Shown: piece after piece, positions 1-64,000 of the stretch
Numbering within the stretch: the first letter of the stretch is position 1
Layout of the letters: each line of letters starts with the position of its first letter
Source of the DNA: Candidatus Levyibacteriota bacterium
Lineage (GTDB): Bacteria > Patescibacteriota > Microgenomatia > Levybacterales > GWA1-39-11
NCBI GenBank assembly: GCA_036788695.1
Contig: DAIQMY010000001.1
Location: forward strand, 396,767 to 460,766
DNA: 64,000 bases
Reading direction: 5' to 3'
Position numbers and translations under genes: made by a program
The notes under the pieces: generated by a model
What the model was told of the DNA's origin: nothing
Database searches by the model: none
Seen by the model: the letters and a program-made list of their open reading frames with translations, nothing else

Positions 1-1080
1 AAAGATTATCAGGGAAAATTGAATGAGTTGAAGGGTCAGGAGAAAACACTTTCTTCACAGATTGGAATCATGGACAATCAAATTAAGCTAACGGAGCTTA
101 AAATAAAAGCAGCTGAGGCTCAACTGGAGCAATTAGAGAAGGATGTTCAGATAACATTAAAAAGAATTTCAACATTAGAAAAAGATATAAATCTAGCCAC
201 CAAGGCTCTTATTAAGCGTGTAAATGCTACTTATCAGATAGGAAGAATTGACCCATGGCAAGTATTGTTAACGTCTAATAATATTTCAAATTTTTTAACA
301 CGGTTATCTTACCTTAAAATAGTACAAATAAATGACAAAAAAACTATTTATGCAGCTCAGGAGTCAAAAGAAAACTATGCAAGTGAGAAAGATGTACTAG
401 AGCAAAAACGAGAAGAAGAGGAAAAAATAAAAGAGCAGCTTCAGGGATATACGGAACAGTTGAATCAGGACAAGGTGGCAAAACAGCAACTATTAACTGA
501 AACTCGGGGGAATGAAGCAAATTATCAAAAACTACTTTCCGCAGCACAAGCGCAACTTGCCGGATTTACCAGATTCGCTCAGAGTCAGGGAGGAGCATCT
601 TTGTTGTCAGGGCAAACAAGCTGTGATGACTGGGGTTGTTATTATAACCAGCGTGATTCGCAGTGGGGCGGGTTGGCGCTTAACAATACACAGTATACCC
701 TCGCAAGTGACGGATGTCTTGTTACATCTATGGCTATGATTTACACCCATTATGGGCATAGGGATGTAAATCCGATTTCAATCAATTCAAACCCTAGTAA
801 TTTTGCGTCTTATTATCCCGCATACTTGTTGTATAAAATCTCAGCAAATGGAATATCATCAAGCAGGGTGGGTACAATAATAGACTCTTCATTAAGTAGT
901 GGAGATCCGGTAGTAGTTGGGGTGCATGCGTATGGAGGAACGCATTTTGTCGTTTTAAAAAGTGGAAGCGGTGGAGATTATGTAATGCATGATCCTTTTT
1001 TACCAAACGGAAATAATGTGAAATTTCAAGACCACTATTCAGTGGGTAGTATATTTGAAATAAATAAAGTTATATTTTAG
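1..1080 (+). CDS. 5'-partial protein: N-terminal coiled-coil region plus C-terminal papain/C39-like cysteine peptidase-type domain (putative secreted cell-wall hydrolase)
   Basis: Reading frame is open to base 1. The track start at 19 is TTG and is probably internal. The N-terminal ~190 aa are heptad-like and Glu/Lys/Gln-rich. The C-terminus has a Cys in DGCLVTSMAM, a His in GTHFVVLK and DPF, an arrangement typical of C39-like or CHAP-like peptidases. Confidence 0.5.
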   Translation, partial: KDYQGKLNELKGQEKTLSSQIGIMDNQIKLTELKIKAAEAQLEQLEKDVQITLKRISTLEKDINLATKALIKRVNATYQIGRIDPWQVLLTSNNISNFLTRLSYLKIVQINDKKTIYAAQESKENYASEKDVLEQKREEEEKIKEQLQGYTEQLNQDKVAKQQLLTETRGNEANYQKLLSAAQAQLAGFTRFAQSQGGASLLSGQTSCDDWGCYYNQRDSQWGGLALNNTQYTLASDGCLVTSMAMIYTHYGHRDVNPISINSNPSNFASYYPAYLLYKISANGISSSRVGTIIDSSLSSGDPVVVGVHAYGGTHFVVLKSGSGGDYVMHDPFLPNGNNVKFQDHYSVGSIFEINKVIF

Positions 1081-1081
1081 T

Positions 1082-1915
1082 ATGATTCGCCTTTTGGCAC
1101 TATTTTTTGTAATCGTATATATTATTTATCCATCTCCTGTTTTTGCGTCCAGTCTCATATTATCTTCTCAGCAGACTAATCTTTCTTCGTCTGATGAATT
1201 TATAGTGAATGCTGGCTTTAATATAAGTACGTCAGATGGAACAAGTTATTATTTGCGGGGTGTATTTTTTAAAGAAGGAACTTCAAATTATTGTGGATAT
1301 ACGTGGAACGGGAATAGTTGGTACAACGGACCTTACTCAGGCGGTGGATTTGGGCAATTATTGCCAATAACAGTATATCAGGGTAGTTGGTCAGGGCAAC
1401 TTAAGGCAAAGATTGACTCAGCAGACGCAGGTTGTCAGAGTAGTGGAACCTATAATTTTAAAATACAAAGATATACAGGTGGTGGTAGTTCCTCATTTGA
1501 TGATCAAAATAATCTAACTGTTGCAATTAGTCTTCCTACCCCGACCCCAACTCCTACTCCTACTCTTACCCCAACTCCGACCCCTACACGGACACCAACA
1601 CTTGTTCCTACTTCCACACCGACTGCCATCCAGCTGCAAAAAATTACACCTACGCAGACAAAGCAATCTAGTAATACTGCCCAGACAAAAACGGTAGCGA
1701 CAGGTATAAAAGAAAATTCTAAATCTTCAGTCTTGGGAAGTTCTGTTCATAAGGACAACAATTCACCTGTGGAGAGAACCCTTATAAAGGGGGAGAGCAC
1801 AGACTTTATGTTTCCTCCCGTTTTTTATGTTATTTTCGGACTTAGCATTTTAGTTATAGCGTGTGGTATACTTCTTTTTCGCGAATGGAAGAAGCAAAAA
1901 AATGAAGAATTATAG
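1082..1915 (+). CDS. secreted or surface protein with a Pro-Thr linker repeat and a C-terminal transmembrane anchor
   Basis: Hydrophobic N-terminal signal-like segment. Low-complexity PTPTPTPTPTLTPTPTPTRTPT linker. C-terminal hydrophobic helix followed by basic residues (REWKKQK). Confidence 0.55.
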   Translation: MIRLLALFFVIVYIIYPSPVFASSLILSSQQTNLSSSDEFIVNAGFNISTSDGTSYYLRGVFFKEGTSNYCGYTWNGNSWYNGPYSGGGFGQLLPITVYQGSWSGQLKAKIDSADAGCQSSGTYNFKIQRYTGGGSSSFDDQNNLTVAISLPTPTPTPTPTLTPTPTPTRTPTLVPTSTPTAIQLQKITPTQTKQSSNTAQTKTVATGIKENSKSSVLGSSVHKDNNSPVERTLIKGESTDFMFPPVFYVIFGLSILVIACGILLFREWKKQKNEEL

Positions 1916-2366
1916 GATAGACAGCAATGCACCCAAAAAATATGTTACAAAGTCTGATGAGGAGACACAGCTTTTGGGAGAGGAATTCTCATCTAATCTG
2001 AAAATGGGAGATGTCATTTTGCTCTATGGGAACTTAGGGTACGGGAAAACAACATTTATTAAGGGTCTCATGAAGGGTTTAGGAGTTAGTAAAAGAGTTA
2101 TGTCTCCAACTTTTGTGATAATAAGAACTTATGTTCCAAAAAATAAAAAAGGAGTAAAGAGAATATATCACGCTGACTTATATAGGATAGAGAATGATGA
2201 AAAATTAGTTGGGCTTGGGATTGATGAAAAAATTTCAGATCCTGCGGCTATTGTTGTTGTTGAATGGCCAGAAAAAATTAAAAAACTTCCAGAAAAAAGA
2301 TGGGAAGTCAAAATAGAAATGAACAATGACAATACTCGTATATTTAATATACTCGAATATGTTTAA
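1902..2366 (+). CDS. tsaE: tRNA threonylcarbamoyladenosine (t6A) biosynthesis ATPase TsaE
   Basis: P-loop GNLGYGKTTFIKGL is characteristic of the TsaE/YjeE family. Start moved to the ATG at 1902 (MKNYRID) to remove overlap with the upstream gene. Overlaps tsaC by 8 nt (ATGTTTAA). Confidence 0.75.
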   Translation: MKNYRIDSNAPKKYVTKSDEETQLLGEEFSSNLKMGDVILLYGNLGYGKTTFIKGLMKGLGVSKRVMSPTFVIIRTYVPKNKKGVKRIYHADLYRIENDEKLVGLGIDEKISDPAAIVVVEWPEKIKKLPEKRWEVKIEMNNDNTRIFNILEYV

Positions 2367-2934
2367 TACCCAAAAAGCAATAGACACAATAAAAAATGGT
2401 GGAGTTGTTATTTTTCCAACAGATACCGCATATGGTATTGGTTGTAGAATGGATAACACAGTGGCAGTGGATCGAATTTTTAAGATAAAAGAGCGCTCAA
2501 AAAAGAATCCACTTCTTGTATTGGTAGATAGTATACAAATGGCGGAAGAATATGTTGAAATTCCAAATGATGTAAAACATAAACTTTTGGATTTTTATTG
2601 GCCAGGAGGTCTAAGCGTTTTTTTTAAGACGAAAAAAAATAAAGTTCCAGAGATCGTTACCGCTCAAACGTCTGTTTTGGCAGTTAGATTGCCTAATCAC
2701 AAAATTCTACAGGAGATAATACGTATTGTGGGCGTTCCGATTATTGCGACATCAGCAAATAAATCAGGAGAGGCAACCCCTTACGCTATAGACGGCATAG
2801 ATGAAGATATCAAAAGAAAGGTAGATATGGTTTTTGATGGAGAATGCACTTATAAAAAAGAGTCGACCATTATAGATACAACAGTAAAGCCTTGGAAGAT
2901 AATACGGGAGGGAGCAGTGAAAGTTAAAATATGA
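2359..2934 (+). CDS. tsaC: L-threonylcarbamoyladenylate synthase TsaC (YrdC/Sua5 family)
   Basis: YrdC-fold motifs VIFPTDTAYGIGC, SANKSGE and RLPNH. The internal ATG at 2359 is used as start. Confidence 0.8.
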   Translation: MFNTQKAIDTIKNGGVVIFPTDTAYGIGCRMDNTVAVDRIFKIKERSKKNPLLVLVDSIQMAEEYVEIPNDVKHKLLDFYWPGGLSVFFKTKKNKVPEIVTAQTSVLAVRLPNHKILQEIIRIVGVPIIATSANKSGEATPYAIDGIDEDIKRKVDMVFDGECTYKKESTIIDTTVKPWKIIREGAVKVKI

Positions 2935-3242
2935 ACACAATAAAAATTGATACATCCAATGGTAGAATCACTGAGATTACGCTTGAAATGAATGGACGTA
3001 CTCAGGTCATAACAAAAGAGCGGGAGTTTTCAGGGGATCAAAATGTTGTTGAATTAATAGATTCGTTACTCAAGGAGAATGCGCTTAGCATAAAGGATGT
3101 TTCAGCCATCCAGTTTATAACGGGACCCGGATCATTTACGGGCTTACGAGTTGGAGCAGCTATAGCTAATGCTTTCGCGTTTGGTTTGCAAATTTCTGTA
3201 AATGGAAAAGAAATTGGAGAAATAGACATTCCTATCTATTAA
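2931..3242 (+). CDS. tsaB: TsaB/YeaZ-like protein, N-terminal half only (103 aa)
   Basis: ITGPGSFTGLRVGAAIANAFAFG matches the TsaB/YeaZ glycine-rich motif. The ORF ends after about 100 aa, whereas full TsaB is about 220 aa. ATGA overlap with tsaC. Confidence 0.65.
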   Translation: MNTIKIDTSNGRITEITLEMNGRTQVITKEREFSGDQNVVELIDSLLKENALSIKDVSAIQFITGPGSFTGLRVGAAIANAFAFGLQISVNGKEIGEIDIPIY

Positions 3243-3302
3243 ATACTGCATTTTCATATTACGCTTGCATATACGTACTTCCTTCGCTAATAATTAGTAT
3301 GT

Positions 3303-4184
3303 ATGGAATTATTACGACATCTGCTTAGCCCTACTAGAAAAAACAATTTTAGGGCAAGAGTAATTCAGAATTCTTCGCTTGTTATTCTTACCTTTCTTGT
3401 TATGCTTGCGACATCCGTAGTATTTGTGGTGAGAAGTACCCATCCTGAAGTATTAGGTATATCGTATTCAATTTCTGAGCAAGAATTATTAGATAAGACA
3501 AATGTCTTACGGGTACAAAATAGCCAAGCATCTCTTGTGCTCAATCCACAGCTTTCTGATGCCGCAAGAAGGAAGGCTGCTGACATGTTTCAAAAAGATT
3601 ATTGGGCACATTTTGCGCCCGATGGTACAACGCCATGGGGATTTATAAAAGCTGCCGGATACGAATATGCGTATGCCGGAGAGAACTTAGCCAAGGGATT
3701 TACATCTTCTGGGGATGTAGTTTCTGCCTGGATGGATTCTCCTTCACATAGAGAAAATATGTTGTCACGTAAATACAAAGATGTGGGATTTGCAATTGTT
3801 GAAGGAAAATTACAGGGAGAGGATACGGTTTTAATTGTTGAAATGTTTGCCTCGAAAGACGCAGAAATTGCGGCCATTCCGGAAGAATCTCAACAGATTG
3901 TAGAGTTTGAGAAAAAACCTATTGCAAAAAATGTAACTGATGGTCAAGGTGTTGCTGCGCTTGGGAAAGAAGTAAAAGCAGTACCGGTCGTAGACTCTCA
4001 AAAGACAATTAGGTCAAGTATTACAATTTTTCTTGTATTTATTATTGTAATTCTGATGCTCGATATTATAATTGTTGAGAAGAAAAAAATCCCAAGAATT
4101 GTGGGTCATAATATGGATCATATTATATTATTGGTGTTATTTTTATTGTTCGTTTTGGCATCAACAAATAAAGGGATTTTATAA
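3303..4184 (+). CDS. membrane-anchored CAP/SCP (PR-1-like) domain protein
   Basis: YWAHFAPDGTTPWG, GENLAKGF and SPSHRENML resemble CAP-superfamily motifs. An N-terminal TM helix and a C-terminal hydrophobic segment are present. Confidence 0.65.
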   Translation: MELLRHLLSPTRKNNFRARVIQNSSLVILTFLVMLATSVVFVVRSTHPEVLGISYSISEQELLDKTNVLRVQNSQASLVLNPQLSDAARRKAADMFQKDYWAHFAPDGTTPWGFIKAAGYEYAYAGENLAKGFTSSGDVVSAWMDSPSHRENMLSRKYKDVGFAIVEGKLQGEDTVLIVEMFASKDAEIAAIPEESQQIVEFEKKPIAKNVTDGQGVAALGKEVKAVPVVDSQKTIRSSITIFLVFIIVILMLDIIIVEKKKIPRIVGHNMDHIILLVLFLLFVLASTNKGIL

Positions 4185-4192
4185 AAACATGT

Positions 4193-4447
4193 ATGGGTAA
4201 ACACAACAGCTATTACATATTAGAAACATTTTTACTGGGGATAGGTTTTTTTGCGATTTATATCTATTCACCACATGTCGTGATAGAGACAATATTAATT
4301 GGATTATTATTAGTATTTTATTCCGGAATGGGAATATTTCATCACTACAAAGAGCATGACATTCATGCAAAAATTGTGCTAGAATATATACTTATTAGTT
4401 GTCTTGTTCTGTCCATTTTTATGTTTTTAAAAAGCGGAATAGTATGA
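4193..4447 (+). CDS. small hydrophobic membrane protein, function unknown
   Basis: 84 aa with three predicted hydrophobic helices. ATGA overlap with rfbA suggests it is translated. Confidence 0.35.
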   Translation: MGKHNSYYILETFLLGIGFFAIYIYSPHVVIETILIGLLLVFYSGMGIFHHYKEHDIHAKIVLEYILISCLVLSIFMFLKSGIV

Positions 4448-5166
4448 AAGGAATAATTCTTGCGGGTGGTAAGGCCACTCGTCTTAGACCATTAACTAAA
4501 ATTACTTCAAAGCAGTTACTTCCTGTTTACGATAGGCCCATGATTTACTACCCTATTGAGACTTTAGCAAAATCAGGCATAAAAGACATACTTGTAATTG
4601 TTGCTCCAGAGTATTCAGGACATTTTCTGAATTTATTGGGATCAGGAAAAGATTTGGGTTTAAATTTTTCATATGAAGTACAAGAAGAGCCGCGTGGTCT
4701 CGCTGACGCATTTATTGTTGGAGAAAATTTTATAGGCGGAGACAGTGTAACAATGATTTTGGGAGACAATATATTTGAGCATGATTTTTCTGAAAGTATA
4801 AAAACATTTAAAGGCGGAGGTATGATTTTTGCAAAGAAAGTGCATGACCCTGAGCGATTTGGAGTAGTTGAGTTTGATGAACATTTTAAGGTCATCTCTA
4901 TTCAAGAGAAACCTGCTTCTCCAAAAAGTGAGTATGCTGCGGTAGGCTTATATATATATGATAATAAAGTGATACAGTACGCAAAAATGTTAAAGCCTTC
5001 AGAAAGAGGGGAGATAGAAATAGTTGATCTTCACAACGAATATTTAAAGAGGGGGAATTTAGCGGTAAATATAATTGATGGTATGTGGGAAGACGCAGGA
5101 ACTTTTGAAAGCTTGTTGCGGGTCAGTAACTTCATGGCAGCAAGAAAAAAGGATAAGTCTTCTTAA
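4444..5166 (+). CDS. rfbA: glucose-1-phosphate thymidylyltransferase (short form)
   Basis: MKGIILAGGKATRLRPLT nucleotidyltransferase signature. Start placed at the ATG at 4444. Confidence 0.8.
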   Translation: MKGIILAGGKATRLRPLTKITSKQLLPVYDRPMIYYPIETLAKSGIKDILVIVAPEYSGHFLNLLGSGKDLGLNFSYEVQEEPRGLADAFIVGENFIGGDSVTMILGDNIFEHDFSESIKTFKGGGMIFAKKVHDPERFGVVEFDEHFKVISIQEKPASPKSEYAAVGLYIYDNKVIQYAKMLKPSERGEIEIVDLHNEYLKRGNLAVNIIDGMWEDAGTFESLLRVSNFMAARKKDKSS

Positions 5167-5232
5167 TGGTGTATACTGGCATGTATAGGAAACAGAGAAA
5201 AAACGTATAGTATTTTACCTTGATTTAAATAT

Positions 5233-6249
5233 ATGAAATTACTAGTAACTGGCGGAGCGGGATTTATCGGATCAAATTTCATTCTTTATTGGCTTTCACA
5301 CCATAGAAATGATTTAGTGATAAATTTGGATAAGTTAACATACGCGGGAAATTTAGATAATCTAAAAAGTATAGAACATGATCCATCATACAAATTTATA
5401 AAGGGTGATATTTGTGATACTGATTTGGTCAGAGAAATAATGGATGGTGTAGATACAGTTGTTCATTTTGCGGCTGAATCACATGTTGATAGATCTATTA
5501 AAAAACCTCAGGACTTTGTTATCACTAATGTTGTTGGGACGCAGGTATTGTTAGACATAGCAGTTGAAAAAAAAGTGAAGAGATTTCATCATGTATCAAC
5601 TGATGAGGTTTTCGGATCTCTTGATCTTAATTCTTCCGATAAATTTAATGAACAAACTTCATATAACCCTCATAGTCCCTATTCCGCGAGTAAAGCGGCA
5701 TCTGACCATCTAGTGAGAGCATATGCAGATACATATGGTCTACCAATAACAATAACTAATTGTTCTAACAATTTTGGCCCATTTCAGTTTCCGGAAAAAC
5801 TTATTCCACTTGCAATAACAAATCTTTTGGAAGGCAAGAAAGTTCCTGTTTACGGGGATGGTTTATATGTAAGGGATTGGTTGCAGGTGGAAGATCATTG
5901 CAGGGCAATTGAAGCTGTGCTTATGAATGGGCATGTCGGAGAAACATACTGTGTGGGAGGAATGACTCAGGATATATCTAACTTAGAAATAGTAAAAAAA
6001 ATAATAATTCTTTTAGGGAAGGATGAATCTATGATAGAGTTCGTTAAAGACAGGCCAGGGCATGATAGAAGATATGCAATAGACTGGAGTAAGATAAACA
6101 GAGAGCTCGGGTGGCACCCTGCCTATGATTTTGAGACGTGGTTGGAGAAAACTGTAGATTGGTATAGGGAAAACCGTGAATGGTGGAAGAGGTTAAAAAA
6201 CGCTGAATTTGAAAAATACTATCAGGGACAATATGGGGAGGAGAGCTGA
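5233..6249 (+). CDS. rfbB: dTDP-glucose 4,6-dehydratase
   Basis: MKLLVTGGAGFIGSNF Rossmann motif and a YSASK catalytic motif. Length and neighbourhood fit RfbB. Confidence 0.8.
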   Translation: MKLLVTGGAGFIGSNFILYWLSHHRNDLVINLDKLTYAGNLDNLKSIEHDPSYKFIKGDICDTDLVREIMDGVDTVVHFAAESHVDRSIKKPQDFVITNVVGTQVLLDIAVEKKVKRFHHVSTDEVFGSLDLNSSDKFNEQTSYNPHSPYSASKAASDHLVRAYADTYGLPITITNCSNNFGPFQFPEKLIPLAITNLLEGKKVPVYGDGLYVRDWLQVEDHCRAIEAVLMNGHVGETYCVGGMTQDISNLEIVKKIIILLGKDESMIEFVKDRPGHDRRYAIDWSKINRELGWHPAYDFETWLEKTVDWYRENREWWKRLKNAEFEKYYQGQYGEES

Positions 6250-7115
6250 TGCAGCAGATTTTGGCAACAGGGGTAACAGGATTAATAGGTTCCAGATTAA
6301 CCCTGGTATTACATAACTTCGAGTTTCTAACGATCTCCCGTAAGGATGGGGCAGATATTACGCAAAAGGAATCTTTGAGGAAGAATTTCAGTTCTTTTAC
6401 GGGTAAATTTGTTCTCCATATGGCCGCTAAAGCAGACGTAGACGGTTGTGAGGAAGATAAAGAAATGGGCGAGCAGGGAGACGCATGGAAAATAAATGTT
6501 TTGGGAACTCAGAACGTAGCGGAGTTATGCAAGGAATACAATAAGAAAATTATATATATCTCAACAGACTTTGTCTTCAACGGTGAAAAAAAACAAGGAG
6601 ACGCATACACAGAAGAAGACATTGAACAACCGGTAAATTGGTACGGGGAGACTAAATTTCAAGGAGAGCAGAGAGTTAAAAAAAGTGGGGCAGAATATCT
6701 TATCTTAAGAATCGCATATCCGTATGGAGTAAGTAGCGCTGAAAAAAGAGATTTTGTAAGAATTATCGCATCAAGAATTAAAAATAATCAACCAGTAGCA
6801 GCTGTAACTGATCACATTTTTGTTCCAACGTATATTGATGATCTCTCGTATGCTATAAAAAGACTTATTGAGTTAGACGCTGCGGGAACGTATCATGTTG
6901 TGGGAAGTGATCCACTTACTCCATATGATGCGGCACGTTTGATAGCAAAGGAAATAAATGCTGACCCTGAGGCTATTGGAAAAACAACAAGAGAAGATTT
7001 TTTTCATGGTCGAGCAAAACGTCCTTTTAATTTATATTTAAGTAATGGTAAAATAGAAAATCTTGGGATTCGTATGGAGGGATTTGCAGAAGGTATTCAT
7101 AAGATGAGTATGTAA
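6249..7115 (+). CDS. rfbD: dTDP-4-dehydrorhamnose reductase-like (RmlD substrate-binding family)
   Basis: ILATGVTGLIGSRL and YISTDFVFNG...NWYGETKFQGE match the RfbD pattern YSTDYVF...YGETK. Confidence 0.65.
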   Translation: MQQILATGVTGLIGSRLTLVLHNFEFLTISRKDGADITQKESLRKNFSSFTGKFVLHMAAKADVDGCEEDKEMGEQGDAWKINVLGTQNVAELCKEYNKKIIYISTDFVFNGEKKQGDAYTEEDIEQPVNWYGETKFQGEQRVKKSGAEYLILRIAYPYGVSSAEKRDFVRIIASRIKNNQPVAAVTDHIFVPTYIDDLSYAIKRLIELDAAGTYHVVGSDPLTPYDAARLIAKEINADPEAIGKTTREDFFHGRAKRPFNLYLSNGKIENLGIRMEGFAEGIHKMSM

Positions 7116-7118
7116 AAG

Positions 7119-8408
7119 ATGAAAATAACATTTATTGGACATGGATATGTGGGTTTAGTAACAGCGGCAATTTTTGCTGATTTGGGGAATACTGTCTATG
7201 TCATAGGACACACAAAAGAGAAGATTGAAAATTTAAAAAAGGGCATTCTCCCAATATATGAGCCGGGGCTAAGTGAAATAGTTACACGAAATGTAGAGAA
7301 TGGTAGGTTAATCTTTACGCTTGAATATAGCCCAGCTGTTTCAGAATCCGAAGTTGTATTTATAGCTGTTGGAACTCCTCCGCAAAAAACAGGCGACGCA
7401 GAGTTAACAACAGTATTTAGCGTGGCTGAAAAAATCGCAAAAAATCTCACTCATTATACGGTGGTTGTAACAAAGAGTACTGTTCCTCCTGGGACCAATA
7501 GAAAGGTAAAAAGAATACTTGAGGAAAATGTAAAAGAAGGAATAGATTTTGATATAGCATCAGTGCCCGAATTTCTTAGAGAGGGAAGTGCTATTGAAGA
7601 TACCCTTCATCCTGATAGGGTTATCATAGGAACGGAAAAGGATAAACCCTTGGAGATTCTCAAAGAATTACATAAGCCAATGGGTGGGGAATTGGTTGCA
7701 ACAAATCTTGAGACTGCGGAACTTATTAAGTATGCATCAAATTCCTTTTTGGCTACTAAAATATCATTTGCAAACGCAATTGCTAAGTTGGCCGAAAAAA
7801 TAGGAGCAAATGCACCCGAAGCGCTACATGGAATTGGCTTAGATAAAAGGATTGGGGAAGCCTTTCTCTATGCGGGTGCGGGATATGGTGGTAGTTGTTT
7901 TCCAAAAGATGTAAAAGCGCTTTTGGCTATAGCAAAAGACAATGACTACAATTTTGCTCTTCTTGATGAGGTAGAAAAGATAAATGATTTTGCAAGACGA
8001 GATATTGTGAAAAAAGTAAAACGACTGTGTGGGGAGTTACGAGGTAAGACAGTGGGCATATTGGGTCTTTCATTTAAGCCAAATACTGATGACATGAGAG
8101 ATGCATCATCCATTACTATCATTAATCTATTAAAAAATGATGGTGTGAAGATAAAAGCTTATGACCCGCAGGCAATGGAGAACTCGAAAAAAATTATGCC
8201 AGAAATTACGTACTGTAAAGATCCATATGAAGTAGCAAAAGATGCAGATGCCATTTGCATACTTACTGAATGGAATGAATTTAGAGAGTTGGATTTAGAA
8301 AAAATTCGAAGTGTTATGAAGACGCCAAATCTGATAGATGGAAGAAATATATATGCACCGTCTGTGCTCGAGAAATTAGGGTTTAATTCAGTTGGGGTTG
8401 GAAGATAG
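7119..8408 (+). CDS. ugd: UDP-glucose 6-dehydrogenase (UDP-glucose/GDP-mannose dehydrogenase family)
   Basis: MKITFIGHGYVGLVTAAIFADLGN NAD-binding motif and a GSCFPKD catalytic Cys region. Confidence 0.8.
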   Translation: MKITFIGHGYVGLVTAAIFADLGNTVYVIGHTKEKIENLKKGILPIYEPGLSEIVTRNVENGRLIFTLEYSPAVSESEVVFIAVGTPPQKTGDAELTTVFSVAEKIAKNLTHYTVVVTKSTVPPGTNRKVKRILEENVKEGIDFDIASVPEFLREGSAIEDTLHPDRVIIGTEKDKPLEILKELHKPMGGELVATNLETAELIKYASNSFLATKISFANAIAKLAEKIGANAPEALHGIGLDKRIGEAFLYAGAGYGGSCFPKDVKALLAIAKDNDYNFALLDEVEKINDFARRDIVKKVKRLCGELRGKTVGILGLSFKPNTDDMRDASSITIINLLKNDGVKIKAYDPQAMENSKKIMPEITYCKDPYEVAKDADAICILTEWNEFRELDLEKIRSVMKTPNLIDGRNIYAPSVLEKLGFNSVGVGR

Positions 8409-8416
8409 TTGATATA

Positions 8417-9367
8417 ATGAAAAAGGCTTTCATAACAGGCGTTTCAGGATTTGCAGGCAGCTTTTTAGCTGAGGTACTATTGACTGAGGGAGTAGAAGTG
8501 CACGGAACCCATATTTCTTCTGATACTAAAAATATTGATCACATCAAAAACCGCGTACATCTTCATAAATTAGATTTGCTTGAGAGGGAAAAAGTACAAA
8601 AATGCATAGAAGAAGTTCAGCCTGATACGATATATCACCTTGCAGCCCTCACATCTCCTGCTGAAAGTTTTTCAAAACCAGAAACTGTATTTATAAATAA
8701 TGTAACAGCACAGATACACTTGTTAGAAGCTGTTAGGCTTTCAGAGGGTACTCCACGAATTATGATAATTTCTTCAGCGGAGGTTTATGGTATTGTGAAT
8801 TCATCAGACTTGCCTATATCTGAAAATATCCAGTTACGCCCAGGAAGTCCGTATGCAGTATCAAAGATTGCACAGGACTATTTGGGTTTGCAGTATTTTT
8901 TATCATACGGAATGGATATAGTACGCGTGAGACCGTTTAACCATATTGGGCCACGCCAATCGGCATCGTTTGTTGTATCATCATTTGCTAAGCAAATTGC
9001 AGAAGCTGAGAAAAAGAAAAATGGACAAGAAATTTTAGTTGGAAATCTGGATGCAAAAAGAGATTTTACTGACGTGAGAGATATGGTTCGGGCATATTCT
9101 TTACTTGCAGAAAAAGGAAAAAGTGGAGAAGTTTATAATATAGGCTCTGGAGTATCACATAGAATCTCGGACATTTTAGGTAAGCTCCTTTCTTTTTCCT
9201 ATGAAAAAATAGAAATAAAAGTAGATCCTTCTCGGATGAGACCATCTGATGTGCCTGACATACGATCTGATAATACGAAAATAAAAAATGCGACTAATTG
9301 GGTGCCGCATATTAAGCTTGATCAAACATTAAAAGATACACTTGATTATTGGAGAGATAACGTTTAA
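8417..9367 (+). CDS. NAD-dependent epimerase/dehydratase, probable GDP-4-keto-6-deoxy-D-mannose reductase (Rmd/Fcl-like)
   Basis: FITGVSGFAGSFLAE Rossmann motif and PYAVSK (YxxxK). Sits immediately upstream of gmd. Confidence 0.55.
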   Translation: MKKAFITGVSGFAGSFLAEVLLTEGVEVHGTHISSDTKNIDHIKNRVHLHKLDLLEREKVQKCIEEVQPDTIYHLAALTSPAESFSKPETVFINNVTAQIHLLEAVRLSEGTPRIMIISSAEVYGIVNSSDLPISENIQLRPGSPYAVSKIAQDYLGLQYFLSYGMDIVRVRPFNHIGPRQSASFVVSSFAKQIAEAEKKKNGQEILVGNLDAKRDFTDVRDMVRAYSLLAEKGKSGEVYNIGSGVSHRISDILGKLLSFSYEKIEIKVDPSRMRPSDVPDIRSDNTKIKNATNWVPHIKLDQTLKDTLDYWRDNV

Positions 9368-9389
9368 TATTTTAAAGTTAAGTTAATGT

Positions 9390-10373
9390 ATGGCTATGGC
9401 AAAAAAAGCTTTAATTACAGGGATCACTGGACAAGACGGATCGTATCTTGCTGAGTTTTTGCTCAAAAAGGGATACACGGTTTATGGATTGGTTCGCAGA
9501 CTTAGTACGCCAAATATAATTAACATTCGACATATCCAAGACAAGATAACAATTATTCCTGGAGATTTATTAGATCAAGGATCTCTTGCTGATGCACTGA
9601 TCACATCGGAACCTGATGAGGTGTATAATCTTGCCGCACAGTCATTTGTAAAGGCATCTTGGAGTCAGCCGGTTTTAACTGGTGAATTTACTGCGCTATC
9701 TGTTACAAGAATGTTAGAAGCAATAAGACAAGTTAATAAAAAAATAAAATTTTATCAAGCTTCATCCTCTGAGATGTTCGGCAAAGTTACGGAGACACCA
9801 CAGAAAGAGACTACTCGATTTTATCCACGCTCACCATATGGTGTTGCGAAAGTGTACGGTCATTATATAACGGTAAATTATAGAGAGAGTTATGATATGT
9901 ATGCTTGCTCGGGGATTCTCTTCAATCATGAGTCACCTAGGCGCGGGTTGGAATTTGTAACAAGAAAAATTAGCAACGCTGCTGCAAGAATTTCTTTGGG
10001 AAAGCAAAAAAAGCTTGAATTAGGGTCACTGGATCCTAAGCGCGATTGGGGTTTTTCAGGTGACTATGTTGAGGCGATGTGGCTAATGCTTCAACAGCCA
10101 AAGGCTGATGATTACGTGATTGCAACCGGTGAGAATCATTCTGTTGAGGAATTTGTAAAAATTGCGTTTGCTACCGCTGGGATAAAAGACTGGGAGGAAT
10201 ATGTGGTAGCAAATAAAAAAGAATTTATGAGGCCAGCTGAGGTAGATTATTTAATTGGAGATTATAGCAAGGCTAAAAAAGAATTAAGTTGGGAGCCTAA
10301 GACTTCATTTAAAGAACTGGTAGAGATGATGGTTAGGGCTGACCTTGATCTAGAAAAGAAAAACGATCTATAA
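9390..10373 (+). CDS. gmd: GDP-mannose 4,6-dehydratase
   Basis: [23 protein letters not shown] and [15 protein letters not shown] are classic Gmd motifs. Confidence 0.85.
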
Positions 10374-10407
10374 TGTCTCCTTTTTTGGTATACTAGTTTA
10401 GCTCATC

Positions 10408-11532
10408 ATGAATGTTGTAATTATTCTTCCCACTTTTAATGAACGAGAGAATGTTCAAAAATTAATTCCTGTTTTGGAGGATGATATTTTTCCTAAAATA
10501 AAAGGTCATAACATGCATATTCTTGTTGCAGATGATAATTCTCCTGATGGAACGGCAGAAGAAGTAAGAAAGTTAATTAAAAAATATAAAAATATTGAAT
10601 TGTCTTCAGGTCCTAAAAAAGGTCTTGGCGCGGCTTATATTCGGGGAATGTCACATGCTATTTCTGAAATGAATGCAGATGTAGTATTTGAAATGGATGC
10701 AGACGGACAACATGATCCAACGAAAATACCAGAATTTCTAAAGAAAATTGATGACGGGTATGATATTGTGATTGGTACAAGATACAGTGCCGGAGGCTCA
10801 ATACCTAAAAACTGGCCACCTCAACGAAAATTATTCTCAATTACTGCAAATATTCTTGTGAGAAGTATTTTTATGCGGTTTTCTATTCATGATTGGACAG
10901 GGGGGTATCGGGCTCTTAGAAAAGAAGTTTTTTTGAGAGAGAAAATTCATCTAAAAAATTATAACGGATATATATTCCAAATTGCCTTCTTGCATAAGGC
11001 AGTTGTTGATGGATTTAAGATCGGTGAAGTTCCTTTTCATTTTACAGATAGAACATTGGGCAAGTCAAAAATTGCACCATTAGGGTATATTTTTGACGTA
11101 TTATATTTTGTTATAACCGCAAGACTTCAAGAAATAATTTTTGGTCGGTTTGGTAAGTTTTTTACTGTAGGTTTAAGCGGACTCATAATAAATCTTTCGA
11201 CATATTACATACTCGCAAACTATTCACATGCGAGTCTAGTTTTTGCAAACACAGTAGGAGCACAGCTCGCGATATTCTCAAACTATAATCTTAACAATTT
11301 GTGGACGTTCCGTAATAAGCGTGCCAAGGCACCCATTCCGTACCTTATAAAAATGGTACAGTTCTTTCTAACCTCAAATATTGGAGTTTGGATCTTTCAG
11401 AATGGATCAATATATTTAGGGGAAAGATTATATGGTAGGCAGTTTTACCTACTCTACTTTGTAATAGGAACTGGTTTGCTTTTAATATGGAATTTCACCG
11501 TATACAGTAGGTTCATCTGGAAAGAAGATTAG
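10408..11532 (+). CDS. GT2 polyprenyl-phosphate sugar synthase (DPM1/ArnC-like) fused to a C-terminal GtrA-like membrane domain
   Basis: GT-A motifs ILPTFNEREN and DADGQHD. The C-terminal ~130 aa have four hydrophobic helices typical of GtrA. Confidence 0.7.
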   Translation: MNVVIILPTFNERENVQKLIPVLEDDIFPKIKGHNMHILVADDNSPDGTAEEVRKLIKKYKNIELSSGPKKGLGAAYIRGMSHAISEMNADVVFEMDADGQHDPTKIPEFLKKIDDGYDIVIGTRYSAGGSIPKNWPPQRKLFSITANILVRSIFMRFSIHDWTGGYRALRKEVFLREKIHLKNYNGYIFQIAFLHKAVVDGFKIGEVPFHFTDRTLGKSKIAPLGYIFDVLYFVITARLQEIIFGRFGKFFTVGLSGLIINLSTYYILANYSHASLVFANTVGAQLAIFSNYNLNNLWTFRNKRAKAPIPYLIKMVQFFLTSNIGVWIFQNGSIYLGERLYGRQFYLLYFVIGTGLLLIWNFTVYSRFIWKED

Positions 11533-11546
11533 TTTTTTACCCCTCT

Positions 11547-13130
11547 ATGCGCAAGAAAATGAAAAGAATATTTTTTAAAAAAGAGAACATCGCAATAGTT
11601 TTTATTCTTTTGGTTGGTGGCTTTTTTAGGCTCTATAAAATCTCAGAATATCTTACATTTTTGGGAGATGAGGGCAGGGATGTTCTTGTTGTAAAGCATA
11701 TTCTGGATGGTAATCTTACATTACTTGGACCTACAGCCTCAGTTGGTGGATTTTTTCTGGGACCGATCTACTACTATATGATGGCTCCTTTTTTACTCCT
11801 ATTTAACTTTAATCCTGTGGGACCGGCTGTTATGGTAGCACTTTTTGGTGTTGCAACCATATGGTTGGTGTATAGGGTGACGCGTGATTTTTTTGGTTAC
11901 TATCCGGCTCTTATTTCCTCATTCCTGTATGCAATTTCTCCGTTAGTAATCATTTATTCAAAATCGTCATGGAATCCTAATACTGTTCCCTTCTTCACAC
12001 TCTTAATGCTGTTCCTGCTTTATATGGGCTTGATGAAGAAATCGAGTAAATATTTTTTTCTTTCAGGCATAACCCTTGGAATACTGCTTCAGCTGCATTA
12101 CCTGACAACATTTCTTGGTGTTTTCTGTGGTATTTATATTTTGGTGGGTACATTTTATGGCAATAGTAAAAAAATAGTAGAATCACTCAGAACAGTACTT
12201 AAAAGATATGGGCTATTTGCGGGAGGAATAATTATTGGCTGGTCGCCATTTTTGGCGTTTGAAATTCGTCACGGCTTCCCTAACGTTAAAAGTATCTCTG
12301 AATTTGTCCTCTCATCTGGCGAAACAGGGAATAACGGACAATACTTTACTATTGTCTCAGATGTTTTTTTAAGACTATTTGGAAGACTTCTTTTAGCATT
12401 TCCGAGAGTAGAAGATTTGCGTTTATATTCACCGGCAGTTTTAGATGTATGGGGTTTTGCCTCATACGCAATAGGATTTTTATCAATAATTATGTGTTTA
12501 GTCGGGATTATCTATTCATTTAGAAAAAAAGATTCGTCATTTTACAAATATTCTTTACTTCTTTTATGGCTTCTTATCTGCGTGCTTTTGTTTGGCTTTT
12601 ATAAAAAAGCGATTTATGATTATTACTTTGGAATTTTATTCCCCCTCCCCTTTGTTTTATTTGGCGGGCTTGTGTCTTACGCATTTACGCGAGGAAAAAT
12701 TGTGAGCATCGCAGTTTTAGTTGGAGTATTAGGAATGGTAGCGCTTAATTTATACAACACTCCAATTTTTTATCCCAGAAATAACCAGCTAAAACAGGTA
12801 AGAAGTATTTCTGAATTTGTGTTATCAAAAACAGATGGAAAGCCGTTTAACTTTGCTGTTATCTCATCGGGGGGGAATTCTGACTATGCATACAGATACT
12901 TTTTTGAGGTAAACGAAAAGATACCTGTAACTATAGAATTTCCCGGCGCGGATCCAAAAAGAAATACTATTACTGACCAGTTGCTAATTGTATGCGAATC
13001 AGTGCCATGTCAGCCCCTAGGATACCCCTTATGGGAGGTTGCAGGCTTTGGACAGGCGGAGATAGTGGGGGAATGGCCAATATCAGTTGTGAAGGTCTAC
13101 AAGCTGGTCCACTATGAGGAAAAAAAGTAA
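11547..13130 (+). CDS. GT-C family membrane glycosyltransferase (ArnT/PMT-like)
   Basis: About 12 TM helices with a loop motif FLGDEGRD after TM1. Positioned directly after the polyprenyl-P sugar synthase. Confidence 0.6.
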   Translation: MRKKMKRIFFKKENIAIVFILLVGGFFRLYKISEYLTFLGDEGRDVLVVKHILDGNLTLLGPTASVGGFFLGPIYYYMMAPFLLLFNFNPVGPAVMVALFGVATIWLVYRVTRDFFGYYPALISSFLYAISPLVIIYSKSSWNPNTVPFFTLLMLFLLYMGLMKKSSKYFFLSGITLGILLQLHYLTTFLGVFCGIYILVGTFYGNSKKIVESLRTVLKRYGLFAGGIIIGWSPFLAFEIRHGFPNVKSISEFVLSSGETGNNGQYFTIVSDVFLRLFGRLLLAFPRVEDLRLYSPAVLDVWGFASYAIGFLSIIMCLVGIIYSFRKKDSSFYKYSLLLLWLLICVLLFGFYKKAIYDYYFGILFPLPFVLFGGLVSYAFTRGKIVSIAVLVGVLGMVALNLYNTPIFYPRNNQLKQVRSISEFVLSKTDGKPFNFAVISSGGNSDYAYRYFFEVNEKIPVTIEFPGADPKRNTITDQLLIVCESVPCQPLGYPLWEVAGFGQAEIVGEWPISVVKVYKLVHYEEKK

Positions 13131-13340
13131 CTGTTTTTATTGTTGAGATTACATTACCTCTTATACCCTTTTTTAGATGTATCGTCATTTTTCTAAGCCT
13201 TGTATTTCGTATCCGATTATTCTGATGTTTTATTCAGTTGATACTCTGATGTATAACAAAAACCCGATTATTAAATGTTCCTTGAACGTCAAGTAACACT
13301 TGAATATCGGGTTTTTGGGTTTTTGTAGCAAAAAGAGAGC

Positions 13341-13484
13341 TTACTTTGCTCCAATTTTGAACATTGCTGTTCCACAAACTGGGCACTTTCCTTTCATTGC
13401 TGGTTTACCATTTTTCATGGTAACTGGTGTTGCGTTTGGATCTTCTCTTTTTGCGCGACATTTAACACAGTACATGCTTGCCAT
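13341..13484 (-). CDS. 47-aa zinc-ribbon protein (DUF5679-like), absent from the ORF track
   Basis: Translates to MASMYCVKCRAKREDPNATPVTMKNGKPAMKGKCPVCGTAMFKIGAK with CxxC...CxxC pairs. A GGAGGTG Shine-Dalgarno lies 8 nt upstream of the ATG on the minus strand. Confidence 0.7.
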   Translation of the reverse strand: MASMYCVKCRAKREDPNATPVTMKNGKPAMKGKCPVCGTAMFKIGAK

Positions 13485-13883
13485 ATTTAATAATCACCTC
13501 CTTTTTTTCTTGCTTTTATTAATATCCCAAAAAATGAATATTTAGGATATTGCTATGCAAGACAAAGTAAAAACTGAAAGACAAAAAGATGAGTAATGAG
13601 GTTATGAAAAGAGTCTGACGCGTATCACGGAGAACATACGTATAATCGTGAGAAGAATTTGATGCAACTGTTTTCTGAGGGTTTTTTTTTGATTGAATAG
13701 GTGAGAGAAATGAATATACAGGAGTTGTAGTAAGGCTACTTGCTTGAGTAATCATTTGGGCTTTCATTTTTTCTTTTTTTGTTTTTCTTTTTTTACTCAT
13801 ACAGCTTTATACCCAAATTAGAACGCAACTTAAATTGAGCCTGATCTGTGCTCATAGGGTGCATGACACAAAAAGTATCATAT

Positions 13884-13912
13884 TGACTTGCACTGTGTCA
13901 AGAGGCTAAAAT
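13884..13912 (+). promoter_or_regulatory. sigma70-like promoter TTGACT-N17-TAAAAT
   Basis: TTGACT at 13884-13889, a 17-nt spacer, then TAAAAT at 13907-13912. This lies about 37 nt upstream of the 13949 ORF. Confidence 0.45.
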
Positions 13913-13948
13913 AAAAAACGCCCTTTAAGGGTCCTTTCTCAAAACATA

Positions 13949-14419
13949 ATGAATCTTCAATTTATCTTTATTCTATGCCTTATTCTAGCTTTATGGAACG
14001 TGATTCTTACGTTCTTTTTTTTAAGGTTCTTTTTTTATTATCAACGCATAACAAAGGGGAACAAAAAAGAATCTTTAGTTAAAATGCTCGATCAAATTGT
14101 TTTAGATCAGGAAAGAATGAAAAAAGCACTTGACGAACTTGTTGCGGCCTGTGTTAAACTAGAAGCAGATGGTCTACTCCATATTCAAAAAGTAGGCCTT
14201 TTGCGTTTTAATCCATTTAAGGATACAGGTGGAGACCAGAGTTTTATTCTTGCCCTTGTTGATGCGAAGGGTACAGGGGTAATAATATCCAGTCTGCATA
14301 CAAGGTCAGGTACCAGATGGTACGCGAAGCATGTTACAAATGGCAAAGGTTCTGAATATGAACTCTCAAAAGAAGAAGAAGAGGCATTGAAAACAGCAAA
14401 AACCATGCGAACACAATGA
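13949..14419 (+). CDS. membrane-anchored protein, DUF4446-like
   Basis: N-terminal TM helix and a conserved-looking block RFNPFKDTGGDQSFILALVD. Confidence 0.45.
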   Translation: MNLQFIFILCLILALWNVILTFFFLRFFFYYQRITKGNKKESLVKMLDQIVLDQERMKKALDELVAACVKLEADGLLHIQKVGLLRFNPFKDTGGDQSFILALVDAKGTGVIISSLHTRSGTRWYAKHVTNGKGSEYELSKEEEEALKTAKTMRTQ

Positions 14420-15603
14420 AACAAACAAGAAAAAACATAATTCTTATTTCTATAATTCTCTATGGTGTAACTACCATTATCTCCTATTTTATTTTCGCAA
14501 ACACATCCTTTACGAATAACCTCATGAGAACGCCTATTCCCCAACCGAAACAAGTAGGAGGAGATAAAGATGGAAAATTAGTGTTTGATGAAACACTTCC
14601 CAAAACAGAAGCATGTCCATTAAACGGGCAAAAGTACTCAGTACAGCAGAAGAATTGGTGGGAAAAACATAGGCCTCTTGGGGTTATGATAGAGAATTCA
14701 GTAGATGCTCGCCCACAGTCTGGACTACAATCAGCGGATGTTGTGTATGAAGCCGTTGCTGAAGGTGGTATTACGCGTTTTCTAGCTGTATTTTATTGCC
14801 AGGACGCAGGGCAAATTGGTCCTGTTCGTTCTGCTAGAACATATTTCCTTGATTATATATCGGAATATGGAGAGAATCCTTTATACGCACACGTAGGTGG
14901 AGCAAACACCCCTGGTCCAGCAAATGCATTGGGACAAATTATAGATTATGGATGGAATTTTTATAATGATCTCAATCAATTTTCAGTACCATTCCCAATA
15001 TTTAAAAGAATTGAGAATATAAATGGACGACCTGTTGCAACAGAGCATACAATGTATTCAAATACTGGCGCATTATGGGAGTATGCGGCAGATAAGAGAA
15101 AGTTATCAAATAAAGATGAAGACGGTGTTAGTTGGGATAAGACATTTGTTCCTTACGCGTTCAAAGAGGATGCAGCATCATCTGCTAGGCCAGCAGCGCA
15201 AAAAATTTCATTTGATTTTTGGGACGGATATGAAGATTTTAGTGTTGTTTGGAATTACAATAGTGCGACAAATCTCTATGTAAGACAAAATGGTGGAGAA
15301 AGTCATATGGATAGAAATACAAAAAAGCCTTTGGCTGCAAAAAATGTTGTACTGTTATTCATGAAAGAATCTAACGCAAATGATGGGTATGAGAACAATT
15401 TACATATGCTTTACGGCACAAAGGGAACAGGGAGGGCACTGATATTTATGGATGGAAAAGAGATTGAGGGCAGATGGAAGAAGCCAACAAGGGAATCAAG
15501 GACAATTCTTACAGATGCTGCAGGTCGTCAGATAGATTTAAATCGTGGGTTAACATGGTTTGAAATATTAGCAACAGATACTAATGTGACTGTTACTCCA
15601 TGA
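14416..15603 (+). CDS. DUF3048 (YerB-like) secreted/membrane-anchored protein
   Basis: GVMIENSVDARPQSGLQSADVVYEAVAEGGITRFLAVFY matches the DUF3048 core. N-terminal TM anchor present. 4-nt overlap with the upstream gene. Confidence 0.6.
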   Translation: MKQTRKNIILISIILYGVTTIISYFIFANTSFTNNLMRTPIPQPKQVGGDKDGKLVFDETLPKTEACPLNGQKYSVQQKNWWEKHRPLGVMIENSVDARPQSGLQSADVVYEAVAEGGITRFLAVFYCQDAGQIGPVRSARTYFLDYISEYGENPLYAHVGGANTPGPANALGQIIDYGWNFYNDLNQFSVPFPIFKRIENINGRPVATEHTMYSNTGALWEYAADKRKLSNKDEDGVSWDKTFVPYAFKEDAASSARPAAQKISFDFWDGYEDFSVVWNYNSATNLYVRQNGGESHMDRNTKKPLAAKNVVLLFMKESNANDGYENNLHMLYGTKGTGRALIFMDGKEIEGRWKKPTRESRTILTDAAGRQIDLNRGLTWFEILATDTNVTVTP

Positions 15604-15683
15604 CGAATTCTATAAAGAAAACCCCTTGAGACACAGACTAATAAGTGTTACAATTCTTTGTACAAACTTGCCCCTAAAAACCT

Positions 15684-16259
15684 ATGCTAAAAGACCTCAT
15701 AACATCTAAGACGCGCGTAAAATTATTGTGTTTATTTATTGAAAACTCAGATGATATGTTTCATGTGAGAGAGGTTGTAAGAAGAGTTAGTGAAGAGATA
15801 AACGCGGTAAGACGAGAGCTAATTCTTCTTGAGAAAAAAGGCATACTTTCTCGTGAGCCAAGAGCAAACAGAGTATATTACTACCTTGATAAAAACTATC
15901 CTTTTTATTATGATTTAATCCATCTTTACGCCAAAACAAACGGATTAGGCGCTGATATTATTAAAAATAGAGTAAAGTTGGGAAAGATCAAATACGCAAT
16001 GCTTTCAGGAAAGTTTACAAGGAAAGTAAGAGAAAGCCCAGATGATGTAGATTTACTAATTGTAGGAACAGTTGTGTTGCCCGAGCTTGCATTGGTAGTA
16101 AAACAGGAAGAAGCAAAGAGGGGTAAAGAAATAAATTACACAGTTATGACTGAGGAGGAGTTTGTGTTTAGGAAAAAACGTCTTGATCCATTTATTGTCT
16201 CTGTTATAAGTGGTTCAAGAATTATGCTCATAGGGGATGAAGAGAGTATGCTTAGTTAG
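15684..16259 (+). CDS. putative transcriptional regulator with an N-terminal winged-helix domain
   Basis: The N-terminal ~70 aa resemble an ArsR/MarR-type wHTH (RVKLLCLF...VREVVRRV...IN). The C-terminal half is unassigned. Confidence 0.35.
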   Translation: MLKDLITSKTRVKLLCLFIENSDDMFHVREVVRRVSEEINAVRRELILLEKKGILSREPRANRVYYYLDKNYPFYYDLIHLYAKTNGLGADIIKNRVKLGKIKYAMLSGKFTRKVRESPDDVDLLIVGTVVLPELALVVKQEEAKRGKEINYTVMTEEEFVFRKKRLDPFIVSVISGSRIMLIGDEESMLS

Positions 16260-16319
16260 TTTTTCAAACGAAACTTTTTTTCTAAGGTTGCACCTACCCA
16301 CGATCTCTCTTGCCTGCAA

Positions 16320-17657
16320 TTGATTAAAATGAAAAATCCAAAAATATTTATAGTCACTCTTTTTTTATTCGTCTTATTTCTTATCATTTTTGATTTTCCG
16401 CAAAACTTTCAATTTCTAGGTGTAAAAACTCCCGAGAGCATAGATCTTAATATAGGAAATATTCATTTTAAAAAGGATATTTCATACAAATTAGGTTTGG
16501 ATCTTCAGGGTGGAACTCAACTCACATACAAAGTAGATATGGTGAATATTCCTGCATCGGATCAAGATAAGGCATTTCAGGGCGCAAGAAATATCATTGA
16601 AAGACGTATAAACTTTTTTGGGGTTGGGGAGCCGAGTATTCAAACCTTAAAATTAGGGAACGAACACCGTGTGGTAGTTGAGCTTCCTGGACTGTCAAAT
16701 GTAACTGAGGCAACGGGCTTGATTGGAAGAACAGCGGAACTGTCCTTCTGGGAACAAGGGAAAGAAATAAAAGGTGCATCCCCTTCACCAACGCTTCCTG
16801 TAGGTTTAGCATTGTTTCTTGGGAATAATCCTTTAAAAACTAAATTATCAGGAGGAGATTTAAAGTCATCACAAGTTGTATTTGGTAATACCGGGAGTTC
16901 TCAGCCGCAGGTACAATTGAATTTTACACCTCAGGGGACAAAGTTGTTTGCTGAGATTACAAAAAGAAATATTGGCAAGTCGCTTGCGATAGTTTTAGAT
17001 AACCAGCTCATAGAAGCTCCGCGTGTTAATCAGGCAATTTTAAATGGGGACGCTGTTATAACTGGAAACTTTACTGTAGAGTCCGCAAAGGCTCTCTCAA
17101 TTCAGCTTAATTCCGGTGCTCTTCCTGCGCCGCTTAAAATATTGGCACAAAAAACAATTGGGCCCTCTTTGGGTATTGATTCGTTGAAAAAATCTTTATT
17201 TGCAGGGCTTTTAGGATTTGGTGCTGTTGTTATATTTATGAGTTATCTTTACAAAAAAGAAGGAATCATTGCATCAATAGCATTGTCTATTTATATAATT
17301 GTGACACTGGCAATATTTAAATTTATTCCCATAACATTGACTCTTGCGGGAATAGCAGGATTTATTTTATCTATTGGTATGGCGGTAGACGCAAATATTT
17401 TAATTTTTGAAAGAATGAAAGAAGAATCTAGAGCAGGCAAGACAAAGGAGGTAGCTGTTAAGCTAGGTTTTGCAAGGGCATGGTCGTCTATTAGAGACTC
17501 AAACATCTCAAGTCTTATAACGTCTGCAATCCTTTACTATTTTGGAACAGGTATAGTTCGTGGATTTGCACTGACTCTTGCTATAGGAATAATTATTTCC
17601 ATGTTCTCTGCAATAATCGTAACAAGAAGTTTACTTAAAGTGTTTGATAAAAGTTAA
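16320..17657 (+). CDS. secD: protein translocase subunit SecD
   Basis: GLDLQGGTQLTY motif and a C-terminal six-TM SSD-like block. Confidence 0.85.
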   Translation: MIKMKNPKIFIVTLFLFVLFLIIFDFPQNFQFLGVKTPESIDLNIGNIHFKKDISYKLGLDLQGGTQLTYKVDMVNIPASDQDKAFQGARNIIERRINFFGVGEPSIQTLKLGNEHRVVVELPGLSNVTEATGLIGRTAELSFWEQGKEIKGASPSPTLPVGLALFLGNNPLKTKLSGGDLKSSQVVFGNTGSSQPQVQLNFTPQGTKLFAEITKRNIGKSLAIVLDNQLIEAPRVNQAILNGDAVITGNFTVESAKALSIQLNSGALPAPLKILAQKTIGPSLGIDSLKKSLFAGLLGFGAVVIFMSYLYKKEGIIASIALSIYIIVTLAIFKFIPITLTLAGIAGFILSIGMAVDANILIFERMKEESRAGKTKEVAVKLGFARAWSSIRDSNISSLITSAILYYFGTGIVRGFALTLAIGIIISMFSAIIVTRSLLKVFDKS

Positions 17658-17677
17658 ACATTTAAATTAAATATAAA

Positions 17678-18589
17678 ATGAATTTAATAAAATATAAAAA
17701 TTGGTATTTTTTATTCTCCGCGCTTTTAATTCTTCCTGGTTTGTTTTTCTTGTTTTATTCAGGGTTAAAGCCTTCAATAGATTTTACTGGAGGATCTGAA
17801 ACTGAATTTGAGATATTAAAAGCAAAAAAAACTATATCTGCAAAAGATATACAAGATATTATTCAGAATAAAGTAAGCGTAAACACAGTAAGGCTTACTT
17901 CCCCAAATACTTTTGTTGTAAGAACACAGCCAATAAGCAACGCGGAGAAAACTACACTACTTTCTCATATAAAAGTAAAATACCCATCTGTTTCAGAAAA
18001 ATCATTTGAGACAATAGGTGCAACAATTGGTTCGGAAACAGAGGCAAACGCTTTAAAGGCGGTAGTTATAGCATCAATTGCCATTACACTTTATATAGCG
18101 TTTGCGTTCAGGAAGGTATCAAATCCTGTTGCTTCCTGGAAATATGGAGTCGCAGCAGTTATTGCCTTGTTACATGATGTGCTGCTGGTAGTAGGAGTAT
18201 TTGCAATATTAGGTTACTTTTTCCATGTTGAGATTGATTCTTTGTTTATAACAGCATTGCTTACTGTTATGGGATTTTCTGTGCATGACACTATAGTCGT
18301 TTTTGATAGGATACGCGAAAATCTAAAGAAGGATGCGCGTCTCCCATTTGAGTTAATTGTAAATAATTCCATGCTTGAGACTTTGAATAGATCATTGAAT
18401 ACATCAGTTACCGTAGTTCTTGTTTTATTTATGTTGTTATTATTTGGTGGCGCATCAACTCAGTGGTTTATTGTTGCGTTATTGGTAGGGGTTGTCTCTG
18501 GAACATATTCGTCTATATTTAATGCTTCACCTCTTTTAGTTTTGTGGTATGAATTTGACAAGAAAAGGCAAAAGAAAATTAAGATCTAA
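17678..18589 (+). CDS. secF: protein translocase subunit SecF
   Basis: IDFTGGSE motif and six TM helices. Immediately follows secD as a separate gene. Confidence 0.85.
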   Translation: MNLIKYKNWYFLFSALLILPGLFFLFYSGLKPSIDFTGGSETEFEILKAKKTISAKDIQDIIQNKVSVNTVRLTSPNTFVVRTQPISNAEKTTLLSHIKVKYPSVSEKSFETIGATIGSETEANALKAVVIASIAITLYIAFAFRKVSNPVASWKYGVAAVIALLHDVLLVVGVFAILGYFFHVEIDSLFITALLTVMGFSVHDTIVVFDRIRENLKKDARLPFELIVNNSMLETLNRSLNTSVTVVLVLFMLLLFGGASTQWFIVALLVGVVSGTYSSIFNASPLLVLWYEFDKKRQKKIKI

Positions 18590-18664
18590 TTTCAAATTTT
18601 CAATTCGCAATAATTTCCATTTTTTATATAAGAATTTAGCCATAATTTTAATCCCTTTTATTCT

Positions 18665-19816
18665 ATGAGATTATATAATTCACAATCTAGGTCAAAGGAA
18701 GATTTTAAGACAATTTTACCCAATAAGGTGCTTATGTATGTTTGTGGCATAACACCAAACAATGCGACACATATTGGTCACGCATTCACCTATGTTTCCT
18801 TTGATATTTTAGTAAGATATCTGAAGCTGAAAGGATTTGAGGTAAATTACCTACAGAATGTGACAGACATAAATGATGGTGATGACGTGATTGCTCAAGC
18901 CCAAAAAACAGGTAAGACATGGCAGCAAGAAGCAGAGTACTGGGTTAATCACTTTCATCAGCAAATGGATGCGCTTAATGTGATTCGTCCCACTCAATTT
19001 ATTTTTGCAACAAGTGTGATGGATAAAATTATTGAGATAAATTCTGAGCTTATAAAAAAAGGATATGCATATGAAAAAAATGGGAATGTCTATTTTAATA
19101 TTTTGTCATTTCCCAAATATGGAGAACTTTCCCGGTATACAAATGAACAGATGTTATACATCTCAAAAGATCGCGGAAATAATCCTGATGATCCATATAA
19201 AAAAAATCCTTTAGATTTTGTTTTGTGGTTTAGATCAGATAGTATTCCTGCTTGGGATTCTCCATGGGGGAAAGGGAGACCGGGGTGGCATATAGAATGT
19301 AGTACCATGATAAATTCTCTATTGGGTCCACAAATTGATATTCATGGGGGTGGGCGCGATCTTATCTATCCTCATCACGATAGTGAGATAGCGCAGTCTG
19401 AAAGCTATACAGGAAAAACACCTTTTGTTCATACCTGGATGCATTCATCTATGGTTTTGTGTGAGGGGGAAAAGATGAGCAAGTCATTGGGAAACCTAGT
19501 ACTAGTTGGTGATTTACTTAAAAAATTCTCGCCTAATGCAATCCGTTGGATGCTTTTATCTCATCATTATAGATCACCATGGGAATACGAAGAGTATGAG
19601 TTGGAACAGATCGAAATAAAAGTTAGCAATATTTTGAGAGTTATTTCCGGTGTTTCAGATGATCACAAGACTGTGAATACGCAAGCGTTTGAACAAATTA
19701 TGGATGATGACCTAGACACTCCAAGCGTTTTACGCTACATAGAAAAATGTCTTGCTGATGGTGCAAAAAAAGAGGCAAAGAAAATGCTGAACATCTTAGG
19801 ATTTAATTTTGAGTAA
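18665..19816 (+). CDS. cysS: cysteine--tRNA ligase, short form (383 aa)
   Basis: HIGH motif THIGHAF, KMSKS motif, and the CysRS zinc ligand arrangement (CGIT, WHIECS, HGGGRDLIYPHHDSE). The C-terminal ~80 aa expected after KMSKS are missing. Confidence 0.75.
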   Translation: MRLYNSQSRSKEDFKTILPNKVLMYVCGITPNNATHIGHAFTYVSFDILVRYLKLKGFEVNYLQNVTDINDGDDVIAQAQKTGKTWQQEAEYWVNHFHQQMDALNVIRPTQFIFATSVMDKIIEINSELIKKGYAYEKNGNVYFNILSFPKYGELSRYTNEQMLYISKDRGNNPDDPYKKNPLDFVLWFRSDSIPAWDSPWGKGRPGWHIECSTMINSLLGPQIDIHGGGRDLIYPHHDSEIAQSESYTGKTPFVHTWMHSSMVLCEGEKMSKSLGNLVLVGDLLKKFSPNAIRWMLLSHHYRSPWEYEEYELEQIEIKVSNILRVISGVSDDHKTVNTQAFEQIMDDDLDTPSVLRYIEKCLADGAKKEAKKMLNILGFNFE

Positions 19817-20270
19817 GTGTTGATTTGACAATTGAGGATACAAGTCCAGCGTCAGCCTTGCCTTTTATCTGTTGCATAAGTGCTCCCATTACTTTGCCCA
19901 TGTCTTGTATTCCTGAGGCATTTGTTTTGGAAACAGCCTCATCAACGAGTTTTTTTATCTCGTCTTCTTGTAATTGTTCCGGGAGATATCCTTGTAGTAT
20001 ATTTAGTTCTTTTGTTTCTTTTTCAGCAAGTTCTGGTCTTCCACCTTTTTCATATAAATCAATTGATTCTCGTCTTTTTTTTACTTCCTTTGAAATAACA
20101 TCAAGAATATCCTCATCTGTTGCGGAATAGTTTACGCCCTTATTAATCTCTGCGTATTGAATAGCACTTTTAAGCATTCTAAGCGTTGAAAGCAAATCTT
20201 CATTTCGAGCGAGCATAGCTTTCTTTATATCTTCTTCTAGGGTGTCTTTAAGCATAAAATGATTATACAA
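19803..20270 (-). CDS. GatB/YqeY domain protein
   Basis: Sequence pattern LKDTLEEDIKKAMLARNEDLLSTLRMLKSAIQ matches the YqeY family. Confidence 0.7.
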   Translation of the reverse strand: MYNHFMLKDTLEEDIKKAMLARNEDLLSTLRMLKSAIQYAEINKGVNYSATDEDILDVISKEVKKRRESIDLYEKGGRPELAEKETKELNILQGYLPEQLQEDEIKKLVDEAVSKTNASGIQDMGKVMGALMQQIKGKADAGLVSSIVKSTLTQN

Positions 20271-20288
20271 TAAAAAGATGAGCGTATG

Positions 20289-21668
20289 TTAGTTGTTCCC
20301 AAGTTCAGTTATTCGTTTAAGCAAATACTCTCTATTGTTGAGCTCTAAATTTTCGTCAACCTCAAGAAATATTTTTTGTAATATCTCACCAATCTTTGGT
20401 CCAGGCTTAATATGTAATATTTGCATGATATCATTTCCGTCTATTAAAAGATCATTTACTGAAAAAGGTGGATTTAGTTCTTTTACTATTCTTTCTTTGA
20501 ATTGTCTGAGTCTCCATGATTCTGCGGTTTGTGTGCCGCTTCCAAGTCTATCCCCAATTCTAAGATCAATCATATCTTTTACATTTTCAATTCCAACTCG
20601 TCTTATAAAACGACGTATTGCCGAATCTGTAATATGCTCATCTACCGTAAACATATGCCAACGGATAAGAGTCATAATTTTCTCTCTATCCTTTTTGGAT
20701 AAATGCAGTCTTTCAGCTACTTCTCGAGCTATTTTAGCACCCGCAATCTCATGATTATAAAATATTACTAACCCCTGGCTATCCTCAGACCTAACCATTG
20801 GTTTTCCAGCATCATGGAGTAATGTCGCAAGGCGTACCAAAGGATCAGTTGCGGGAGTATGCTTTAAAGATAAAACATTATGTGTAAAGACATCTGCTGT
20901 ATGATGTCTTCCGGGTCTTTCCTGAGATACTCCTTTTCCTATTTCAAGTTCTGGAAGAATGTACTGCAGTAGACCGGTAGAATCTAACAGCATAATACCG
21001 TCATATGCGCGCTCTGAAGCTAAGATTTTTATGAGTTCGTCTCTTATTCTTTCTCCTGAGACATGCTTTATAAGTTGTGCATCCCTGCAGATTGCAACAA
21101 GAGTAGTTTCATCTATTGAGAAATCTAATTGAGTAGCAAGTCGTACGGCGCGCATGAGACGAAGAGCATCTTCTTTAAAGCGTGCGTTTGGATCTCCAAC
21201 TGCCTTGATAAGCTTTAGCTCTATATCTTTTATCCCATCAAATGGATCTACATATTTAAATGAGTTTGTAGAATCCTCTTCTATCTGAAATGCTATTGCA
21301 TTCATGGTAAAATCACGTCTTTTCAGATCTTCTTCGATCGTTTTACCCCAAGAAACAGTTTCAGGTTTTCTGTGATCCTTATAGGTCCCCTCATTTCTGT
21401 ATGTAGTGATCTCTACTACCCCCTTGTGTTCATCCTCTGGTACCTGAGGAAGGGGTATGCCAACTGTCCCGAAGGAGTTATCATAAAATGAATCGGGGAA
21501 AACGCTTTGTATTTCAGCAGGCGTTGCATTTGTTGTAAGATCCCAATCTTTCGGATTTTTCTGAAGTAATATATTCCGAACACAACCGCCCACAAAGTAC
21601 ACTTCAAAGCCAGAATTTTCAAGCCGTTTGTATATTGACAGAACATCTTCGGGAATTTTGTCTTTCAT
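20289..21668 (-). CDS. cca: CCA-adding tRNA nucleotidyltransferase with C-terminal HD domain
   Basis: Pol-beta head motif YFVGGCVRNILL...DWDLTT, and an HD motif HHTADVFTH...LHDAGK. Confidence 0.8.
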   Translation of the reverse strand: MKDKIPEDVLSIYKRLENSGFEVYFVGGCVRNILLQKNPKDWDLTTNATPAEIQSVFPDSFYDNSFGTVGIPLPQVPEDEHKGVVEITTYRNEGTYKDHRKPETVSWGKTIEEDLKRRDFTMNAIAFQIEEDSTNSFKYVDPFDGIKDIELKLIKAVGDPNARFKEDALRLMRAVRLATQLDFSIDETTLVAICRDAQLIKHVSGERIRDELIKILASERAYDGIMLLDSTGLLQYILPELEIGKGVSQERPGRHHTADVFTHNVLSLKHTPATDPLVRLATLLHDAGKPMVRSEDSQGLVIFYNHEIAGAKIAREVAERLHLSKKDREKIMTLIRWHMFTVDEHITDSAIRRFIRRVGIENVKDMIDLRIGDRLGSGTQTAESWRLRQFKERIVKELNPPFSVNDLLIDGNDIMQILHIKPGPKIGEILQKIFLEVDENLELNNREYLLKRITELGNN

Positions 21669-21688
21669 GTGGTACTATTGATTTTATC

Positions 21689-23344
21689 ATGAAACGCTGG
21701 AAAATCCTGAACGAAGAAAAAATAGAGAGCAAAAAAGAGATCATAGCTATGATTCTTAGGAACAGGGGGATAAAAGACCCTTTTGATATTGAGAATTTTT
21801 TAAATCCTAAACTTGAGACTATAACGCAAGAGTCTGTGGGGATTAATTCCGGAGAGGTAAAAAAAACAATAGCTCTTATAAAAGAGACAATAATGGAGGA
21901 TAAGAGCATCATAATTTATGGAGATTATGATGTGGATGGAATTTGTGGAACAGCTATTTTATGGGAGACAATTTTTTCATTTTATAAAAAAGTACATCCG
22001 TATATTCCTCATAGAATAGATGAGGGTTATGGTTTATCAATTGCTGGCATTGAACATTGTAAAGAACAAAACAAGGATATTGGACTCATCATAACTGTGG
22101 ATAATGGAATCGTTGCTGAAAAAGCGGTACGTTACGCAAAGACTGAGGAGATTAGAGTTGTTGTTTCTGATCATCACACAAAAGGGAAAACTTCACCTCA
22201 TGCAGATGCCATAATTCATACAACAGAGCTTTGTGGGGCAGGGGTTGCCTACCTGCTAAGTACTAAGATTCGGGAGGAATTTAAGATTCCAGCAGACAAT
22301 TTGCATCTTGAATTAGTTGCTCTTGCGACGGTTGCTGATTTGGTACCGCTACAAAAACACAATAGAACATTCCTGAAGCATGGCATTATGGCATTACGAC
22401 AAACAAAGAGGGAAGGACTTTTAGCACTTTTTACAGAAGAAAAGATTGAAAAGGCGCTCATAGATACGTATCACATCGGACATATTATTGCCCCAAGACT
22501 GAACGCCTCCGGGAGAATCTCTCATGCGCTCGATTCATTACGATTAATCTGTACAACTAATAAAAAAAGAGCAATAGAATTAGCAAAACAACTTCATGAA
22601 GTAAATAAAGAGCGTCAAATGCTGACAATTACTTCAGCGGATCACGCAAAAGCATCAGTATTAAAGAGTAAGGATGAGTTAGGAAATTTGCTTTTTGTAG
22701 CAGACCAATCTTATGAGCAGGGGGTTGTGGGGCTGATAGCCTCAAGGTTAGTAGAGGAGTTTTATAGACCTTCTATTGCAGTATCTATAGGCAAGAAAGT
22801 TTCAAAAGGATCAGCGCGGTCTATCTCCGGAGTGAATATCATAGAATTAATTCGATCAGTCCCAAACCTTGTTTTTGAAGCAGGTGGGCATCCTATGGCG
22901 GCAGGTTTTAGTATAGACACAGAAAAGCTGGATACGTTTAAAAATGAATTAGTAAAGAAGGCAGCTGAAATAAAAAACGAATTATTTGAGCGTTTACTGT
23001 CAATTGATTCAGAATTATCTTTCAGTACTATAAATCTTGATCTTTATTATGCCATTCAGGCATTATCCCCGTTTGGTATGGGAAATCCTACTCCAGTATT
23101 TATGACAAAGGCAGTCTCCATTGCGTCTTTAGGTAAAGTTGGTAAAGAAGGGAACCATTTGCAATTTTTATTTGAGAAAGATGGGGAGTTTTTTAAGGGA
23201 ATACAATTTAATTTTAAAAATACTGAAACCTTTCATGTAGGTGATATGGTAGATATTGTTTACACAATCGAGCTAAATGAGTGGAAGGGAAACAAAAATA
23301 TTCAGCTAAAAATAAGAGATATGCAGAAAAATAGCCTGATTTAA
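21689..23344 (+). CDS. recJ: single-stranded-DNA-specific exonuclease RecJ
   Basis: DHH motifs (IIYGDYDVDGICGTAIL, DHH) and a DHHA1 motif GGHPMAAGF. Start moved to the ATG at 21689 so that it does not overlap the divergent cca. Confidence 0.8.
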   Translation: MKRWKILNEEKIESKKEIIAMILRNRGIKDPFDIENFLNPKLETITQESVGINSGEVKKTIALIKETIMEDKSIIIYGDYDVDGICGTAILWETIFSFYKKVHPYIPHRIDEGYGLSIAGIEHCKEQNKDIGLIITVDNGIVAEKAVRYAKTEEIRVVVSDHHTKGKTSPHADAIIHTTELCGAGVAYLLSTKIREEFKIPADNLHLELVALATVADLVPLQKHNRTFLKHGIMALRQTKREGLLALFTEEKIEKALIDTYHIGHIIAPRLNASGRISHALDSLRLICTTNKKRAIELAKQLHEVNKERQMLTITSADHAKASVLKSKDELGNLLFVADQSYEQGVVGLIASRLVEEFYRPSIAVSIGKKVSKGSARSISGVNIIELIRSVPNLVFEAGGHPMAAGFSIDTEKLDTFKNELVKKAAEIKNELFERLLSIDSELSFSTINLDLYYAIQALSPFGMGNPTPVFMTKAVSIASLGKVGKEGNHLQFLFEKDGEFFKGIQFNFKNTETFHVGDMVDIVYTIELNEWKGNKNIQLKIRDMQKNSLI

Positions 23345-23568
23345 GCCTTTTTCCGTTTTTTCATGAGGATTTCTTCTTGTTCAGGCGTAATATTTGGTTT
23401 GAGTACTAAATAACCATCGGATAAGCGGGATACTGTTTTTGGAACAGTATATCCCCCAACAGTCCTATTAGGATCTACTTGCCTAGGGCTATGGATTCCA
23501 GCATCTCGCATTGCCTCTAAATGACTTTGAGTTAGCTCTTCTCTTGATGGTTTATGGTGTTCAATCAT
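23341..23568 (-). CDS. small hypothetical protein (75 aa; the track version uses a TTG start at 23658)
   Basis: The ORF is real at the sequence level. The first ATG is at 23568. The longer TTG-initiated version would read through a hairpin plus T-run at 23590-23625. Confidence 0.3.
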   Translation of the reverse strand: MIEHHKPSREELTQSHLEAMRDAGIHSPRQVDPNRTVGGYTVPKTVSRLSDGYLVLKPNITPEQEEILMKKRKKA

Positions 23569-23757
23569 ATGTTTAATGTTTATAAAACAAAAAAAACTCC
23601 CAAAGTTTTCTGGGAGTTTTGAAACAAAAGTTTCAAGCCCCCTATAGGAGTCCTGCAATCTTATTTAAAAAACGTGTGAAAGTCATAGATATATTAGTAT
23701 ATTACGCCTTTAATATCCCCTTGTCAAGTTAGGTCACGAAGCTATACAATATGCTGT

Positions 23758-25146
23758 ATGAAGATGGAAAACGGAGAACAGATGGAAAGGACTTTGGCGC
23801 TTGATTGTATAGGAAAGATTGGGCAACAGGTTCGTCTTTGTGGATGGGTACAAGTAGTACGTGCTCATGGCAAAATAGCGTTTATTGACTTGAGAGATAG
23901 ATCTGGAGTAATTCAAATTGGTGCGTTTGAAGGAGATTTACCAGGTGCTTTTAGTAAGTTAGGATCCCAGGATATTATAGCAGTTGAAGGAGTTGTGAAG
24001 GAACGTGGTGAACGGTACGTGAATAGCAATCTTCCAACAGGAACAATAGAAATAGAAGCAACGGTTTGTGAGGTAATTCAAAAGTCACACGAAATGCCAT
24101 TTGATATGGCAGGACGTGATCTGAATCTAGAGCTACCTACACTTCTTGACAATAGGGGCTTAACGCTTAGGCATCCTAAAATTGCCGCAATTTTTAAAGT
24201 TCAAGAGGTAATAATAGATGCATTTAGGATGGCACTGAAAGAAAAGGGTTTTACGGAATTTCAGTCTCCAGTTATCATTCCCCAAGGAGCAGAGGGCGGG
24301 GCTGAAATGTTTGAGGTGAACTATTTTGGGAATAAAGCATTTCTTGCTCAAAGTCCTCAGTTTTATAAACAGATTATGGTTGGCGTTTTTGAACGCGTAT
24401 TTACTGTTAACAAGACCTTAAGAGCAGAACCATCAATTACTACAAGGCACTTAGCTGAGGCAACAACTCTTGACGCTGAATTTGGATTCATTAGCTCATG
24501 GACGGATGTTATGGATATGGCTGAGTATGTTGTGAAATTTGTATTTGATAAGGTCATGCATACATGTGGTGCTGAACTAAGCATGTATGATACTGAAGTT
24601 CCCATTATTGAAAGTGAAATTCCGAGAATTAAATTGAGAGCTGCACAAAAAATCATTTTAGAGCGAACAGGTAGGGATAACACTCAGGAGCCCGATTTAA
24701 CGCCTGAAGATGAGCGGGAAATTTGCAGATGGTCTCGGGAAGAGAAAGGATCAGATTTGGTATTCATAACTCATTATCCGGTTGAAAAAAGACCTTTTTA
24801 TACATTTGAGGATCCGCAGGATCCGGGGTATACATTAAGTATGGATTTGTTGGGAAGAGGTGTTGAGTGGATGACGGGAGGGCAAAGAATTACTGATCTT
24901 GAGAAGCTTACTGTGAGTGCAAAAAAACGCGGGATAGACTTGCTAAAATCAGAGCTTTACTTTCAGGCATTTAAATATGCAATGCCTCCTGAGGGTGGAT
25001 TTTCTTTTGGGTCAGAGCGCATGACAATGCACATATTAGGGTTATCAAATATTCGTGAGGCTTCACTCTTTCCACGAGACATGGAAAGAGTAGACGAGCG
25101 TTTTTCTGCCGCACATGAAAAAAAAGAAACAACAAAAGGCGAATGA
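23758..25146 (+). CDS. aspS: aspartate--tRNA ligase, archaeal/eukaryotic-type class IIb (AsnRS not excluded)
   Basis: N-terminal OB fold, motif 2 FRAE region (RAEPSITTRHLAE), QSPQFYKQ, and motif 3 GGFSFGSERMTMH. The ~460 aa length fits the short archaeal-type enzyme. Confidence 0.7.
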   Translation: MKMENGEQMERTLALDCIGKIGQQVRLCGWVQVVRAHGKIAFIDLRDRSGVIQIGAFEGDLPGAFSKLGSQDIIAVEGVVKERGERYVNSNLPTGTIEIEATVCEVIQKSHEMPFDMAGRDLNLELPTLLDNRGLTLRHPKIAAIFKVQEVIIDAFRMALKEKGFTEFQSPVIIPQGAEGGAEMFEVNYFGNKAFLAQSPQFYKQIMVGVFERVFTVNKTLRAEPSITTRHLAEATTLDAEFGFISSWTDVMDMAEYVVKFVFDKVMHTCGAELSMYDTEVPIIESEIPRIKLRAAQKIILERTGRDNTQEPDLTPEDEREICRWSREEKGSDLVFITHYPVEKRPFYTFEDPQDPGYTLSMDLLGRGVEWMTGGQRITDLEKLTVSAKKRGIDLLKSELYFQAFKYAMPPEGGFSFGSERMTMHILGLSNIREASLFPRDMERVDERFSAAHEKKETTKGE

Positions 25147-26077
25147 AAAGCCAAAAAAAACTTCACATAGGAAAATATTTATAATTGCATTTTTTGTTTT
25201 AACGCTTTTAAATTTTGTGTTATTTGGGATAATCATTGTATTTATAGCGTTAATACAGTTTTCTCAGGTTAAAAAAAATCAAGAGCAGATTATTAAAAAT
25301 ACATCATTTTCTTATTTTTTAAATCAACCTCAGCTGTTACTGTCTTCAAAGGCTCTTGAAGTATATGATGCAAATTCTCACGTCTCACTTTTATCTAAAA
25401 ATAATAATTTACGCTTCTCTCCTGCTTCAACAGTTAAAATAATGGCTTCTATAGTGGCTCTTGATGCCTTTCCCCCCGGTAAAATAGTAACTGTGGAGAA
25501 ATTAGATATTCGTCCGGACATCTCAAAGATGGGTTTATATGTGGGAGAAAGAATTTCAGTTCTGGGTCTGCTTTATGGAATGATGCTTCCGTCAGGAGGA
25601 GACGCGGCTGATGTGTTAGCCGATAATTACCCGGGGGGTAAGGAGGCATTTGTAGCAGCCATGAACAAGAAAGCACGCGAGATAGGCTTAGTTAATACGT
25701 ATTTTGCTGATCCTTCAGGATATAGTGATGAGAACTATTCAACTGCTGCTGATTTGTCAAAGCTGGGTGCTTATGCGCTGCAAAATCAGACAATAAGGGA
25801 AATAGTGAAAACAAAGGAAATATCTTTATACGCGCCTGATGGCACTATTGCCCATAAACTAAAAAACTTAAATGAGTTATTGGATATACCAGGTGTGGTG
25901 GGCGTTAAGACCGGTTTTACAAATGAGGCAGAAGGGGTATTGGTAACATCTTATGTGAAAAATAACAAAACGTTTATCATAGTGATTTTGGGAAGTAAAG
26001 ATAGATTTGCAGATACAAGATTGCTCATCGAAGCAATTATTAAGGATTTAAAAAGTGAGAGTTATACAAATAATTAA
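25115..26077 (+). CDS. D-alanyl-D-alanine carboxypeptidase (S11/PBP5-like)
   Basis: SPASTVK (SxxK), SGGD (SxN-like) and KTGFT (KTG) active-site triad. N-terminal TM anchor. Confidence 0.75.
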   Translation: MKKKKQQKANEKPKKTSHRKIFIIAFFVLTLLNFVLFGIIIVFIALIQFSQVKKNQEQIIKNTSFSYFLNQPQLLLSSKALEVYDANSHVSLLSKNNNLRFSPASTVKIMASIVALDAFPPGKIVTVEKLDIRPDISKMGLYVGERISVLGLLYGMMLPSGGDAADVLADNYPGGKEAFVAAMNKKAREIGLVNTYFADPSGYSDENYSTAADLSKLGAYALQNQTIREIVKTKEISLYAPDGTIAHKLKNLNELLDIPGVVGVKTGFTNEAEGVLVTSYVKNNKTFIIVILGSKDRFADTRLLIEAIIKDLKSESYTNN

Positions 26078-27090
26078 GGAAGTGCATTTACATATGCCTG
26101 AAAATTATTTGCACCGGTAAACACAATAATAGGCATTAAATATTTTTGAGACGTGTCAGTTGATAAATAATACCCAAGACTTATGTCTGTAATATCTATT
26201 GTTGAGGCAGTTGTTGGGCGTACTATATATCCTTTTCCTTTTTTCAAATCTTCAAATGCCTCATCAGCAGATCGCAGTTTATATGTTGATGATTCATTTA
26301 AATCAGGAAGAAAATGGTTGTAGTTTGCATCTACAATCCCTGAAGTGTTATCAGAAATAGTCGTGACATATAAGGTTGAAGGGTTTGAGGTAGGATAATA
26401 AATTGGTAATTCGTTAACATTTTTTTGCGCTAAAAAAACTCTTGCGACAGTCGCGGTTATTGCTGATTCTGCCTCCACGAGTTGACCATTATGTATGTTG
26501 TAATAAAAGATTGGACTTTTTGACATATCAATGTCAGAAGTATTTGATCCGAGCGTATTAATAAAAGATAAAACTGTTCCCGTAACATCTTCTGTATTGG
26601 AAAGTGATGAGGGGGCAAGGTTTGGATCCGTAAGATAATCAGATTCAACAGAGAAATTGAGTGAGGTTATATTATAAAAAAGCACGTTATTTATATTTGA
26701 TTTTGACCATTTGTATAATGATTGAGTAATGGTTTGTTGGTTTTGTGTGTAACCCAAGGACGCTGCTCGATTACGTGCGCTTTGAAAGTCAGATATTTTT
26801 GGCGTTCTTTGCTGCAGTTTATATACAAGAATTGTTGATGGGAAGGAGGGGAATTTTCCAGAAATAGTATTAAGTTTAAATTCAGGAAGAGAGTTAGTTG
26901 ATTCTGGGAATGATAGAGCAGGTAAGGCTCCAAATTTTTCTTCCGCGGGAGTTGGAGCTTGAGGAAATAGAGATTTTTTAATATATAAGCCCCCCTGGAA
27001 TATAAGAAAAATAAGAACGAGTGTTCCCATAACAATTCCACCAATCTTTAGGCTAAAACGTGCTTCTCTTGTGATTTGCGCAAGTGACAT
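26074..27090 (-). CDS. hypothetical secreted/membrane-anchored protein
   Basis: Start moved to the ATG at 27090 (MSLAQIT...), which gives a signal/TM segment and avoids overlap with gltX. No recognisable domain. Confidence 0.4.
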   Translation of the reverse strand: MSLAQITREARFSLKIGGIVMGTLVLIFLIFQGGLYIKKSLFPQAPTPAEEKFGALPALSFPESTNSLPEFKLNTISGKFPSFPSTILVYKLQQRTPKISDFQSARNRAASLGYTQNQQTITQSLYKWSKSNINNVLFYNITSLNFSVESDYLTDPNLAPSSLSNTEDVTGTVLSFINTLGSNTSDIDMSKSPIFYYNIHNGQLVEAESAITATVARVFLAQKNVNELPIYYPTSNPSTLYVTTISDNTSGIVDANYNHFLPDLNESSTYKLRSADEAFEDLKKGKGYIVRPTTASTIDITDISLGYYLSTDTSQKYLMPIIVFTGANNFQAYVNALP

Positions 27091-27141
27091 AATTTTGAAG
27101 TATATTGAGTATAGGGAATAAGTCAGGTAAAATGCAAGGAT

Positions 27142-28368
27142 ATGGAGGTTGGGGATATAAGAAAAATAAAAACACGTTTTGCGCCGAGTCCTACAGGTAG
27201 TTTGCATGTTGGGGGAATTAGAACTGCGCTCTTTAATTATTTTTTAGCAAAGGTGAAAAATGGAACATTTATGCTGCGTATTGAAGACACTGATCAGCAG
27301 AGGAAGGTAGAGGGAGCTGAGGAGCAGATAAAGGAGTCGTTAGAATGGCTTGGAGCTAATTGGGATGAATTTGTTGTTCAGTCACAAAGACTAAGTGAAT
27401 ATAAAAAATATGCAGAAAAACTATTGGCAGAGGGGAAGGCTAAACTCGATAATGGAGCAATTCGTTTTATAGTCTCTAAAGAGGGAAAAACAGCATGGAA
27501 TGATGCGATTGGTGATAAAGAAATAATTTTTGAGAATAAAGACATAGAGGATTTTATAATTCTGAAAGGAGATGGATATCCTACCTATCACTTAGCAAGT
27601 GTCGTAGATGATCACATGATGAATATAACACATGTGATACGGGGAGAAGATTGGATTTCTTCAACTCCAAAACACATTATGTTATATTCGGCATTGGGAT
27701 GGAGTGTGCCAGTTTTTGCCCACGTTCCGAATGTATTTGGAACGGATGGGAAAAAACTTTCAAAAAGAAGAGGTGCTAAGAGCGCCTTGGATTATAAAAA
27801 AGAAGGAATTCTGTCTGACGCTTTACTAAACTACTTAATGCTTCTGGGTTGGTCTCCAAAAAATGATCGTGAGATATTCAGTAAAGAGGAAATTGAAAAA
27901 GAATTTACATTAGAAAATGTAAATTCGTCCCCTGCAATTTTTGATGAAAAGAAGCTGCTGTGGGTAAATGGTGAACACATAAGGCTGTTAACCACAGAAT
28001 CCTTACAGGAAAGATTACTTGAATTTGATCCAACTCTGTCTGGGATAGCGAATTTTACGAAATACCTTTCTCTTGCACAGACCCGGATGAAGACGTTAGC
28101 TGAATTTAGAGGTATGGTGGAGGACACTCGGGGTGTAGAGCTATCAGATAAGCAAAGGCAATTAGCGGGTTTTCTATTGGATAAATATAAGAGTATTTCA
28201 CGTTGGAATACTGAGGAAATCCTGCAGGCATCACTTGCTGCAAGAGATATGTCTGACGCGAAAACTCAAGATTTATACGTGGTTTTAACTGGTAAAACTC
28301 AGGGGCTGCCATTTGCTGAAAAGTTAGAAATTGAAGGAAAAGATGCTACAATTAAAAAACTACAATGA
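27142..28368 (+). CDS. gltX: glutamate--tRNA ligase (short, 408 aa)
   Basis: SPTGSLHVGGIRTALFN (HIGH region) and KLSKR (KMSKS variant). Confidence 0.8.
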   Translation: MEVGDIRKIKTRFAPSPTGSLHVGGIRTALFNYFLAKVKNGTFMLRIEDTDQQRKVEGAEEQIKESLEWLGANWDEFVVQSQRLSEYKKYAEKLLAEGKAKLDNGAIRFIVSKEGKTAWNDAIGDKEIIFENKDIEDFIILKGDGYPTYHLASVVDDHMMNITHVIRGEDWISSTPKHIMLYSALGWSVPVFAHVPNVFGTDGKKLSKRRGAKSALDYKKEGILSDALLNYLMLLGWSPKNDREIFSKEEIEKEFTLENVNSSPAIFDEKKLLWVNGEHIRLLTTESLQERLLEFDPTLSGIANFTKYLSLAQTRMKTLAEFRGMVEDTRGVELSDKQRQLAGFLLDKYKSISRWNTEEILQASLAARDMSDAKTQDLYVVLTGKTQGLPFAEKLEIEGKDATIKKLQ

Positions 28369-28730
28369 TAGAGCATAGATCACTCGTAAAATCATTTCAT
28401 TACGCATACCAGGGTGTGGCATATGCAGTGAAAGAAAATCAAAATATAAGAATTTTGATTGCAATAGCAATCATGGTTATGATAGCAAGTATATTTTTCC
28501 AAATAAATGCATTTGAAATGGGAATTCTAGGAGTTATGATACTACTGGTTTTATCTGCCGAAATGATTAATACCTCACTTGAGGAAATGACAGATCTTAT
28601 TACAACTGAGCATAGGAAAGAGGCAAAAATAGCAAAAGATGTAGCTGCGGGAATGGTATTAGTAGTATCTTTAGGGTCACTTATTGTAGGTGTTCTTATT
28701 TTTCTTCCGTATATCCTTAAGTTGTTTTAA
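28365..28730 (+). CDS. dgkA: diacylglycerol/undecaprenol kinase (DgkA family)
   Basis: 121 aa with three TM helices and the motif SAEMINTSLEEM. ATGA overlap with gltX. Confidence 0.7.
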   Translation: MIEHRSLVKSFHYAYQGVAYAVKENQNIRILIAIAIMVMIASIFFQINAFEMGILGVMILLVLSAEMINTSLEEMTDLITTEHRKEAKIAKDVAAGMVLVVSLGSLIVGVLIFLPYILKLF

Positions 28731-28732
28731 AT

Positions 28733-28990
28733 CTAGTTATCTTTTGTAGAATCTGCTCTTGATGAGGTGAGTGCAAGTATCTCAGATAGTTTTTTCACAA
28801 ATTTTTTTGCGTGACTTTTACTCATTCCTACGCGAGCTACGACCTGAACTTGGTTTTGAGCGATTCCTTTCTGGCAGACATCAATTATTACACCATCTTC
28901 ATTAACGTTCATAAAAAGTGTATCCGTATACAAAATAGGTATAGTAGTAGGTGTAACGTGTATATTTTCTTCCTGTTTTGGGTTTTGCAT
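28733..28990 (-). CDS. small protein, DUF3467-like
   Basis: Pattern YTDTLFMNVNEDGVIIDVCQ...VVARVGMSKSHAKKFVKKL resembles DUF3467. Confidence 0.4.
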   Translation of the reverse strand: MQNPKQEENIHVTPTTIPILYTDTLFMNVNEDGVIIDVCQKGIAQNQVQVVARVGMSKSHAKKFVKKLSEILALTSSRADSTKDN

Positions 28991-28992
28991 GT

Positions 28993-29319
28993 CTATTTTA
29001 TTTTTGATCCATTTGGTACCTCTTGTGTAGGTACTAATAGAACTGGACCGTTTTCTCCATCTGTTGCAAGAAGCATTCCTTCACTTGTAAGCCCCATCAT
29101 TTCCCTGGGCTCCAAGTTAACGATAAAAAGCGCCTGTTTTCCTATGAGGTCTTCGGGAGTGAAGTACTTCTGAATGCCTGACAGTATTTGTTTTTCACCA
29201 ATTTCAGGACCAAAATCAACTATTTCTTTATAGAGTTTTTCAGACCCTGGTACCTGTTCCACGTTTTTAATAGTCCCAATTCTTATATCTAATTTTTCCA
29301 GGTCATCGATTGATATCAT
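28993..29319 (-). CDS. tRNA-binding domain protein (CsaA/Trbp111/EMAP-like OB fold)
   Basis: LDIRIGTI...FIVNLEPREMMGLTSEGMLLA is the characteristic tRNA-binding OB-fold pattern. Confidence 0.7.
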   Translation of the reverse strand: MISIDDLEKLDIRIGTIKNVEQVPGSEKLYKEIVDFGPEIGEKQILSGIQKYFTPEDLIGKQALFIVNLEPREMMGLTSEGMLLATDGENGPVLLVPTQEVPNGSKIK

Positions 29320-29329
29320 ATGACAAGTA

Positions 29330-30346
29330 TTGTATCATATAAGAATCGCAATGGAAGCAGTTGAGAATTCTATAAAAAACATCATCATTAAAAACCAAAT
29401 AGTAGTAGCACTGCTTCTGGTTGTGTTGGGCTGGTTTATTATTCAGATAAAGGAAATTTTAATACTTTTCTTTATCTCATATATACTAATGGCTGCGCTG
29501 AAGCCGTATGTTTCGTACCTAACAAAATTTAAAATCCCAAGAACTGTAGCAATAGCTCTCTTGTACGTTCTGACACTGGGGGTAGTAGTGCTGCTTATTG
29601 TGCCTATAATTCCGTTTTTCTCTTCTCAAATATCCTCACTTATAGTTTCATTCCCTAAGTATTTGGATGACATTTTGCACGCGCTACGTATAAATATACA
29701 AGCGTCTCAAATGCAGGAATTTCTTACCTCTCAATTTGACACGATTACTTCTAATGCTTTTGCGGTAACCGGTGCGATTTTAGGTTCTATTTTTTCTCTA
29801 TTTTTGGTTTTTGTAGTAAGTTTTTATTTGATGCAAGATGAAAATAGGGTTAAAAAAGAACTCATGTTGTTTTTTCCGAAGAAAGATAAGGAAAAAGCCA
29901 TGTCAACCATGGCGATGATAGAGGAGAAGTTGGGTGCGTGGTTTCGGGGACAACTTGTATTATGCTTTACCATTGGGTTACTTACATGGATTGCGTTAAC
30001 CGTTATTAGTTTTCCGTTTGCCCTTCCCCTGGCACTTCTCGCGGGTCTGCTTGAGATAGTTCCTACAATAGGTCCAATTCTCTCTGCGGTTCCTGCAGTT
30101 ATTGTTGCTTTATCTATCTCCCCTGGGCTTGCGTTTACTATCATCATAATATACATAGTAATTCAGATGATTGAGAACAATGTATTAGTTCCTAAAGTTA
30201 TGCAAAAAGCAGTAGGGTTAAATCCTATTGTAATTATTCTAGCAATTACTATTGGGGCAAAATTGCTAGGTCTTATGGGTGCGCTTTTGTGTATTCCCTT
30301 TATCTCCATGATTATAATAATTATTAAAAACATGAGAAAAGAGTAA
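29330..30346 (+). CDS. AI-2E family transporter (PerM/UPF0118)
   Basis: Eight hydrophobic helices with the family-typical WFRGQL...LLEIVPTIGPI motifs. Confidence 0.65.
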   Translation: MYHIRIAMEAVENSIKNIIIKNQIVVALLLVVLGWFIIQIKEILILFFISYILMAALKPYVSYLTKFKIPRTVAIALLYVLTLGVVVLLIVPIIPFFSSQISSLIVSFPKYLDDILHALRINIQASQMQEFLTSQFDTITSNAFAVTGAILGSIFSLFLVFVVSFYLMQDENRVKKELMLFFPKKDKEKAMSTMAMIEEKLGAWFRGQLVLCFTIGLLTWIALTVISFPFALPLALLAGLLEIVPTIGPILSAVPAVIVALSISPGLAFTIIIIYIVIQMIENNVLVPKVMQKAVGLNPIVIILAITIGAKLLGLMGALLCIPFISMIIIIIKNMRKE

Positions 30347-30410
30347 AATAGCCTCTTGATTTTATAGTGGCATTTATATAAAATCTGCCTACCTCTGCCT
30401 AAGAATTAGT

Positions 30411-30701
30411 ATGCAAGATAAAAATATTGTCTTAGAGCGTGAGACACGAACAGCAGTCCGAGCAGGGAAAAAAATTAAACTATCCCCAAAAGAATATAAG
30501 TTATTATCATATTTTTTAGATCACAAAAACAGCCTGGTTGATAGAAGAAAATTGCTCACATTTATATGGCAGTATGCCCCAGATGTGGAAACTCGGGTTG
30601 TTGATGTATATGTTGGATATCTTCGGCGCAAGATTGACTCCGGGTTTTCGGAGCGGTTGATTTTTTCCGTTCGAGGTAGTGGGTACATCTTCAAGGGCTA
30701 G
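30411..30701 (+). CDS. stand-alone OmpR/PhoB-type winged-helix DNA-binding domain protein with no receiver domain
   Basis: LSPKEYKLLSYFLDH...VVDVYVGYLRRKI...RGSGYIF matches the trans_reg_C effector domain. The protein is only 96 aa. Confidence 0.6.
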   Translation: MQDKNIVLERETRTAVRAGKKIKLSPKEYKLLSYFLDHKNSLVDRRKLLTFIWQYAPDVETRVVDVYVGYLRRKIDSGFSERLIFSVRGSGYIFKG

Positions 30702-30720
30702 GTTTTTCTATCTTCATTAT

Positions 30721-30770
30721 TTTTCCCAAAAAAAAGCGAGCAAACTCTTATGTTAAAAGCTTGCTCGCTT
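30721..30770 (-). terminator. intrinsic terminator: 10-bp stem then T-run, reading on the minus strand
   Basis: AAGCGAGCAA at 30734-30743 pairs with TTGCTCGCTT at 30761-30770 around a 17-nt loop. On the minus strand it is followed by TTTTTTTTGGG. It lies just downstream of the minus-strand micro-gene. Confidence 0.5.
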
Positions 30771-30796
30771 AGGTTTCGAAACCACTTAGCAGAATA

Positions 30797-31018
30797 TTAC
30801 ATACCTGCAGTTGGTGGAGGAGTTGTTCCCCCGTCTACTGGTGTTTCTGGTTCAGGAGTTGGAGTTCCCATATCCCCAGTTGGTGCTGGTGTAGGTGTTC
30901 CTGTATCTCCTGTTGGCATTCCACCACCCATTCCTCCCTCTCCGCCTGTTGTAGGTTCAGGAGTTGGAGGAGTAGGAGTTTGACCCATTGGGTCTTGTGT
31001 TTGTCCGTTGTTGTCCAT
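30797..31018 (-). CDS. Pro/Thr/Gly-rich low-complexity small protein (73 aa)
   Basis: AGGAGGTG Shine-Dalgarno 9 nt upstream of the ATG. Internal repeats of the form PTGD(T/M)GTPTP. A terminator follows. The antisense plus-strand ORF at 30750-30983 is probably a shadow. Confidence 0.5.
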   Translation of the reverse strand: MDNNGQTQDPMGQTPTPPTPEPTTGGEGGMGGGMPTGDTGTPTPAPTGDMGTPTPEPETPVDGGTTPPPTAGM

Positions 31019-31126
31019 GTATAATATTCACCTCCTTTCAAGAAATTTTCTAAATATAATTAACACAGACATTGTTGCATACTTTTTAATTCATATCAAT
31101 ATTAATGAATACATTTTTATGTATTC

Positions 31127-32824
31127 TTACTTAACTTTTTCACGAATTGCCTGTATGACTACTGCGGTTTTTTCTTGGGGGGAAAGTTGATAGGATTTAA
31201 GAGCAGGGGGAAGGGCAAGCGAATATTTCCCCAATTCATAATATGATAATGAAAGGGTTAGCCATAGAGTTTCAGAATTAGGAAATTCTTTTAATGCGAG
31301 TAGTGTGAAATCGCGTGCATCTTCAGGACTTTTATGTAACAGATAGATTCTTGCTAGGTTTTCATATGCAGGGAGAAATTTTCCTTTAATCGCGTAAAGA
31401 AGGTATTTTTCCGCTTTTGTATAATCTTTTTTTTTCTCATATACAACTCCTAAGTTACTGTATGCGATATACCATTTCGGGTTAATTTTTATAGATTTTT
31501 TAAAGTGAATTATGGCCAAATCATATTTTCCCTGTTGTGCTAGTTGATCACCTATATTATTTTCAAGATAATAATTTTCTCCTGGAAGATTCACGTCTTT
31601 TGTGTAAAGTGTTAGTGCATCCTTAAAATCTAAATTTCTCAGGAATGTTTTAGTGGCAAAAAAGAGTAAGACTATAATAAATACTGCAAGGAAAATTTTT
31701 TTATGAAGAAGTACAAATTTTTTAAAATACTCAGTGAATGCACAAAGTATTCCTAGTAATCCAATCATTGGGAAATAAAACCAACGAGCAGCCACAGTCT
31801 GATCAAGTGCTTTTATGTGTAGGTGCAGTCCAATTCCCATGATGAATATTACGGCAAAAAATAAATAGATAGTTTTAAGCTTGTGAGATTTTCTTATAAA
31901 AAGAAAGAAAATAAGAACGAAAAATGCGATACCTAAAATATCCAAGAATAATGGAATGTAAAAATTTTCAATATCTACTTTTTCAACAACCCATTTTGGA
32001 AGTATGGAGACATTCTGTGGATATAAAAAATACGATAGATAAAAAAAGAAAATTTTAGGTACAGATATCATTCGATCTAAAAAAGGAAGGGATGAAATAT
32101 TTGATTTGACAATGTAGATAACACTATTTTGAGACGCTATGAAACGCAGGGTGAGATATAGTACTGAAGGTAACAGTAAGTATGGAATTTTTTCTATCAT
32201 TTTTTTTCGCATAAATAAGAAAAGGTAAAGTATGCCTGCCAGAAGAAACAATACTCCGCTTTCTTTTGATAAAAATGAAAATAAAAATAGAGCGCTTGCC
32301 AGAAGATTTTTTCTTACAGTTGCATGAGGAGATGTTATAAGAAGCATGGCGATTCCTCCGAAGAAAAAATAAAATACTTCTTGGGCAACTGCAATATAGA
32401 CAACCGCTTCCTGATTTAAAGGGTGAACTAAAAAAATAAGCGCTGAAGCAAATGCTATTTTCTGGCTAAAAAATCGTTTAAAAAATATAAACAAAATAAA
32501 AGCATTGCAAATATGAAGAACAAGAATAGGTGTTCTGAGAAAAAAAGGAGTTAACCCGAAGATGTGTTTTATAAAAGAGAAATAGAATAATGGAACCGGT
32601 CTATAGTATTGACCTAATAACGAGTGGGGATTTGTCGTGTCTATTTGAGATTGCAAGAAAGTCAAAAACGCCATTGGCAGTGGCATTGTGACGTGGTGAT
32701 TATAGAACACAATAAATTCATCCCCAACAAAACCGTTAAACAGCGAATTACCAAATACGCAAAGCCCCACAATAAAAAGAATTGTAAAAATCTTTGTCTC
32801 AGAGAGATTGTCTAGTATCTTCAT
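31127..32824 (-). CDS. polytopic membrane protein with C-terminal TPR repeats (TMTC/PMT_2-like putative glycosyltransferase)
   Basis: About 11 TM helices are followed by about 5 TPR-like repeats (YYLENNIGDQLAQQGKYDLAIIHF..., AYSNLGVVYEKKKDY...). Confidence 0.55.
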   Translation of the reverse strand: MKILDNLSETKIFTILFIVGLCVFGNSLFNGFVGDEFIVFYNHHVTMPLPMAFLTFLQSQIDTTNPHSLLGQYYRPVPLFYFSFIKHIFGLTPFFLRTPILVLHICNAFILFIFFKRFFSQKIAFASALIFLVHPLNQEAVVYIAVAQEVFYFFFGGIAMLLITSPHATVRKNLLASALFLFSFLSKESGVLFLLAGILYLFLFMRKKMIEKIPYLLLPSVLYLTLRFIASQNSVIYIVKSNISSLPFLDRMISVPKIFFFYLSYFLYPQNVSILPKWVVEKVDIENFYIPLFLDILGIAFFVLIFFLFIRKSHKLKTIYLFFAVIFIMGIGLHLHIKALDQTVAARWFYFPMIGLLGILCAFTEYFKKFVLLHKKIFLAVFIIVLLFFATKTFLRNLDFKDALTLYTKDVNLPGENYYLENNIGDQLAQQGKYDLAIIHFKKSIKINPKWYIAYSNLGVVYEKKKDYTKAEKYLLYAIKGKFLPAYENLARIYLLHKSPEDARDFTLLALKEFPNSETLWLTLSLSYYELGKYSLALPPALKSYQLSPQEKTAVVIQAIREKVK

Positions 32825-32892
32825 TTTTTAAATATATCACATATCAGATATGACCTGGATTTCTTTTAGCTCAAATATTTTTACCCCCCATT

Positions 32893-33333
32893 TTGCTACT
32901 TGACATAGATTGCATTTTTTTCTACGCTTATTATGCTATGGATTACAACGAATATACACAAACCACGACTGCTCCTTCAGTATTTCCATCCACTGGATTT
33001 TTAATTGGAGAATTAGTGTTTGCACTTATTATTATTGTAGCGGGGTGGAGAATATTTGAGAAAGCAAAAAAACCAGGATGGGCAATTCTTATTCCGTTTT
33101 ATAACATTTACGTAATGTTAAAAATTGTTGGACGTCCCGGTTGGTGGTTAATTCTGTTCTTTATCCCAATTGTTAATTTTATTATCCACCTTATAGTTGC
33201 TTTAAATTTGGCAAAGTCATTTAAGAGGAGTACAGCTTTTGGAATTTTCTTTCTTTGGTTATTCCCTATAATAGGATTTCTAGTATTAGGATTTGGTAAA
33301 AGCAAATATAGTGGTCCAAGTGTTAAGAAATAA
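32893..33333 (+). CDS. DUF5684-like small membrane protein
   Basis: GWAILIPFYNIYVMLKIVGRPGWW...IPIVNFI...LAKSFKRS matches what I recall of DUF5684. Confidence 0.45.
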   Translation: MLLDIDCIFFYAYYAMDYNEYTQTTTAPSVFPSTGFLIGELVFALIIIVAGWRIFEKAKKPGWAILIPFYNIYVMLKIVGRPGWWLILFFIPIVNFIIHLIVALNLAKSFKRSTAFGIFFLWLFPIIGFLVLGFGKSKYSGPSVKK

Positions 33334-33393
33334 CACAAGCTACAAAACACCTGTCTATATTCTCCTCAAAGCTCAAATTATAATTGGTCTCAT

Positions 33394-33597
33394 CTACATT
33401 CTAAAAAATTCTAAAAGTTCAAACACAAGAAATGCCGGCCAAAATATTGCCTTTACGACTCCTAATAATCCCATCCAAAATGATGTAGCATTAATAATAT
33501 AGTAAACAAGCGCTCCCAGAAGTCCTAAACCATAGACTGCGTCAGGAGTGTTGTTATTTACTACCCTAAGTTTTTGTATTTTATTGCCTTTTATCAC
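33394..33597 (-). CDS. possible small membrane protein (67 aa)
   Basis: Glycine-zipper-like hydrophobic core YGLGLLGALVYYI. No clear RBS. Confidence 0.2.
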   Translation of the reverse strand: MIKGNKIQKLRVVNNNTPDAVYGLGLLGALVYYIINATSFWMGLLGVVKAIFWPAFLVFELLEFFRM

Positions 33598-33715
33598 GGA
33601 AAGAGTATCTAATACCTATATGTTGTTTTCCATGATGTAAATCACATGTAGGTGCTTTTCAGTCTTACATTTAGTAAAATACATATTCAGCGCAACAAGC
33701 GTTTGGAAATAACAT

Positions 33716-33786
33716 TGCCGGATCATCTAATGGTAGGATAGTGGACTCTGAATCCATTCATTCTGGTTCGAATCCAGGTCCGGCAG
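33716..33786 (+). tRNA. tRNA-Gln (anticodon CUG)
   Basis: Hand-folded cloverleaf: acceptor TGCCGGA/TCCGGCA (U1-A72, as in bacterial tRNA-Gln); D-stem ATCT/GGAT; anticodon stem GTGGA/TCCAT; loop CTCTGAA with U33 and anticodon CTG at 33748-33750; T-arm TCTGG-TTCGAAT-CCAGG; discriminator G. CCA is not encoded. Confidence 0.8.
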
Positions 33787-33787
33787 C
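33770..33787 (+). repeat. left copy of an 18-bp exact direct repeat (tRNA-Gln 3' end), putative attL
   Basis: GAATCCAGGTCCGGCAGC; an identical copy lies at 39952-39969. Confidence 0.75.
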
Positions 33788-33909
33788 AAATTTTCTAGCC
33801 TCAAAAAACTATATCAAACCAAACAACCCACTCCTGGATTCGAACTTCTAGCTTCAACTAGCTAATTTTAGTCACTTGTATATAAATATATAAAATCTAC
33901 AATGTACAT

Positions 33910-34452
33910 ATGATTATTAGTCCGTACAAGCAAACACTTTCACATAGCTGCCTTGCCACATGCTTTCTCATGTTAAGACAAAAACATTTTAATGAATTTG
34001 ATGAGCAAAAATTAACATTAGATGGATCAAAAAGGATTTATCCTTTTTATGTTGTTGGGATTGCTATGGAATTTGTTAAGCAATTTAACAGCAAGCTTTC
34101 AGTATATGTTGACAATAAATACTTTGCCTCTGTTTTGAAGGATGCCTTTAAGGAGCAGAAAAGTATAGAAGTCATACATCAAAAAAATACCCTTTCATTT
34201 ATTTCTGAGCAACTTAATAAACAGCCACTTATTTGTCATATAGATGATCATGCCTTAGGGGATTACTCTCATGCTTCTCATTTTATAATACTAGAGAAAG
34301 CTACTAATAAATACATAGAGATAGTCGATCCATGGTTTGGGAAAAGAAAAATGATTAGCAATAAAACATTAGAAAATGCGATACATGAGTTAAGAGTTCA
34401 TGTAAAAATGTGTCCACTCATATTCTCAATAGGAGAACAACAAAAAAGTTAA
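33910..34452 (+). CDS. C39-like (papain-fold) cysteine peptidase domain protein
   Basis: Cys in LSHSCLATCFLML, His in SHASHFIILEK and Asp in DPWFG, with the spacing of bacteriocin-processing C39-type domains. No ABC transporter is attached. Confidence 0.5.
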   Translation: MIISPYKQTLSHSCLATCFLMLRQKHFNEFDEQKLTLDGSKRIYPFYVVGIAMEFVKQFNSKLSVYVDNKYFASVLKDAFKEQKSIEVIHQKNTLSFISEQLNKQPLICHIDDHALGDYSHASHFIILEKATNKYIEIVDPWFGKRKMISNKTLENAIHELRVHVKMCPLIFSIGEQQKS

Positions 34453-34673
34453 ATAACGTTAATTAAGTACTGTTGAGATCTCTGATATACTAGTTCTGGA
34501 TATCTGATTGAGTCAATCCACTTTTTTGTTCGGAAGTCCTCAATCAGTGCCAGCCAATATAAGAACCGAGAGTGACCGTACTCTCTAAATAGCCCGAGCG
34601 GGCCTTGCAAAGTGCCTCATTTTTCTTCAAGACATTCGTACTGAGATTATTGCATTTCAGTAGTTTATTTAGT

Positions 34674-34898
34674 CTATTTAGGTGAAGCCGTATATCCTGT
34701 TTTCTTAATCTGTTCAAGTATTACCTTAAATTCGATCTTTTCTTCATCAAATTCGACTTCACTTTCCTGCTTCGCATAATTAGTTTTTACTGACTTAACA
34801 CCTTCTAAATCCTCTAAATCGAAGTCTATATTCATGGCACACGAACTGCAATGCATGCCATCTATCTTAAGTTTTTTTTTAACTATATTATTGCTCAT
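34674..34898 (-). CDS. copZ: copper chaperone CopZ (heavy-metal-associated domain)
   Basis: GMHCSSCAMNI metal-binding motif (MxCxxC). 74 aa. Confidence 0.8.
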   Translation of the reverse strand: MSNNIVKKKLKIDGMHCSSCAMNIDFDLEDLEGVKSVKTNYAKQESEVEFDEEKIEFKVILEQIKKTGYTASPK

Positions 34899-35917
34899 AT
34901 TACTTCGATCACCCCCGTATACATTCCCATGGAGCAGCTAAAGGCAATCTTACCTGCCTTTTCTGGAGTAAATGTAAACGTATAAGTTTCGTTCGGTTGA
35001 AGGTTTTTACTTATCCCTAGTGATGGTATTCTAAACGCTGAGGCACAACTATATGCATCCTTACTAACTAAGTTTAAGGTAACTGGCGAATCTTTTTTAA
35101 CCTTAATATAGTTGGGCGAATAACCACTTGCAGTAACGTTTATTTGCGCAGTATTTGAAGGTGGTGTTTCATTATATAACTTTACTGTTTCCTTTGGCTG
35201 TGAAGTGGTTTGAAAAATTCCTGATAGAGCTTGTAAAGTTACAGGTGTGCCACTTGCAACTAAAGCTCCATTGACCGAAGTAATTCCTAGATAAATAACT
35301 ACGATAGCAGCTAATTTAAGAAACTTAGCTCTGAAATTATCACCCATAATGCTAGTTAACCAACCTACACCAAAGAATAGAGGTGTTGTGCCAAGAATAA
35401 ATGCGACCATAATCGAAGCACCCAAAAAGGGGTTTGCACTACTTATGGCTAGAGCTTCCATCGCTAAAGTCGTTCCACAAGGAATGAAAATTGTCATTGC
35501 TCCTAATAGCGCAGGTGCAAATAAATCTTTATTTTTAGATGCATTTTTAACTCTACGTGTTAAAAACTTTGGAGGCTGAATAACTGCATATCTAAATATC
35601 GGGTGTACGTTAAGCAAATTTAATGCCACAGCGATCATATAAAGCCCTGCTACAAGTTGCATTATTACTTGAATAGACTGATTGATACCAATAGCTCCAC
35701 CGAAGCCTCCCAAAATAAATCCTAATAATGTATATGCAATAAGTTTAGCTACAAGAAATGCCAAAGTAGGAAAGACCGTATCTTTTTTGTTTGTGCCTTT
35801 TTCTACTTCTTCCTCTTCTTTTGCCGCAATCACAGACGCTAACAACCCACCCTGAACCGCCAGGCAAGTTAATCCTCCAACAGTTAAACCAGTTAGAAAT
35901 ATAAGCCAAAGATTCAT
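34895..35917 (-). CDS. polytopic membrane protein with a C-terminal cupredoxin-like domain (putative copper-handling permease)
   Basis: About 8 TM helices are followed by about 100 aa ending in a Cys/Met/His block (SCASAF... FSCSMGMYTGVIEV). Embedded between copA and copZ. Confidence 0.5.
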   Translation of the reverse strand: MNLWLIFLTGLTVGGLTCLAVQGGLLASVIAAKEEEEVEKGTNKKDTVFPTLAFLVAKLIAYTLLGFILGGFGGAIGINQSIQVIMQLVAGLYMIAVALNLLNVHPIFRYAVIQPPKFLTRRVKNASKNKDLFAPALLGAMTIFIPCGTTLAMEALAISSANPFLGASIMVAFILGTTPLFFGVGWLTSIMGDNFRAKFLKLAAIVVIYLGITSVNGALVASGTPVTLQALSGIFQTTSQPKETVKLYNETPPSNTAQINVTASGYSPNYIKVKKDSPVTLNLVSKDAYSCASAFRIPSLGISKNLQPNETYTFTFTPEKAGKIAFSCSMGMYTGVIEVI

Positions 35918-35919
35918 AA

Positions 35920-38142
35920 TTATATTTTAACCTTTCTAAGTAGCAATGAATTTGAAACAACCGAAATTGATGATAAAGCCATTGCCACTGATGCAAAAAT
36001 TGGATTTAATAACATACCCATGAATGGGTATAGGGCACCCATTGCAACAGGAATCAGAAGTACGTTATACCCAAAAGCCCAGAACAAATTCACTTTAATT
36101 GTACGCATGGTCTTTTTAGAAAGTTCAATAGCAGAGGAGACTGCCTTTAAATCCTTGCTTATAAGTATGATGTCTGCCGCTTCAATTGCTACGTCGGTGC
36201 CTGAACCCATTGCAATGCCAATATCGGCTGCTGCGAGTGCGGGAGCATCATTAATACCATCTCCTACCATTGCGACTATTTTCCCTTCTGCTTGAATTTT
36301 TCTTACTTCTGCTTCTTTTTGGTCTGGCAATACTTCCGCTAATACACGTTTTATACCGAGCTTTTGTGCAATAGCATTAGCAGTTCTTTGATTGTCCCCA
36401 GTAATCATTATCACTTCTATTTTTTTATCTTGGAGTGCTTTCAAGCCTTCTTTTGCGGAATCCTTTATCGTATCAGCAACTGCAATAAGTCCAGCAAGTT
36501 TTCCATTAACTGCAAGCATTATTACTGTTTTTCCATCACTCTCTAGCTTGTTCATTTGTTCAGTAATTTCTTTATAATCAATTTTCTCTTTATCCATTAA
36601 TTTTCTACTTCCTAGAAATACTTTTTTAGTGTTGATCAACCCTTCGACTCCATGACCATCAATAGCTTGAAATTTCGTAACTGAACCAATTTCCAACTTC
36701 TGTTCTTCTGCTTTATTTACGATTGCCTCAGCAAGAGAATGTTCTGATCCTTTTTCAATTGATGCAGAAAACTGAAGTACATCATCTTTTTTGAATGAAT
36801 TAAAAGGAATAATATCAGTGACGATTGGTTTCCCGTTTGTAAGAGTTCCAGTTTTATCAAATACGACAGTATTTACTTTGTTTGCCAGCTCTAAACTTGC
36901 AGCGTCTTTTATGAGGATACCCCGTTGTGCCCCCACACCTGTTGCAACCATAATTGCAGTGGGCGTTGCTAAGCCCATTGCGCAGGGACAAGCAATGATA
37001 AGTACAGCTACCGTATTGAGCATCGCATACAAAAGAGACGGATTAGGACCAAAAATATACCAAACGCCAAATGTCGCGAAAGCAAGCATAATCACGATTG
37101 GTACGAAATATGACGACACTGTATCTGCAAGACGTTGTATTGGGGCCTTACTTCCTTGTGCTTCTTGTACGAGCTTTATTATTTGAGCAATCATGGTATC
37201 AGACCCAACTTTCATTGCCTTATATATAAATGTGCCTGACTTGTTCATGGTAGAACCAATAACCATATCGCCCTTAGATTTATCTACTGGAAGACTTTCT
37301 CCGCTAATCATTGACTCATCAATCGATGATTCTCCTTCAATAATTTCGCCATCAACAGGTATTTTTTCTCCTGGTCTTACGCGAATAACATCCCCAACTT
37401 GTACTTGCTCAATGGGAATATCTATCTCTTTACCATCCCTTATAACTCGTGCTGTTTTTGCTTGCAGTTCTACAAGCTTTTTAATGGCGCTTGAAGTTCC
37501 AGCCTTAGCTTTTGCTTCAAAGTAGCGGCCTAAAAGAATCAGACCAATAACTATCGTAGCAACATCAAAATAAGGCATTATTTCAACGCCTAGACCTATA
37601 AAAACATTAGGGAAGATAGTTACAACCGCAGAATATAAATATGCAACTGTAGTACCTAAAGCAACTAATGTATCCATATTTGAAGTTCTGTTTTTCAGTG
37701 CAGCAATAGCAGTTCTGTAGAACTCTAATCCAGCCCAGAACTGTACAGGTGTGGCTAAAAGCATTTGTACCCAGAAGTTATGCAAAATCGCTGGGGCAGT
37801 GTTCATAAGCCCTGGGAATGAACCCCAGAGGATTAAACCACCTAGTGCCAGACTGGTAATAACTTTATTCCTTAACCCTTGTAGTTCTTTTCTTCTTTCA
37901 GCAAGAGCGATTTCTTCGCTTTTTTCTTCAAGTTCAAGAGTGTAACCAGTTTTAGCAATAGAGTCTGCTAATTGTTGTGGCGTGCAAATGTCTTTATCGT
38001 AGGTAACCGTAGCTTTCTCAGTGGCTAAGTTTACAACAGCCTCTTTAACTCCTTGCACTTTTTTCAAAGCACGTTCGGTAACTCTTACACAGGAAGCACA
38101 ATGCATACCTTTCATTGGAAATGTTTGTTTTGTTTTTGCCAT
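35920..38142 (-). CDS. copA: copper-translocating P1B-type ATPase
   Basis: N-terminal HMA domain [12 protein letters not shown]-like SGESLPV, the CPC motif in [18 protein letters not shown], and [10 protein letters not shown]. Start set at the ATG at 38142 (MAKTKQ). Confidence 0.9.
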
Positions 38143-38143
38143 A

Positions 38144-38503
38144 TTATTGAACGATAATCTTTCCATGAAACATATTCATGCCACAGGATATTTCAAATGT
38201 TCCGCTTCTGGTAGGCGTTATTTGTATAGGAGTTGTTTTATTTAACGGTAGATATTTTCTTATTTTAAAATCGGGCAACACAACTTCTTCAAGACAAGAG
38301 CTGGGGTCGCGACGAATAAAATTAATAGTTGTCTGTTTATCTTTAGGAATTGAAATAACGCTTGGAGAATATCCACCTTCTACAGTAATATCCAGACTAT
38401 TTCCTTTTACGACAACCGCTTCACCATCTTTCCTCATTAAGAAAAACCAATAAGTGAAAGCAATGCCACTAATACTAGATATAGCTACAAGTAATTTATC
38501 CAT
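38144..38503 (-). CDS. small cupredoxin-like protein
   Basis: N-terminal TM helix. The C-terminal [16 protein letters not shown] block is paralogous to the C-terminus of the 34895-35917 protein. Confidence 0.5.
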
Positions 38504-38552
38504 AAGTTATCTCCTTGGAAGAAGCATATGCACCTCTTCTAAAAAGGTGACA

Positions 38553-39212
38553 CTATTGCCAGTTCTTCAGCCATTGACGCATTTGGTCAATTTCTTTTGT
38601 TTGTGCTGCGATTATGTCATCAGCAAGCTTTTTCATCTCTGGTCTTTCTGTGCCATTTTTAAGCATACTGGCCATCATAACTGCCATTTGATGATGTGGA
38701 ATCATCTCTTCAACAAAGGCTCTATCAAAATCAGTAGACTTCTCGAGATTTGTCATATCAGATGCATCTCCCATCATGCCCATGTGTGTACTATTACTTG
38801 TTCCCATCATTCCATGTTGGTTCATAACTTGATTATCCTGAGGTACTTCTTTACCAAACCAAGTTTTATACCAATCTTTCATTTGATTTATCTCTTTCCC
38901 TTGAGAATCAATGATGTTGTTTGCTAGTTCTTTTACTTCTGGCCGTTGTGCTTTTGTTTGAGCTAATTTAGCCATTGTGATTGCATCCTCATGGTGAGGG
39001 ATCATTTGCTCAATAAAATGAGCATCAATGGAGTTAGAGTTTTGCATTACACCCGTTTGGTTTCCATTTCTATAGCCCATCATTTCCATCATTCCAACAT
39101 TGTTCGAATTAACAATTGTCATTGTTGTGAGCCAAACAAGTATTGTTCCGATAAGTATTCCTCCTAATCCATATTTGAATTTATCGTTTTTCATATTTTC
39201 ACCTCCGTTCAT
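38553..39212 (-). CDS. DUF305 domain protein
   Basis: Duplicated MIPHH(E/Q)xA...M motifs (MIPHHEDAITMAKL and MIPHHQMAVMMASM). N-terminal TM anchor. Confidence 0.7.
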   Translation of the reverse strand: MNGGENMKNDKFKYGLGGILIGTILVWLTTMTIVNSNNVGMMEMMGYRNGNQTGVMQNSNSIDAHFIEQMIPHHEDAITMAKLAQTKAQRPEVKELANNIIDSQGKEINQMKDWYKTWFGKEVPQDNQVMNQHGMMGTSNSTHMGMMGDASDMTNLEKSTDFDRAFVEEMIPHHQMAVMMASMLKNGTERPEMKKLADDIIAAQTKEIDQMRQWLKNWQ

Positions 39213-39484
39213 TATGATTTTTTTTTAAAAACTTCCATTATTTCAGCGATTGATTTATCAGCTTTACCTTTAGCAATTGCATCCGCTACACAAGATTTAA
39301 GATGGTTTTCGAGTAATAGGTTTCCTGTTTCCTTTAATCCGCTTTCAATTGCCTGAATTTGATGTATGACATCAATGCAGTATGCGTCGTCTTCCATCAT
39401 TTTGATGACTTTATCGATGTGGCCTCTTGCGATCTTGAGGCGATGAGTTATTCGTTCGTGAGTGTTTTTTGGTCTGTATGCCAT
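39212..39484 (-). CDS. csoR: CsoR/RcnR-family metal-sensing transcriptional repressor
   Basis: RLKIARGHIDKV followed by the C-H-C sensing triad context (YCIDVIHQ...LKSCV). 90 aa. Confidence 0.75.
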   Translation of the reverse strand: MAYRPKNTHERITHRLKIARGHIDKVIKMMEDDAYCIDVIHQIQAIESGLKETGNLLLENHLKSCVADAIAKGKADKSIAEIMEVFKKKS

Positions 39485-39951
39485 ATATCCCCCTATGAGG
39501 GATATACTAGAGAATTATAGAATAAAAGTCAATGCTATTTCTAAACAAGGGGTAATGAAGTGATGGTTTCGTTGTGAGTATACAGATGCCTTATTTACCT
39601 TCAACAGCCTGGAGAAATGATGGTACTATAATGATAGAATGGGTCTAGACCATGAGGTACAGCAGATTCGACTCGCTTCGCTCGCTTACAGCTATAGCCA
39701 AGAGGAGAATCATCCTAAGTGGGCAACGCGAACCGAAGGAATATGCCTTTTTACGTTTACATTCTTCGTAGCACTTCAAGCCAATTATATTGGTCAAGCA
39801 AAATAATCTTCAGAATAGAGAGCATCAACAATTAACAAAAAGTTCTAAGGCGGCAAAGTATATTAAAGATAGTGAAGAATTTAAACTCGTCTTTCATGAA
39901 GAGTATTCAAGTAGGTTTGAATGTGTAAATTAACTGTGAGCTAGCCGAACA

Positions 39952-39969
39952 GAATCCAGGTCCGGCAGC
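39952..39969 (+). repeat. right copy of the 18-bp direct repeat (partial tRNA-Gln 3' end), putative attR
   Basis: GAATCCAGGTCCGGCAGC, identical to 33770-33787. Confidence 0.75.
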
Positions 39970-40107
39970 GAAACTTGGATTTAACCCTAAGCCGTTGGTA
40001 GTATGTGGTATAAGAGAGCAATCCGAGCGTTTAATTTATGGAGGAGACATGAGTGGGAGGTGGATTATCATAAATAAAAAAGGTTAAATCATGTAAAATA
40101 CAGATAC

Positions 40108-40314
40108 ATGAGTCATAATGTTAGTAATAATGTTTCCGACTATCGCAATAAAAATAAAGTAACTCAAGAAGAACTTGGGAAAGCGGTGGGGGTAACTCGC
40201 CAAACAATTATTGCAATTGAAAAAGGCAATTATACCCCATCAGTTTTGCTTGCTTTAAAAATTGCAAAGTATTTCAACACTATGGTTGAAAAATTGTTTA
40301 CAATAGGAAGGTAG
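40108..40314 (+). CDS. XRE-family helix-turn-helix transcriptional regulator
   Basis: [37 protein letters not shown] is a Cro/C1-type HTH. Confidence 0.75.
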
Positions 40315-40344
40315 CTTGTTGCAAGCTTCCACAGAGAGGTAATT

Positions 40345-40698
40345 ATGATCATTGAAACTATCAGTGCTATCGCAATACTTGGAATAGCAATTCTATTTTT
40401 AAATCCTGGTCATCTCACAATGCCTGACTCTATGGTGTCAATGTTAATCATAGGACTCATTGTTTCGTTTCTTACGTTTGCTGCTTACCTTTTTAGGGAA
40501 AAATCTTTGGATGAAAGAGAAGCGGTACATATTCTTACTGCCGGAAGGATTTCATATCTCGTTGGAGTTGGTACGTTAATTCTGGGTATCATATTGCAGG
40601 CACTCAAGCATGAGATAGATCCTTGGCTAGTTTTTGCACTCTGTGCCATGGTTTTTTCCAAGCTTCTTTCCCGAATTTATTCTCACTTCAAAATGTAA
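40345..40698 (+). CDS. small membrane protein, likely partner of the XRE regulator
   Basis: Three or four TM helices. A tight operon with the HTH gene, which is a common XRE plus small-membrane-protein pairing. Confidence 0.4.
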   Translation: MIIETISAIAILGIAILFLNPGHLTMPDSMVSMLIIGLIVSFLTFAAYLFREKSLDEREAVHILTAGRISYLVGVGTLILGIILQALKHEIDPWLVFALCAMVFSKLLSRIYSHFKM

Positions 40699-40705
40699 AG
40701 GTAAC

Positions 40706-40793
40706 TTGACATTTATAATTTTATTTACTACGATAAATAAGTAAACTTTTTTTCAAATAAGTAAATTTTTTGCAAATAAATATCGGAGGCGGG
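40706..40793 (+). promoter_or_regulatory. putative promoter (TTGACA-N17-TACGAT), then two 11-bp direct repeats AAATAAGTAAA spaced 20 bp apart, then a GGAGGCGGG RBS
   Basis: TTGACA at 40706-40711 and TACGAT at 40729-40734. Repeats at 40735-40745 and 40755-40765, with a partial third copy near 40773. The ATG is at 40798. Confidence 0.4.
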
Positions 40794-40797
40794 ACAT

Positions 40798-41322
40798 ATG
40801 AAAAATCCAATAATAATCTTTGTAGTGATTGCAGCTGTAATTCTTCTTGGTGTGGGTGGATATATCCTCTCTCAAAATTCTTCGCAATCCGATTCCGTGA
40901 TGCCTGCAAAGGATGTAGCAATGAAACCTACAGATAAGATGATGAAGAAAGATGATAGTGCTATGGAAGGTGAGAAAATGATGGATGACAAAAAGACTAG
41001 TTCTGGATATGTCCAGTACAAAAAGTCAGTTTTTGACAGTGCAGCAAGTTCCCGCCGAGTATTGTTTTTCTACGCATCGTGGTGTCCAACTTGTAGGCCC
41101 GCAGATGGAAGCTTTACAAAAAACGCGGGTAAAATTCCTGAGGATGTCACGCTTATCCGGGTGAATTACAACGATCCTGAGACAGATCAGGAAGAAAAAG
41201 ATCTTGCAAAAAAGTATGGTATCACGTACCAACACACATTTGTCCAAATTGATAGTAACGGACGCGAAGTGACTAAATGGAACGGTGGACAAATAGACGA
41301 ATTACTTTCTAAGATTAAATAA
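40798..41322 (+). CDS. membrane-anchored thioredoxin-like protein with a Met-rich segment
   Basis: WCPTC (CxxC) in a thioredoxin-fold context (VLFFYASWCPTCRP). N-terminal TM helix. Met-rich linker PTDKMMKKDDSAMEGEKMMDDKK. Confidence 0.65.
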   Translation: MKNPIIIFVVIAAVILLGVGGYILSQNSSQSDSVMPAKDVAMKPTDKMMKKDDSAMEGEKMMDDKKTSSGYVQYKKSVFDSAASSRRVLFFYASWCPTCRPADGSFTKNAGKIPEDVTLIRVNYNDPETDQEEKDLAKKYGITYQHTFVQIDSNGREVTKWNGGQIDELLSKIK

Positions 41323-41373
41323 GGAGTACAGTTTTATTACAAGATTAGTGTCAGAGATTAATTTGAAAAAACT

Positions 41374-43101
41374 ATGATATTACTAATCGCATTTGCATTT
41401 TTGGCTGGAGTTATTACGGTACTTTCACCATGTATCCTTCCTATCCTTCCCATCATTCTTACTTCAAGTATTGGTGGCGTAAATACGGGAAAATCCAGAC
41501 CAGTGGGAGTAGTTATTGGTTTTGTTCTTAGCTTTACCTTCTTTACACTTTTTCTTTCAACCATAGTACGTTTGAGTGGTATCCCTGCTGAAACACTTCG
41601 TTTTTTTTCAGTAATCGTAATTGCTGGTTTTGGACTTTCACTTCTTATTCCTCAATTTCAGGTGCTTGTAGAACGATTGTTTTCTAAACTGGCAGGCTTT
41701 ATGCCGAGTAGTCAAAATCGTACTGGTTTTGGCGGAGGCTTACTAATAGGATTTTCTGTAGGACTTCTCTGGACTCCGTGTGTAGGTCCCATTTTAGCGT
41801 CAGTTATATCTCTTGCGATCACTGGCACTGTTACCTTTGATGCATTTTTAATTACCCTCGCCTATTCACTTGGCACAGCTATCCCAATGTTTCTTATCAT
41901 GCTTGGAGGGCAGAATGCTCTTCGTAGAGTTCCGTGGCTACTTTCTAACCTAGGTCGTATTCAAAAACTGTTTGGCGTGCTTATGATCCTGACTGCCATT
42001 GGTATATTTTTTAATATTGATCGAAGATTTCAGACATTTATCTTAAACACTTTCCCACAATATGGTACGGGTTTAACTCGTTTTGAAGATAATCAATTGA
42101 TTCGGAATCAGTTAGATAAAAAAGCGGCTGATGAGGTAAAAAAAGAAGATATGGGCAAGCCTATGTTTGATCTTGTTAATCCAAAAGGGGTCAAAGCTCC
42201 TGAGGTTATTCCTGGGGGTGTTTGGTTTAATAGTGACCCGCTGACGCTTGCGCAGTTAAGAGGAAAAGTTGTCCTCATAGATTTTTGGACATATTCATGT
42301 ATTAATTGTCAAAGAACGCTGCCATATTTAAGAGATTGGAATAAAAAATATAAGGATAAGGGGCTTATCATTATTGGTGTTCACGCACCAGAATTTGAGT
42401 TTGAAAAAAGTGAAAAAAATGTTGCACTAGCAATAAAAGATTTTAATCTAGCTTATCCTATTGTCCAAGATAATGACTTTGCTACTTGGAGGGCATATAA
42501 CAATAGGTATTGGCCAGCCAAATATTTTATTGATAAGGAGGGTTATATTCGCTATTCACATTTTGGTGAAGGAGCATATGATGAAAGCGAAAAAGTTATT
42601 CAAGAGCTGCTGAAAGAAGCAGGGGCTACAGATATATCTTCTGAAATTAATAACCCAACCTATCAGATTCAAGCCAAAACTCCTGAAATATATTTGGGAT
42701 ACGCGCGAATTGAGCATTTTGCATCCACTGAGACTATTAAGAAGAGTGAATTAAGCACCTACTCGGCTCCAGAAAAACTTGGAAATAACCAAATGGCATA
42801 TGCAGGCAATTGGAATATTATGGAAGAATATGCCAACCCTCAAAAAGGATCAATCCTCACGCTTAACTTTGACGCGAAAGAAGTATTTTTAGTGATGCGC
42901 ACAAAAGGAGCGCCAGCTAAGGTCAAGGTATATCTGGACAATAAGATACAGGATTTTGGGAAGGATAATATAAATGGTGTAGTTACAGTAGATAGTGATG
43001 CGCTTTACAAACTGATTAATTTATCATCCCCAGGTCGTCACATTTTAAAGCTTGAATTTGAAGACAACAATGCAGAACTTTTTGCTTTTACATTTGGTTG
43101 A
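41374..43101 (+). CDS. CcdA/DsbD-type transmembrane thiol-disulfide transporter fused to a TlpA/ResA-like redoxin domain plus an extra C-terminal domain
   Basis: N-terminal CcdA-like helices with SPCILP and TPCVGP cysteines. A central redoxin region VLIDFWTYSCINCQRTLPYL...GLIIIGVHAPEFEFEK. About 170 C-terminal residues remain unassigned. Confidence 0.7.
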   Translation: MILLIAFAFLAGVITVLSPCILPILPIILTSSIGGVNTGKSRPVGVVIGFVLSFTFFTLFLSTIVRLSGIPAETLRFFSVIVIAGFGLSLLIPQFQVLVERLFSKLAGFMPSSQNRTGFGGGLLIGFSVGLLWTPCVGPILASVISLAITGTVTFDAFLITLAYSLGTAIPMFLIMLGGQNALRRVPWLLSNLGRIQKLFGVLMILTAIGIFFNIDRRFQTFILNTFPQYGTGLTRFEDNQLIRNQLDKKAADEVKKEDMGKPMFDLVNPKGVKAPEVIPGGVWFNSDPLTLAQLRGKVVLIDFWTYSCINCQRTLPYLRDWNKKYKDKGLIIIGVHAPEFEFEKSEKNVALAIKDFNLAYPIVQDNDFATWRAYNNRYWPAKYFIDKEGYIRYSHFGEGAYDESEKVIQELLKEAGATDISSEINNPTYQIQAKTPEIYLGYARIEHFASTETIKKSELSTYSAPEKLGNNQMAYAGNWNIMEEYANPQKGSILTLNFDAKEVFLVMRTKGAPAKVKVYLDNKIQDFGKDNINGVVTVDSDALYKLINLSSPGRHILKLEFEDNNAELFAFTFG

Positions 43102-43205
43102 TTGGTAATAGCTATAGAAATCTATCTTTTCAGACAAAAATGTGCTATTTTTTGCGAAATTATTTTTTAGCGCATTTTAAGTTTATTCCTGATATAATTT
43201 TCAAA

Positions 43206-43679
43206 ATGGAAACTCCCCGCTTTTTAGGTGAAAATCATAGGGGGATTGATTTGTTTAAGATTACCCCAATTGCCTACATGATTCTTCGGGATCAAAAAAA
43301 TAGAGTGCTTCTTTTAGGGCGTGTTGCAACAGGCAAATATAGTCTTCCTGCAGGGCATATGGAGGAAGGGGAAGCGTCTGTTGCGGCAGCACTCAGAGAA
43401 TTGCAGGAAGAAGTTGGCGTACGCGTAGACGCATCAAATGCAAAACTCGCAAATATAGGCAATTTCAAAGATCCAGACGGGCAAAGAATTGGATATTTTT
43501 ATGAGGCAAAAACATGGATTGGTAGACCTAAAATAATGGAGCCTAATATTCATAGTACTATTTTGTGGGCAACAGCAGACAACTTACCTCAAAATATATC
43601 ACCAAACGTAAGACAAGTACTTTTAAATATAGAAAAAGGTCAGTTTCACACGAAAAATGGTTGGCATGCTAAAACGTAA
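43206..43679 (+). CDS. NUDIX hydrolase
   Basis: Nudix box GHMEEGEASVAAALRELQEEVG. Start moved to the ATG at 43206. The track start at 43098 adds an AT-rich, low-complexity N-terminus. Confidence 0.65.
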   Translation: METPRFLGENHRGIDLFKITPIAYMILRDQKNRVLLLGRVATGKYSLPAGHMEEGEASVAAALRELQEEVGVRVDASNAKLANIGNFKDPDGQRIGYFYEAKTWIGRPKIMEPNIHSTILWATADNLPQNISPNVRQVLLNIEKGQFHTKNGWHAKT

Positions 43680-43752
43680 CCTCCTCTGCGAGTGTATGTG
43701 TTTGTGATTTTCATCATTCTAAAAAAAAGCAGCGTATATTATAATTTATTCT

Positions 43753-44478
43753 ATGGAGAAAGATGAGCAACCTGAAATAAATCACCCCGAGCCACACACC
43801 GCCAGTCATATCCATAAATTAAATTGGTTAAGAGCCGCTGTTTTAGGAGCAAATGATGGTATTGTTTCAATCTCTGGTCTTGTTCTGGGTGTTGCTGGGG
43901 CAAATAATTCTATTGACATAATTGCCGCAGCCGGTATTGCGGGAGTTATTGCCGGTTCAATATCTATGGCAGCAGGTGAGTACGTTTCTGTCAGTAGCTC
44001 AAAGGACACTGAACAAGCATTGCTTGAAAAAGAAAAATATGAATTAAGTAATTATCCAGAACAAGAAAAGGAAGAGTTAGCGCTTATTTATGAAAAAAAG
44101 GGTCTGTCCAGGGAGACTTCCAGAATTGTTGCAGAAGAACTAACCGCCAAGGATCCAATTGCTGCACATTTTGACGCGGAATTGGGAATTGACCCCAATA
44201 ATCTGACAAACCCCTGGCATGCAGCTCTGGCATCTGCAATTGCGTTTCTTTTGGGTGCAGTCTTACCTATGGTAGCAATTCTGTTGCCTCCCGCGTCAAT
44301 TCGTATACCCGTAACGTTTGTATCAGTATTAATTGCCTTAGTTGTAACCGGTTATTTAAGTGCTCGGGTAGGCGGGGCAAATACTAAAAAGGCGATAATT
44401 AGGGTTGTTATAGGTGGAGTATTGGCTATGGCAGTTACCTACTCAGTAGGTTATATTTTTGGAGTAAACAGCATCTAG
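43753..44478 (+). CDS. VIT1/CCC1-family iron/manganese transporter
   Basis: LNWLRAAVLGANDGIVSISGLVLGVAG is the VIT family signature. Five TM helices. Confidence 0.7.
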   Translation: MEKDEQPEINHPEPHTASHIHKLNWLRAAVLGANDGIVSISGLVLGVAGANNSIDIIAAAGIAGVIAGSISMAAGEYVSVSSSKDTEQALLEKEKYELSNYPEQEKEELALIYEKKGLSRETSRIVAEELTAKDPIAAHFDAELGIDPNNLTNPWHAALASAIAFLLGAVLPMVAILLPPASIRIPVTFVSVLIALVVTGYLSARVGGANTKKAIIRVVIGGVLAMAVTYSVGYIFGVNSI

Positions 44479-44497
44479 GAAGTAATTTTTTGTGTAA

Positions 44498-45520
44498 CTA
44501 TGATGCGGAAGCAGTTAGCTCTTTGCACCAATTAGCATTTGTTATTTCTACAGTCTTTAGTGTGCTATCCTCAAAGTTCAGATTTGAGAGCTTAATTCTT
44601 TGTGCGCCAGGTTCTTCATAGGTTTTTACATAATAGACTTTATTTTGTAAATCTGAAACCGTCATCCATTGGGTATCTTCATAGAATATTTTATCTCCAT
44701 GTTTTTCCCGAGTTAATCCAACGGGAATATCAAAGCTTCCCAGTATATGAAAAGCTGTTTTTACCTCTTCTTCTGCATTTTTTGAAGGAACAGCAGATTG
44801 TGAGAGTGCTATTGCTCTGATGAATCGGGATGGGGGGGTGAAATCTCCTGGAAGACCAAGCATTCCAGAGCCTTGTCCAATTGGTTTTATGGTCTCTCCT
44901 TGGATAGTTATTCCCGGGACGTTTGTTGCTGATAGGTTTGCGTAATTCCCTAAATTTGTTAAATGCCAGGTAAAGTCTGGAGAGTTGGTTACAACACCTA
45001 ATGGATTATCAAATATATGAAGTTTTCCGTCTGTATATTCAACGAGTATTGAGCCTCCTGTTGCATCATGAATTGGAAAATGGAGCGGAATCATTCCCAA
45101 TTCCCCAAATTCCATTCCCCATACCGCTATATCCTGTATTCCTTTCTTGACTTCAGCTACATTTTCAAAATTACTCAAAACCCATAGCGCAAAATCTATT
45201 TGAGATACTAATTTTCCGCTTAGTTCAGGCGTTGGTATTTGATACTTTGCATATCCCGGTAAGTATAAGCACCCAATCCACAGTCCGCTTTCGTTTATGC
45301 CGTCACTTATCATAACCTGGTTAAATCCATTCAGCCCTACAACCCCATATTTTCCTTTCCATGTAAGCGGTTTTAAGTTTTGATCAGGAAGGCTTTGGGC
45401 GGTATAGGTGTAGTTTCTTGGGAAAATAAGAAGTTTACTTTGTAGATCATATCCAAATTCCATAGACCTACCTATGACTACTGCCTTATCTTGGCTTACC
45501 ACTTTAAAGCTTGTGCACAT
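44498..45520 (-). CDS. choloylglycine hydrolase family (linear amide C-N Ntn-hydrolase)
   Basis: Cys at position 2 (MCTSFKV) is the Ntn nucleophile. Later motifs NESGLWIG and SVPSK-like blocks fit the CBAH/penicillin V acylase family. Confidence 0.65.
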   Translation of the reverse strand: MCTSFKVVSQDKAVVIGRSMEFGYDLQSKLLIFPRNYTYTAQSLPDQNLKPLTWKGKYGVVGLNGFNQVMISDGINESGLWIGCLYLPGYAKYQIPTPELSGKLVSQIDFALWVLSNFENVAEVKKGIQDIAVWGMEFGELGMIPLHFPIHDATGGSILVEYTDGKLHIFDNPLGVVTNSPDFTWHLTNLGNYANLSATNVPGITIQGETIKPIGQGSGMLGLPGDFTPPSRFIRAIALSQSAVPSKNAEEEVKTAFHILGSFDIPVGLTREKHGDKIFYEDTQWMTVSDLQNKVYYVKTYEEPGAQRIKLSNLNFEDSTLKTVEITNANWCKELTASAS

Positions 45521-45585
45521 ATATTTATACTAGAATAGCATATGGCAGTTTTGCAAGTAGATAAATAGTTTGCTACACTTTTTAT

Positions 45586-46245
45586 ATGAACGAATTATAC
45601 GCAAGTCTTATTCCTCATGCTGTTGCAGTAGCATTAAGCCCCATGCCAATTGCTGCTCTTATTTTTTTACTATTATCAAATAAGCCAAAGTCAAATAGTT
45701 TAGGATTTCTTGCAGGATGGTTTACAGCACTTGTTGTAAATGTGTTTATTTTCGCATTTTTATTTGGTGCTTCAGGTGTTCCCCAAGGCGGAGATCCTTT
45801 AGGCGTTCGCATTTTTCATTTGGTTTTAGGTATTATCCTCATTCTTTTTGCGTTCAATGAGTGGAAAAAACGACCAAAAAAAGGTCAAAAGGCGACCGTT
45901 CCTAAATGGATGAAGGAGATAGCCGGCTTTACACCTACAAAGTCATTTTTAATCGCGACAGCACTGGTTACTATAAATGCTAAGAATACTGTTCTTGATG
46001 TAGCCGTTGGAGATCTGATAAACAACAAGGCGGGAAGTATAGAAGGTGGCATAATTGCTATATTTGTTTTTGCATCCATAGCAAGCCTTAGTATACTTAT
46101 TCCGGTTTTTGCATTTTTCTTGTTTGGCGATAAATTAAAAAAGACATTAAATTCTCTCAATGGATTTTTTATCAAAAAAAGCAATATGATTCTTTTTGTT
46201 TTATTCATCGTTTTAGGAATAGGAATAGCAAGTAAAGCCTTTTAG
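45586..46245 (+). CDS. hypothetical polytopic membrane protein
   Basis: Six hydrophobic helices and no catalytic motif recognised. Confidence 0.35.
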   Translation: MNELYASLIPHAVAVALSPMPIAALIFLLLSNKPKSNSLGFLAGWFTALVVNVFIFAFLFGASGVPQGGDPLGVRIFHLVLGIILILFAFNEWKKRPKKGQKATVPKWMKEIAGFTPTKSFLIATALVTINAKNTVLDVAVGDLINNKAGSIEGGIIAIFVFASIASLSILIPVFAFFLFGDKLKKTLNSLNGFFIKKSNMILFVLFIVLGIGIASKAF

Positions 46246-46280
46246 TAAATTAAGTTACCTAGAAAAAGGGAATGAATCCT

Positions 46281-46553
46281 TTATGATAAGAGGAAGATAA
46301 TATCTATTATTGCAAGAAGTGCAATTGCCGCCCATATGATGTTTACGAAAAGCGGCTGGTACGTACGTTTAAAATAGCAAATTGCACCAAGTCCTATAGC
46401 GCCAGATAAGTTTAGGAGTTGATAAGATAAGTCTCTTGGATGTAGAACTCCAAAACTTACAAGTAAATATGCGGTTAAAGTTGCAAACGCTCCATACCAT
46501 CCAAGCATATTTTCAATTATATTTAGATATTTTCTCTTTTTATTTTTAGACAC
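46281..46553 (-). CDS. small membrane protein
   Basis: Three TM helices (MLGWYGAFATLTAYLLVSF...). Confidence 0.3.
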   Translation of the reverse strand: MSKNKKRKYLNIIENMLGWYGAFATLTAYLLVSFGVLHPRDLSYQLLNLSGAIGLGAICYFKRTYQPLFVNIIWAAIALLAIIDIIFLLS

Positions 46554-46610
46554 ATCTTAAGTTAATTTGATTTTTGAAAAAAATGCAAGTATTGACTGAA
46601 ATAGAATGAT

Positions 46611-47231
46611 ATGAATATAGTAAAGGTAATGAATAGAAATACAGATCGGCTTTATTTTCTACTTTTTGGAGTCCTTGACTTTATTGCGCTTGCGACGGCG
46701 CTTGTGTATTCTCTCAATGTGCTTAATGAATACTTTAGTTATTTTACCGTTCTCTCCAACATACTCATAACATTTGTTTTTCTTGTGTTCGGAATAGTGG
46801 GAATGAGAAAGGCGCTGAAGATAGGGATTGTTAAATTGCTTTATGGTCCTGCGGTATTATATATGAGTATAACGGGAGTAGTATTTTGGACAATCTTGCA
46901 TGGCGGCGCAGATCATGCTCAGTTACTTCCTTGGGTAAATATAGTACTTCATGGGATTACTCCAATAGCTGCATTTTTAGGGTGGGTTTTGTTTTCTCAA
47001 AGAGCAATGGTCAGTTATTCCAATGCTTATAAATGGTTATCATTTCCATTACTTTTCGTAGCATATACTCTACTAAGAGGTTTTGTTATCAACTGGTACC
47101 CATATGCAATTTTAAACCCAACAAAAGCGGGTGGGTATATAGGTATTTTTGGGTACGTGTTTGAGATAGTAATTGGGGCATACATCATGGGACTTATTCT
47201 TATAGTTATTAATAACCTTCACAGGAAATAA
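46611..47231 (+). CDS. hypothetical six-TM membrane protein
   Basis: Hydrophobicity pattern only. Confidence 0.3.
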   Translation: MNIVKVMNRNTDRLYFLLFGVLDFIALATALVYSLNVLNEYFSYFTVLSNILITFVFLVFGIVGMRKALKIGIVKLLYGPAVLYMSITGVVFWTILHGGADHAQLLPWVNIVLHGITPIAAFLGWVLFSQRAMVSYSNAYKWLSFPLLFVAYTLLRGFVINWYPYAILNPTKAGGYIGIFGYVFEIVIGAYIMGLILIVINNLHRK

Positions 47232-47303
47232 AGCCCTTAATAGAAAGCCAACTTACTTGCGTTTCCAAAATGAGCAAATTTTATTTGTTTTGTTCTGTGG
47301 TGA

Positions 47304-47855
47304 CTATTTTTTCTTTTTCTTCTTTGAGGAGGATTTTTTAGGGGTAAGCGTTTTTACGCGTTGGGCAAGTGCAATTAAGAACAGACCAAAGATGATTGCG
47401 TAAATTCCTATAACAAATGTGATTGCAAGCGCTGCAACAATTGGATTTATGAAAATAAATACTCCAAATAGTATTGAAATTACTCCAACAAACATAAGCC
47501 ATATTTCATTTTTAATGTGTTTTCTCAATTCAATTCCGGCAATAATCTCAAGAATTCCGCTTGCGATTGCCCAGATAGAGATAAGAAGCAGGAAGATTGC
47601 AGCTGCTTGAGCAGTAAAGAAGAAGACATAAAGTCCGACTAAAATACCAACAACCCCTTCTAATATAAGTATTGATGATTTGGCAGAAACACCTACTATA
47701 AAAGCCACAATTCCATCTATAAGCGCGAATGCTCCAAAATAAAGAATAATAATTTCAAAACCCAAAGTTGGAGCAAAGAGTGCAATAGTTCCAAATATTA
47801 CTGCAATAATTCCTCTTAGAAGTATCCCTTTATAGTGCTTATGTAATTCCCTCAT
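47304..47855 (-). CDS. HdeD/DUF308-family membrane protein with a poly-Lys tail
   Basis: GIIAVIFGTIALFAP...FGAFALIDGIV matches DUF308 repeats. Ends in SSSKKKKKK. Confidence 0.6.
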   Translation of the reverse strand: MRELHKHYKGILLRGIIAVIFGTIALFAPTLGFEIIILYFGAFALIDGIVAFIVGVSAKSSILILEGVVGILVGLYVFFFTAQAAAIFLLLISIWAIASGILEIIAGIELRKHIKNEIWLMFVGVISILFGVFIFINPIVAALAITFVIGIYAIIFGLFLIALAQRVKTLTPKKSSSKKKKKK

Positions 47856-47991
47856 AAATTTAGATTAGGTTAAAACATATGAGCCTGTCAATAGGTAGTT
47901 TGTGAAATAAAATGGAAAAAAATAAGAATTTTACGATTATTTATAACTTGGTCAGTTTCAAATTATAGATGAGGTATATAATAATAAACAC

Positions 47992-49854
47992 ATGAAAGGA
48001 ATTTTTATATTCTTACTAGCGGTCCTGTTTTCTTTTATTTTTACAGGTTATGCAAGCGCAAAGTCTTTCTATTTTCCAAATGTAGTGATAGATATCTACA
48101 TTAAGCCTGATTCAAGCATTTTTGTTACAGAGAAACGGACGTTTTTCTTTGACGGACAATTTTCCAAGATATATTGGGATATCCCGCTTTTAAAAAACCA
48201 AGAAATAAAGAATGTAAAAATTTCTGAAGATGGTGGGTCTGGACATTTTTTATATGAGTATATAGCTGCCCCTGATGAAACCCGCCCTAGATATAAATAC
48301 TCAGCGCAAAGATTGGGTGATACAGAGCATATAGAGGCATATCACCAGAGTAATAGTGAAACAAAGAATTTTACGCTCTCATATGAGCTAACAAACGCGG
48401 TAGTAAGGTACGAAACGATTGCAGAGCTATATTGGAAGGTAATAGGTGATTCGTGGGGTGTAAAAACTGATAGTGCAGTAATAACTGTGTATCTGCCCAA
48501 AGCAGTCAATAAAGATGAAATACATATCTGGGCGCACGGTCCTTTAAATGGTATGTCAAGAATCGTTGATGGGCGAAAAACCGAATTTTTTGTTTCAGAT
48601 ATTCCTCCACAGACGTTTGTTGAAATTCGTGAAATATTTCCATCAAATAGTATAGATTCAGGTCCTGTTGGTACGGGTAAATCTATTAACTCTATAGCGC
48701 GTGAGGAGAAATCTTTTCAACAGACTACTTTATTCAAAGAACGGTTAAGGCTTTTATTCTTTATTCTATTCCCATTATTTGTTCTTGTATGGATTATATT
48801 CTGGTATAAAAAGTGGCAAAAATATGGAAAAGATTCAATTCCTGGTGTTCCAAAATATGTTCACAACCCGCCTAGTAGCCTACCTCCGGCTCTTGTTGAG
48901 GCTCTCGTTACTCAGAATACAAATATTTCAGCAAATTCTTTTACGGCGACACTGCTTGATTTGGCCAGGCGAAAGTATATAAAAATTGAGGCTGCCGAAA
49001 AGGTACACAATGGGTTCCTGGGAATAGGAAGAAGAAGGTCATATGAATATATTCTGCACAAGGATAATAAAAAATACGTATCAAAAAAGAAGCTATTGGG
49101 GTTTGAAAATGATGTATTGAATTTTGTCTTTTCATTTTCAATCGACCAACAATCCGTATCTTTTAATGATGTAAAGTCTGGGATGCGGTTAAATCCGGTA
49201 AAAACAAGAACTTTTTTCAGTGAGTTTAAAAAAACTTTAAAACAAGAGGCACAAGCTCGAGGATTTTTAACGAAAGAAGGAAATTATTGGAGAAAAAGAT
49301 TTATTATTTCAAACATAGTATTATTTGTTATCTTACTGTTTGTTGTTGGACTTAGTTTTAATATTCTCGGATTTGTTTTTCTTGAAATTATGATTTTTGT
49401 AGTTGTATTAGGGGGTATATTTTTGGGTGGCGTAGGAAACATTTTCTTGAATTGGGCTCATCCTGTTGAGCGTGAGGCGTTTGAATGGATATCATTTAAA
49501 AGATTCTTGCATGATTTCTCACGTTTTAAGAAAGAAATTCCTCAAGCGGTAATTATTTGGGAAGAAATGCTTGTTTATGGAGCAGCGCTTGGAGTTGCAA
49601 AAAAAGTTTCAGAATACCTACCTCTATTGCTATCCCAAAAAGGATCACATGCTCCTACCTGGTATTACACAACAAATATGTATGGAGAAAATATTCAATT
49701 GAATGGTAGTGGTTTTGATTTTGGCACACATTTTGCGTCTAGTTTCTCAGGTCTCACGGCATCCTTTAGCTCATCTTTTAGTACCGGGAGTGGTGGGGGA
49801 TTTTCTGGTGGTGGAGGAGGCGGAGGTGGTGGTGGCGGTGGTGGAGCTAGTTAA
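47992..49854 (+). CDS. DUF2207-family membrane protein with a C-terminal Gly-run
   Basis: Signal peptide, a large extracytoplasmic N-domain, TM segments, and a GGGFSGGGGGGGGGGGGGAS tail typical of DUF2207. Confidence 0.6.
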   Translation: MKGIFIFLLAVLFSFIFTGYASAKSFYFPNVVIDIYIKPDSSIFVTEKRTFFFDGQFSKIYWDIPLLKNQEIKNVKISEDGGSGHFLYEYIAAPDETRPRYKYSAQRLGDTEHIEAYHQSNSETKNFTLSYELTNAVVRYETIAELYWKVIGDSWGVKTDSAVITVYLPKAVNKDEIHIWAHGPLNGMSRIVDGRKTEFFVSDIPPQTFVEIREIFPSNSIDSGPVGTGKSINSIAREEKSFQQTTLFKERLRLLFFILFPLFVLVWIIFWYKKWQKYGKDSIPGVPKYVHNPPSSLPPALVEALVTQNTNISANSFTATLLDLARRKYIKIEAAEKVHNGFLGIGRRRSYEYILHKDNKKYVSKKKLLGFENDVLNFVFSFSIDQQSVSFNDVKSGMRLNPVKTRTFFSEFKKTLKQEAQARGFLTKEGNYWRKRFIISNIVLFVILLFVVGLSFNILGFVFLEIMIFVVVLGGIFLGGVGNIFLNWAHPVEREAFEWISFKRFLHDFSRFKKEIPQAVIIWEEMLVYGAALGVAKKVSEYLPLLLSQKGSHAPTWYYTTNMYGENIQLNGSGFDFGTHFASSFSGLTASFSSSFSTGSGGGFSGGGGGGGGGGGGGAS

Positions 49855-50660
49855 CTCTCTGGACACGTTCCATTATATAGATTTTCCGTACTACAGACAG
49901 TTCCATCGGGAAGCGTACATGTTGAATTTTGTATAGCAAGAGTTTGTCCGCCTAGCCATGCACAGTATTTTTGTCCCATCGTGTCATATCCAGTTGTTTT
50001 AACGCCTCCAACCGGACATTCACCTCGCATTAAAGCCCATTCTTCGCAGGCCATATTATCTTCAAATTGACATAGCCCATATTGTGCCCCATTCTTCAGC
50101 GTTTGTATAACTGTTGTGCCTCCTACTTTTTTGCAATGAACGGAGGCGGGATTTGGAAGCGAAGACTGATGCGCTGAAGAATCGTTTGAATTGGTATTTA
50201 TAGTATTACTAATAAATACTGAAACAGTCATGCTGCAGGGGCAGTTAAACTGAAGTGGCTCGTTTGGATTGTTTGAAGAAGGTTTTGTATTGTAGGAATA
50301 GAGAATAATACTTGTTTTTTCACTGTTTTGTTTTTTATATCCCCACACAGACGACCCAGGTCCATCTGCTGATAGTGAATTGTCAGGTATATATCCCAAT
50401 TTTTTTAACGCTTCAGCGTCTTCAAAATGTGGAAGCGTGGCCTGGCTTGTTGTTAATTTTCCCGAAAGCTTTACTCCATTTAAATCACCATAAGGGGTAG
50501 GTTCATTTGTTTTTTGAGGTTTCCCCCAAGTTGCCTGAGAAAGTTTTGCTTTTGCACTGACAAGAATAGATGCTGCATTTCTTTCATGTGCTGAGAAGAC
50601 AACTGGAAGAGTAAAAATGACTATACAAATACAAATTATTATAATTGTAATTTTTTTCAC
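49851..50660 (-). CDS. secreted protein with C-terminal DUF333 domain
   Basis: Proposed GTG start at 50660 gives MKKITIIIICICIVIFTLPVVFSAHE as a signal peptide. C-terminal NPASVHCKKVGG...CPVGG...YCAWLGGQ is a DUF333-type Cys pattern. The track ORF extends to 50918 and overlaps the divergent nuclease gene. Confidence 0.5.
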   Translation of the reverse strand: MKKITIIIICICIVIFTLPVVFSAHERNAASILVSAKAKLSQATWGKPQKTNEPTPYGDLNGVKLSGKLTTSQATLPHFEDAEALKKLGYIPDNSLSADGPGSSVWGYKKQNSEKTSIILYSYNTKPSSNNPNEPLQFNCPCSMTVSVFISNTINTNSNDSSAHQSSLPNPASVHCKKVGGTTVIQTLKNGAQYGLCQFEDNMACEEWALMRGECPVGGVKTTGYDTMGQKYCAWLGGQTLAIQNSTCTLPDGTVCSTENLYNGTCPES

Positions 50661-50739
50661 TAATGTATTGTAGACATGACAAAAGACGTAATGCAAGATG
50701 ATTATTGAGTGCAATATGAAGGTATAGTATAGTAAGAAT

Positions 50740-51597
50740 ATGAGGTTTACATACAGTTTTTGGGCATTGCTGCTTCTTTTAGTGGGTTCATCTATAGCTA
50801 TTTTTACCCTACCAAAAACAAATGTAGATAAGGGAAAAGGAGAAAAAACAAGTTCAGTTAAAGGGATTGGGTCTGACAGTTTGGAGGTAGAAACTATTAT
50901 AGATGGAGACACAGTCATTCTTGCAAATGATACAAGGGTGCGTCTTATTGGAATAAATTCACCCGAAGAGAATCAGCCTTACTACAAAGAGGCTAAGGAA
51001 AAATTGGAAGACTTGCTGAAGGGAAAGGTCGTGGATTTAGTTTCTGATGTGGATAAGGTTGATCAATATGGTAGGAAGTTGCACTATATATATCTTGGGG
51101 ATACGTTTATAAATTACGAAATGGTGAAGTCAGGACTCTCTATAGTTGAAACAATTTCTCCAAATGTTTCGCATGCTGAAGAATTAAATCAGGCACAGAG
51201 CGATGCGAGAGACAAATGCTTAGGTATTTGGGAAGGGCTTTGCAGACCAGAGATTTCGTCTTGTATCCAGGTATCAGGAATTATGCAAGACGCAAAAAAT
51301 GATGATTCAAAAAACAAGAACTCTGAGTGGGTAGAAATTATGAATACGTGTTCTTCGCAACACAATTTATTAAATTATTTAGTAAAGGATTCAAGTGCTC
51401 AAAATTCATACACCTTTAAGAACTTTGTATTAGGATCAAAAAAGCGCGTTAAGCTCCATTCTGGATGCAGTATAGATACAGCCACTGATGTATATTGGCA
51501 ATGTCCAGAGAAAGAGAATGCTGTGTGGAATAATTCAGGTGATAAGGTTTATTTATATGATAATATGGGGAAATTAGTCAGTTGGATAGGATATTAA
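50740..51597 (+). CDS. thermonuclease (staphylococcal nuclease-like, SNase) with a C-terminal extension
   Basis: IDGDTVILANDTRVRLIGINSPE...QYGRKLHYIYLGDTFINYEMVKSGLS matches the SNase fold motifs. N-terminal signal/anchor. Confidence 0.7.
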   Translation: MRFTYSFWALLLLLVGSSIAIFTLPKTNVDKGKGEKTSSVKGIGSDSLEVETIIDGDTVILANDTRVRLIGINSPEENQPYYKEAKEKLEDLLKGKVVDLVSDVDKVDQYGRKLHYIYLGDTFINYEMVKSGLSIVETISPNVSHAEELNQAQSDARDKCLGIWEGLCRPEISSCIQVSGIMQDAKNDDSKNKNSEWVEIMNTCSSQHNLLNYLVKDSSAQNSYTFKNFVLGSKKRVKLHSGCSIDTATDVYWQCPEKENAVWNNSGDKVYLYDNMGKLVSWIGY

Positions 51598-51699
51598 TTA
51601 TTCCACGAATATAATCAACTTCAGCCTCGTATTTGATTATTTGCGCAAATTTAAGGGGTTGACAATTAGCACACAGGATGCTAAACTGCTAAGCAGATT

Positions 51700-54099
51700 A
51701 TGGCACACGAAAAAGGTAAAAGAGAAAGACTTATTCCTGTAATCCCAATTCGCGACGGTATTGTTTTCCCCCACACTGAATCAATTCTTACATTTGGACG
51801 TCCAAAAAGCTTGGCAGCTTTGGAATCAGCCTTTGCGGGTGAAAGAATTGTCTGTTTTGCTCTTCAAAAAAATCCACGTCAAAACGATCCAACTTCAGAT
51901 GACCTGTACACAATGGGTACGGTAGCTCACATAGAGCGAATGATACGTACGGAGGGAGAACTAAACGCTCTTGTGAGAGGAATTTCTCGTGCTAAGATTT
52001 TATATTATGAGGATCATGGAAGTTACTTTCTTGCAAAAATTGAAGAACTTGAAGAAGAGGCAGCAGACAGTACTCAACTTCAAGCATTATCAAATCATTT
52101 AATTGCGGAATTTAAGAAAGCTTTAGGGTTGGGAAAACAGGCGGATTTTTTAGTTTTTATGAATATTATGTCTCAGATTACTCCCTCAGAGCTTGCCGAT
52201 CAGATAGCATCCACACTTGACATAAAAGGTTCAGAAAGACAGGAAATTTTAGAAACTATAGATGTTAAAAAAAGACTGGAGCAGGTATCGGAATTTCTGG
52301 CGCGTGAAGTAAAGGTTTTAGAGCTTGAGAAAAAAATAACAAACAAAACGCAAGAGAATTTTGAGAAAAGTGCAAAAGAGGCTATCTTAAGAGAGCGGCT
52401 TAAAACTATTCAGAAAGAACTTGATGATACTGATGAGACAGGTGAATTTAAGGAATTATCGGATAAGATAAAGGCAGCCGGAATGCCCAAGGAAGTTGAA
52501 GAAAAGGCACGGAAAGAATTAAAGAAGCTACAACAGACTACTCCCTATAATCCTGAAGCAGGATATATTAGGAATTATCTTGAGGCGCTTGTAGTATTGC
52601 CATGGAATAAAAAAACAAAGACTACCATAGATCTTTCAGAAGCAGAAAAGATTTTAGACATAGAGCATTATGGTCTCAAGAAAGCTAAGGAGCGCGTTAT
52701 TGAATATTTGGCCGTGCATAAACTATCTGGAAAGATGAAAGGACCAATTTTATGCTTCTCAGGACCACCTGGTGTGGGGAAAACTAGTATTGGAAAATCA
52801 ATCGCAAAAGCCTTGGGGCGTAAATTTGTCAAAGTATCTTTGGGTGGCATACGCGATGAAGCAGAAATTAGAGGACACAGAAGGACATATGTAGGAGCTC
52901 TTCCTGGTCGAATCATTCAAGGGATTAAAGATGCAGGCACAAAAAACCCTGTTTTTATGTTGGATGAAATTGATAAAGTAGGAGCAGATTATAGAGGAGA
53001 TCCGTCAGCAGCGCTTCTTGAGGCGCTAGATCCTGAGCAAAACAATGCATTTTCAGATCATTATCTGGATGTACCATTTGATTTGTCAGACGTTATGTTT
53101 ATAACAACCGCGAACGTATTGGATACAATTCCTCCAGCGCTTCGTGACAGATTAGAAATAATTCACTTCTCAGGATACACAGAACACGAGAAGTTTAAAA
53201 TTTCTAAAGAATTTTTAGTTAAGAAATTATTGGATTCCCATGGATTAAAACCCAATCAGGTTGAAATATCTGATGAGGCAGTAAAATACATTATAAGGCG
53301 CTACACTCGGGAGGCTGGAGTTAGATCTCTTGAGCGAGAATTATCATCAGTTCTAAGAAAAATAGCACGAACAGTTGCGGAAGGAAAGAAAGATAAAACT
53401 ATTATTTCTGCGCGAGACATAATAAAGCTTTTAGGTCCTGAAAAATTTTCAGATACTATAGCTGAAAAGAAAGATGAAATAGGTATGTCAACTGGTCTTG
53501 CTTGGACGCAGGTTGGAGGGGATATTCTATTTATAGAAGTCGCTCTCATGCCGGGTAAAGGTGGACTCATGCTGACAGGACAACTAGGGGAAGTTATGAA
53601 GGAATCTATGCAAGCATCAATGTCATATATTCGTTCACGTGCGACAAAGTTGGGATTAAAAGATAACTTTTTTCAAAAAATTGATGTACATATTCACGTT
53701 CCTGAGGGGGCAGTCCCCAAGGATGGTCCTTCTGCGGGAAGCGCAATTACAACTGCTATTGTTTCCGCACTTACACGCATACCGGTAAATCATTTAGTTG
53801 GTATGACAGGGGAGGTAACACTGAGGGGAAGAGTTTTGGAAATTGGGGGAGTAAAGGAGAAGGTTATTGCCGCTCATCGTGCTGGTCTTAGAAAAATAAT
53901 TTTACCAAAAGAGAACAGAAAAGATCTGGAAGATGTACCCCAAGAGGTTATGAAGGAATTACGATTTGTCTTTGTATCTCATATGGACGAGGTTTTAAGA
54001 GAAGCACTTACAAAACCAATTCCAGGCTTTATTGAAATAAAAGGAGAACACAGGTCTTCCCATAATATAACTCCTCTTCAGCCGACCCCTGCCGAATAA
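51700..54099 (+). CDS. lon: ATP-dependent Lon protease
   Basis: LON N-domain, AAA+ P-loop GPPGVGKTS, and proteolytic Ser motif [14 protein letters not shown] with a Lys dyad. Confidence 0.9.
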
Positions 54100-54170
54100 C
54101 AGTTTCTATTGTGAGGCTTTATCAGATGAATTATCGTCTTGGTGCTCTTTATCTTTAGGGAGAATTCAAG

Positions 54171-54644
54171 TTAATTAGGAGAACAGGTACCGTTATAGAC
54201 TGACGCGGTTGAGCAAATTTTTCCGTCAGGCATCTTACATTGTCCATTCTCCGATCCTTGGGGTTTTCCACCGCGAAGCGCACAAAAGACTTGAGCTGTT
54301 GTATCATAGCCAATAGAATGAACCCCACCTACAGGACACTGTCCATTGTAAAGAGAATAGAGCTCACAACTCATATCATCAGCAAAATTGCAGACATTGT
54401 AATATCCTGAGTTTCCTCGTTTTGCTGTGGTTACAAATCCACCATTTTCAATACACTTTGTATAAGCTGCTGATGCAACCGCTCCGGCCTTTGTAGGGGT
54501 GGAAGTTGAAGAAGTGGTGGCTCCAAGCACATTTGAGGCAGCACGAAGATTACCACCTAAAAGAAACGCTCCGACAATTAAAATTATTACAGCAAATACA
54601 CTAATAAACGCAAAAGAAAAAAAGTCAGAATTTTTCTTTGCCAT
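54171..54644 (-). CDS. secreted DUF333 domain protein (paralog of 49851-50660)
   Basis: NVCNFADDMSCELYSLYNGQCPVGG...DGKICSTASVYNGTCSP aligns with the C-terminus of the other DUF333 protein. N-terminal TM/signal. Confidence 0.55.
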   Translation of the reverse strand: MAKKNSDFFSFAFISVFAVIILIVGAFLLGGNLRAASNVLGATTSSTSTPTKAGAVASAAYTKCIENGGFVTTAKRGNSGYYNVCNFADDMSCELYSLYNGQCPVGGVHSIGYDTTAQVFCALRGGKPQGSENGQCKMPDGKICSTASVYNGTCSPN

Positions 54645-54777
54645 ATATTTACTATTCCAAATAGAAAGAAAGCTGTCAAGAAGGAAAATGTGGTTAAATG
54701 GCTGGGTGGGAACAGCCTTTCTTTATAGAATTGCAATTGAAAGAAAGACGGAAATATACTAAAATGCTTTTTGACGA

Positions 54778-55326
54778 ATGGAAAGTAATATTGAAAAAGC
54801 TATTATTGGAGCGCGGATTGAAGCAGAACGGAAAGCTAGCTATTATCAAGGAAAAAGCAGGTATGAGAAAGCCTACCATAAAAACTACGATAATAATCTA
54901 TCTGGATTCATAAATAGAAAAAAATATAGAAAAAGGCAAGAAAAACTTCAGGAAGACGAAGTCGCAGAACTAGAAAGTCTCTTTTATATGTGCTCTGTTA
55001 CAGATCTTTATTTTGGTGACAATAATTCATGGGTATTAAAAGCTTCAATGGATGATAGAGATATTGTTGTTAAGCAAAAAGAGAAGAATGGAAATCACTT
55101 TTTCTCTGTCTTGATAGATGGGAAAGTGCCACCAACTGAAGAAAAGTATAAAACCTATGCTAATAAATATTCTGGAGTAGTAGAGCGGATTAAATCTAGA
55201 TTAAGAAATCAGGAGTTATATAAAGAAGAAATAACAGAGGGCACAGGTGAAGAAATCTTGGAAAAACCAGCGGAGGGAAATCAAGCTAAGGATAAAAGTT
55301 CCAGGGATCATTTAAGGTTGCTTTAG
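54778..55326 (+). CDS. hypothetical protein
   Basis: 182 aa, charged, with no recognisable motif. Convergent with the next gene and overlapping it by 41 nt. Confidence 0.35.
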   Translation: MESNIEKAIIGARIEAERKASYYQGKSRYEKAYHKNYDNNLSGFINRKKYRKRQEKLQEDEVAELESLFYMCSVTDLYFGDNNSWVLKASMDDRDIVVKQKEKNGNHFFSVLIDGKVPPTEEKYKTYANKYSGVVERIKSRLRNQELYKEEITEGTGEEILEKPAEGNQAKDKSSRDHLRLL

Positions 55327-56131
55327 TGGTTGTATCTGAAACTCGTTTATATAAACCAACAACTCCAGGGTTTTCAGATAGATGCCATCCTAAATCAATC
55401 CAATCTTCATGTATCCCATAGTCACCCTCATCACCTATACTCAGAAGTCCAGATTTCTCATGATAAAGTGCTACAGGCGATAGAGCGTCACATTCTCTAA
55501 CTATACCTTTTCTTTTTAGAAATCTTTCTAAATCTGTGTAGAAATCAGGTCTTAAAATTACCCGTTTCTTTTCTTGAAGAAATGTAATCTCATCATCTGT
55601 ATCTGGTTCGTATTCATGCCTACGTATGGGATAGTTTTCTATAAAATCTCCAAATGTTATGTTATCGCTTAGCGCAAGAAATGGCAATTCTTCTGGTGAA
55701 TTTCTTTCAAATGCTAATTTATATAGTAACTCAATGTCTGTATCAGTGGGAGGAGGATTTCCTAAAAGTTCTCTGCGTACCACGTGAGCATTCCACAAGG
55801 AAGTTTCAATTTTATCTCCTAAATCTTTTAATTGAATTCTAGCAAGACCATTAGCGATGGGAAATTGAGGAAGAAGAAAGGCAGGATTGTTTGGGTCTGG
55901 ATACCATGCGCCAGCTTCAATTTCATATACGCCAGGAGTATCTAGCCTTCCAACAATTGGAGCACCTAATGGAGTTGTAATGTCTGCAAACTCATTAATA
56001 CTAAGAGGTAAGGTTGTTTGCACCGCTTTTAATTCTTCTGGATTTCGGGTATGTCTGTCCTTAAGTTCAAAAATTGATGGTATAGCCTGCAGTGTTTGTT
56101 TAAATAAGGGATTTAATTCAGGTGAAGCCAT
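55286..56131 (-). CDS. hypothetical protein
   Basis: 281 aa with no recognisable motif. Confidence 0.4.
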   Translation of the reverse strand: MASPELNPLFKQTLQAIPSIFELKDRHTRNPEELKAVQTTLPLSINEFADITTPLGAPIVGRLDTPGVYEIEAGAWYPDPNNPAFLLPQFPIANGLARIQLKDLGDKIETSLWNAHVVRRELLGNPPPTDTDIELLYKLAFERNSPEELPFLALSDNITFGDFIENYPIRRHEYEPDTDDEITFLQEKKRVILRPDFYTDLERFLKRKGIVRECDALSPVALYHEKSGLLSIGDEGDYGIHEDWIDLGWHLSENPGVVGLYKRVSDTTTKATLNDPWNFYP

Positions 56132-56387
56132 GGGGAGATTATATCACAGCATATCACAACGCTCATGGCAATTAAATTATTTTAGCCTTAAAATTGAGCT
56201 GGTTAGAGGAATTGTAAAAATTATCTTTAGTTTTAGTAAAGTGGCGCACTTGATCTCCTTCCAAAATGAACTTCGTTTCTATTACCCTCTTTGCATTTGG
56301 TGATCCCTAAAAAAAGCTTATGACCTACATATTCTCATAAAAAATCATATTCAAAAATCTAAAATAGTACTGTATAATAGTCTATTC

Positions 56388-58052
56388 ATGAAGCAATTAT
56401 CAGATCAATTAAAGTCAAATTGGAAATCAGGGCTTACAGTATCCTTTGTATCAATTCCACTTTCCATATCTCTTGCTATTGCTGCAGGTTCTACTCCAGT
56501 TGCAGGGATTGTAACTGCCATATGGGCAGGTTTTTTTGCTGCGCTCTTTGGAGGGAGCAGATTTAATATTGTTGGTCCAACAGGAGCTCTTTCGGGAATT
56601 CTCGCAACGTATGCATTTTTAAATGGAGCAGAAAGCCTTGCATTTTTAGCATTAGCAGTAGGAATTGTGATTATTATTTCTGGATTATTAAGACTTGAAA
56701 GATTCCTTATCTTTATCCCTGCAAATACTATACATGGGTTTACTCTAGGTGTTGCATTTATTATTGCAATAAACCAATTAAATGCTGCTCTTGGTCTTCA
56801 GAATATACCAGGTCATGAGAAATTTATTGATAATTTTTTTGAATCACTAAGAAATATTCAGTTTTTATCCATGGAAACGTTTATCGTTTTCGTAACCTTT
56901 CTTACAGGAATTTTAATAACTGAAAGGTATAGAAAAAGGATTAAACTTCTTGCAAATATACCCGCAACGGCACTTTTTGCCGTTTTAGGAGTTCTTATTG
57001 GGTTTTTGTCTTCTGAACACATTATATCTTTGAATATTCAGACATTAGGATCAAAATATGCACATTTATCAGGGCAGTTATTTATTCCTCCCCATCTTTC
57101 ATTTAACCTCACCGGAGGTTTTATTTCTGCAGTTCTCACCGTTTCTTTAATCGCAATTATTGAAACTATGCTATCTGCACGAATTGCTGATTCAATGACA
57201 AAAACAAAGCATAATAAGAAAAAAGAAATGTTTGGGCTTGGTATTGCAAATATTGCGTCTGGTCTTGCAGGAGGTATTCCTGCAACAGCAGCACTTGCTC
57301 GTACTTCCTTGAATATTAAAAGTGGTGCAACTGATCGCGCATCTGCTCTTGTAAGTTCTTTGTCGGTTGCCATAATCTCCCTTTTCTTACTTCCATACTT
57401 CAAATACATTCCAATGGCAGTAATAGCTGCTATCTTAGTAACCGTTGCTGTGCGAATGGTTGAACAAGAACATTTCGTGAGAATGTACAAAATAGACAAA
57501 AAAAGCTTTATCATCTCTATGCTCGTCGCTCTTGTAACAATTTATGAGGATCCTACTATAGGCATACTCTTTGGGGTGGCAATTTCGTTGTTTTTCTTTC
57601 TTGAAAATATATCTCAAGGAAGATTCGAGTTGGGAATTAATGACTTACATAAGAAAATGATTGCACAAATTGCAGGGAAACAAACTTACACGCTACACAA
57701 AAACTCCCACACAATCGTATATTCGATAAAAGGACATTTGACCTACATTGATAGTCAAGCTCATCTTTCACGGTTTGAAACTGAACATAAACATCATAAA
57801 AATATAATTTTAAGGCTTAGGGAATTAAGCTTTATTGATATAGATGGAGTAGATGCTTTTGAAGAAATTGTAAGTATTCTTGAGAGGCGCGGAATAGAAG
57901 TATATGTTACAGGCGTAAATGATTTCATACTTCATATGCTTCATAAGAGCAAGCATTTTATAGCTCTGCAAGAAAAAGGAAGGGTGTTTCCGCATACTAC
58001 AGATGCGCTGCGTTATCTGGGATTTAAAATTCCTGAGAAACACGTTATGTAA
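56388..58052 (+). CDS. SulP/SLC26-family anion (sulfate) permease with C-terminal STAS domain
   Basis: N-terminal transporter core (FGGSRFNIVGPTGALS) and a C-terminal STAS-like domain. Confidence 0.8.
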   Translation: MKQLSDQLKSNWKSGLTVSFVSIPLSISLAIAAGSTPVAGIVTAIWAGFFAALFGGSRFNIVGPTGALSGILATYAFLNGAESLAFLALAVGIVIIISGLLRLERFLIFIPANTIHGFTLGVAFIIAINQLNAALGLQNIPGHEKFIDNFFESLRNIQFLSMETFIVFVTFLTGILITERYRKRIKLLANIPATALFAVLGVLIGFLSSEHIISLNIQTLGSKYAHLSGQLFIPPHLSFNLTGGFISAVLTVSLIAIIETMLSARIADSMTKTKHNKKKEMFGLGIANIASGLAGGIPATAALARTSLNIKSGATDRASALVSSLSVAIISLFLLPYFKYIPMAVIAAILVTVAVRMVEQEHFVRMYKIDKKSFIISMLVALVTIYEDPTIGILFGVAISLFFFLENISQGRFELGINDLHKKMIAQIAGKQTYTLHKNSHTIVYSIKGHLTYIDSQAHLSRFETEHKHHKNIILRLRELSFIDIDGVDAFEEIVSILERRGIEVYVTGVNDFILHMLHKSKHFIALQEKGRVFPHTTDALRYLGFKIPEKHVM

Positions 58053-58075
58053 ATAAACAATTGGGTGTGAGCGCT

Positions 58076-58149
58076 GTGTAACCCAAATGCAAAGCCCTGA
58101 GCCTGTCGAATGACTACCATTAGGCATTAGAATATGTTTCGGGTTGAAT
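58076..58149. repeat. mosaic repeat copy A: head and tail modules only
   Basis: GTGTAACCCAAATGCAAAGCCCTGAGCCTGTCGAA...CTACCATTAGGCATTAGAATATGTTTCGGGTTGAAT matches the head and tail of copy B. Confidence 0.7.
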
Positions 58150-58153
58150 TGGT

Positions 58154-58786
58154 TTATCGCAAGCTGTTGGCACTCTGCAGTGATGCGACCCCCATTGGAT
58201 TTGTAACTCTACTTCTCAAGCCTCTTCCGTATTTCCAAATTTCAACAGAATCGTATCTTGTTAGGTACTGAGTCCAAGGAAGTGTATCTCGTCTTTTATC
58301 GTGAATTACCTCTCCTACTGTAAAGTTTTTATGAAGAAATCTTCCGCCCCCGTAGCTTGGTACTCTCCCACTCTCTAATTCGCGTTCTGAAAATGTTACA
58401 ATAGCATCTTTCCAAATACCATCCAGGTCTTGTTCCTCTGTTAACATTCCCCAATCATTCAAATGGTAACTTCGGAATTTGCCTTGTGTGAGACCAGTTA
58501 CTTTTAATATAGTTCCAATGGTGAAGTCACCAACATTAAAAGTTTGCCCTTCTGATAAAGTTCTTATTGGATTTTCTGATCTGTTTAATTGCGCAGCGAG
58601 CATTCGGTTAAAATATGGGGCTTCTATCATACCCATACTATCGCGATTAGCATGTTTGACCATGGCTCTCCAAATAACATCAGGAGTATATTGAGGCTTG
58701 GGTTCGCTTGACCATTGACAAGAATCTTTGAAGCTATGACCACTCCAATTTTCTTGAATTTCATTTTTTCTTATTCTCTCAGCCAT
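58154..58786 (-). CDS. hypothetical protein (210 aa) bracketed by repeat copies A and B
   Basis: No motif recognised. The flanking 10-bp GCAAGCTGTT occurs at both ends (58151-58160 and 58820-58829). Confidence 0.45.
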   Translation of the reverse strand: MAERIRKNEIQENWSGHSFKDSCQWSSEPKPQYTPDVIWRAMVKHANRDSMGMIEAPYFNRMLAAQLNRSENPIRTLSEGQTFNVGDFTIGTILKVTGLTQGKFRSYHLNDWGMLTEEQDLDGIWKDAIVTFSERELESGRVPSYGGGRFLHKNFTVGEVIHDKRRDTLPWTQYLTRYDSVEIWKYGRGLRSRVTNPMGVASLQSANSLR

Positions 58787-58833
58787 GAGGGTGATTTTAG
58801 CTCGATTTTATATATAAAGCAAGCTGTTTAACG

Positions 58834-59049
58834 TGTGACCCACATGCAAAGCCCTGAGCTTGTCGAAGGGTTTTCCTGTCCTGAGCTTGTCGAAGGGTTC
58901 TCGCCCTTTGTGCTCGCAGGGAACCAAATTCGAAGCTCTTTGGAGCAGTGGAAACAGGTCTTGCAGTCTGAGCGTATTTCAGCTTCTTTTTTAATTACCA
59001 TGGGATACTTGGTACGAATGGAAATTAGAATATGTTTCGGGTTGAATAT
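58834..59049. repeat. mosaic repeat copy B, full length (about 216 bp)
   Basis: Modules GTGTGACCCACATG, a doubled CCTGAGCTTGTCGAAGGG, TTCTCGCCCTTTGTGCTCGCAGGG, AACCAAATTCGAAGCTC, TTGGAGCAGTGGAAACAGGTCTTGCAGTCTGAGC, and tail GGAAATTAGAATATGTTTCGGGTTGAAT. Confidence 0.75.
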
Positions 59050-59063
59050 TCCCCCTTAGGTAC

Positions 59064-59378
59064 TTGAATCTAATCAAAGAGGGTGCTAGAATTGGTCGTA
59101 ATATGTCAGAAAGAGAACGCCCAGAATGGGAAAGGAAAGAAAAGGTGGCGTTGAAATATAGCCCTAGCGATATGTTGCTAGGAGCACTTCAGGAAATTGC
59201 AAATAAATTTCATCTAGATAGTTTTGATGTAGCTCACGAGTTGTCTTTAAGGGTAGGTGCAAGCCTGCTTGCAGCAGAAAATATTTTTGACGAAAAAGGA
59301 TTAACAGTTTTAGATCCAAACGGGGAACGAGCTCATTTAAGTTTACCCAACGATGATGCTCATCAATCCGTTATTTGA
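59064..59378 (+). CDS. hypothetical protein (104 aa)
   Basis: Sits between repeat B and the GIY-YIG gene. No recognisable motif. Confidence 0.35.
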   Translation: MNLIKEGARIGRNMSERERPEWERKEKVALKYSPSDMLLGALQEIANKFHLDSFDVAHELSLRVGASLLAAENIFDEKGLTVLDPNGERAHLSLPNDDAHQSVI

Positions 59379-59387
59379 ATTCATAAA

Positions 59388-59421
59388 GTGTGACCCCACG
59401 GGAATGGATTCGGCAAGCTCA
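59388..59421. repeat. short repeat module GTGACCCCACGGGAA...CAAGCTCA abutting the GIY-YIG stop codon
   Basis: The same module recurs at 63628-63666 at the 3' end of the second GIY-YIG gene. Confidence 0.6.
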
Positions 59422-59727
59422 CCATTTTTTTCCAGAGTTATCCTTTGACACGCTCCGGGATTTACTTAACTGTTTTAACAACTCTAGATTGCCCTCGAGA
59501 AGAGCTCTCTTTTTTGCAACAGTCCAACCTTTAATTTGTTTTTCACGTTTTTCTGCATCTTTTCTTGTTAGATGCTCTTCAGTAAAAACTAGCTCAATGT
59601 AAGAAAACTCTTTAGTACCAATGTTTTGTTTTGATGTGTGAGATTTTAATCTTTGAGCAACGTTATGAGTAAGACCAACGTAGTACGTTTTCTTATCGCA
59701 AAAAAGAATATAGACATACCAGGGCAT
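59419..59727 (-). CDS. GIY-YIG nuclease family protein (YhbQ/UPF0213-like, about 103 aa)
   Basis: MPWYVYILFCDKKTYYVGLTHNVAQRLKSH...KGWTVAKK has the GIY...YIG pattern with conserved Arg and Glu. Start set at the ATG at 59727. The track ORF to 59895 is inflated by read-through of repeat C. Confidence 0.7.
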   Translation of the reverse strand: MPWYVYILFCDKKTYYVGLTHNVAQRLKSHTSKQNIGTKEFSYIELVFTEEHLTRKDAEKREKQIKGWTVAKKRALLEGNLELLKQLSKSRSVSKDNSGKKW

Positions 59728-59744
59728 ACACTTATTATGGTGTA

Positions 59745-59927
59745 AAACCCTGAGCTTGCCGAAGGGTGACCCAAATGTTTTTGAATTGCCCTGAGCTTGT
59801 CGAAGGGTTCTCGCCCTTTGTGCTCGGAGGGGAACCAGATTCGTGGCTCCCTCGAGAAATGGAAAACTGTCTTGGGGCCTGAGCTCACTCCGCATCTACT
59901 GACCCGCTACCACTAGAATTTAGAATC
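59745..59927. repeat. mosaic repeat copy C
   Basis: CCTGAGCTTGCCGAAGGGTGACCCAAATG...CCTGAGCTTGTCGAAGGGTTCTCGCCCTTTGTGCTCGGAGGGGAACCAGATTCG...CTACCACTAGAATTTAGAAT. Confidence 0.75.
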
Positions 59928-60883
59928 TTTTCTAATGGTGGATTGTTTTTCTGTATCTTTATTCCTAAGAGCTGAGGAATATCGGTTCTTATCCATACAT
60001 TATCAAGATTGTCTGAATACGGTTGTAATGGATCACGTCTAAGAGTGTCGGGAATTAACTTGTCTTCCCAGGTAAATCTCTGAACGTATTCGGTGTTGTG
60101 ATCCAACACCTTCTCAAGTGGCTGAGTTCGGGGAACTACTGCTCGTTGATCAACATCCTTTTCTTCGGGTACGTATGAAACAATCTCGACAGAGCTGGAG
60201 TTGACAGTAACTGCCATATTTCTTCCATTTCGCACTAAATCATATTCCTTTCCTATCTCAAGCGTTAGATCACCTTCAGTGAGATCGGACGAACCACGTC
60301 CTTTCAATACAGCTTCACCTGTCTCCTTATCAAATTTGATCTCTAGAGAATCGTTGTCCCATCCTTTTTCTGATCTATTTTGAGCCCGTAGGATATTATT
60401 ATCCATGAGTAGCAATCCTTCTAGGGTAGCGATAGTACTGTCTTGGAAGGCATAGTTAAAAGAAAGTTCAAGGTTATGGGCAAAAGGAATTAATACCCCT
60501 AGATTGTCTTCACTTTTATCAAGAACAGAGCCTACCTGGGTAATACCGATAGTATCTGGGTGATGAAGAGTAAATCCGCCGTTTTTCATGAAGGCAAGGC
60601 TAAAATTGGTGAGGTCATTGAGCAACTCACCTTCAGGAAATTCTGGCCAATCCATATCTAGGTCTGAATTCCAGGAGTCAGTCAAACGTAATATCCTCAC
60701 TTTTTCTCTTTTCGCAATTACATCTGCGCTTCCGGGTTCATTCCCAGCTCTAAACATATTTTGCTCATCAAGAATCACAGCATCCCTATTGTATGGTGCG
60801 TCTTTAAATGCTGCTCTTTGCTTATCAAGGTGGGTTCTGTGTAGATCTTCAGGCATATGAAGGTAGTATACACAAATATCCAA
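59885..60883 (-). CDS. hypothetical protein (332 aa)
   Basis: No recognisable motif. Flanked by repeat copies C and D. Confidence 0.45.
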   Translation of the reverse strand: MDICVYYLHMPEDLHRTHLDKQRAAFKDAPYNRDAVILDEQNMFRAGNEPGSADVIAKREKVRILRLTDSWNSDLDMDWPEFPEGELLNDLTNFSLAFMKNGGFTLHHPDTIGITQVGSVLDKSEDNLGVLIPFAHNLELSFNYAFQDSTIATLEGLLLMDNNILRAQNRSEKGWDNDSLEIKFDKETGEAVLKGRGSSDLTEGDLTLEIGKEYDLVRNGRNMAVTVNSSSVEIVSYVPEEKDVDQRAVVPRTQPLEKVLDHNTEYVQRFTWEDKLIPDTLRRDPLQPYSDNLDNVWIRTDIPQLLGIKIQKNNPPLEKILNSSGSGSVDAE

Positions 60884-60926
60884 GAGGGGAATAGGCCTAG
60901 CTTAAACCCAAGTTTGGTTGGAACCT

Positions 60927-61100
60927 AAATAGCCTTGAAAATTCGGGATTTGAAAAAGATTTCGAAAATATAGCTTCAGGTGACCCAAATGTTTTTGAAT
61001 TGGAACCAAATTCGAAGCTCGTTGGAGCAGTGGAAGCAAGTCTTACAGCCTGACTTCAATTCAAAGCTACTGACCAACTACCCCTAGGAATTGGAATACC
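60927..61100. repeat. mosaic repeat copy D
   Basis: AAATAGCCTTGAAAATTCGGGATTTGAAAAAGATTTCGAAAATATAGCTTCAGGTGACCCAAATG...GGAACCAAATTCGAAGCTCGTTGGAGCAGTGGAAGCAAGTCTTACAGCCTGAC...CCCCTAGGAATTGGAATACC. Confidence 0.75.
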
Positions 61101-61140
61101 GAGGGAATAGTAATAACTTACTTAGATAACCCTGAGTTGA

Positions 61141-61710
61141 CTACTTTTTCCTGAATGCTTGAAATATGAAGAAAATAAGCACAACTAAGCTTACAAGGTT
61201 TATTAGAAAAAGCGATGTCGTCCTATTGTAAATGTTTACTAAATACTCATGAGACCCAGCTTTGAGATGAAAATTTGCATAGTATTCAAAAATTCTCTGG
61301 ACTAAGATCAGCATTGATTGAATAAAGAAGTATATCCCAAGTCCTAGAAGCAACAGACGTATTCTTAAAATTGCATTCTGTTGTTTACTAAATGTTCTAT
61401 AGACAGCAAAAAATACAATACTTACGGCAAACAATAATGAACCCAATAAGATTGGTCCATATGTAATAAGTAGTGGATAGATAATTTCCAAAAAGTTTTT
61501 ATTCTGTTGCTGGTCGAGTGAAGCTCCATAAAATGCCCAGAAAAAACTTGCAGGCAGTACTACTCCAAATCCAAAAGGAATTGGAACTATGAAAAAAAGT
61601 GCGATATAAATTATGATAGCGAGAAAAAAGATTGGCATTATTTTTTTCATTGTTACTTGAAGTATTTCAAGATTTAAATAGTAAGTCAAGTAAGCTCTTG
61701 AGGGCTTCAA
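61141..61710 (-). CDS. hypothetical polytopic membrane protein (189 aa)
   Basis: Five or six hydrophobic helices. Flanked by repeat copies D and E. Confidence 0.45.
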   Translation of the reverse strand: MKPSRAYLTYYLNLEILQVTMKKIMPIFFLAIIIYIALFFIVPIPFGFGVVLPASFFWAFYGASLDQQQNKNFLEIIYPLLITYGPILLGSLLFAVSIVFFAVYRTFSKQQNAILRIRLLLLGLGIYFFIQSMLILVQRIFEYYANFHLKAGSHEYLVNIYNRTTSLFLINLVSLVVLIFFIFQAFRKK

Positions 61711-61715
61711 GGGAA

Positions 61716-61966
61716 TTCGAACTATTTTAGCTTCAAAATCAGAAGAATTTGTCGAAGATTTTAAAATTTAGCTTCAAGTGAGCCAAATGTTTTCTTTGAC
61801 CCTCGAAGCTTTAGCGAAGTGGGTTGAATTGCCTGGTACTCCAGGTTCTCGCCCTGAGTACTCGAAGGGGAACCAAATACGAAGCTCGCTTGAATAGTGG
61901 AAACAAGTAATTCAGCCTGAGCTTAGTTCAGGTTCTTTGGCTAACTACCATTAGAAATTAGAATCG
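61716..61966. repeat. mosaic repeat copy E
   Basis: GAATTCGAAC...AGATTTTAAAATTTAGCTTCAAGTGAGCCAAATG...TTCTCGCCCTGAGTACTCGAAGGGGAACCAAATACGAAGCTCGCTTGAATAGTGGAAACAAGT...CTACCATTAGAAATTAGAATCGGG. Confidence 0.75.
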
Positions 61967-61999
61967 GGTATAGAAGATGGAAGATAAGTTTAATAGAAA

Positions 62000-62533
62000 C
62001 TATTTAGTTTCAGAAGTAGCAAGTCTTTTAAAACCCTTAACTGGAAAATTAGCATTATCCTGTCTGAAAGATGTAATTTCTGTTCTCGGATTAAGCAGAG
62101 CGTGGTCTAGGGCCTCTTCAATTTCTTTTATGTCAGTCACCTTGTGTGGCATTCCTGATTCCATATGTTTTGAATCTCTTCCTCTTACAGTGACCCTCAG
62201 GGGATTGTCTCCGATGCTTATGCCTACTAAGTCTACTCTTCCAAACATCCATTTTTCAGGATCAAATTTATTTCCATATTCACCATGTTTTGTGAGATCA
62301 GTGATTAGGCATATCGTTGGGTCTGCTCCTTCTTCAATTGCTTGATCGGTTGAAATGCCTACTATTGCGCGTTGTCCTTGTTCTGTCAGAGAAGCTGCTC
62401 GATCAAGCGCCAGTGATACCATAGGAGAAGTTTTGAGTTTTGCTAGATCTGCCAGGCGATATTCTAAGCGTTTTTCCAAAATTGAAGCTGTAATCCTTTC
62501 CCGTTGTGGACCTTCATGTAACCGTGTACTCAT
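62000..62533 (-). CDS. hypothetical protein (177 aa)
   Basis: No recognisable motif. Flanked by repeat copies E and F. Confidence 0.45.
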   Translation of the reverse strand: MSTRLHEGPQRERITASILEKRLEYRLADLAKLKTSPMVSLALDRAASLTEQGQRAIVGISTDQAIEEGADPTICLITDLTKHGEYGNKFDPEKWMFGRVDLVGISIGDNPLRVTVRGRDSKHMESGMPHKVTDIKEIEEALDHALLNPRTEITSFRQDNANFPVKGFKRLATSETK

Positions 62534-62575
62534 AGATGCTATTCTATAACTATTTTAATGATTGTCAAGCAGCGC

Positions 62576-62618
62576 TTGTTCTGAGCCTGCCCAAGGACTA
62601 CCATTAGGAATTAGAATC
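62576..62618. repeat. mosaic repeat copy F: short head-tail form like A
   Basis: GTTCTGAGCCTGCCCAAGGACTACCATTAGGAATTAGAATCCA. Confidence 0.65.
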
Positions 62619-63525
62619 CATTTACTGCTGCAACAATATCATCGTCAGCTTGTTCTGTATCCCAAGCCACTTGAGGATTAAAATTATCGGGTCTAAAATC
62701 ATTTATTCTTTTGTAATCATCATCTGACATTATAAAATCGGTGGCAGAGTAATTCTCATCAATGTGTTTCTTGCTTGTAGAAAAAACCATTGGACTATAT
62801 CCTAAGTTACAAATCCAGTTTAGAACAATTTGATTTTGTGTCTTTCCATACTTTTCTGACAGCTCAACAAGTAAGGGCCAATTTTCCTCCATAGTCTTAG
62901 CTCTTCTTAAAGGTCTCCAGATTATATTTTTAACACCTAACTCATCACAAATATTGAATACCCCTTTATCTTGAAGCACCCTAACTTCAAAACTAAGGTG
63001 TCCTTCGTGAGCATAAAACTTATCACCAAACTCATTCTTAAAGGCTTTAATAAATTCGGGGCTGGCATTTGAAAGACTTACAAATCTCGTTTTCCCCGCC
63101 TGAAGTAAATCTTTTAGTATTGGATAGACTTCATCTTCACCAAACTTTAATACGAGTCCTTGTGTTATTAAGGTGGAGTCAGCGTAATCGGTATCCATTA
63201 TTTTATGAAAGCTTTCAACGTCTTCGGTAATTGTTTCTATGGACTGTAAGTCTCGTGGGTAAAAAGAGTGAGTAAAGAAAATATCTTCTCGCTTCACTGA
63301 GCTTTTATCGAGTGCTTGCTTAAAGATTTTTATTGAGTTTCCATGTCCGTAGCCTAATGCTATCTCAGTAAAATTTATTCCTTTATTTAGAGTATAAACG
63401 AGTGCTGAGACGTAGGTTTCATCATCCCGTTTTTCTGTCAGTTCAATATCTCTATGACCTCTACCACCAATCCCATAACTTCCTATTCCAATCCTTGATA
63501 CATCTTTACCAGAAATAGTTTTCAT
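62611..63525 (-). CDS. aldo/keto reductase family oxidoreductase
   Basis: IGIGSYGIGG, ALGYGHGNS...IF and the C-terminal IIWRPL-type motifs fit the AKR fold. Confidence 0.65.
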   Translation of the reverse strand: MKTISGKDVSRIGIGSYGIGGRGHRDIELTEKRDDETYVSALVYTLNKGINFTEIALGYGHGNSIKIFKQALDKSSVKREDIFFTHSFYPRDLQSIETITEDVESFHKIMDTDYADSTLITQGLVLKFGEDEVYPILKDLLQAGKTRFVSLSNASPEFIKAFKNEFGDKFYAHEGHLSFEVRVLQDKGVFNICDELGVKNIIWRPLRRAKTMEENWPLLVELSEKYGKTQNQIVLNWICNLGYSPMVFSTSKKHIDENYSATDFIMSDDDYKRINDFRPDNFNPQVAWDTEQADDDIVAAVNGF

Positions 63526-63569
63526 CTAATCGATTATATCATCAACTACCCAAAAAACACTTCGAACCG

Positions 63570-63666
63570 AAATAGCCTCAAAAACTGAAGATTTGAAAAA
63601 GATTTCGAAAATATAGCTTTATGTGACCCCACGGGAAGTTTCCTCGGTGAACTCGGAACAAGCTCA
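63570..63666. repeat. mosaic repeat copy G: shares the D-type 5' module and the GTGACCCCACGGGAA module
   Basis: AAATAGCCTCAAAAACTGAAGATTTGAAAAAGATTTCGAAAATATAGCTTTATGTGACCCCACGGGAAGTTTCCTCGGTGAACTCGGAACAAGCTCA. Confidence 0.7.
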
Positions 63667-63960
63667 ATTTTCAACTTCTCGAACGAGGTCTTTGGCAAAT
63701 TCAGTACAAGCGTTTATACCAAGTCTTTCATCTATTAACATTTGTTTCTTTGCGTGGGACCATCCTTTAAATTGTCTTTCTCTTTTTGCAGCTTCATATT
63801 TATTTTCGTATCGTTCACTGTAGACAAGAGTAAATCGAGAAAACTGTTTGGTAAAAGTGGATTGCTTGTTTTTATGTTGTAAAAATCTGTTTTTCAAATC
63901 ATCGGAAATTCCTACATAAAAAGTTTTCTCGTCGCAAAGAAGGATGTAGACATACCACAT
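63664..63960 (-). CDS. GIY-YIG nuclease family protein (YhbQ/UPF0213-like), second copy
   Basis: MWYVYILLCDEKTFYVGISDDLKNRFLQHKNKQ...FKGWSHAKK. Paralogous to the 59419-59727 gene. Confidence 0.7.
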   Translation of the reverse strand: MWYVYILLCDEKTFYVGISDDLKNRFLQHKNKQSTFTKQFSRFTLVYSERYENKYEAAKRERQFKGWSHAKKQMLIDERLGINACTEFAKDLVREVEN

Positions 63961-64000
63961 GCTGTTTTATAAGTGGGTGCCTTCTTGAATACAAGAAGTG

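Follow-up and report, generated by a model that had tools for sequence, protein, structure and literature searches.

In this Levybacteria genome, what brought a copper operon to the 3′ end of tRNA-Gln(CUG), and where does the inserted DNA end? In the window, the whole 64-kb stretch of DNA that was analyzed, the 18-mer GAATCCAGGTCCGGCAGC occurs exactly twice, both times on the plus strand, and no further match was found in it at up to two mismatches. One copy forms the end of the tRNA, and the other lies beyond the operon.

33716-33787, plus strand: tRNA-Gln(CUG), called by ARAGORN; target of all insertions described here
33770-33787, plus strand: 18-mer copy 1, from the T-loop center (between TTC and GAATCC) to discriminator G73 and one further base
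39952-39969, plus strand: 18-mer copy 2, a duplicate of the tRNA 3′ end, displaced to the far end of a GIY-YIG cassette

The tRNA (33716-33786 in the Rfam RF00005 call, 56 bits) is identical in sequence in the closest other species, spB (GCA_964419005.1), and in the relative L022. The initial annotation had regarded the exact repeat as improbable by chance, and we confirmed this, as two matches were reached in 0 of 100 dinucleotide-preserving shuffles (mean, 0.00 matches). Independent assemblies of other sequencing runs show the same arrangement, one spanning the whole region (L002) and one being 99% identical (L013); the arrangement is therefore not an assembly artifact. A chance match, or a genome-wide repeat unrelated to tRNA, would be in keeping with an 18-mer that is common across phyla (at least 120 stretches), but 74 of 120 (~60%) among the matches listed fall in a tRNA-like T-loop context, and copy 2 is placed relative to the GIY-YIG cassette as in the genomes L156 and L030. 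Together with the shuffles, these contexts and this position effectively refute such an origin, to which we assign almost no weight.

Between the repeats lie seven genes, as first described: six minus-strand cop genes, whose reading frames abut or overlap, and a C39-like peptidase gene.

33910-34452, plus strand: C39-like peptidase, stand-alone cargo (Pfam PF03412, E = 1.7e-5)
34674-34898, minus strand: copZ, HMA copper chaperone (Pfam, NCBIfam)
34895-35917, minus strand: membrane protein with DsbD_2 and a C-terminal cupredoxin domain (Pfam)
35920-38166, minus strand: copA, P1B-type Cu(I) ATPase with N-terminal HMA (Pfam; TIGR01511, 646 bits, cutoff 397)
38144-38503, minus strand: small cupredoxin-like protein (Pfam)
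38553-39212, minus strand: DUF305/CopM-family metallochaperone (Pfam; NF049983, 125 bits, cutoff 90)
39212-39484, minus strand: csoR, CsoR/RicR-family copper-sensing repressor, first gene of the operon (Pfam, NCBIfam)
39484-39506, no strand: perfect palindrome TATATCCC-N7-GGGATATA, overlapping the csoR start

A promoter-like TAGAAA-18-TATAAT (39543-39514, minus strand) is found just upstream of the palindrome, which is a candidate CsoR operator. Family membership and this operator-like sequence suggest a copper function for the operon. The C39-like peptidase gene is unrelated to copper; its homologues occur across CPR and DPANN at no more than 63% identity, and in two other genomes inspected it showed no linkage to cop genes or recombinases.

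The DNA downstream of the tRNA differs among species. Core proteins of the window and spB are 97-99% identical, whereas the cop proteins are 50-86% identical, and the corresponding nucleotide identities are 97% and 75%. The cop operon of spB is inverted and accompanied by other cargo, and in L022 the interval from the tRNA to the HTH gene lacks a cop operon. Judged by these sequence comparisons, the cop genes are horizontally acquired, variable DNA at the 3′ end of tRNA-Gln, which is most likely an insertion hotspot in this uncultured Levybacteria (CPR) lineage. A comparison of GC content between the island and its flanks revealed no difference. The edges of the inserted DNA are defined by the following features.

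33784-33787, plus strand: left junction, CAGC (blastn end points and junction sequences)
33788-33909, no strand: left arm, beginning AAAT
39626-39659, no strand: right arm, 34 bp, common to L022, whose interior differs
39660-39663, plus strand: right junction, CAGC, equal to the last 4 nt of the tRNA; spB homology starts exactly here
40108-40314, plus strand: HTH (XRE-type) gene, the start of the conserved right flank, which also has a 117-aa protein, thioredoxin, and DipZ

In blastn comparisons, homology to every relative stops 1-6 bp past the tRNA (33788-33793). It resumes about 290 bp before the second 18-mer, at 39660 in spB (L006 8623-8726 corresponds to window 39660-39763) and at 39626 in L022 (window 39626-39691 aligns with L022 7765-7700 at 83%), both of which are without this island. 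The CAGC at 39660-39663 abuts sequence found directly 3′ of tRNA-Gln in other CPR genomes. The right edge of the island is this CAGC and not the 18-mer. What had been proposed as a tRNA-targeting island thus stands as a horizontally acquired insertion 3′ of tRNA-Gln without a recombinase, but the repeat is not its boundary. The right arm is common only to L022, where an RsgA GTPase gene, unusual as cargo, occupies the interior, and the attP reconstructed for the island matches no known site. Within the left arm, 13 nt of the tRNA T-arm recur in inverted orientation (GTTCGAATCCAGG, 33833-33845, minus strand). Inverted T-arm copies also occur 27-57 nt 3′ of tRNA-Gln in L079, L120, and L130.

The 288 bp between the right junction and copy 2 (39664-39951) are a decayed GIY-YIG cassette.

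39664-39742, plus strand: cassette leader (AGATTCGACTCGCTTCGCTCGCTTACAG...), found directly 3′ of tRNA-Gln in other CPR genomes
39743-39933, plus strand: GIY-YIG nuclease pseudogene, truncated at the 3′ end and frameshifted twice (near 39783 and 39800)
39936-39951, plus strand: conserved cassette right-end motif GTGAGCTAGCCGAACA, also found just before the L030 repeat and at the end of the L152 cassette
39970-40076, no strand: 107-bp post-repeat stretch defined by alignment end points, putatively the original tRNA trailer

The conceptual translation of the pseudogene matches PF01541 (E = 1.9e-8, profile positions 2-61 of 78) and shares 66% identity with the intact protein of L155. At 12 metagenome tRNA-Gln loci the leader abuts the tRNA, and the GIY-YIG gene is intact in 10 of them. 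The Levybacteria genome L156 has the order tRNA tail, leader, intact GIY-YIG gene, GAATCCAAGTTCGACAGC, and then CAAGACGGGC, without cop genes; L017 has CAAGACGGGC directly 3′ of the tRNA, an empty site. A tRNA-tail repeat follows the cassette in L156 (16/18) and in L030 (16/16; Colwellbacteria, cop genes absent), and each of these scores was reached by 0 of 500 shuffles. The repeat was undetectable after the GIY-YIG gene at 6 of the 10 loci scored (eight distinct cassettes, L115, and the marginal L079), and the link between cassette and repeat therefore draws on three to four lineages. We conclude from these sequences that the 18-bp repeat is most likely part of a distinct, decayed GIY-YIG cassette, itself possibly mobile, and not of the cop island. 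The sequence directly 3′ of copy 2 is GAAACTTGGATTTAACC, and by alignment end points both 39764-39969 and the post-repeat stretch are missing from spB. The exact order tRNA, cassette, 18-mer, HTH without the island was not found in any genome.

These observations bear on the reading of the initial annotation, in which one element of about 6.2 kb carrying the C39-like gene, the cop operon, and the GIY-YIG sequence entered the tRNA-Gln T-loop through an 18-bp attP/attB identity and later lost a tyrosine integrase. An exact direct repeat from the T-loop to the tRNA 3′ end has the classic att extent of the T-loop class (10.1101/2020.11.02.365908), and no other repeat this long is present. Nevertheless, we consider this reading improbable. 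The right-hand ~290 bp (39660-39951) are in part common to spB and L022, at the same place near the HTH gene, and neither has this cop island; the cassette and its repeat exist without cop genes in L156 and L030; cop operons occupy this locus without a second 18-mer in three other genome or assembly types (L017/L021, L018, and spB); and no tyrosine integrase was found in any related locus inspected. Under such a single insertion, the empty site would read tRNA-18-mer followed directly by GAAACTTGG.

The observation that no recombinase is visible was borne out. No island ORF has a recombinase domain in Pfam, and tblastn of three large serine recombinases (LSRs) from relatives against the window returned nothing except the antisense tRNA tail. 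A crude tyrosine-recombinase probe, based on approximate query sequences, gave no match. In relatives, LSRs of 516 aa (spB), 545 aa (L018), and 447 aa (L017) adjoin the tRNA, and the LSR genes of sister species at this junction read into it. All three proteins have Resolvase, Recombinase, and Zn_ribbon_recom domains, are mutually only 24-35% identical, and match a solved structure (3guv) only in the catalytic domain. Instead of a long att duplication, these enzymes leave only 4-7 bp of junction identity. L018 and L017 form an occupied-versus-empty pair for the 545-aa element, whose attL and attR share 7 bp (CAGCCAA). In spB, attL reads ...GGTCCGG CAGC ACGTTC... and attR reads ...AGAGTGC CAGC TGATTCGACTCG...; this genome also has an intact attP-like junction at an internal position. 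The cop operons of L018 and L017 are 97.5% identical, and L018 is without the 2.3 kb bearing the 447-aa LSR. In a single species, one assembly has the recombinase next to its cop operon and another does not, a direct precedent for the suggestion that the island is decayed and fixed.

We favor, as reasonably probable, a nested hotspot: the repeat would stem from an old GIY-YIG cassette, and the cop island, a later arrival of the recombinase type, would have lost its enzyme. In the first event, a small cassette (leader, about 90 codons, conserved right end) would have inserted directly 3′ of the tRNA and displaced a copy of the last 18 nt of the tRNA to its own distal end; since the repeat begins halfway through the T-loop, the cassette side would supply the functional tRNA tail. 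The cassette would then have decayed in the window, leaving the repeat at 39952-39969 intact. In the second event, the 5.9-kb island (33788-39659), with the C39-like peptidase gene and a predicted CsoR-regulated copper-efflux operon (csoR, copM/DUF305, cupredoxin, copA, DsbD_2-cupredoxin, copZ), would have entered between the terminal CAGC of the tRNA and the cassette leader, with CAGC(A) as the only duplication. Because sister species carry LSRs here, the island was most likely delivered by an LSR-type recombinase that it subsequently lost; as it contains no recombinase gene or remnant, this origin is argued from analogy and the 4-5 bp of junction identity. The island would now be immobile unless a recombinase acts in trans. 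If the nested hotspot is correct, an island-free site would read tRNA-CAGC followed directly by AGATTCGACTCG. Beside the decayed cassette the 18-mer has stayed perfect, which is possible by chance and is not predicted by the nested hotspot.

The missing recombinase would also fit allelic replacement, in which homologous recombination brought in the cop segment with junctions inherited from a donor where a recombinase once acted. On one side, its anchor would be the conserved tRNA with the core genes upstream; on the other, the leader, HTH gene, and DipZ module. The DipZ flank is unusually conserved across many Microgenomates lineages (protein identity of 77-91%, more than 100 clusters) and is a possible anchor. 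The 34-bp right arm common to L022 despite wholly different interiors fits an exchange of interiors between fixed ends. We regard this route as rather unlikely, if somewhat less so than the single insertion, as the sharp 4-bp junctions still need a site-specific event somewhere in the history, the nearest species hold recombinase-bearing versions, and the present data are compatible with recombinase loss too.

Several known systems resemble parts of this locus. Sublocation classes of tyrosine-integrase islands within tRNA genes were reportedly set out by Williams in 2002. For tRNA-targeted islands with tyrosine integrases, T-loop, anticodon-loop, and 3′-end sublocation classes are distinguished (10.1101/2020.11.02.365908). 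The locus resembles these islands in its insertion immediately 3′ of a tRNA gene, cargo that varies among related genomes, an adaptive metal-resistance operon as cargo, and a direct repeat that duplicates the 3′ portion of the tRNA from the T-loop onward. It differs in that the recombinases of the site are serine enzymes, with none of those integrases here or in the relatives inspected, and in that the variable DNA of the window is not delimited by the long repeat and does not deviate in GC. The cassette recalls free-standing GIY-YIG homing endonuclease genes, such as those of the phage T4 Seg proteins and I-TevI relatives, as a compact unit with a small GIY-YIG ORF, patchy among related genomes and always beside the same conserved target gene. 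However, its protein of about 90 aa is a single domain with no recognizable DNA-binding domain, and it is flanked by a 16-18-nt duplication of the target 3′ end, which to our knowledge classical homing does not yield. With the CsoR-regulated copZA-type operons of Gram-positive bacteria (B. subtilis copZA/csoR, M. tuberculosis cso/ricR), the operon shares a CsoR-family repressor, a CopZ chaperone, a CopA P1B ATPase, and a GC-cored promoter palindrome; unlike them, it adds CopM/DUF305, a small cupredoxin, and a DsbD_2-cupredoxin membrane protein, and its function is predicted.

The SCC and pseudo-SCC elements of staphylococci, which Ccr recombinases mobilize, target rlmH and are known to carry heavy-metal and copper cargo, and the enterococcal cassette chromosome is said to be related to them. 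At this locus a tRNA 3′ end takes the place of rlmH as the target, the window copy is without a recombinase, and the host is an uncultured CPR bacterium. The likenesses comprise an LSR gene at the junction (in relatives), short attL/attR identity, integration where a conserved housekeeping gene has its 3′ end, the piling up of several elements at one site, and recombinase-less derivatives. As a nested hotspot, the locus would be ordinary in kind and instructive in detail.

Exactly two copies of the 18-mer GAATCCAGGTCCGGCAGC lie in the window, at 33770-33787 (copy 1) and 39952-39969 (copy 2, followed by GAAACTTGGATTT). No third copy was present at two or fewer mismatches, and two matches were reached in 0 of 100 shuffles. 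Allowing four or fewer errors gave no degenerate copies in the window of the kind that would signal a tandem island. Copy 1 is the 3′ end of tRNA-Gln(CUG), starting in the middle of the T-loop (between TTC and GAATCC) and ending one base past the discriminator G73. This tRNA is called by both ARAGORN and Rfam and was the sole Rfam match between 33000 and 41000. The initial annotation had described an exact 18-bp duplication of the tRNA 3′ end enclosing a C39-like peptidase gene and a six-gene copper operon; the duplication is there as described, and Pfam and NCBIfam returned the gene content that had been claimed.

tRNA-Gln and the genes beside it
33716-33787, tRNA-Gln(CUG) by ARAGORN (33716-33786 by Rfam)
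33910-34452, plus strand, stand-alone C39-like peptidase gene, 180 aa
minus strand, cop operon of csoR, DUF305/CopM, cupredoxin, copA, DsbD_2-cupredoxin and copZ, with abutting or overlapping frames

The cop operon combines a CsoR-family repressor, a CopZ chaperone, and a Cu-type P1B ATPase (PF02583, PF00403, TIGR01511), and the copA product scores above the curated TIGR01511 cutoff for copper P-type ATPases. A promoter-like site is followed closely by a perfect palindrome, TATATCCC-N7-GGGATATA, which extends over the start of csoR and is a plausible candidate for the CsoR operator. Overall, the operon looks intact and self-regulated. From family membership, CsoR is predicted to sense Cu(I), CopZ and CopM to act as chaperones, and CopA to export the metal. 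Base composition, which had been suggested as a way of setting the island apart, is no different from that of the flanks (GC of 0.34-0.40 in the island and 0.31-0.40 outside it). Many CPR lineages have homologues of the C39-like peptidase at 45-63% identity, and so do DPANN archaea (Nanoarchaeota and Aenigmarchaeota, judging from source names), which suggests exchange between these two groups of ultra-small organisms. Two contexts of such homologues were inspected for an intact version of the island with a recombinase; both were unrelated.

Through homologues of the genes on either side, we reached the same locus in three other species. Proteins identical to those of the window bear the source name Candidatus Levybacteria (CPR/Patescibacteria). 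Other sequencing runs, assembled independently, show the same arrangement as the window, in one case with 1% of positions different, so the structure is real and present in more than one strain. The closest other species (spB, GCA_964419005.1) shares core proteins at 97-99% identity, flank DNA at 94-97%, and an identical tRNA-Gln. About 16 kb separate its tRNA from the flank common to the window (HTH, 117-aa, thioredoxin, and DipZ genes), beginning with a large serine recombinase (LSR) of 516 aa, followed by an inverted cop operon, a methyltransferase gene, a DUF87 ATPase gene, and other genes. The cop proteins of spB and the window are only 50-86% identical (75% for DNA) compared with 97-99% for the core, indicating that the two operons do not descend from the common ancestor of these two species.

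The second species (L017 and L021, GCA_964394645.1), with about 85-92% identity to the window in core proteins, carries, after tRNA-Gln, a 37-bp native trailer, a 447-aa LSR, a second DUF305 gene, and a cop operon with 71% DNA identity to that of the window, followed directly by a NUDIX gene; the HTH-DipZ module is absent. Another locus of this species, L018, has a cop operon 97.5% identical to that of L017 without the 2.3 kb bearing the 447-aa LSR. An LSR beside a cop operon can thus disappear within one species. L018 instead has, inserted precisely where the tRNA ends, a 6.6-kb element that encodes an LSR of 545 aa. All three LSRs have Resolvase, Recombinase, and zinc-ribbon domains, and they occupy the tRNA-Gln CAGC junction in these relatives. 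The third species (L022, GCA_017992235.1) lacks a cop operon; its tRNA and HTH gene are separated by an RsgA-type GTPase gene alone. This ribosome-biogenesis GTPase (7775-8848, PF03193, E = 1.5e-49), which lies between tRNA-Gln and a common 34-bp island arm, is an odd cargo for an island and has no counterpart at this place in the other species. The public record behind L017 (also L136; CAYMYC010000001.1) names an "uncultured Gammaproteobacteria bacterium", probably a taxonomic error given core genes that match those of the Levybacteria window at 84-92% identity.

Alignment to these relatives placed the island ends. To the left, no relative is homologous beyond 1-6 bp past the tRNA (33788-33793), which is left intact. 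On the right, homology with relatives lacking this island resumes roughly 290 bp inside the 18-bp repeat: at 39660-39763 for spB, where 313 bp (39764-40076) are then missing before homology returns at 40077, and at 39626-39691 for L022, returning at 40078. The sequence (A/T)GATTCGACTCGCT is preceded in the window, spB, and L022 by CAGC, the last four bases of the tRNA.

Right junctions at CAGC
window, ...GAGGTA CAGC AGATTCG
spB, ...AGAGTGC CAGC TGATTCG
L022, ...TATGCT CAGC TGATTCG
window, sequence after the right junction of the 5.9-kb island, AGATTCGACTCG

CAGC(A) is found at 33784-33788 and again at 39660-39664 in the window, a short-core identity of attL and attR. Together, the end points of homology and the CAGC junctions define the variable DNA of the window as 33788-39659 (5,872 bp). 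The copper operon therefore sits in DNA that varies among sister species and is inserted at the terminal CAGC of tRNA-Gln. The insertions of spB and the window lie at an identical point, between tRNA...CAGC and (A/T)GATTCGACTCG. The two junctions of spB (left, tRNA...GGTCCGG CAGC ACGTTC...; right, ...AGAGTGC CAGC TGATTCG...) form the reciprocal pair that an attB x attP exchange produces, and the matching attP (AGAGTGC CAGC ACGTTC) is found intact and inverted inside the spB island. L018 and L017 form an occupied/empty pair for the 545-aa LSR element, which is flanked by seven common bases (CAGCCAA) and has the displaced native trailer at its far end. The insertion point of the window island is that of the relatives' recombinase-borne elements, with a 4-5-bp junction identity of the serine-recombinase kind.

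These boundaries bear on the initial annotation, in which the island at tRNA-Gln was bounded by the 18-bp repeat as an att pair. A mobile island is indeed present at this tRNA and its recombinase is absent; the repeat is not its att pair. A second copy of the 18-mer was absent from spB, L017/L021, L018, and L022 with up to four errors allowed, meaning that relatives carry cop islands at this locus without the repeat.

Several features of the recombinase-bearing islands are worth recording. The LSR reading frames of spB (L143 7547-9097) and L018 (7465-9102) run across attL into the tRNA gene, and the last 19 codons of both (LPDLDSNQNE[W/R]IQSPLSYH*) are tRNA-Gln read antisense (window 33730-33787), so the C-terminus of the enzyme differs between the integrated and excised states. 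The spB island contains an exact 101-bp inverted repeat (12659-12759 and 19212-19308 of the merged loci L143 and L006, in window orientation) consisting of the recombinase 3′ end and CAGC. The other arm of the element adjoins this repeat as an inverted copy (19309-19400), creating an intact attP-like junction inside the island between copZ and the methyltransferase gene. The spB cop operon is inverted relative to that of the window, and the spB element is possibly invertible or composite.

No recombinase domain was detected by Pfam in any island ORF of the window. Searching the window by tblastn with the three LSRs of relatives matched the antisense tRNA tail and nothing else; the window thus lacks the LSR gene found at the same junction in spB, L018, and L017. 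A crude tyrosine-recombinase tblastn probe found no match in the 64 kb, and no tyrosine integrase was seen at the loci of relatives inspected. These searches bear out the earlier remark that no recombinase is visible. Integrase remnants had been considered for the non-coding stretch 39485-39951; neither the LSR nor the tyrosine-recombinase probes found a pseudogene there or in 33788-33909. Scans of a viral collection with the island right arm and the 516-aa LSR gave no match.

We give about even odds to the reading that the window island was brought in by an LSR-type recombinase and that the enzyme was then lost. Alternatively, homologous recombination in the conserved flanks may have replaced the cop segment.

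Between the right junction and copy 2 of the 18-mer lie 288 bp made up of a leader, a GIY-YIG pseudogene, and an end motif.

The GIY-YIG cassette of the window (39664-39951)
39664-39742, leader after CAGC, TTCGACTCGCT-type
39743-39933, GIY-YIG nuclease pseudogene with two frameshifts and a truncated 3′ end (conceptual translation against PF01541, E = 1.9e-8)
39936-39951, conserved end motif GTGAGCTAGCCGAACA

When metagenomes were scanned for the tRNA tail followed by two free bases and TTCGACT, 12 genuine tRNA-Gln loci had the leader abutting the tRNA 3′ end, and 10 of these have an intact GIY-YIG ORF 60-150 nt downstream. The same arrangement of leader and GIY-YIG gene is found at genome loci of Colwellbacteria, Amesbacteria, Levybacteria, and another member of the Parcubacteria. 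Across sampled tRNA-Gln contexts the gene is patchy (5 of 74), which suggests mobility rather than conserved synteny. The 18-bp type of repeat accompanies this cassette elsewhere. The Levybacteria genome RIFCSPLOWO2_01_FULL_39_10 (L156) has an intact cassette, then GAATCCAAGTTCGACAGC, a 16/18 copy of the tRNA tail starting from the same GAATCC, and then CAAGACGGGC; L017 represents the empty site, with tRNA...GGCAGC directly before CAAGACGGGC. A Colwellbacteria locus (L030) has an exact 16-nt tail copy (16/16) after the cassette, preceded by a closely similar end motif. The corresponding repeat of the window is 18/18, and those of L156 and L030 beat 500 of 500 shuffles. At 6 of 10 loci scored (five further distinct cassettes and the locus L115), no tail repeat was detectable after the GIY-YIG gene, indicating that the repeat has often decayed or is not always made.

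The leader and the start of the pseudogene are common to spB and the window and lie at the same place beside the HTH gene, although the two species have different cop islands. We infer that the cassette and its repeat are older than these islands, and that the 18-bp repeat would be there even if the copper genes were not. The cassette would have entered the tRNA gene at the T-loop, duplicating the tail.

The leader (window 39664-39690, TTCGACTCGCT...GCTCA) and the right-end motif (39936-39951, TGAGCTAG(C/T)CGAA) are imperfect inverted repeats of each other, also in L030 and the locus L152, and both resemble the T-loop sequence. A third copy of the motif often lies just before the start codon (CCTGAGCG.AGTCGAAGG). 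Another Levybacteria genome (L147, 9029-9475) has a GIY-YIG gene with a similar leader after tRNA-Trp, followed by a NADAR gene and a C39-like homologue, and so these cassettes are not confined to tRNA-Gln.

We tentatively propose, as a possibility that we hold to be less than probable, that the short post-tRNA GIY-YIG genes of CPR may be autonomous, recombinase-free mobile cassettes. Such a cassette would insert into the T-loop, supplying its own copy of the tRNA tail and leaving the former tail of 16-18 nt displaced. Serine-recombinase islands, the copper island among them, would then land on the displaced tails and on the regenerated tRNA end. If this is true, the 18-bp repeat would be the trace left by an undescribed type of nuclease-driven, tRNA-targeting element.

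Other sequences at tRNA-Gln also show rearrangement. Scanning a genome collection with the 18-mer was unspecific (at least 120 stretches from many phyla, the source of L030, L079, L133, and L138), and none of the matches listed had two copies within one 8-kb block. L138 was ruled out as a clean empty site because an insert splits its tRNA-Gln. Two CPR genomes, L079 (1764-1590, minus strand) and L120, titled as one Parcubacteria group and one uncultured Saccharibacteria, have a mini-element of about 170 nt directly after tRNA-Gln. Its first 17-21 nt are an inverted copy of the tRNA 3′ end, and the L079 element closes with a direct tail copy of 15 nt. The left arm of the window island likewise opens with AAAT and carries an inverted T-arm copy of 13 nt (33833-33845). 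This 13-mer was rejected as a decayed antisense tRNA, lacking T-stem pairing and any ARAGORN or Rfam call. A Levybacteria tRNA-Gln gene (L153 13490-13674, equal to L156 2690-2506, minus strand) is split in the D-loop region by an insert of about 112 nt holding a further tRNA-Gln(CUG), complete and differing in its acceptor stem, with inverted repeats CCCCGCACCTTT and AAAGGTGCGGGG on either side.

The island adjoins what looks like another horizontally spread module (40077-43180), consisting of HTH, a 117-aa membrane protein, thioredoxin, and a DipZ-like protein of 575 aa. Database clusters with 77-91% identity to the DipZ-like protein number more than 100 and bear the names of Levy-, Woese-, Gottesman-, Shapiro-, and Daviesbacteria. 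Identity of the neighboring core protein PMT falls from 83% straight to 48%, and the module is missing at the syntenic position in L017.

These results highlight that the textbook signature of a tRNA with a direct repeat of its tail can be given to the wrong element when several stack at one tRNA, and that the elements stacked at this tRNA-Gln are told apart only through relatives. Ultra-small CPR bacteria of the Levybacteria would swap copper-efflux operons at a tRNA-Gln hotspot served by LSRs, with recombinase-less copies becoming fixed, which bears on how reduced CPR genomes acquire stress-resistance genes. The recurrent GIY-YIG cassette with its duplicated tRNA tail is a lead to a possibly undescribed mobile element. 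A limited literature search found no published serine-recombinase islands or tRNA-linked GIY-YIG cassettes in CPR/Patescibacteria. T-loop, anticodon-loop, and 3′-end sublocations are recognized for integration into tRNA genes (10.1101/2020.11.02.365908). Two sublocations appear to be used in this one tRNA-Gln by two different kinds of element.

The window island behaves as tRNA-associated genomic islands do. Like a tRNA island of the tyrosine-integrase type, it lies directly at the 3′ end of a tRNA that is left intact. It differs from such islands in two defining features, as its variable DNA is not delimited on both sides by the tRNA-tail repeat and no tyrosine integrase lies beside the att site; its base composition also matches that of the flanks. 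With LSR integrative elements it shares the insertion point, a short attL/attR core (CAGC in spB, CAGCCAA in L018), and the attB used by its recombinase-bearing relatives, for which L018 and L017 provide an occupied/empty pair; unlike them, it has no LSR. Staphylococci harbor pseudo-SCC elements, the recombinase-less relatives of SCC elements. By analogy, the window island would be best described as a recombinase-less derivative, standing to LSR elements as pseudo-SCC stands to SCC. The island is of an ordinary kind in an unusual host; of greater interest are its nested structure and the GIY-YIG cassette.

Follow-up and report, generated by a model that had tools for sequence, protein, structure and literature searches.

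A repeat-bounded gene array beside tRNA-Glu in a Levybacteria genome as a candidate integron-like cassette platform

Between positions 58078 and 63638 of a 64-kb stretch of DNA (hereafter the window), consecutive genes are separated by copies of a modular repeat which, judged by its sequence, is derived from a tRNA-Glu gene just beyond the window end. A larger hypervariable island, anchored 3′ of tRNA-Glu(CTC) and probably extending to Lon at about 54100, carries its repeats in this stretch. We favour, at a probability of about 0.6, a tRNA-anchored integron-like cassette platform, in which site-specific recombination at a pseudo-anticodon loop reshuffles the cassettes and the recombinase acts in trans.

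A repeat family confined to one gene array

The original prediction placed a mosaic repeat in every intergenic gap of the array, and we indeed found a copy in each gap among eight ORFs. The window has five to eight same-strand copies within 58078-63638, and all the named modules were recovered in place, in numbers far above expectation. In the 64-kb window, the tail CTACCATTAGGAATTAGAAT occurs five times at ≤ 3 mismatches (0.01 expected), CCTGAGCTTGTCGAAGGG five times (0.02 expected) and GGAACCAAATTCGAAGCTC four times (0.01 expected). All repeat modules lie on the window's plus strand, antisense to the array genes, and the tails are direct repeats in one orientation only. The count of seven or eight copies of a single type held in part: the modular repeats are real, but copy G (63561-63638) and the module at 59388 are of a different type, each carrying the last 16 nt of tRNA-Glu (15/16 at 59388) and each lying directly downstream of a GIY-YIG gene. 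The features are as follows.

54100-58052, strand not assigned: probable older portion of the variable island (DUF333, 182-aa ORF, 281-aa ORF, SulP)
58078-58133, minus: unit A, short terminal unit; tail 58114-58133, CTTCGACAAGCTCAGG-like module 58096-58111, core-like CATTTGGGTTAC 58078-58089; adjoins the convergent SulP gene at its stop codon
58154-58786, minus: hyp210, cassette gene without family match
58835-59032, minus: unit B; core CATGTGGGTCAC 58835-58846, CTTCGACAAGCTCAGG twice (58853-58868, 58880-58895), inserted hairpin module, mid 58920-58938, pre 58940-58954, degenerate tail at about 59013-59032
59064-59378, plus: hyp104, cargo of the cassette beginning at tail C
59390-59765, minus: GIY-YIG mini-element 2; ORF 59419-59730; TTCGGCAAGCTCAGG on the 5′ side (59749-59764), its inverted copy and a 15/16 match to the last 16 nt of tRNA-Glu (59390-59405) on the 3′ side
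59766-59926, minus: unit C; tail 59907-59926, mid 59831-59849, hairpin module, core CATTTGGGTCAC 59766-59777
59885-60883, minus: hyp332, cassette gene (gene caller: 323 aa, 59885-60856); ORF reads through the unit C tail
60918-61097, minus: unit D; canonical 118 nt at 60980-61097 (tail, pre, mid, core; profile HMM E 5e-31)
60918-60979, minus: 'post' module of unit D, leading to hyp332
61141-61710, minus: membrane-like protein, cassette gene; ORF 189 aa (gene caller: 165 aa, 61141-61638)
61711-61964, minus: unit E with post module; tail 61945-61964, mid 61869-61887, core CATTTGGCTCAC 61778-61789
61958-62616, minus: exchanged block (hyp177 cassette), beginning at TTCTAAT in tail F, ending at GATTCTA in tail E and including the promoter-like site and the hyp177 ORF
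62000-62533, minus: hyp177 ORF, cassette gene within the exchanged block
62541-62617, minus: unit F, short, without core; tail 62598-62617 (exact consensus) plus the hyp177 promoter-like site; the tail provides the TAA stop of the AKR gene
62611-63525, minus: aldo/keto reductase (AKR), cassette gene; TGATATAAT about 10 nt ahead of the ATG
63561-63622, minus: 'post' module G, a homologue of those in D and E
63626-63995, minus: GIY-YIG mini-element 1; ORF 63664-63960; closes with the last 16 nt of tRNA-Glu, repeated exactly (63623-63638)

No long repeat module matched elsewhere in the 64-kb window, no repeat copy occurred in its remaining 58 kb or in the 9.4 kb beyond the array's tRNA side, and window matches to a profile HMM of the unit were confined to 58920-62618. 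A REP/MITE-like family, which had been offered as an alternative, is not supported, because within the window and the flanking 9.4 kb the repeat is restricted to a single locus. The canonical units form no stable palindrome and have no terminal inverted repeats with target duplication.

Each cassette runs from the unit through a 'post' spacer and a −10-like promoter box to one gene, which terminates at or within the next tail. At 18 of 28 tails a same-strand ORF ends between −46 and +17 of the tail, and in five of these 18 the stop lies inside it. The predicted organization of one gene per repeat-bounded unit, tightly packed and in shared orientation, was confirmed, with hyp104 as the sole array gene in reverse. 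The probable older portion of the island contains the 281-aa gene, a homologue of a cassette gene (h271) of the related locus L079, and in relatives the units extend up to DUF333 or the Lon 3′ end.

The tRNA-Glu gene and the anatomy of the unit

The decisive feature, a tRNA-Glu(CTC) gene, lies 21 nt past the window end, out of sight of the original prediction (9433-9505 of L001, equivalent to 64021-64093 of the window; ARAGORN, Rfam 60.9 bits), directly upstream of the array and on the same strand. The array is on the 3′ side of the gene, and its units are bounded by partial tRNA copies. Wherever an array and tRNA-Glu shared a locus, the tRNA stood at the head on the same strand (5/5: L001, L006, L034, L042 and L070), while no units accompanied the other tRNA of the window (tRNA-Gln, 33716). 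The contigs of the closest relatives stop 20-400 nt after TrhO or within the tRNA.

A unit opens with the 20-nt tail ATTCTAATTCCTAATGGTAG, which resembles the anticodon-loop region of tRNA-Glu with a pseudo-anticodon loop TTCTAAT where the real tRNA has TTCTCAT, and most units close with a copy of the tRNA 3′ end, GGGTCAC (pseudo-acceptor end TTTGGGTCAC). These last 7 nt of the tRNA terminate units B, C and D, and A and E carry versions that differ by one base; L006, whose tRNA ends in GGTAC, has units that finish in GGGGTAC rather than GGGTCAC. The unit departs from the tRNA in its tail, where 4 nt are inserted, and in a central segment of ∼65 nt. Variant units of L028 and L034 align, by tail and T-arm, to tRNA-Glu positions 29-64 at p ≤ 0.001, and the window's own units, taken alone, do not align significantly (p 0.04-0.26); it is the shared tail and the intermediate variants that suggest the link between unit and tRNA. 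In L034, the same post module as G directly follows the real tRNA-Glu.

An extra module of ∼43 nt, which could be a separate small insertion, produces an inverted repeat in units B, C and E (degenerate in E). The original prediction that each unit can form a long hairpin fails because this repeat is present in B, C and E only and because neither as RNA nor as ssDNA did any unit outperform its shuffled versions in folding (z from −0.8 to +0.6). Likewise, the RNAalifold consensus amounted to −0.66 kcal/mol with one compensatory pair. What is conserved in the units is sequence, not structure. The cassettes also appear, by sequence, to bring their own promoter-like boxes, such as TTGACA-16-TAGAAT at 62541-62568 ahead of hyp177; overall, promoter-like sites were not above chance (16 versus 14.4 expected).

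Cassette exchange and its possible causes

All data compared are metagenome assemblies. About 18 other Patescibacteria contigs contain the unit, at each locus always on a single strand. Its centre varies, while many of these contigs share a 20/20 tail, which is so maintained where the housekeeping TrhO is only about 70% identical. Cargo differs at every locus, with GNAT, glyoxalase, ANT(6) and zeta toxin genes elsewhere. The host of the window is a tiny-genome bacterium (Patescibacteria/Levybacteria).

Comparison of related genomes, as the original prediction had proposed, showed that cassette content and order differ between strains. A 673-nt block carrying hyp177 recurs at 98.7% identity between different neighbours in another Levybacteria MAG (L079-L083), five contigs supporting each of the two arrangements; the DUF333 genes of the L079 contig and the window are only 74% identical. 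Identity begins at TTCTAAT of one tail and stops at GATTCTA of the next, so both breakpoints lie no further than 6-7 nt into a tail (TTCTA). Loci L013 and L048 break at the same position. One exchange is resolved on both sides and one more on a single side. To the left of the crossover window the DNA lacks conservation, which is unusual for the core site of a classical two-arm recombinase, and the assemblies showed neither a circular cassette nor an empty-site junction.

These breakpoints are consistent with cassettes that enter, leave and swap through conservative site-specific recombination between tails, each cassette beginning with what would be a pseudo-copy of the tRNA-Glu 3′ half. Such tail × tail exchange would formally resemble attC × attC and attI × attC recombination in integrons. 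The gene for its recombinase may lie at another place in the genome or on a visiting element; since the recombining sites are identical, the best fit would be a tyrosine recombinase of the type that crosses over in tRNA anticodon loops. Under this model the array would be a store of accessory genes, each transcribed individually.

An intI-like recombinase near the array, as an integron would have, was not found within 10 kb on each side or in the window ORFs checked. More broadly, gene calls and Pfam revealed no recombinase of any family within 10 kb either side, and the window's checked ORFs and gene calls, which span roughly 1-23, 24-36 and 38-64 kb, yielded none; cassettes of the window, L005, L027, L031, L034 and L079 contained no integrase. 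Among the loci inspected, only L070 has an integrase-bearing element, a separate one of 3.4 kb, whose 511-aa Resolvase/Recombinase/Zn-ribbon protein adjoins the tRNA-Glu 3′ end. A relative overlaps tRNA-Pro in L076, and another has as neighbours T4SS genes homologous to the insert in L002; the window has no homologue. The enzyme accounts for the GGGTCAC junctions at which larger elements join the locus (ICE-like in L002, large-serine-recombinase element in L070), but not obviously the exchange between tails.

These junctions mark the tRNA as an integration hotspot and would suit a history of serial integration, in which conventional elements with their own integrases entered tRNA-Glu successively and decayed, leaving displaced tRNA 3′ halves as units and single cassettes that are immobile today. 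Partial tRNA copies do border the units, a serine-recombinase element adjoins the same tRNA end in L070, and tandem arrays of islands that include partial tRNAs have ample precedent (bioRxiv 10.1101/2020.12.28.424599; PMC9580842). Nevertheless, we regard this history as unlikely: the unit is not a decaying tRNA half, its non-tRNA version keeping a 20/20 tail despite the divergence of TrhO, each unit holds a single gene, integrase remnants are absent, and a 98.7% identical cassette occurs in a different context.

Slightly less plausible still is a reiterated intergenic regulatory element, providing promoter and gene-end signals, that was spread or homogenized by homologous recombination or gene conversion with no dedicated recombinase. 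The −10-like boxes or full promoter-like site after units, the stop codons carried by tails, the conservation of sequence rather than structure and the lack of a recombinase in the regions checked all agree with it. RecA-type exchange is disfavoured, however, because identity at the two hyp177 breakpoints is too short, comprising the 20-nt tail on one side and ending 7 nt in on the other. The chance-level number of promoter-like sites, the restriction of the family to one locus (it is missing from the window's other 58 kb and from 9.4 kb upstream) and the tRNA-derived, tRNA-anchored nature of the unit also argue against this explanation.

GIY-YIG genes account for two of the eight array genes, and there is a weak match to a group I intron endonuclease model; homing-type endonucleases might cut tRNA-Glu-like sequences and have cassettes copied in by double-strand-break repair. 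Each gene is accompanied by a tRNA 3′-end copy, the first (mini-element 1) lies between exact 16-nt direct repeats and has an uninterrupted site in L079 (1591-1640), and a further GIY-YIG gene adjoins the tRNA in L068. We consider this source of mobility very improbable, given that the insertions are at the GGGTCAC end whereas cassettes exchange at tails, that Pfam scans and gene calls detected no GIY-YIG gene in the L005, L031, L034, L070 and L079 loci, and that the proteins, of about 100 aa, consist of a catalytic domain only, no DNA-binding domain having been matched.

A classical integron array or CALIN (attC cluster lacking integrase) shares the single ORF per unit, common orientation, tight packing, strain polymorphism and typical cargo types, but was rejected as barely credible, since IntI is absent from the regions checked, no unit contains RYYYAAC...GTTRRRY pairs 50-150 nt apart (regex on both strands; the single match is inside a GIY-YIG ORF), no significant attC-like fold exists, and the sequence-conserved unit stands 5′ of its gene, followed by a promoter-like box.

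Returning to the cassette platform, a wider and more tentative proposal is that Patescibacteria, at least Levybacteria and relatives, may own an independently evolved gene-capture system that is equivalent to integrons in function, with tRNA-Glu as entry point, a remodelled tRNA-Glu 3′ half as a site that also delivers a promoter, and a not-yet-recognized enzyme acting in trans. The literature searched contained no description of such a platform.

Comparison with known systems

Tycheposons of Prochlorococcus are tRNA-adjacent islands that arise from repeated integration (bioRxiv 10.1101/2020.12.28.424599), as do tandem island arrays (PMC9580842). Like the present array, they lie next to a tRNA gene, use partial tRNA copies as element boundaries, displace older arrivals by newer ones and carry niche-related cargo. 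Their elements, however, span several kb and encode their own tyrosine recombinase and often replication genes, whereas the array units are single genes without recombinase, bounded by a conserved remodelled pseudo-tRNA that is common to several species.

The large serine recombinase elements (phiC31, Bxb1, SCCmec-Ccr type) find a counterpart in the 511-aa protein at the tRNA-Glu 3′ end of L070, but not in the window or, in any obvious way, in the exchange between tails. In pdif (Xer) modules of Acinetobacter plasmids, small gene modules are located between short recombination sites, 28-bp XerC/XerD sites in alternating orientation, with the recombinase presumably in trans. The array likewise consists of small site-bounded modules without a dedicated recombinase of their own, yet its tails are direct repeats on a chromosome, and we noticed no resemblance to dif sequences. 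Williams reportedly described in 2002 that tRNA-targeting integrases cross over at anticodon-loop or 3′-end sublocations; we take the two junction classes of the array, the pseudo-anticodon loop TTCTAAT and the acceptor 3′ end GGGTCAC, to correspond to these classical sublocations. Known elements of this kind restore a working tRNA and carry the integrase, whereas here the partners are pseudo-tRNA copies and the real tRNA is untouched.

The formal architecture of an integron, which the original prediction had seen in the array, holds for the one gene per unit, the shared orientation and the strain-variable order but not for intI, attC boxes or an attC fold. Integrons, chromosomal 'super-integrons' and CALINs included, and the array both have compact, mostly single-gene cassettes in one orientation, a recurring recombination element between them, a fixed entry point at one end and strain-variable content, and related arrays carry acetyltransferase, glyoxalase, aminoglycoside nucleotidyltransferase and toxin genes. 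They differ in that the array is without IntI and its element is conserved in sequence, shows no significant fold and derives, by all appearances, from a tRNA half. Whereas attC follows a promoterless gene, the unit lies upstream of its gene together with a promoter-like box, and the fixed end, attI with Pc in integrons, is here a tRNA gene.

The repeat family and the genes between its copies

In pattern scans of the window, the tail CTACCATTAGGAATTAGAAT occurred in five copies at up to three mismatches, where 0.01 is expected, CCTGAGCTTGTCGAAGGG in five copies (0.02 expected) and GGAACCAAATTCGAAGCTC in four (0.01 expected). All modules named in the original prediction were found where it had placed them, on the plus strand of the window and antisense to the cassette genes. 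It had also proposed a repeat copy between each pair of consecutive genes, and this was borne out for the eight ORFs listed below, all of whose gaps hold one. The long modules have no copy in the window outside 58078-63638, and a profile HMM of the unit matches only at 58920-62618, in agreement with the claim that no comparable family is evident elsewhere in the 64 kb. The repeat observation is real and far beyond chance; a REP/MITE-type family, which had been offered as an alternative, would be dispersed, and this one is not, as far as 73 kb can show.

Features of the array (window coordinates; cassette genes mostly on the minus strand)
58154-58786, hyp210
58896-58919, extra ~43-nt module CC..GCGAGCACAAAGGGCGAGAACCCTTCGACAAGCTCAGGGC in repeat unit B
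59064-59378, hyp104, in reverse orientation
59419-59730, GIY-YIG 2
59806-59830, extra ~43-nt module in unit C
59885-60883, hyp332
61141-61710, membrane protein
61850-61868, extra ~43-nt module in unit E
62000-62533, hyp177
62611-63525, aldo/keto reductase (AKR)
63664-63960, GIY-YIG 1

The long imperfect hairpin predicted for each unit stood only in part. Units B and C do have its inverted repeat, and unit E has a degenerate form; in these three copies it arises from the extra ~43-nt module between GGTTCC and AATTC, possibly an independent small insertion or else a duplicated att half-site. As RNA or ssDNA, the units fold no better than their shuffled versions (z between -0.8 and +0.6). Consensus folding of the units gave no significant structure, and Rfam searches (whole window at gathering thresholds, array at E <= 10) matched only tRNA.

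In gene orientation (alignment A1), the canonical unit of ~118 nt consists of the tail GATTCTAATTCCTAATGGTAG, ~30 variable nucleotides, the pre and mid modules TTTCCAYTGCTCYAR-GAGCTTCGAATYTGGTTCC and the core AATTCAAAAACATTTGGGTCAC; a 'post' module, AAGCTATATTTTCGAAATC...GGCTATTTCGGTTCGAA, often comes after it. Downstream of the unit or post module, a -10-like box lies 7-25 nt before the ATG (e.g. TGATATAAT before AKR), and a promoter-like TTGACA-16-TAGAAT precedes hyp177. A generic promoter scan returned promoter-like sites without overall enrichment (16 vs 14.4 expected). Judging from these boxes, each cassette would carry its own promoter. Gene 3' ends meet the tail of the next cassette: for 18 of 28 tails (17 loci) a same-strand ORF ends in the interval from -46 to +17 relative to the start of the tail; five of these 18 ORFs have their stop codon within the tail. 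Cassette proteins lacking a family match received no functional assignment from NCBIfam or PADLOC.

Anchoring of the array at tRNA-Glu

The end of the window is matched, as exact reverse complement, by a 491-kb metagenome contig (L001; ENA ERZ794922 NODE_1). A tRNA-Glu(CTC) gene lies 21 nt past base 64000 on the cassette-gene strand (L001 9433-9505; ARAGORN; Rfam 60.9 bits), and upstream of it are the tRNA-modifying gene trhO and a glycosyltransferase cluster. The last 16 nt of this tRNA, CTTCCCGTGGGGTCAC, recur as an exact copy at 63623-63638 and as a 15/16 copy at 59390-59405, both directly downstream of a GIY-YIG gene. Its last 7 nt, GGGTCAC, also terminate units B, C and D, while A and E end in versions of this motif that differ by one base. 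Likewise, tRNA-Glu stands at the head of the array, on the unit strand, in all five arrays whose locus has a tRNA-Glu (L001, L006, L034, L042 and L070). In L034 the post module comes directly after the genuine tRNA, so that the real tRNA 3' half takes a unit's position; in L006, whose tRNA ends in GGTAC, the units end in GGGGTAC, not GGGTCAC. No units lie near the tRNA-Gln of the window (33716).

Variant units in L028 and L034, GATTCTAATTCC(TAAT/TATT)GGTAG-TGGATTCGACT(T/C)C..., align to positions 29-64 of tRNA-Glu (GATTCTCATTC-TGGTA-GGATTCGACTTC; p <= 0.001, 1000 shuffles). The tail therefore matches the anticodon loop plus the stretch that follows it, with TTCTCAT changed to TTCTAAT, and the acceptor 3' end has its counterpart in the core. 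On their own, the units of the window align to tRNA-Glu without significance (p 0.04-0.26); it is through the shared tail and the L028 and L034 intermediates that they, too, appear to be remodelled tRNA-Glu 3' halves. Together, these comparisons show that the array is anchored at tRNA-Glu and that its boundary repeat derives from the tRNA.

A second, shorter unit type (CCATCCAGGCAAGAAGCGGTTCGAATAAAYGTACCGTAGGGTCAC and relatives) was seen in L031 (2440-2470 and 3205-3285), L070 (17095-17140) and L005 (6480-6520). It has the same GGGTCAC end, resembles a T-arm plus acceptor end, and is near-identical between L031 and L070 although the neighbouring genes differ.

Cassette exchange in the pseudo-anticodon loop and larger elements at GGGTCAC

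The hyp177 protein forms a single cluster among 5.8 billion sequences, whose representative is named from a Candidatus Levybacteria MAG. Its gene lies between AKR and the membrane protein in the window, and between hyp271 and hyp264 in that MAG (L079) and four further contigs (L080-83). L079 and the window have a block of 673 nt in common (98.7% identity, 6 mismatches in 652 nt). Identity starts at TTCTAATTCC of tail F, the bases before it being different, and stops at ...CCCGATTCTA of tail E; the other 13 nt of this tail carry three differences, and past its end the sequences are unrelated. Both breakpoints thus fall into one 6-7-nt interval, the pseudo-anticodon loop. The DUF333 gene is only 74% identical between the L079 contig and the window, and the hyp177 cassette is therefore much younger than its surroundings. 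Because each arrangement was found on five contigs and the junction repeat is only 20 nt, an assembly chimera seems unlikely. This is the only exchange resolved on both sides; loci L013 and L048 share an identical unit and >400 nt downstream of it next to unrelated upstream DNA, and their break again falls at this edge of the tail. There is no conservation to the left of the crossover. Differences in cassette content between strains, which the original prediction had proposed to look for, do occur: a cassette was exchanged between strains, with both breakpoints in TTCTA. GGGTCAC, an earlier candidate for the crossover of single-gene cassettes, was dropped when the L079 comparison placed the crossover in the tail. 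Contigs with the closest trhO orthologues (88% and 84%; L067, L068 and L069) stop within tRNA-Glu or 20-400 nt past trhO, which fits a locus that varies within the population; this suggests that array variability regularly breaks metagenome assemblies here.

Homologous recombination is an unlikely route for such exchange, since one of the two hyp177 breakpoints offers a 20-nt tail as homology, and at the other, identity ends 7 nt into the tail. Cassettes would rather move by conservative site-specific recombination between tails, and exchange between identical sites that mimic an anticodon loop would best fit a tyrosine recombinase supplied in trans. The intI-like gene that the original prediction had suggested looking for beyond the window was not found: there is no recombinase within 10 kb on either side or among the window ORFs and gene calls checked. 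For the GGGTCAC junctions, a serine recombinase would be the better candidate.

At GGGTCAC, separate larger elements enter the locus. In L002 (ENA ERZ27240680 k141_441056, a second sample), an ICE-like insert lies between the same array and its tRNA (L002 1-7379; the contig begins within the insert and does not reach its recombinase end), and the insert-array junction falls exactly at GGGTCAC. The insert encodes T4SS proteins (TraC-like, TraG/VirB4-like), an M23 peptidase, a CBASS-like SMODS + SLATT pair, an HTH protein and PLDc_2. In L070, a gene for a 511-aa large serine recombinase abuts the tRNA-Glu end, and the sites there act like attL and attR, with S2 as an attP-like hybrid that joins the left half of S3 to the right half of S1. 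This gene lies between perfect inverted repeats of ~105 nt (L070 12244-15700), the next segment (two ORFs) has a second inverted-repeat pair of ~88 nt, and all repeat ends read GG(G/T)TCAC in alternating orientation. An invertible arrangement is one possible reading of these repeats, nested att sites another. One relative of the recombinase overlaps tRNA-Pro in L076, and another adjoins PLDc and T4SS genes that have homologues in the L002 insert (amino acid identities: TraG 71%, M23 55%, PLD 55%). A tblastn search with the L070 enzyme found no homologue in the window or the other array loci.

Genes of this recombinase family are preceded by a conserved, GC-rich stretch of ~350 nt that is non-coding (L076 7640-8000, L077 7555-8000, L078 7730-8000, L070 13814-14320). 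It is bracketed by inverted AAAATTTTTGCGTT / AACGCAAAAATTTT, holds an attP-like GTTCGAATTTTTT..GTTCAC|T and has no match in Rfam.

The small GIY-YIG genes (~100 aa) act as mini-insertions at tRNA-Glu-like 3' ends (window 63626-63995 and 59390-59765). GIY-YIG 1 has the tRNA end on either side as an exact direct repeat of 16 nt. In both elements, TTCGGCAAGCTCA stands on the 5' side and its inverted copy on the 3' side, and the uninterrupted insertion site is present in L079 (1591-1640). A third, apparently degenerate copy lies between trhO and tRNA-Glu in L068 (10930-11290).

Distribution, cargo and comparison with known systems

Three GTDB genomes carry the family: a Patescibacteria MAG (L005), a Candidatus Levyibacteriota MAG (L006) and a 35% GC MAG labelled Gammaproteobacteria (L007); two of the five genome matches were chance hits inside rpsG and rdgC. 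The L007 contig (CAZNAA010000001.1, 773 kb, 'uncultured Gammaproteobacteria') has a canonical unit and 35% GC in the 8-kb locus read, and may be taxonomically mislabelled. The family is also present in at least a dozen metagenome contigs. A metagenome tail scan gave 57 loci, mostly chance tail-only matches that were dropped after module screening, and further members (L070, L072, L079-83) came from protein look-ups. By HMM, ~18 distinct loci have units, always on a single strand at each locus. Viral contigs had no match for the mid, tail or core modules, and plasmid and phage BLAST with unit D returned nothing.

Each array has cargo of its own: when cassette ORFs were compared all against all, nothing was shared except flanking genes and the duplicate locus L014/L048. 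The L005 array (3276-6381) carries a C39-like peptidase, a GNAT acetyltransferase, a glyoxalase/bleomycin-resistance-type protein and an ANT(6) streptomycin adenylyltransferase, L031 a zeta toxin and a DUF4325 protein with HATPase, and L027 SEC-C and DUF6782. The L005 cargo is resistance-like, in a CPR genome, and its array also has an apparently frame-disrupted gene.

Units extend to the lon 3' end in L031 and L019, and in L070 and L079 the DUF333 gene itself lies between units. In the window, a 281-aa ORF beyond SulP (55286-56131) is a homologue of the L079 cassette gene h271 (67% nucleotide identity over 383 nt); a TGTGATATAAT box precedes its ATG by 7 nt. The variable island therefore probably runs from ~54100 (Lon) to the tRNA, and the repeat-bearing stretch would be its tRNA-proximal 6 kb.

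Patescibacteria/CPR genomes are very small, and how they gain and exchange accessory genes is little understood. In the literature searched on this group, covering integrons and integron-like systems, gene cassettes, tRNA, genomic islands and serine recombinases, no account of such arrays was found. That we are dealing with an independent gene-capture system of Patescibacteria has, in our estimate, about two chances in five. If so, the tRNA-Glu cassette platform would be a concrete, searchable route of gene flow in this large radiation, and a second, independently evolved answer to the problem solved by integrons. The conserved 20-nt tail is a ready probe to amplify or catalogue the cassette pool from metagenomes, the sharply mapped TTCTA crossover makes the recombinase search directly testable, and aminoglycoside nucleotidyltransferase, acetyltransferase and glyoxalase genes are already present in one related array.

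We rate the array as a tRNA-anchored, integron-like cassette array. It works like an integron, but the attC identity proposed originally fails, as no IntI was found, the attC box scan was negative for the units, and there is no attC fold. Moreover, its cassettes have apparent promoter-like boxes of their own, and each gene has its recombination element on the upstream side. The original prediction was right about the cassette logic but wrong about the integron label. The array also resembles tRNA-anchored island arrays, e.g. those built by tycheposons (bioRxiv 10.1101/2020.12.28.424599), from which it differs in having no per-element integrase and in that its boundary is a pseudo-tRNA, remodelled and conserved, in place of plain fragments of a tRNA.

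What the first reader, a model, noticed from the sequence alone, without database searches (positions are those of the whole stretch)
58154..62533. Five repeat-bracketed ORFs with no recognisable domains are candidate components of an unknown accessory system
The ORFs are 210, 104, 332, 189 (polytopic membrane) and 177 aa. None matches a family I recognise, yet each has a clean reading frame, is precisely delimited by repeats, and most are co-oriented. The 210-aa gene is additionally flanked by a 10-bp direct repeat GCAAGCTGTT at 58151-58160 and 58820-58829. A block of unknown genes packaged this way is typical of defence or variable islands.
Basis: inference. Interest (0 to 1): 0.6.

Follow-up and report, generated by a model that had tools for sequence, protein, structure and literature searches.

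The report
tRNA-anchored mobile gene-cassette array
The five unknown genes are not one system: each is the cargo of a separate small mobile cassette stacked beside a tRNA-Glu gene in a Levybacteria (CPR) genome, each cassette ends in a conserved joint that also encodes a 32-residue micro-protein, and strains and even species swap these cassettes one at a time.

Summary
Five ORFs (210, 104, 332, 189 and 177 aa) have no hit in Pfam, NCBIfam, PADLOC, PHROGs or PDB, and each is bracketed by repeats found nowhere else in the 64-kb window.

The "one unknown accessory system" reading does not hold. Each protein for which a database homology search was run has only 2-3 homologs in 5.8 billion clusters, and those homologs occur singly, next to different neighbours.

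The block is the distal part of a strain-variable island. It is anchored at the 3' end of tRNA-Glu(CTC), which lies just past the window end.

The repeat is a ~120-bp unit with three parts:
- a near-invariant 21-bp motif;
- a conserved 32-codon micro-ORF (intact in 26 of 47 copies, pN/pS 0.39);
- a 7-nt end that co-varies with the 3' end of the adjacent tRNA.

Three sister strains carry different cassette sets. Their indels end exactly at unit repeats or at 15-nt copies of the tRNA 3' end. The 673-bp 177-aa cassette is 98.7% identical in a species whose backbone is 81% identical.

Related arrays have a large serine recombinase beside the tRNA or beside a unit.

Best reading: tandem accretion of integrase-less mini-elements at a tRNA attachment site. 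That kind is known; this is a new variant. The function of the cargo proteins remains unknown.

The parts
58078..58133 (+). Unit A, short form. It has the core GTAACCC, a GC-rich hairpin-type filler and the 21-bp motif M1 (58113-58133), but no micro-ORF body. It is the most distal unit and abuts the 3' end of SulP.
   Evidence: retained next to a 57-nt SulP remnant in strain L080
58154..58786 (-). Cargo gene 1, 210 aa: soluble, basic, orphan protein.
   Evidence: only 2 homologs (80% and 54% identity) in 5.8e9 clusters, found in other arrays
58150..59047 (.). 898-bp indel unit (210-aa gene plus unit B). It is absent from sister strain L080 and bounded by the 23-nt direct repeat TTAGAATATGTTTCGGGTTGAAT (58127-58149 and 59025-59047).
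58835..59031 (+). Unit B, degenerate. It has the core GTGACCC, 1.5 copies of the GC-rich hairpin insert M3 (58848-58921), the micro-ORF body without a start codon, and a decayed M1.
59064..59378 (+). Cargo gene 2, 104 aa (annotated as 91 aa from 59103): acidic and soluble. Only near-identical copies are known.
59390..59404 (+). Copy of the tRNA-Glu 3' end (GTGACCCCACGGGAA, reverse complement of the tRNA end). It is the left repeat of the 4,233-bp indel and the end of GIY-YIG mini-element 1.
59419..59727 (-). Free-standing GIY-YIG nuclease gene 1 (102 aa). It forms its own mini-element between the core of unit D and the tRNA-end copy.
59405..63637 (.). 4,233-bp block (GIY-YIG 1, the 332, 189 and 177-aa genes, aldo/keto reductase). 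It is absent from sister strain L080 and flanked by the 15-nt tRNA-end repeats.
59766..59926 (+). Unit D. It has the core GTGACCC, the hairpin insert M3 (59787-59831) splitting the micro-ORF start, the ORF body, and M1 (59906-59926). M1 overlaps the last codons of the 332-aa ORF.
59885..60883 (-). Cargo gene 3, 332 aa (annotated as 323 aa from 60856): acidic and beta-rich, with a strongly conserved C-terminal third.
   Evidence: AF2 model too poor to use (pLDDT 46); homolog P0033 sits beside a UG13b DRT reverse transcriptase; homolog P0034 ends directly at an M1 motif
60918..60979 (+). Module M5. This conserved sequence follows the core in tRNA orientation and lies upstream of the micro-ORF. 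The model treats it as the left end of the next cassette.
   Evidence: the same module directly follows the tRNA in L038 and L021
60980..61097 (+). Unit E, the one intact unit in the window. It has the core GTGACCC (60980-60986), the micro-ORF at 60989-61087 (MFLNWNQIRSSLEQWKQVLQPDFNSKLLTNYP*) and M1 (61076-61097).
61141..61710 (-). Cargo gene 4, 189 aa (annotated as 165 aa from 61638): polytopic membrane protein with about 5 hydrophobic segments.
   Evidence: no homolog in any fetched locus
61768..61964 (+). Unit F, degenerate. Its core is GTGAGCC (the variant seen at tRNA-Lys(CTT) arrays). It has an M3-like insert, a micro-ORF body with an internal stop, and M1 (61944-61964).
61944..62616 (-). 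673-bp single-gene cassette (M1, promoter, 177-aa gene, start of the next M1). It is 98.7% identical in a different species.
   Evidence: backbone identity to that genome is 81.3% over 12.7 kb
62000..62533 (-). Cargo gene 5, 177 aa: alpha/beta protein preceded by a near-consensus promoter match (62568-62541).
   Evidence: AF2 pLDDT 79.6; no PDB fold match (best E 0.68)
62581..62617 (+). Unit G, short form: hairpin-type filler plus M1 (62597-62617), with no core and no micro-ORF. It overlaps the stop codon of the aldo/keto reductase gene.
62611..63525 (-).
63545..63637 (+). M5 copy (unit H) followed by the second tRNA-Glu 3'-end copy (63623-63637). This is the right repeat of the 4,233-bp indel and the end of GIY-YIG mini-element 2.
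63664..63960 (-). Free-standing GIY-YIG nuclease gene 2 (98 aa), the tRNA-proximal mini-element. The anchoring tRNA-Glu(CTC) lies just outside the window, at about 64021-64093 on the - strand.

Best explanation
The five ORFs are unrelated orphan cargo genes of separate mini-elements. These elements have piled up in tandem at the 3' end of a tRNA-Glu gene of a Candidatus Levybacteria (CPR/Patescibacteria) chromosome.

Read away from the tRNA, each element consists of:
- a short conserved left end (M5);
- one or a few genes (the 177-aa gene has a near-consensus promoter match);
- a ~120-bp right-end unit made of the 21-bp motif M1, a 32-codon micro-ORF on the opposite strand, and a 7-nt core identical to the last bases of the tRNA.

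Inferred mechanism:
1. A site-specific recombinase supplied in trans recombines the core of a circular element with the identical core at the tRNA 3' end, or with the core of a resident unit. A large serine recombinase of the type found in related arrays is the most likely enzyme.
2. Each new element is inserted and the older ones are pushed outward.
3. Recombination between two directly repeated cores or units removes or transfers blocks of one to several cassettes.
4. Ordinary homologous recombination within the near-invariant M1 additionally swaps single cargo genes.

Shown here: the anchoring at the tRNA, the unit anatomy, protein-level constraint on the micro-ORF, core/tRNA co-variation, strain indels ending at the repeats, and inter-species transfer of one cassette.

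Inferred: which enzyme acts, that a circular intermediate exists, and any role of the micro-protein.

The cargo proteins' functions remain unknown. They do not act together.
For: 1. Location. tRNA-Glu(CTC) sits 60 nt beyond GIY-YIG 2. In every array with enough context, the units lie 0.4-5 kb on the 3' side of a tRNA and on the opposite strand. This holds for about 17 tRNA-Glu arrays, including this one, and one tRNA-Lys(CTT) locus recovered from three samples.

2. The unit end co-varies with the local tRNA 3' end: GGGTCAC, GGGGTAC or GGCTCAC.

3. All junction types predicted by site-specific integration are seen: unit-core-M5 (window unit E), tRNA-core-M5 (L038, L021), and unit-core-backbone (L084).

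4. Breakpoints between strains fall on the repeats.
- W versus L080: a 4,233-bp indel flanked by 15-nt tRNA-end copies, and an 898-bp indel flanked by a 23-nt repeat.
- L005 versus L006: the sequences diverge exactly at GGGTCAC.
- L091 versus L093: homology starts at the first base of the core.

5. Three sister strains with 95-99% identical flanks carry different cassette sets.

6. The 177-aa cassette is 98.7% identical over 673 bp, against 81.3% for the backbone.

7. Large serine recombinase genes abut the tRNA (L100/L105) or lie beside a unit (L125).

8. The units are confined to one locus. There are none elsewhere in the 64-kb window, and true hits of the M1 genome scan fell in one locus per genome.

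9. The micro-ORF is intact in 26 of 47 distinct copies, with the same start and stop. pN/pS is 0.39, against 0.97 and 1.42 in the shifted frames.
Against: - No recombinase gene lies in the array, in the 64-kb window or in the 10 kb beyond it. Only 2 of about 20 arrays show a serine recombinase at the array itself; a third (L084) sits at the neighbouring tRNA-Lys.
- Several breakpoints lie at M1 rather than at the core: both ends of the 177-aa cassette, and the 898-bp indel. A pure core-crossover model does not explain them.
- The shared core is only 7 nt for most units.
- No circular junction or empty site was observed.
- Two short units (A, G) lack the micro-ORF, and G lacks the core.
- Tyrosine recombinases were not systematically excluded from the rest of the genome.
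Confidence: 0.65

Rival explanations
1. No dedicated recombinase acts. The units are simply copies of a small functional gene (the micro-ORF) plus conserved flanks. All gain, loss and inter-species exchange of cargo happens by homologous recombination between units after DNA uptake, as with 'minimal mobile elements' flanked by conserved genes.
For: Breakpoints at the longest invariant stretch, M1: the 177-aa cassette, the 210-aa cassette versus L076, and the 23-nt repeat of the 898-bp indel. No integrase in this array. The micro-ORF is under purifying selection, so it is a gene in its own right.
Against: This does not explain why arrays always start at a tRNA 3' end or why the unit end co-varies with that tRNA. 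It does not explain breakpoints at the first base of a 7-nt core, the exact 15-nt tRNA-end copies flanking the GIY-YIG elements, or the serine recombinase genes placed against cores.
Confidence: 0.17
2. The two free-standing GIY-YIG nucleases drive the variation. They cut unoccupied tRNA-end or unit sequences, and repair from an occupied allele co-converts neighbouring cassettes. This would be intron-less homing, as with phage T4 Seg proteins (that comparison is from my own knowledge).
For: Two diverged GIY-YIG genes (47% identical) sit inside the array, each immediately after a core and each ending in a tRNA 3'-end copy. The 104-aa gene and GIY-YIG pair is conserved between strains. GIY-YIG genes lie near tRNA-Glu in L110 and L125.
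Against: Most arrays have no GIY-YIG gene. These proteins are about 100 aa, a catalytic domain only, with no DNA-binding domain to give site specificity. Homing does not create flanking target duplications. In L110 and L125 the GIY-YIG gene lies on the other side of the tRNA.
Confidence: 0.08
3. It is an integron or a CALIN (a cluster of attC sites lacking an integrase), and the units are attC sites.
For: Mostly single-gene cassettes, largely co-oriented, separated by ~120-bp conserved sites. Cargo is dominated by proteins of unknown function.
Against: The units have no inverted-repeat or hairpin architecture. RNAalifold found 0-9 pairs, and single-strand DNA folds are no better than shuffles (z -0.7 to -1.1). 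No conserved GTTRRRY at the boundaries (by inspecting the sequence). No IntI gene. At least the 177-aa cassette has its own promoter-like site. The site is conserved in sequence and partly protein-coding. The anchor is a tRNA gene, not attI.
Confidence: 0.02
4. The five ORFs are co-functioning components of one unknown defence or accessory system.
For: Co-localisation in a variable island. An allelic version of the locus carries CBASS. One 332-aa homolog neighbours a UG13b defence-type reverse transcriptase.
Against: No linkage of any two of the five in any other locus. Sister strains carry subsets: the 104-aa gene alone in L080, and the 177-aa gene alone in L009. The five are separated by recombination units; the 177-aa gene has a near-consensus promoter match. 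No PADLOC hits.
Confidence: 0.03
5. The repeats are ordinary dispersed intergenic MITE- or REP-type elements that happened to insert between pre-existing genes.
For: A GC-rich hairpin module (M3, CCCTGAGCTTGTCGAAGGGTTCTCGCCC...) is nested inside units B, D and F and looks like a small insertion element.
Against: The units are confined to one tRNA-linked locus per genome. They have no terminal inverted repeats or target duplications of their own. Gene content between units differs among strains, with breakpoints at the units.
Confidence: 0.03

Closest known systems
Tandem accretion of integrative elements and their decayed, integrase-less derivatives (CIMEs, cis-mobilizable elements) at a tRNA-gene att site, described for ICESt1/ICESt3-type elements (review PMC5704250)
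   Same: Elements are stacked at the 3' end of a tRNA gene. Each is bounded by att-type repeats that include the tRNA end. Most have lost, or never had, an integrase. A larger element with conjugation genes occupies the same site in an allelic assembly (L006). Composite blocks are present or absent as units.
   Different: The elements here are tiny, 0.4-1.2 kb and usually one gene. The repeated joint is a 120-bp unit with a conserved micro-ORF rather than a plain tRNA fragment. The host is a CPR bacterium. The likely recombinase is a large serine recombinase. Mobilisation has not been shown.
Prochlorococcus genomic islands built by tycheposons (bioRxiv 10.1101/2020.12.28.424599)
   Same: Hypervariable islands in a streamlined genome lie next to specific tRNA genes. 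Successive integrations push older elements outward. Partial tRNA copies are scattered through the island. Cargo is mostly of unknown function.
   Different: Tycheposons are defined by a particular clade of tyrosine recombinases and often carry replication modules. Neither was found here. This array instead has serine recombinases in related loci and the micro-ORF unit.
Dehalococcoides ssrA-specific genomic islands (PMC3146451)
   Same: Islands integrated at a small RNA gene (tmRNA). This comparison rests on the abstract listing; I did not read the paper.
   Different: From my own knowledge, those islands are multi-kb, each encodes its own serine recombinase, and they are flanked by direct repeats of the ssrA 3' end. 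There is no micro-ORF unit, and the target is ssrA rather than a tRNA.
Chromosomal integron cassette arrays
   Same: It works like one at the level of outcome: a single locus accumulating small, mostly single-gene cassettes of unknown function, separated by conserved ~120-bp sites, with cassette-by-cassette exchange between genomes.
   Different: There is no IntI, no attI and no attC hairpin. The site is conserved in sequence and is protein-coding. At least one cassette has its own promoter-like site. The anchor is a tRNA gene. It is not a member.

Membership tests
tRNA-gene-targeted integrative elements in tandem accretion (CIME-like) | Array begins at the 3' end of a tRNA gene | tested here: met
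   tRNA-Glu(CTC) directly flanks the array. The same configuration is seen in every related array with enough context.
tRNA-gene-targeted integrative elements in tandem accretion (CIME-like) | Elements bounded by direct repeats that copy the tRNA 3' end | tested here: met
   15-nt exact copies at 59390-59404 and 63623-63637. The 7-nt core of every unit matches, and co-varies with, the local tRNA end.
tRNA-gene-targeted integrative elements in tandem accretion (CIME-like) | Presence/absence polymorphism with breakpoints at the repeats | tested here: met
tRNA-gene-targeted integrative elements in tandem accretion (CIME-like) | An integrase of matching specificity, in the element or in trans | tested here: inconclusive
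   None in the window or in the 10 kb beyond it. Large serine recombinases abut the tRNA in L100/L105 and lie beside a unit in L125. The rest of this genome could not be searched.
tRNA-gene-targeted integrative elements in tandem accretion (CIME-like) | Excision to a circular form and re-integration | not testable with these tools
   Needs read-level or experimental data.
Tycheposons | Tycheposon-clade tyrosine recombinase, usually with a replication module | tested here: not met
   No tyrosine recombinase or replication gene in this array or in the sampled array-associated ORFs.
Integron / CALIN | attC sites: imperfect inverted repeats (R''-L''...L'-R') that fold into a hairpin | tested here: not met
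   RNAalifold gave 0 and 9 weak pairs on the two strands. Single-strand DNA folding gave z -0.7 to -1.1 against shuffles.
Integron / CALIN | IntI integrase with attI and Pc next to the array | tested here: not met
   Flanking genes are SulP, the 281-aa ORF, tRNA-Glu and rhodanese.
Known anti-phage defence systems | Match of the proteins to a defence-system model | tested here: not met
   PADLOC gave 0 hits for all five. Hits exist only for neighbours in other loci: CBASS in L006 and the UG13b reverse transcriptase in L074.
Multi-gene system / operon | Conserved linkage of the genes across genomes | tested here: not met
   tblastn of all five against all 130 fetched loci: homologs of different cargo genes never share a locus.
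Dispersed MITE/REP elements | Many copies at unrelated intergenic sites, with terminal inverted repeats or target duplications | tested here: not met
   Copies occur only at 58-63.7 kb of the window. There is one locus per genome in the genome-collection scan. Only the nested M3 hairpin fits this description.
Free-standing GIY-YIG homing endonuclease genes | GIY-YIG catalytic domain | tested here: met
   Pfam PF01541, E 3e-15 and 1.5e-15.
Free-standing GIY-YIG homing endonuclease genes | Site-specific cleavage of the unoccupied target | not testable with these tools
   Biochemical assay needed.

The most novel reading that the evidence does not exclude
This is a previously undescribed cassette platform of CPR bacteria that does the job of an integron by different means. 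Very small, mostly single-gene cassettes are captured at the 3' end of tRNA-Glu (occasionally tRNA-Lys) by a trans-acting large serine recombinase. The attachment site is a ~120-190-bp unit (M1, micro-ORF, tRNA-matching core, M5). The 32-residue micro-protein it encodes is a cassette-borne recombination accessory or directionality factor, expressed only when M5 and the core are joined.
Probability: 0.25. Interest if true: 0.75.

Novelty: new variant of a known kind. Interest (0 to 1): 0.55.

Why it matters
CPR/Patescibacteria have tiny genomes, few recognised mobile elements and almost no genetics, so how they acquire new genes is poorly understood.

This locus shows a concrete route. A single tRNA-linked slot turns over cargo gene by gene between strains and between species: a cassette 98.7% identical sits in a backbone 81% identical.

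The slot is marked by an easily searchable 120-bp signature, which has three practical uses:
- it flags the flexible gene pool in CPR metagenome bins;
- it supplies candidate att sites and serine integrases for genetic tools in this phylum;
- it identifies a conserved 32-residue protein tied to a recombination site, which is unusual and testable.

It also corrects the annotation logic. The five orphan proteins should be studied one at a time, not as a complex.

Tried and rejected
- Structured RNA. Rfam found nothing in the region at gathering or E-value thresholds. RNAalifold on 14-16 copies gave no supported structure on either strand. Rejected.
- Whole unit as a pseudo-tRNA. Global alignment to the local tRNA is no better than shuffles in 4 of 5 cases (z 0.4-1.6; one case 3.5). 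Only the last ~28 nt resemble the stretch from the T-loop to the 3' end.
- Micro-ORF as a fragment of a larger protein. A profile search of 5.8e9 clusters found only 11 proteins, of 31-76 aa.
- Shine-Dalgarno reading of AGGTGA before the micro-ORF. It is not conserved, because that stretch is the tRNA-matching core and changes with the tRNA.
- Viral origin. The 10 viral-contig pattern hits are chance matches; none matches the unit profile.
- The M1 pattern scan of genomes gave mostly chance hits outside CPR.
- Weak sequence hits of the 177-aa protein to repeats in giant surface proteins gave no consistent domain.
- The promoter and terminator scan is not enriched over shuffles. Only the promoter-like site of the 177-aa gene stands out.
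- An inverted-repeat reading of the sequence around the core was seen by eye in some units. It was not tested systematically and is not relied on.

Full report
WHAT THE WINDOW IS

The proteins of the region match a Candidatus Levybacteria (Microgenomates, CPR) metagenome-assembled genome exactly. Their accessions are HMS22574-HMS22585, on a 491-kb contig.

THE OBSERVATION

Public gene calls shorten three of them, to 91, 323 and 165 aa.

- None has a hit in Pfam, NCBIfam, PADLOC or PHROGs. The four checked (210, 91, 323 and 177 aa) have no PDB sequence hit.
- The 189-aa protein is polytopic.
- The bracketing repeats are real and occur only between 58053 and 63663 of the 64-kb window.
- The 10-bp repeat GCAAGCTGTT exists, but at 58159-58168 and 58819-58828. 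One copy is coding sequence. It is not kept as a repeat in the homologous cassette L076. It is not where strains differ.

WHAT THE REPEAT IS

I aligned the window copies with copies from other genomes. This gave a ~120-bp unit with invariant blocks but no secondary structure:

- RNAalifold found 0 and 9 weak pairs on the two strands.
- Rfam found nothing.
- Single-strand DNA folds are no better than shuffles.

The variation is instead three-periodic. On the window + strand the unit encodes a 32-codon ORF, MFxNWNQIRxSLEQW(K/R)xxLxPxxxxxxxxNYH*. Synonymous replacements include Ser AGC to TCA.

Of 47 distinct copies collected, 26 keep exactly this ORF. Codon-position entropies over the first 20 codons are 0.83, 0.51 and 1.13. 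pN/pS is 0.39 (0.26 for codons 1-20), against 0.97 and 1.42 in the shifted frames.

A profile search of 5.8 billion protein clusters finds only 11 proteins, of 31-76 aa. The ORF is therefore not a piece of a larger protein.

The stop codon lies inside a 21-bp motif, M1 (ACTACCATTAGGAATTAGAAT). M1 is conserved as DNA whichever frame is read: some copies end ...TTIGY* instead of ...NYH*.

Some units are split by a GC-rich hairpin insert, M3 (B, D, F). Two are short forms without the ORF body (A, G). In the window only unit E (60980-61097; ORF at 60989-61087) is intact.

THE ANCHOR

Extending the contig beyond the window (L005; coordinate x corresponds to window 73526-x) shows a tRNA-Glu(CTC) at about window 64021-64093. 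It lies directly beside GIY-YIG gene 2.

Its last bases, CTTCCCGTGGGGTCAC, recur as the reverse complement at 59390-59404 and 63623-63637. Every unit begins, on the + strand, with GTGACCC, the reverse complement of the tRNA end.

In all related arrays with enough context, the units lie 0.4-5 kb on the 3' side of a tRNA-Glu and on the opposite strand. One locus, recovered from three samples, uses tRNA-Lys(CTT).

The unit's terminal 7-mer co-varies with the local tRNA end: GGGTCAC, GGGGTAC or GGCTCAC.

A conserved module, M5, follows the core inside arrays. In L038 and L021 it follows the tRNA itself. Together these give the junctions that site-specific integration predicts: unit-core-M5, tRNA-core-M5, and unit-core-backbone.

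EVIDENCE OF MOBILITY

Three sister strains have flanks 95-99% identical to this one but different gene content between the 182-aa gene and tRNA-Glu:

- this strain: the 281-aa ORF, SulP, the 210 and 104-aa genes, GIY-YIG 1, the 332, 189 and 177-aa genes, aldo/keto reductase, GIY-YIG 2;
- L001: the 281, 266 and 103-aa ORFs, a methyltransferase, a GNAT acetyltransferase;
- L080: a 164-aa ORF, the 91-aa gene, a GIY-YIG gene.

Relative to L080, this strain has two extra blocks:

- 898 bp (58150-59047: the 210-aa gene plus unit B), bounded by a 23-nt direct repeat;
- 4,233 bp (59405-63637), bounded by the 15-nt tRNA-end copies.

An alternative assembly of the same array (L006) diverges exactly at GGGTCAC. 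On the far side it carries type IV secretion genes, a CBASS cyclase with a 2TM effector, and a PLD-family gene.

L091 and L093 share 472 bp that begin at the first base of a core.

The 673-bp unit 61944-62616 (177-aa gene with its promoter-like site) is 98.7% identical in genome GCA_017992235.1. That genome's backbone is 81.3% identical over 12.7 kb. The block runs from the start of one M1 to the start of the next.

Breakpoints therefore cluster at two places: the core, and M1.

WHICH ENZYME

No recombinase gene is in the array, the window or the next 10 kb.

In related arrays:

- a 524-aa large serine recombinase abuts tRNA-Glu, and its reading frame runs antisense through the tRNA (L100/L105);
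- a split serine recombinase lies about 175 nt from the distal unit's core (L125);
- another serine recombinase overlaps the neighbouring tRNA-Lys(TTT) (L084).

This makes a trans-acting serine recombinase the best candidate. That is an inference.

THE CARGO

The three proteins for which a database homology search was run are near-orphans:

- the 323-aa protein has 2 homologs, at 45% and 42% identity;
- the 210-aa protein has 2, at 80% and 54%;
- the 177-aa protein has 3 close relatives at 43-55% among cluster representatives, plus a 98%-identical copy in another species.

For the other two:

- the 104-aa protein is known only from near-identical copies;
- the 189-aa protein was absent from the exact-match lookup and has no homolog in any fetched locus. 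It was not searched against the large protein databases.

Homologs of different cargo genes never share a locus. The 336-aa homolog in L075 again ends directly at an M1 motif.

One 332-family member sits beside a UG13b defence-type reverse transcriptase. This is a lead, not a function.

Cargo sampled from 95 array-associated ORFs is a mix of orphans and assorted enzymes. The enzymes include GNAT acetyltransferases, S51 peptidases, an APH-type kinase, a dCTP-deaminase-like protein, a HAD hydrolase, a protein kinase and a methyltransferase. A PIN toxin-antitoxin pair also occurs in L125.

The 177-aa model (pLDDT 79.6) has no PDB fold match. The 323-aa model is unusable.

COMPARISON WITH KNOWN SYSTEMS

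The locus works like tandem accretion of integrative elements and their integrase-less derivatives at a tRNA att site (CIMEs, PMC5704250). It also works like the tRNA-linked hypervariable islands of Prochlorococcus (bioRxiv 10.1101/2020.12.28.424599).

It is not a tycheposon: there is no tyrosine recombinase and no replication module. It fails the defining attC test for integrons.

What is unusual:

- the size of the elements, at single-gene scale;
- the 120-bp joint with a selected micro-ORF;
- the CPR host.

VERDICT

'Variable island' is right, and 'one accessory system' is not supported.

The mechanism is most likely site-specific accretion at tRNA-Glu, with added homologous exchange at M1 (confidence 0.65). 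It is a new variant of a known kind, of moderate interest.

Noticed in passing
window 60989-61087 (+); degenerate copies in 58835-59031, 59766-59926 and 61768-61964: A conserved 32-codon micro-ORF (MFLNWNQIRSSLEQWKQVLQPDFNSKLLTNYP) lies inside the inter-gene repeat. It is under purifying selection (pN/pS 0.39 over 26 intact copies). In 5.8e9 protein clusters it is known only as 11 tiny unannotated proteins. Its function is unknown.
   Followed up: yes
window 59419-59727 (-) and 63664-63960 (-), with 59390-59404 and 63623-63637: Two diverged free-standing GIY-YIG nuclease genes (47% identical) each form a ~0.4-kb mini-element. Each starts right after a GGGTCAC core with TTCGGCAAGCTCAG and ends in an exact 15-16-nt copy of the tRNA-Glu 3' end. 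A solo TTCGGCAAACTCAGTGCAAGCACT footprint without the gene sits in a unit of L009 (around 1600).
   Followed up: partly
window 58848-58921, 59787-59831, 61825-61869: A GC-rich ~45-nt hairpin module (CCCTGAGCTTGTCGAAGGGTTCTCGCCCTTTGTGCTCGGAGGG, which translates as '...PELVEGF...') is nested inside three units. It splits the micro-ORF start and looks like a separate miniature insertion element.
   Followed up: partly
L006:1-7400 (alternative assembly of the same array, ERZ27240680): At the tRNA-proximal end this variant carries TraC-like and VirB4/TraG-like genes, an M23 peptidase, a CBASS cyclase (PADLOC 2.7e-138) with a 2TM SLATT effector, an HTH gene and a PLD-family gene. They are joined to the array exactly at GGGTCAC. 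This looks like an ICE-like element using the same site.
   Followed up: partly
L074:233-2702: The closest homolog of the 332-aa protein (P0033, 45% identity) is divergently adjacent to a full-length UG13b defence-associated reverse transcriptase (PADLOC 1.3e-115). The family may be an RT-associated partner.
   Followed up: no
L100:3736-5310 and L084:4343-5890: Large serine recombinase ORFs run antisense through the whole adjacent tRNA gene (Glu or Lys). The last ~30 residues (..PPRGFEPL..) are therefore encoded by the tRNA's complementary strand.
   Followed up: partly
window 61768-61774: Unit F has the core GTGAGCC (GGCTCAC). This is the variant that matches the tRNA-Lys(CTT) end in L090, not the local tRNA-Glu. 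It hints that units move between tRNA sites.
   Followed up: no
window 55286-58052; L080:9161-9848; L009:1723-2538: The 281-aa ORF and SulP are also variable. L080 lacks both but keeps the last 57 nt of SulP beside unit A. A 48%-identical 271-aa homolog of the 281-aa ORF is itself a unit-flanked cassette in L009.
   Followed up: partly
window 59885-59926 and 62611-62617: The cargo genes end inside or against the M1 motif. The last 14 codons of the 332-aa ORF, and the stop codon of the aldo/keto reductase, are supplied by M1. M1 carries stop codons in two of the three frames on that strand.
   Followed up: no
genome-collection loci L019, L033, L038, L042, L057, L059, L066: Several records titled 'uncultured Gammaproteobacteria bacterium' carry the unit. 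L038 and L059 also carry Levybacteria-like backbone genes (Lon 73-81% identical; in L059 also PMT_2 and rhodanese). Their taxonomic labels are probably wrong.
   Followed up: no
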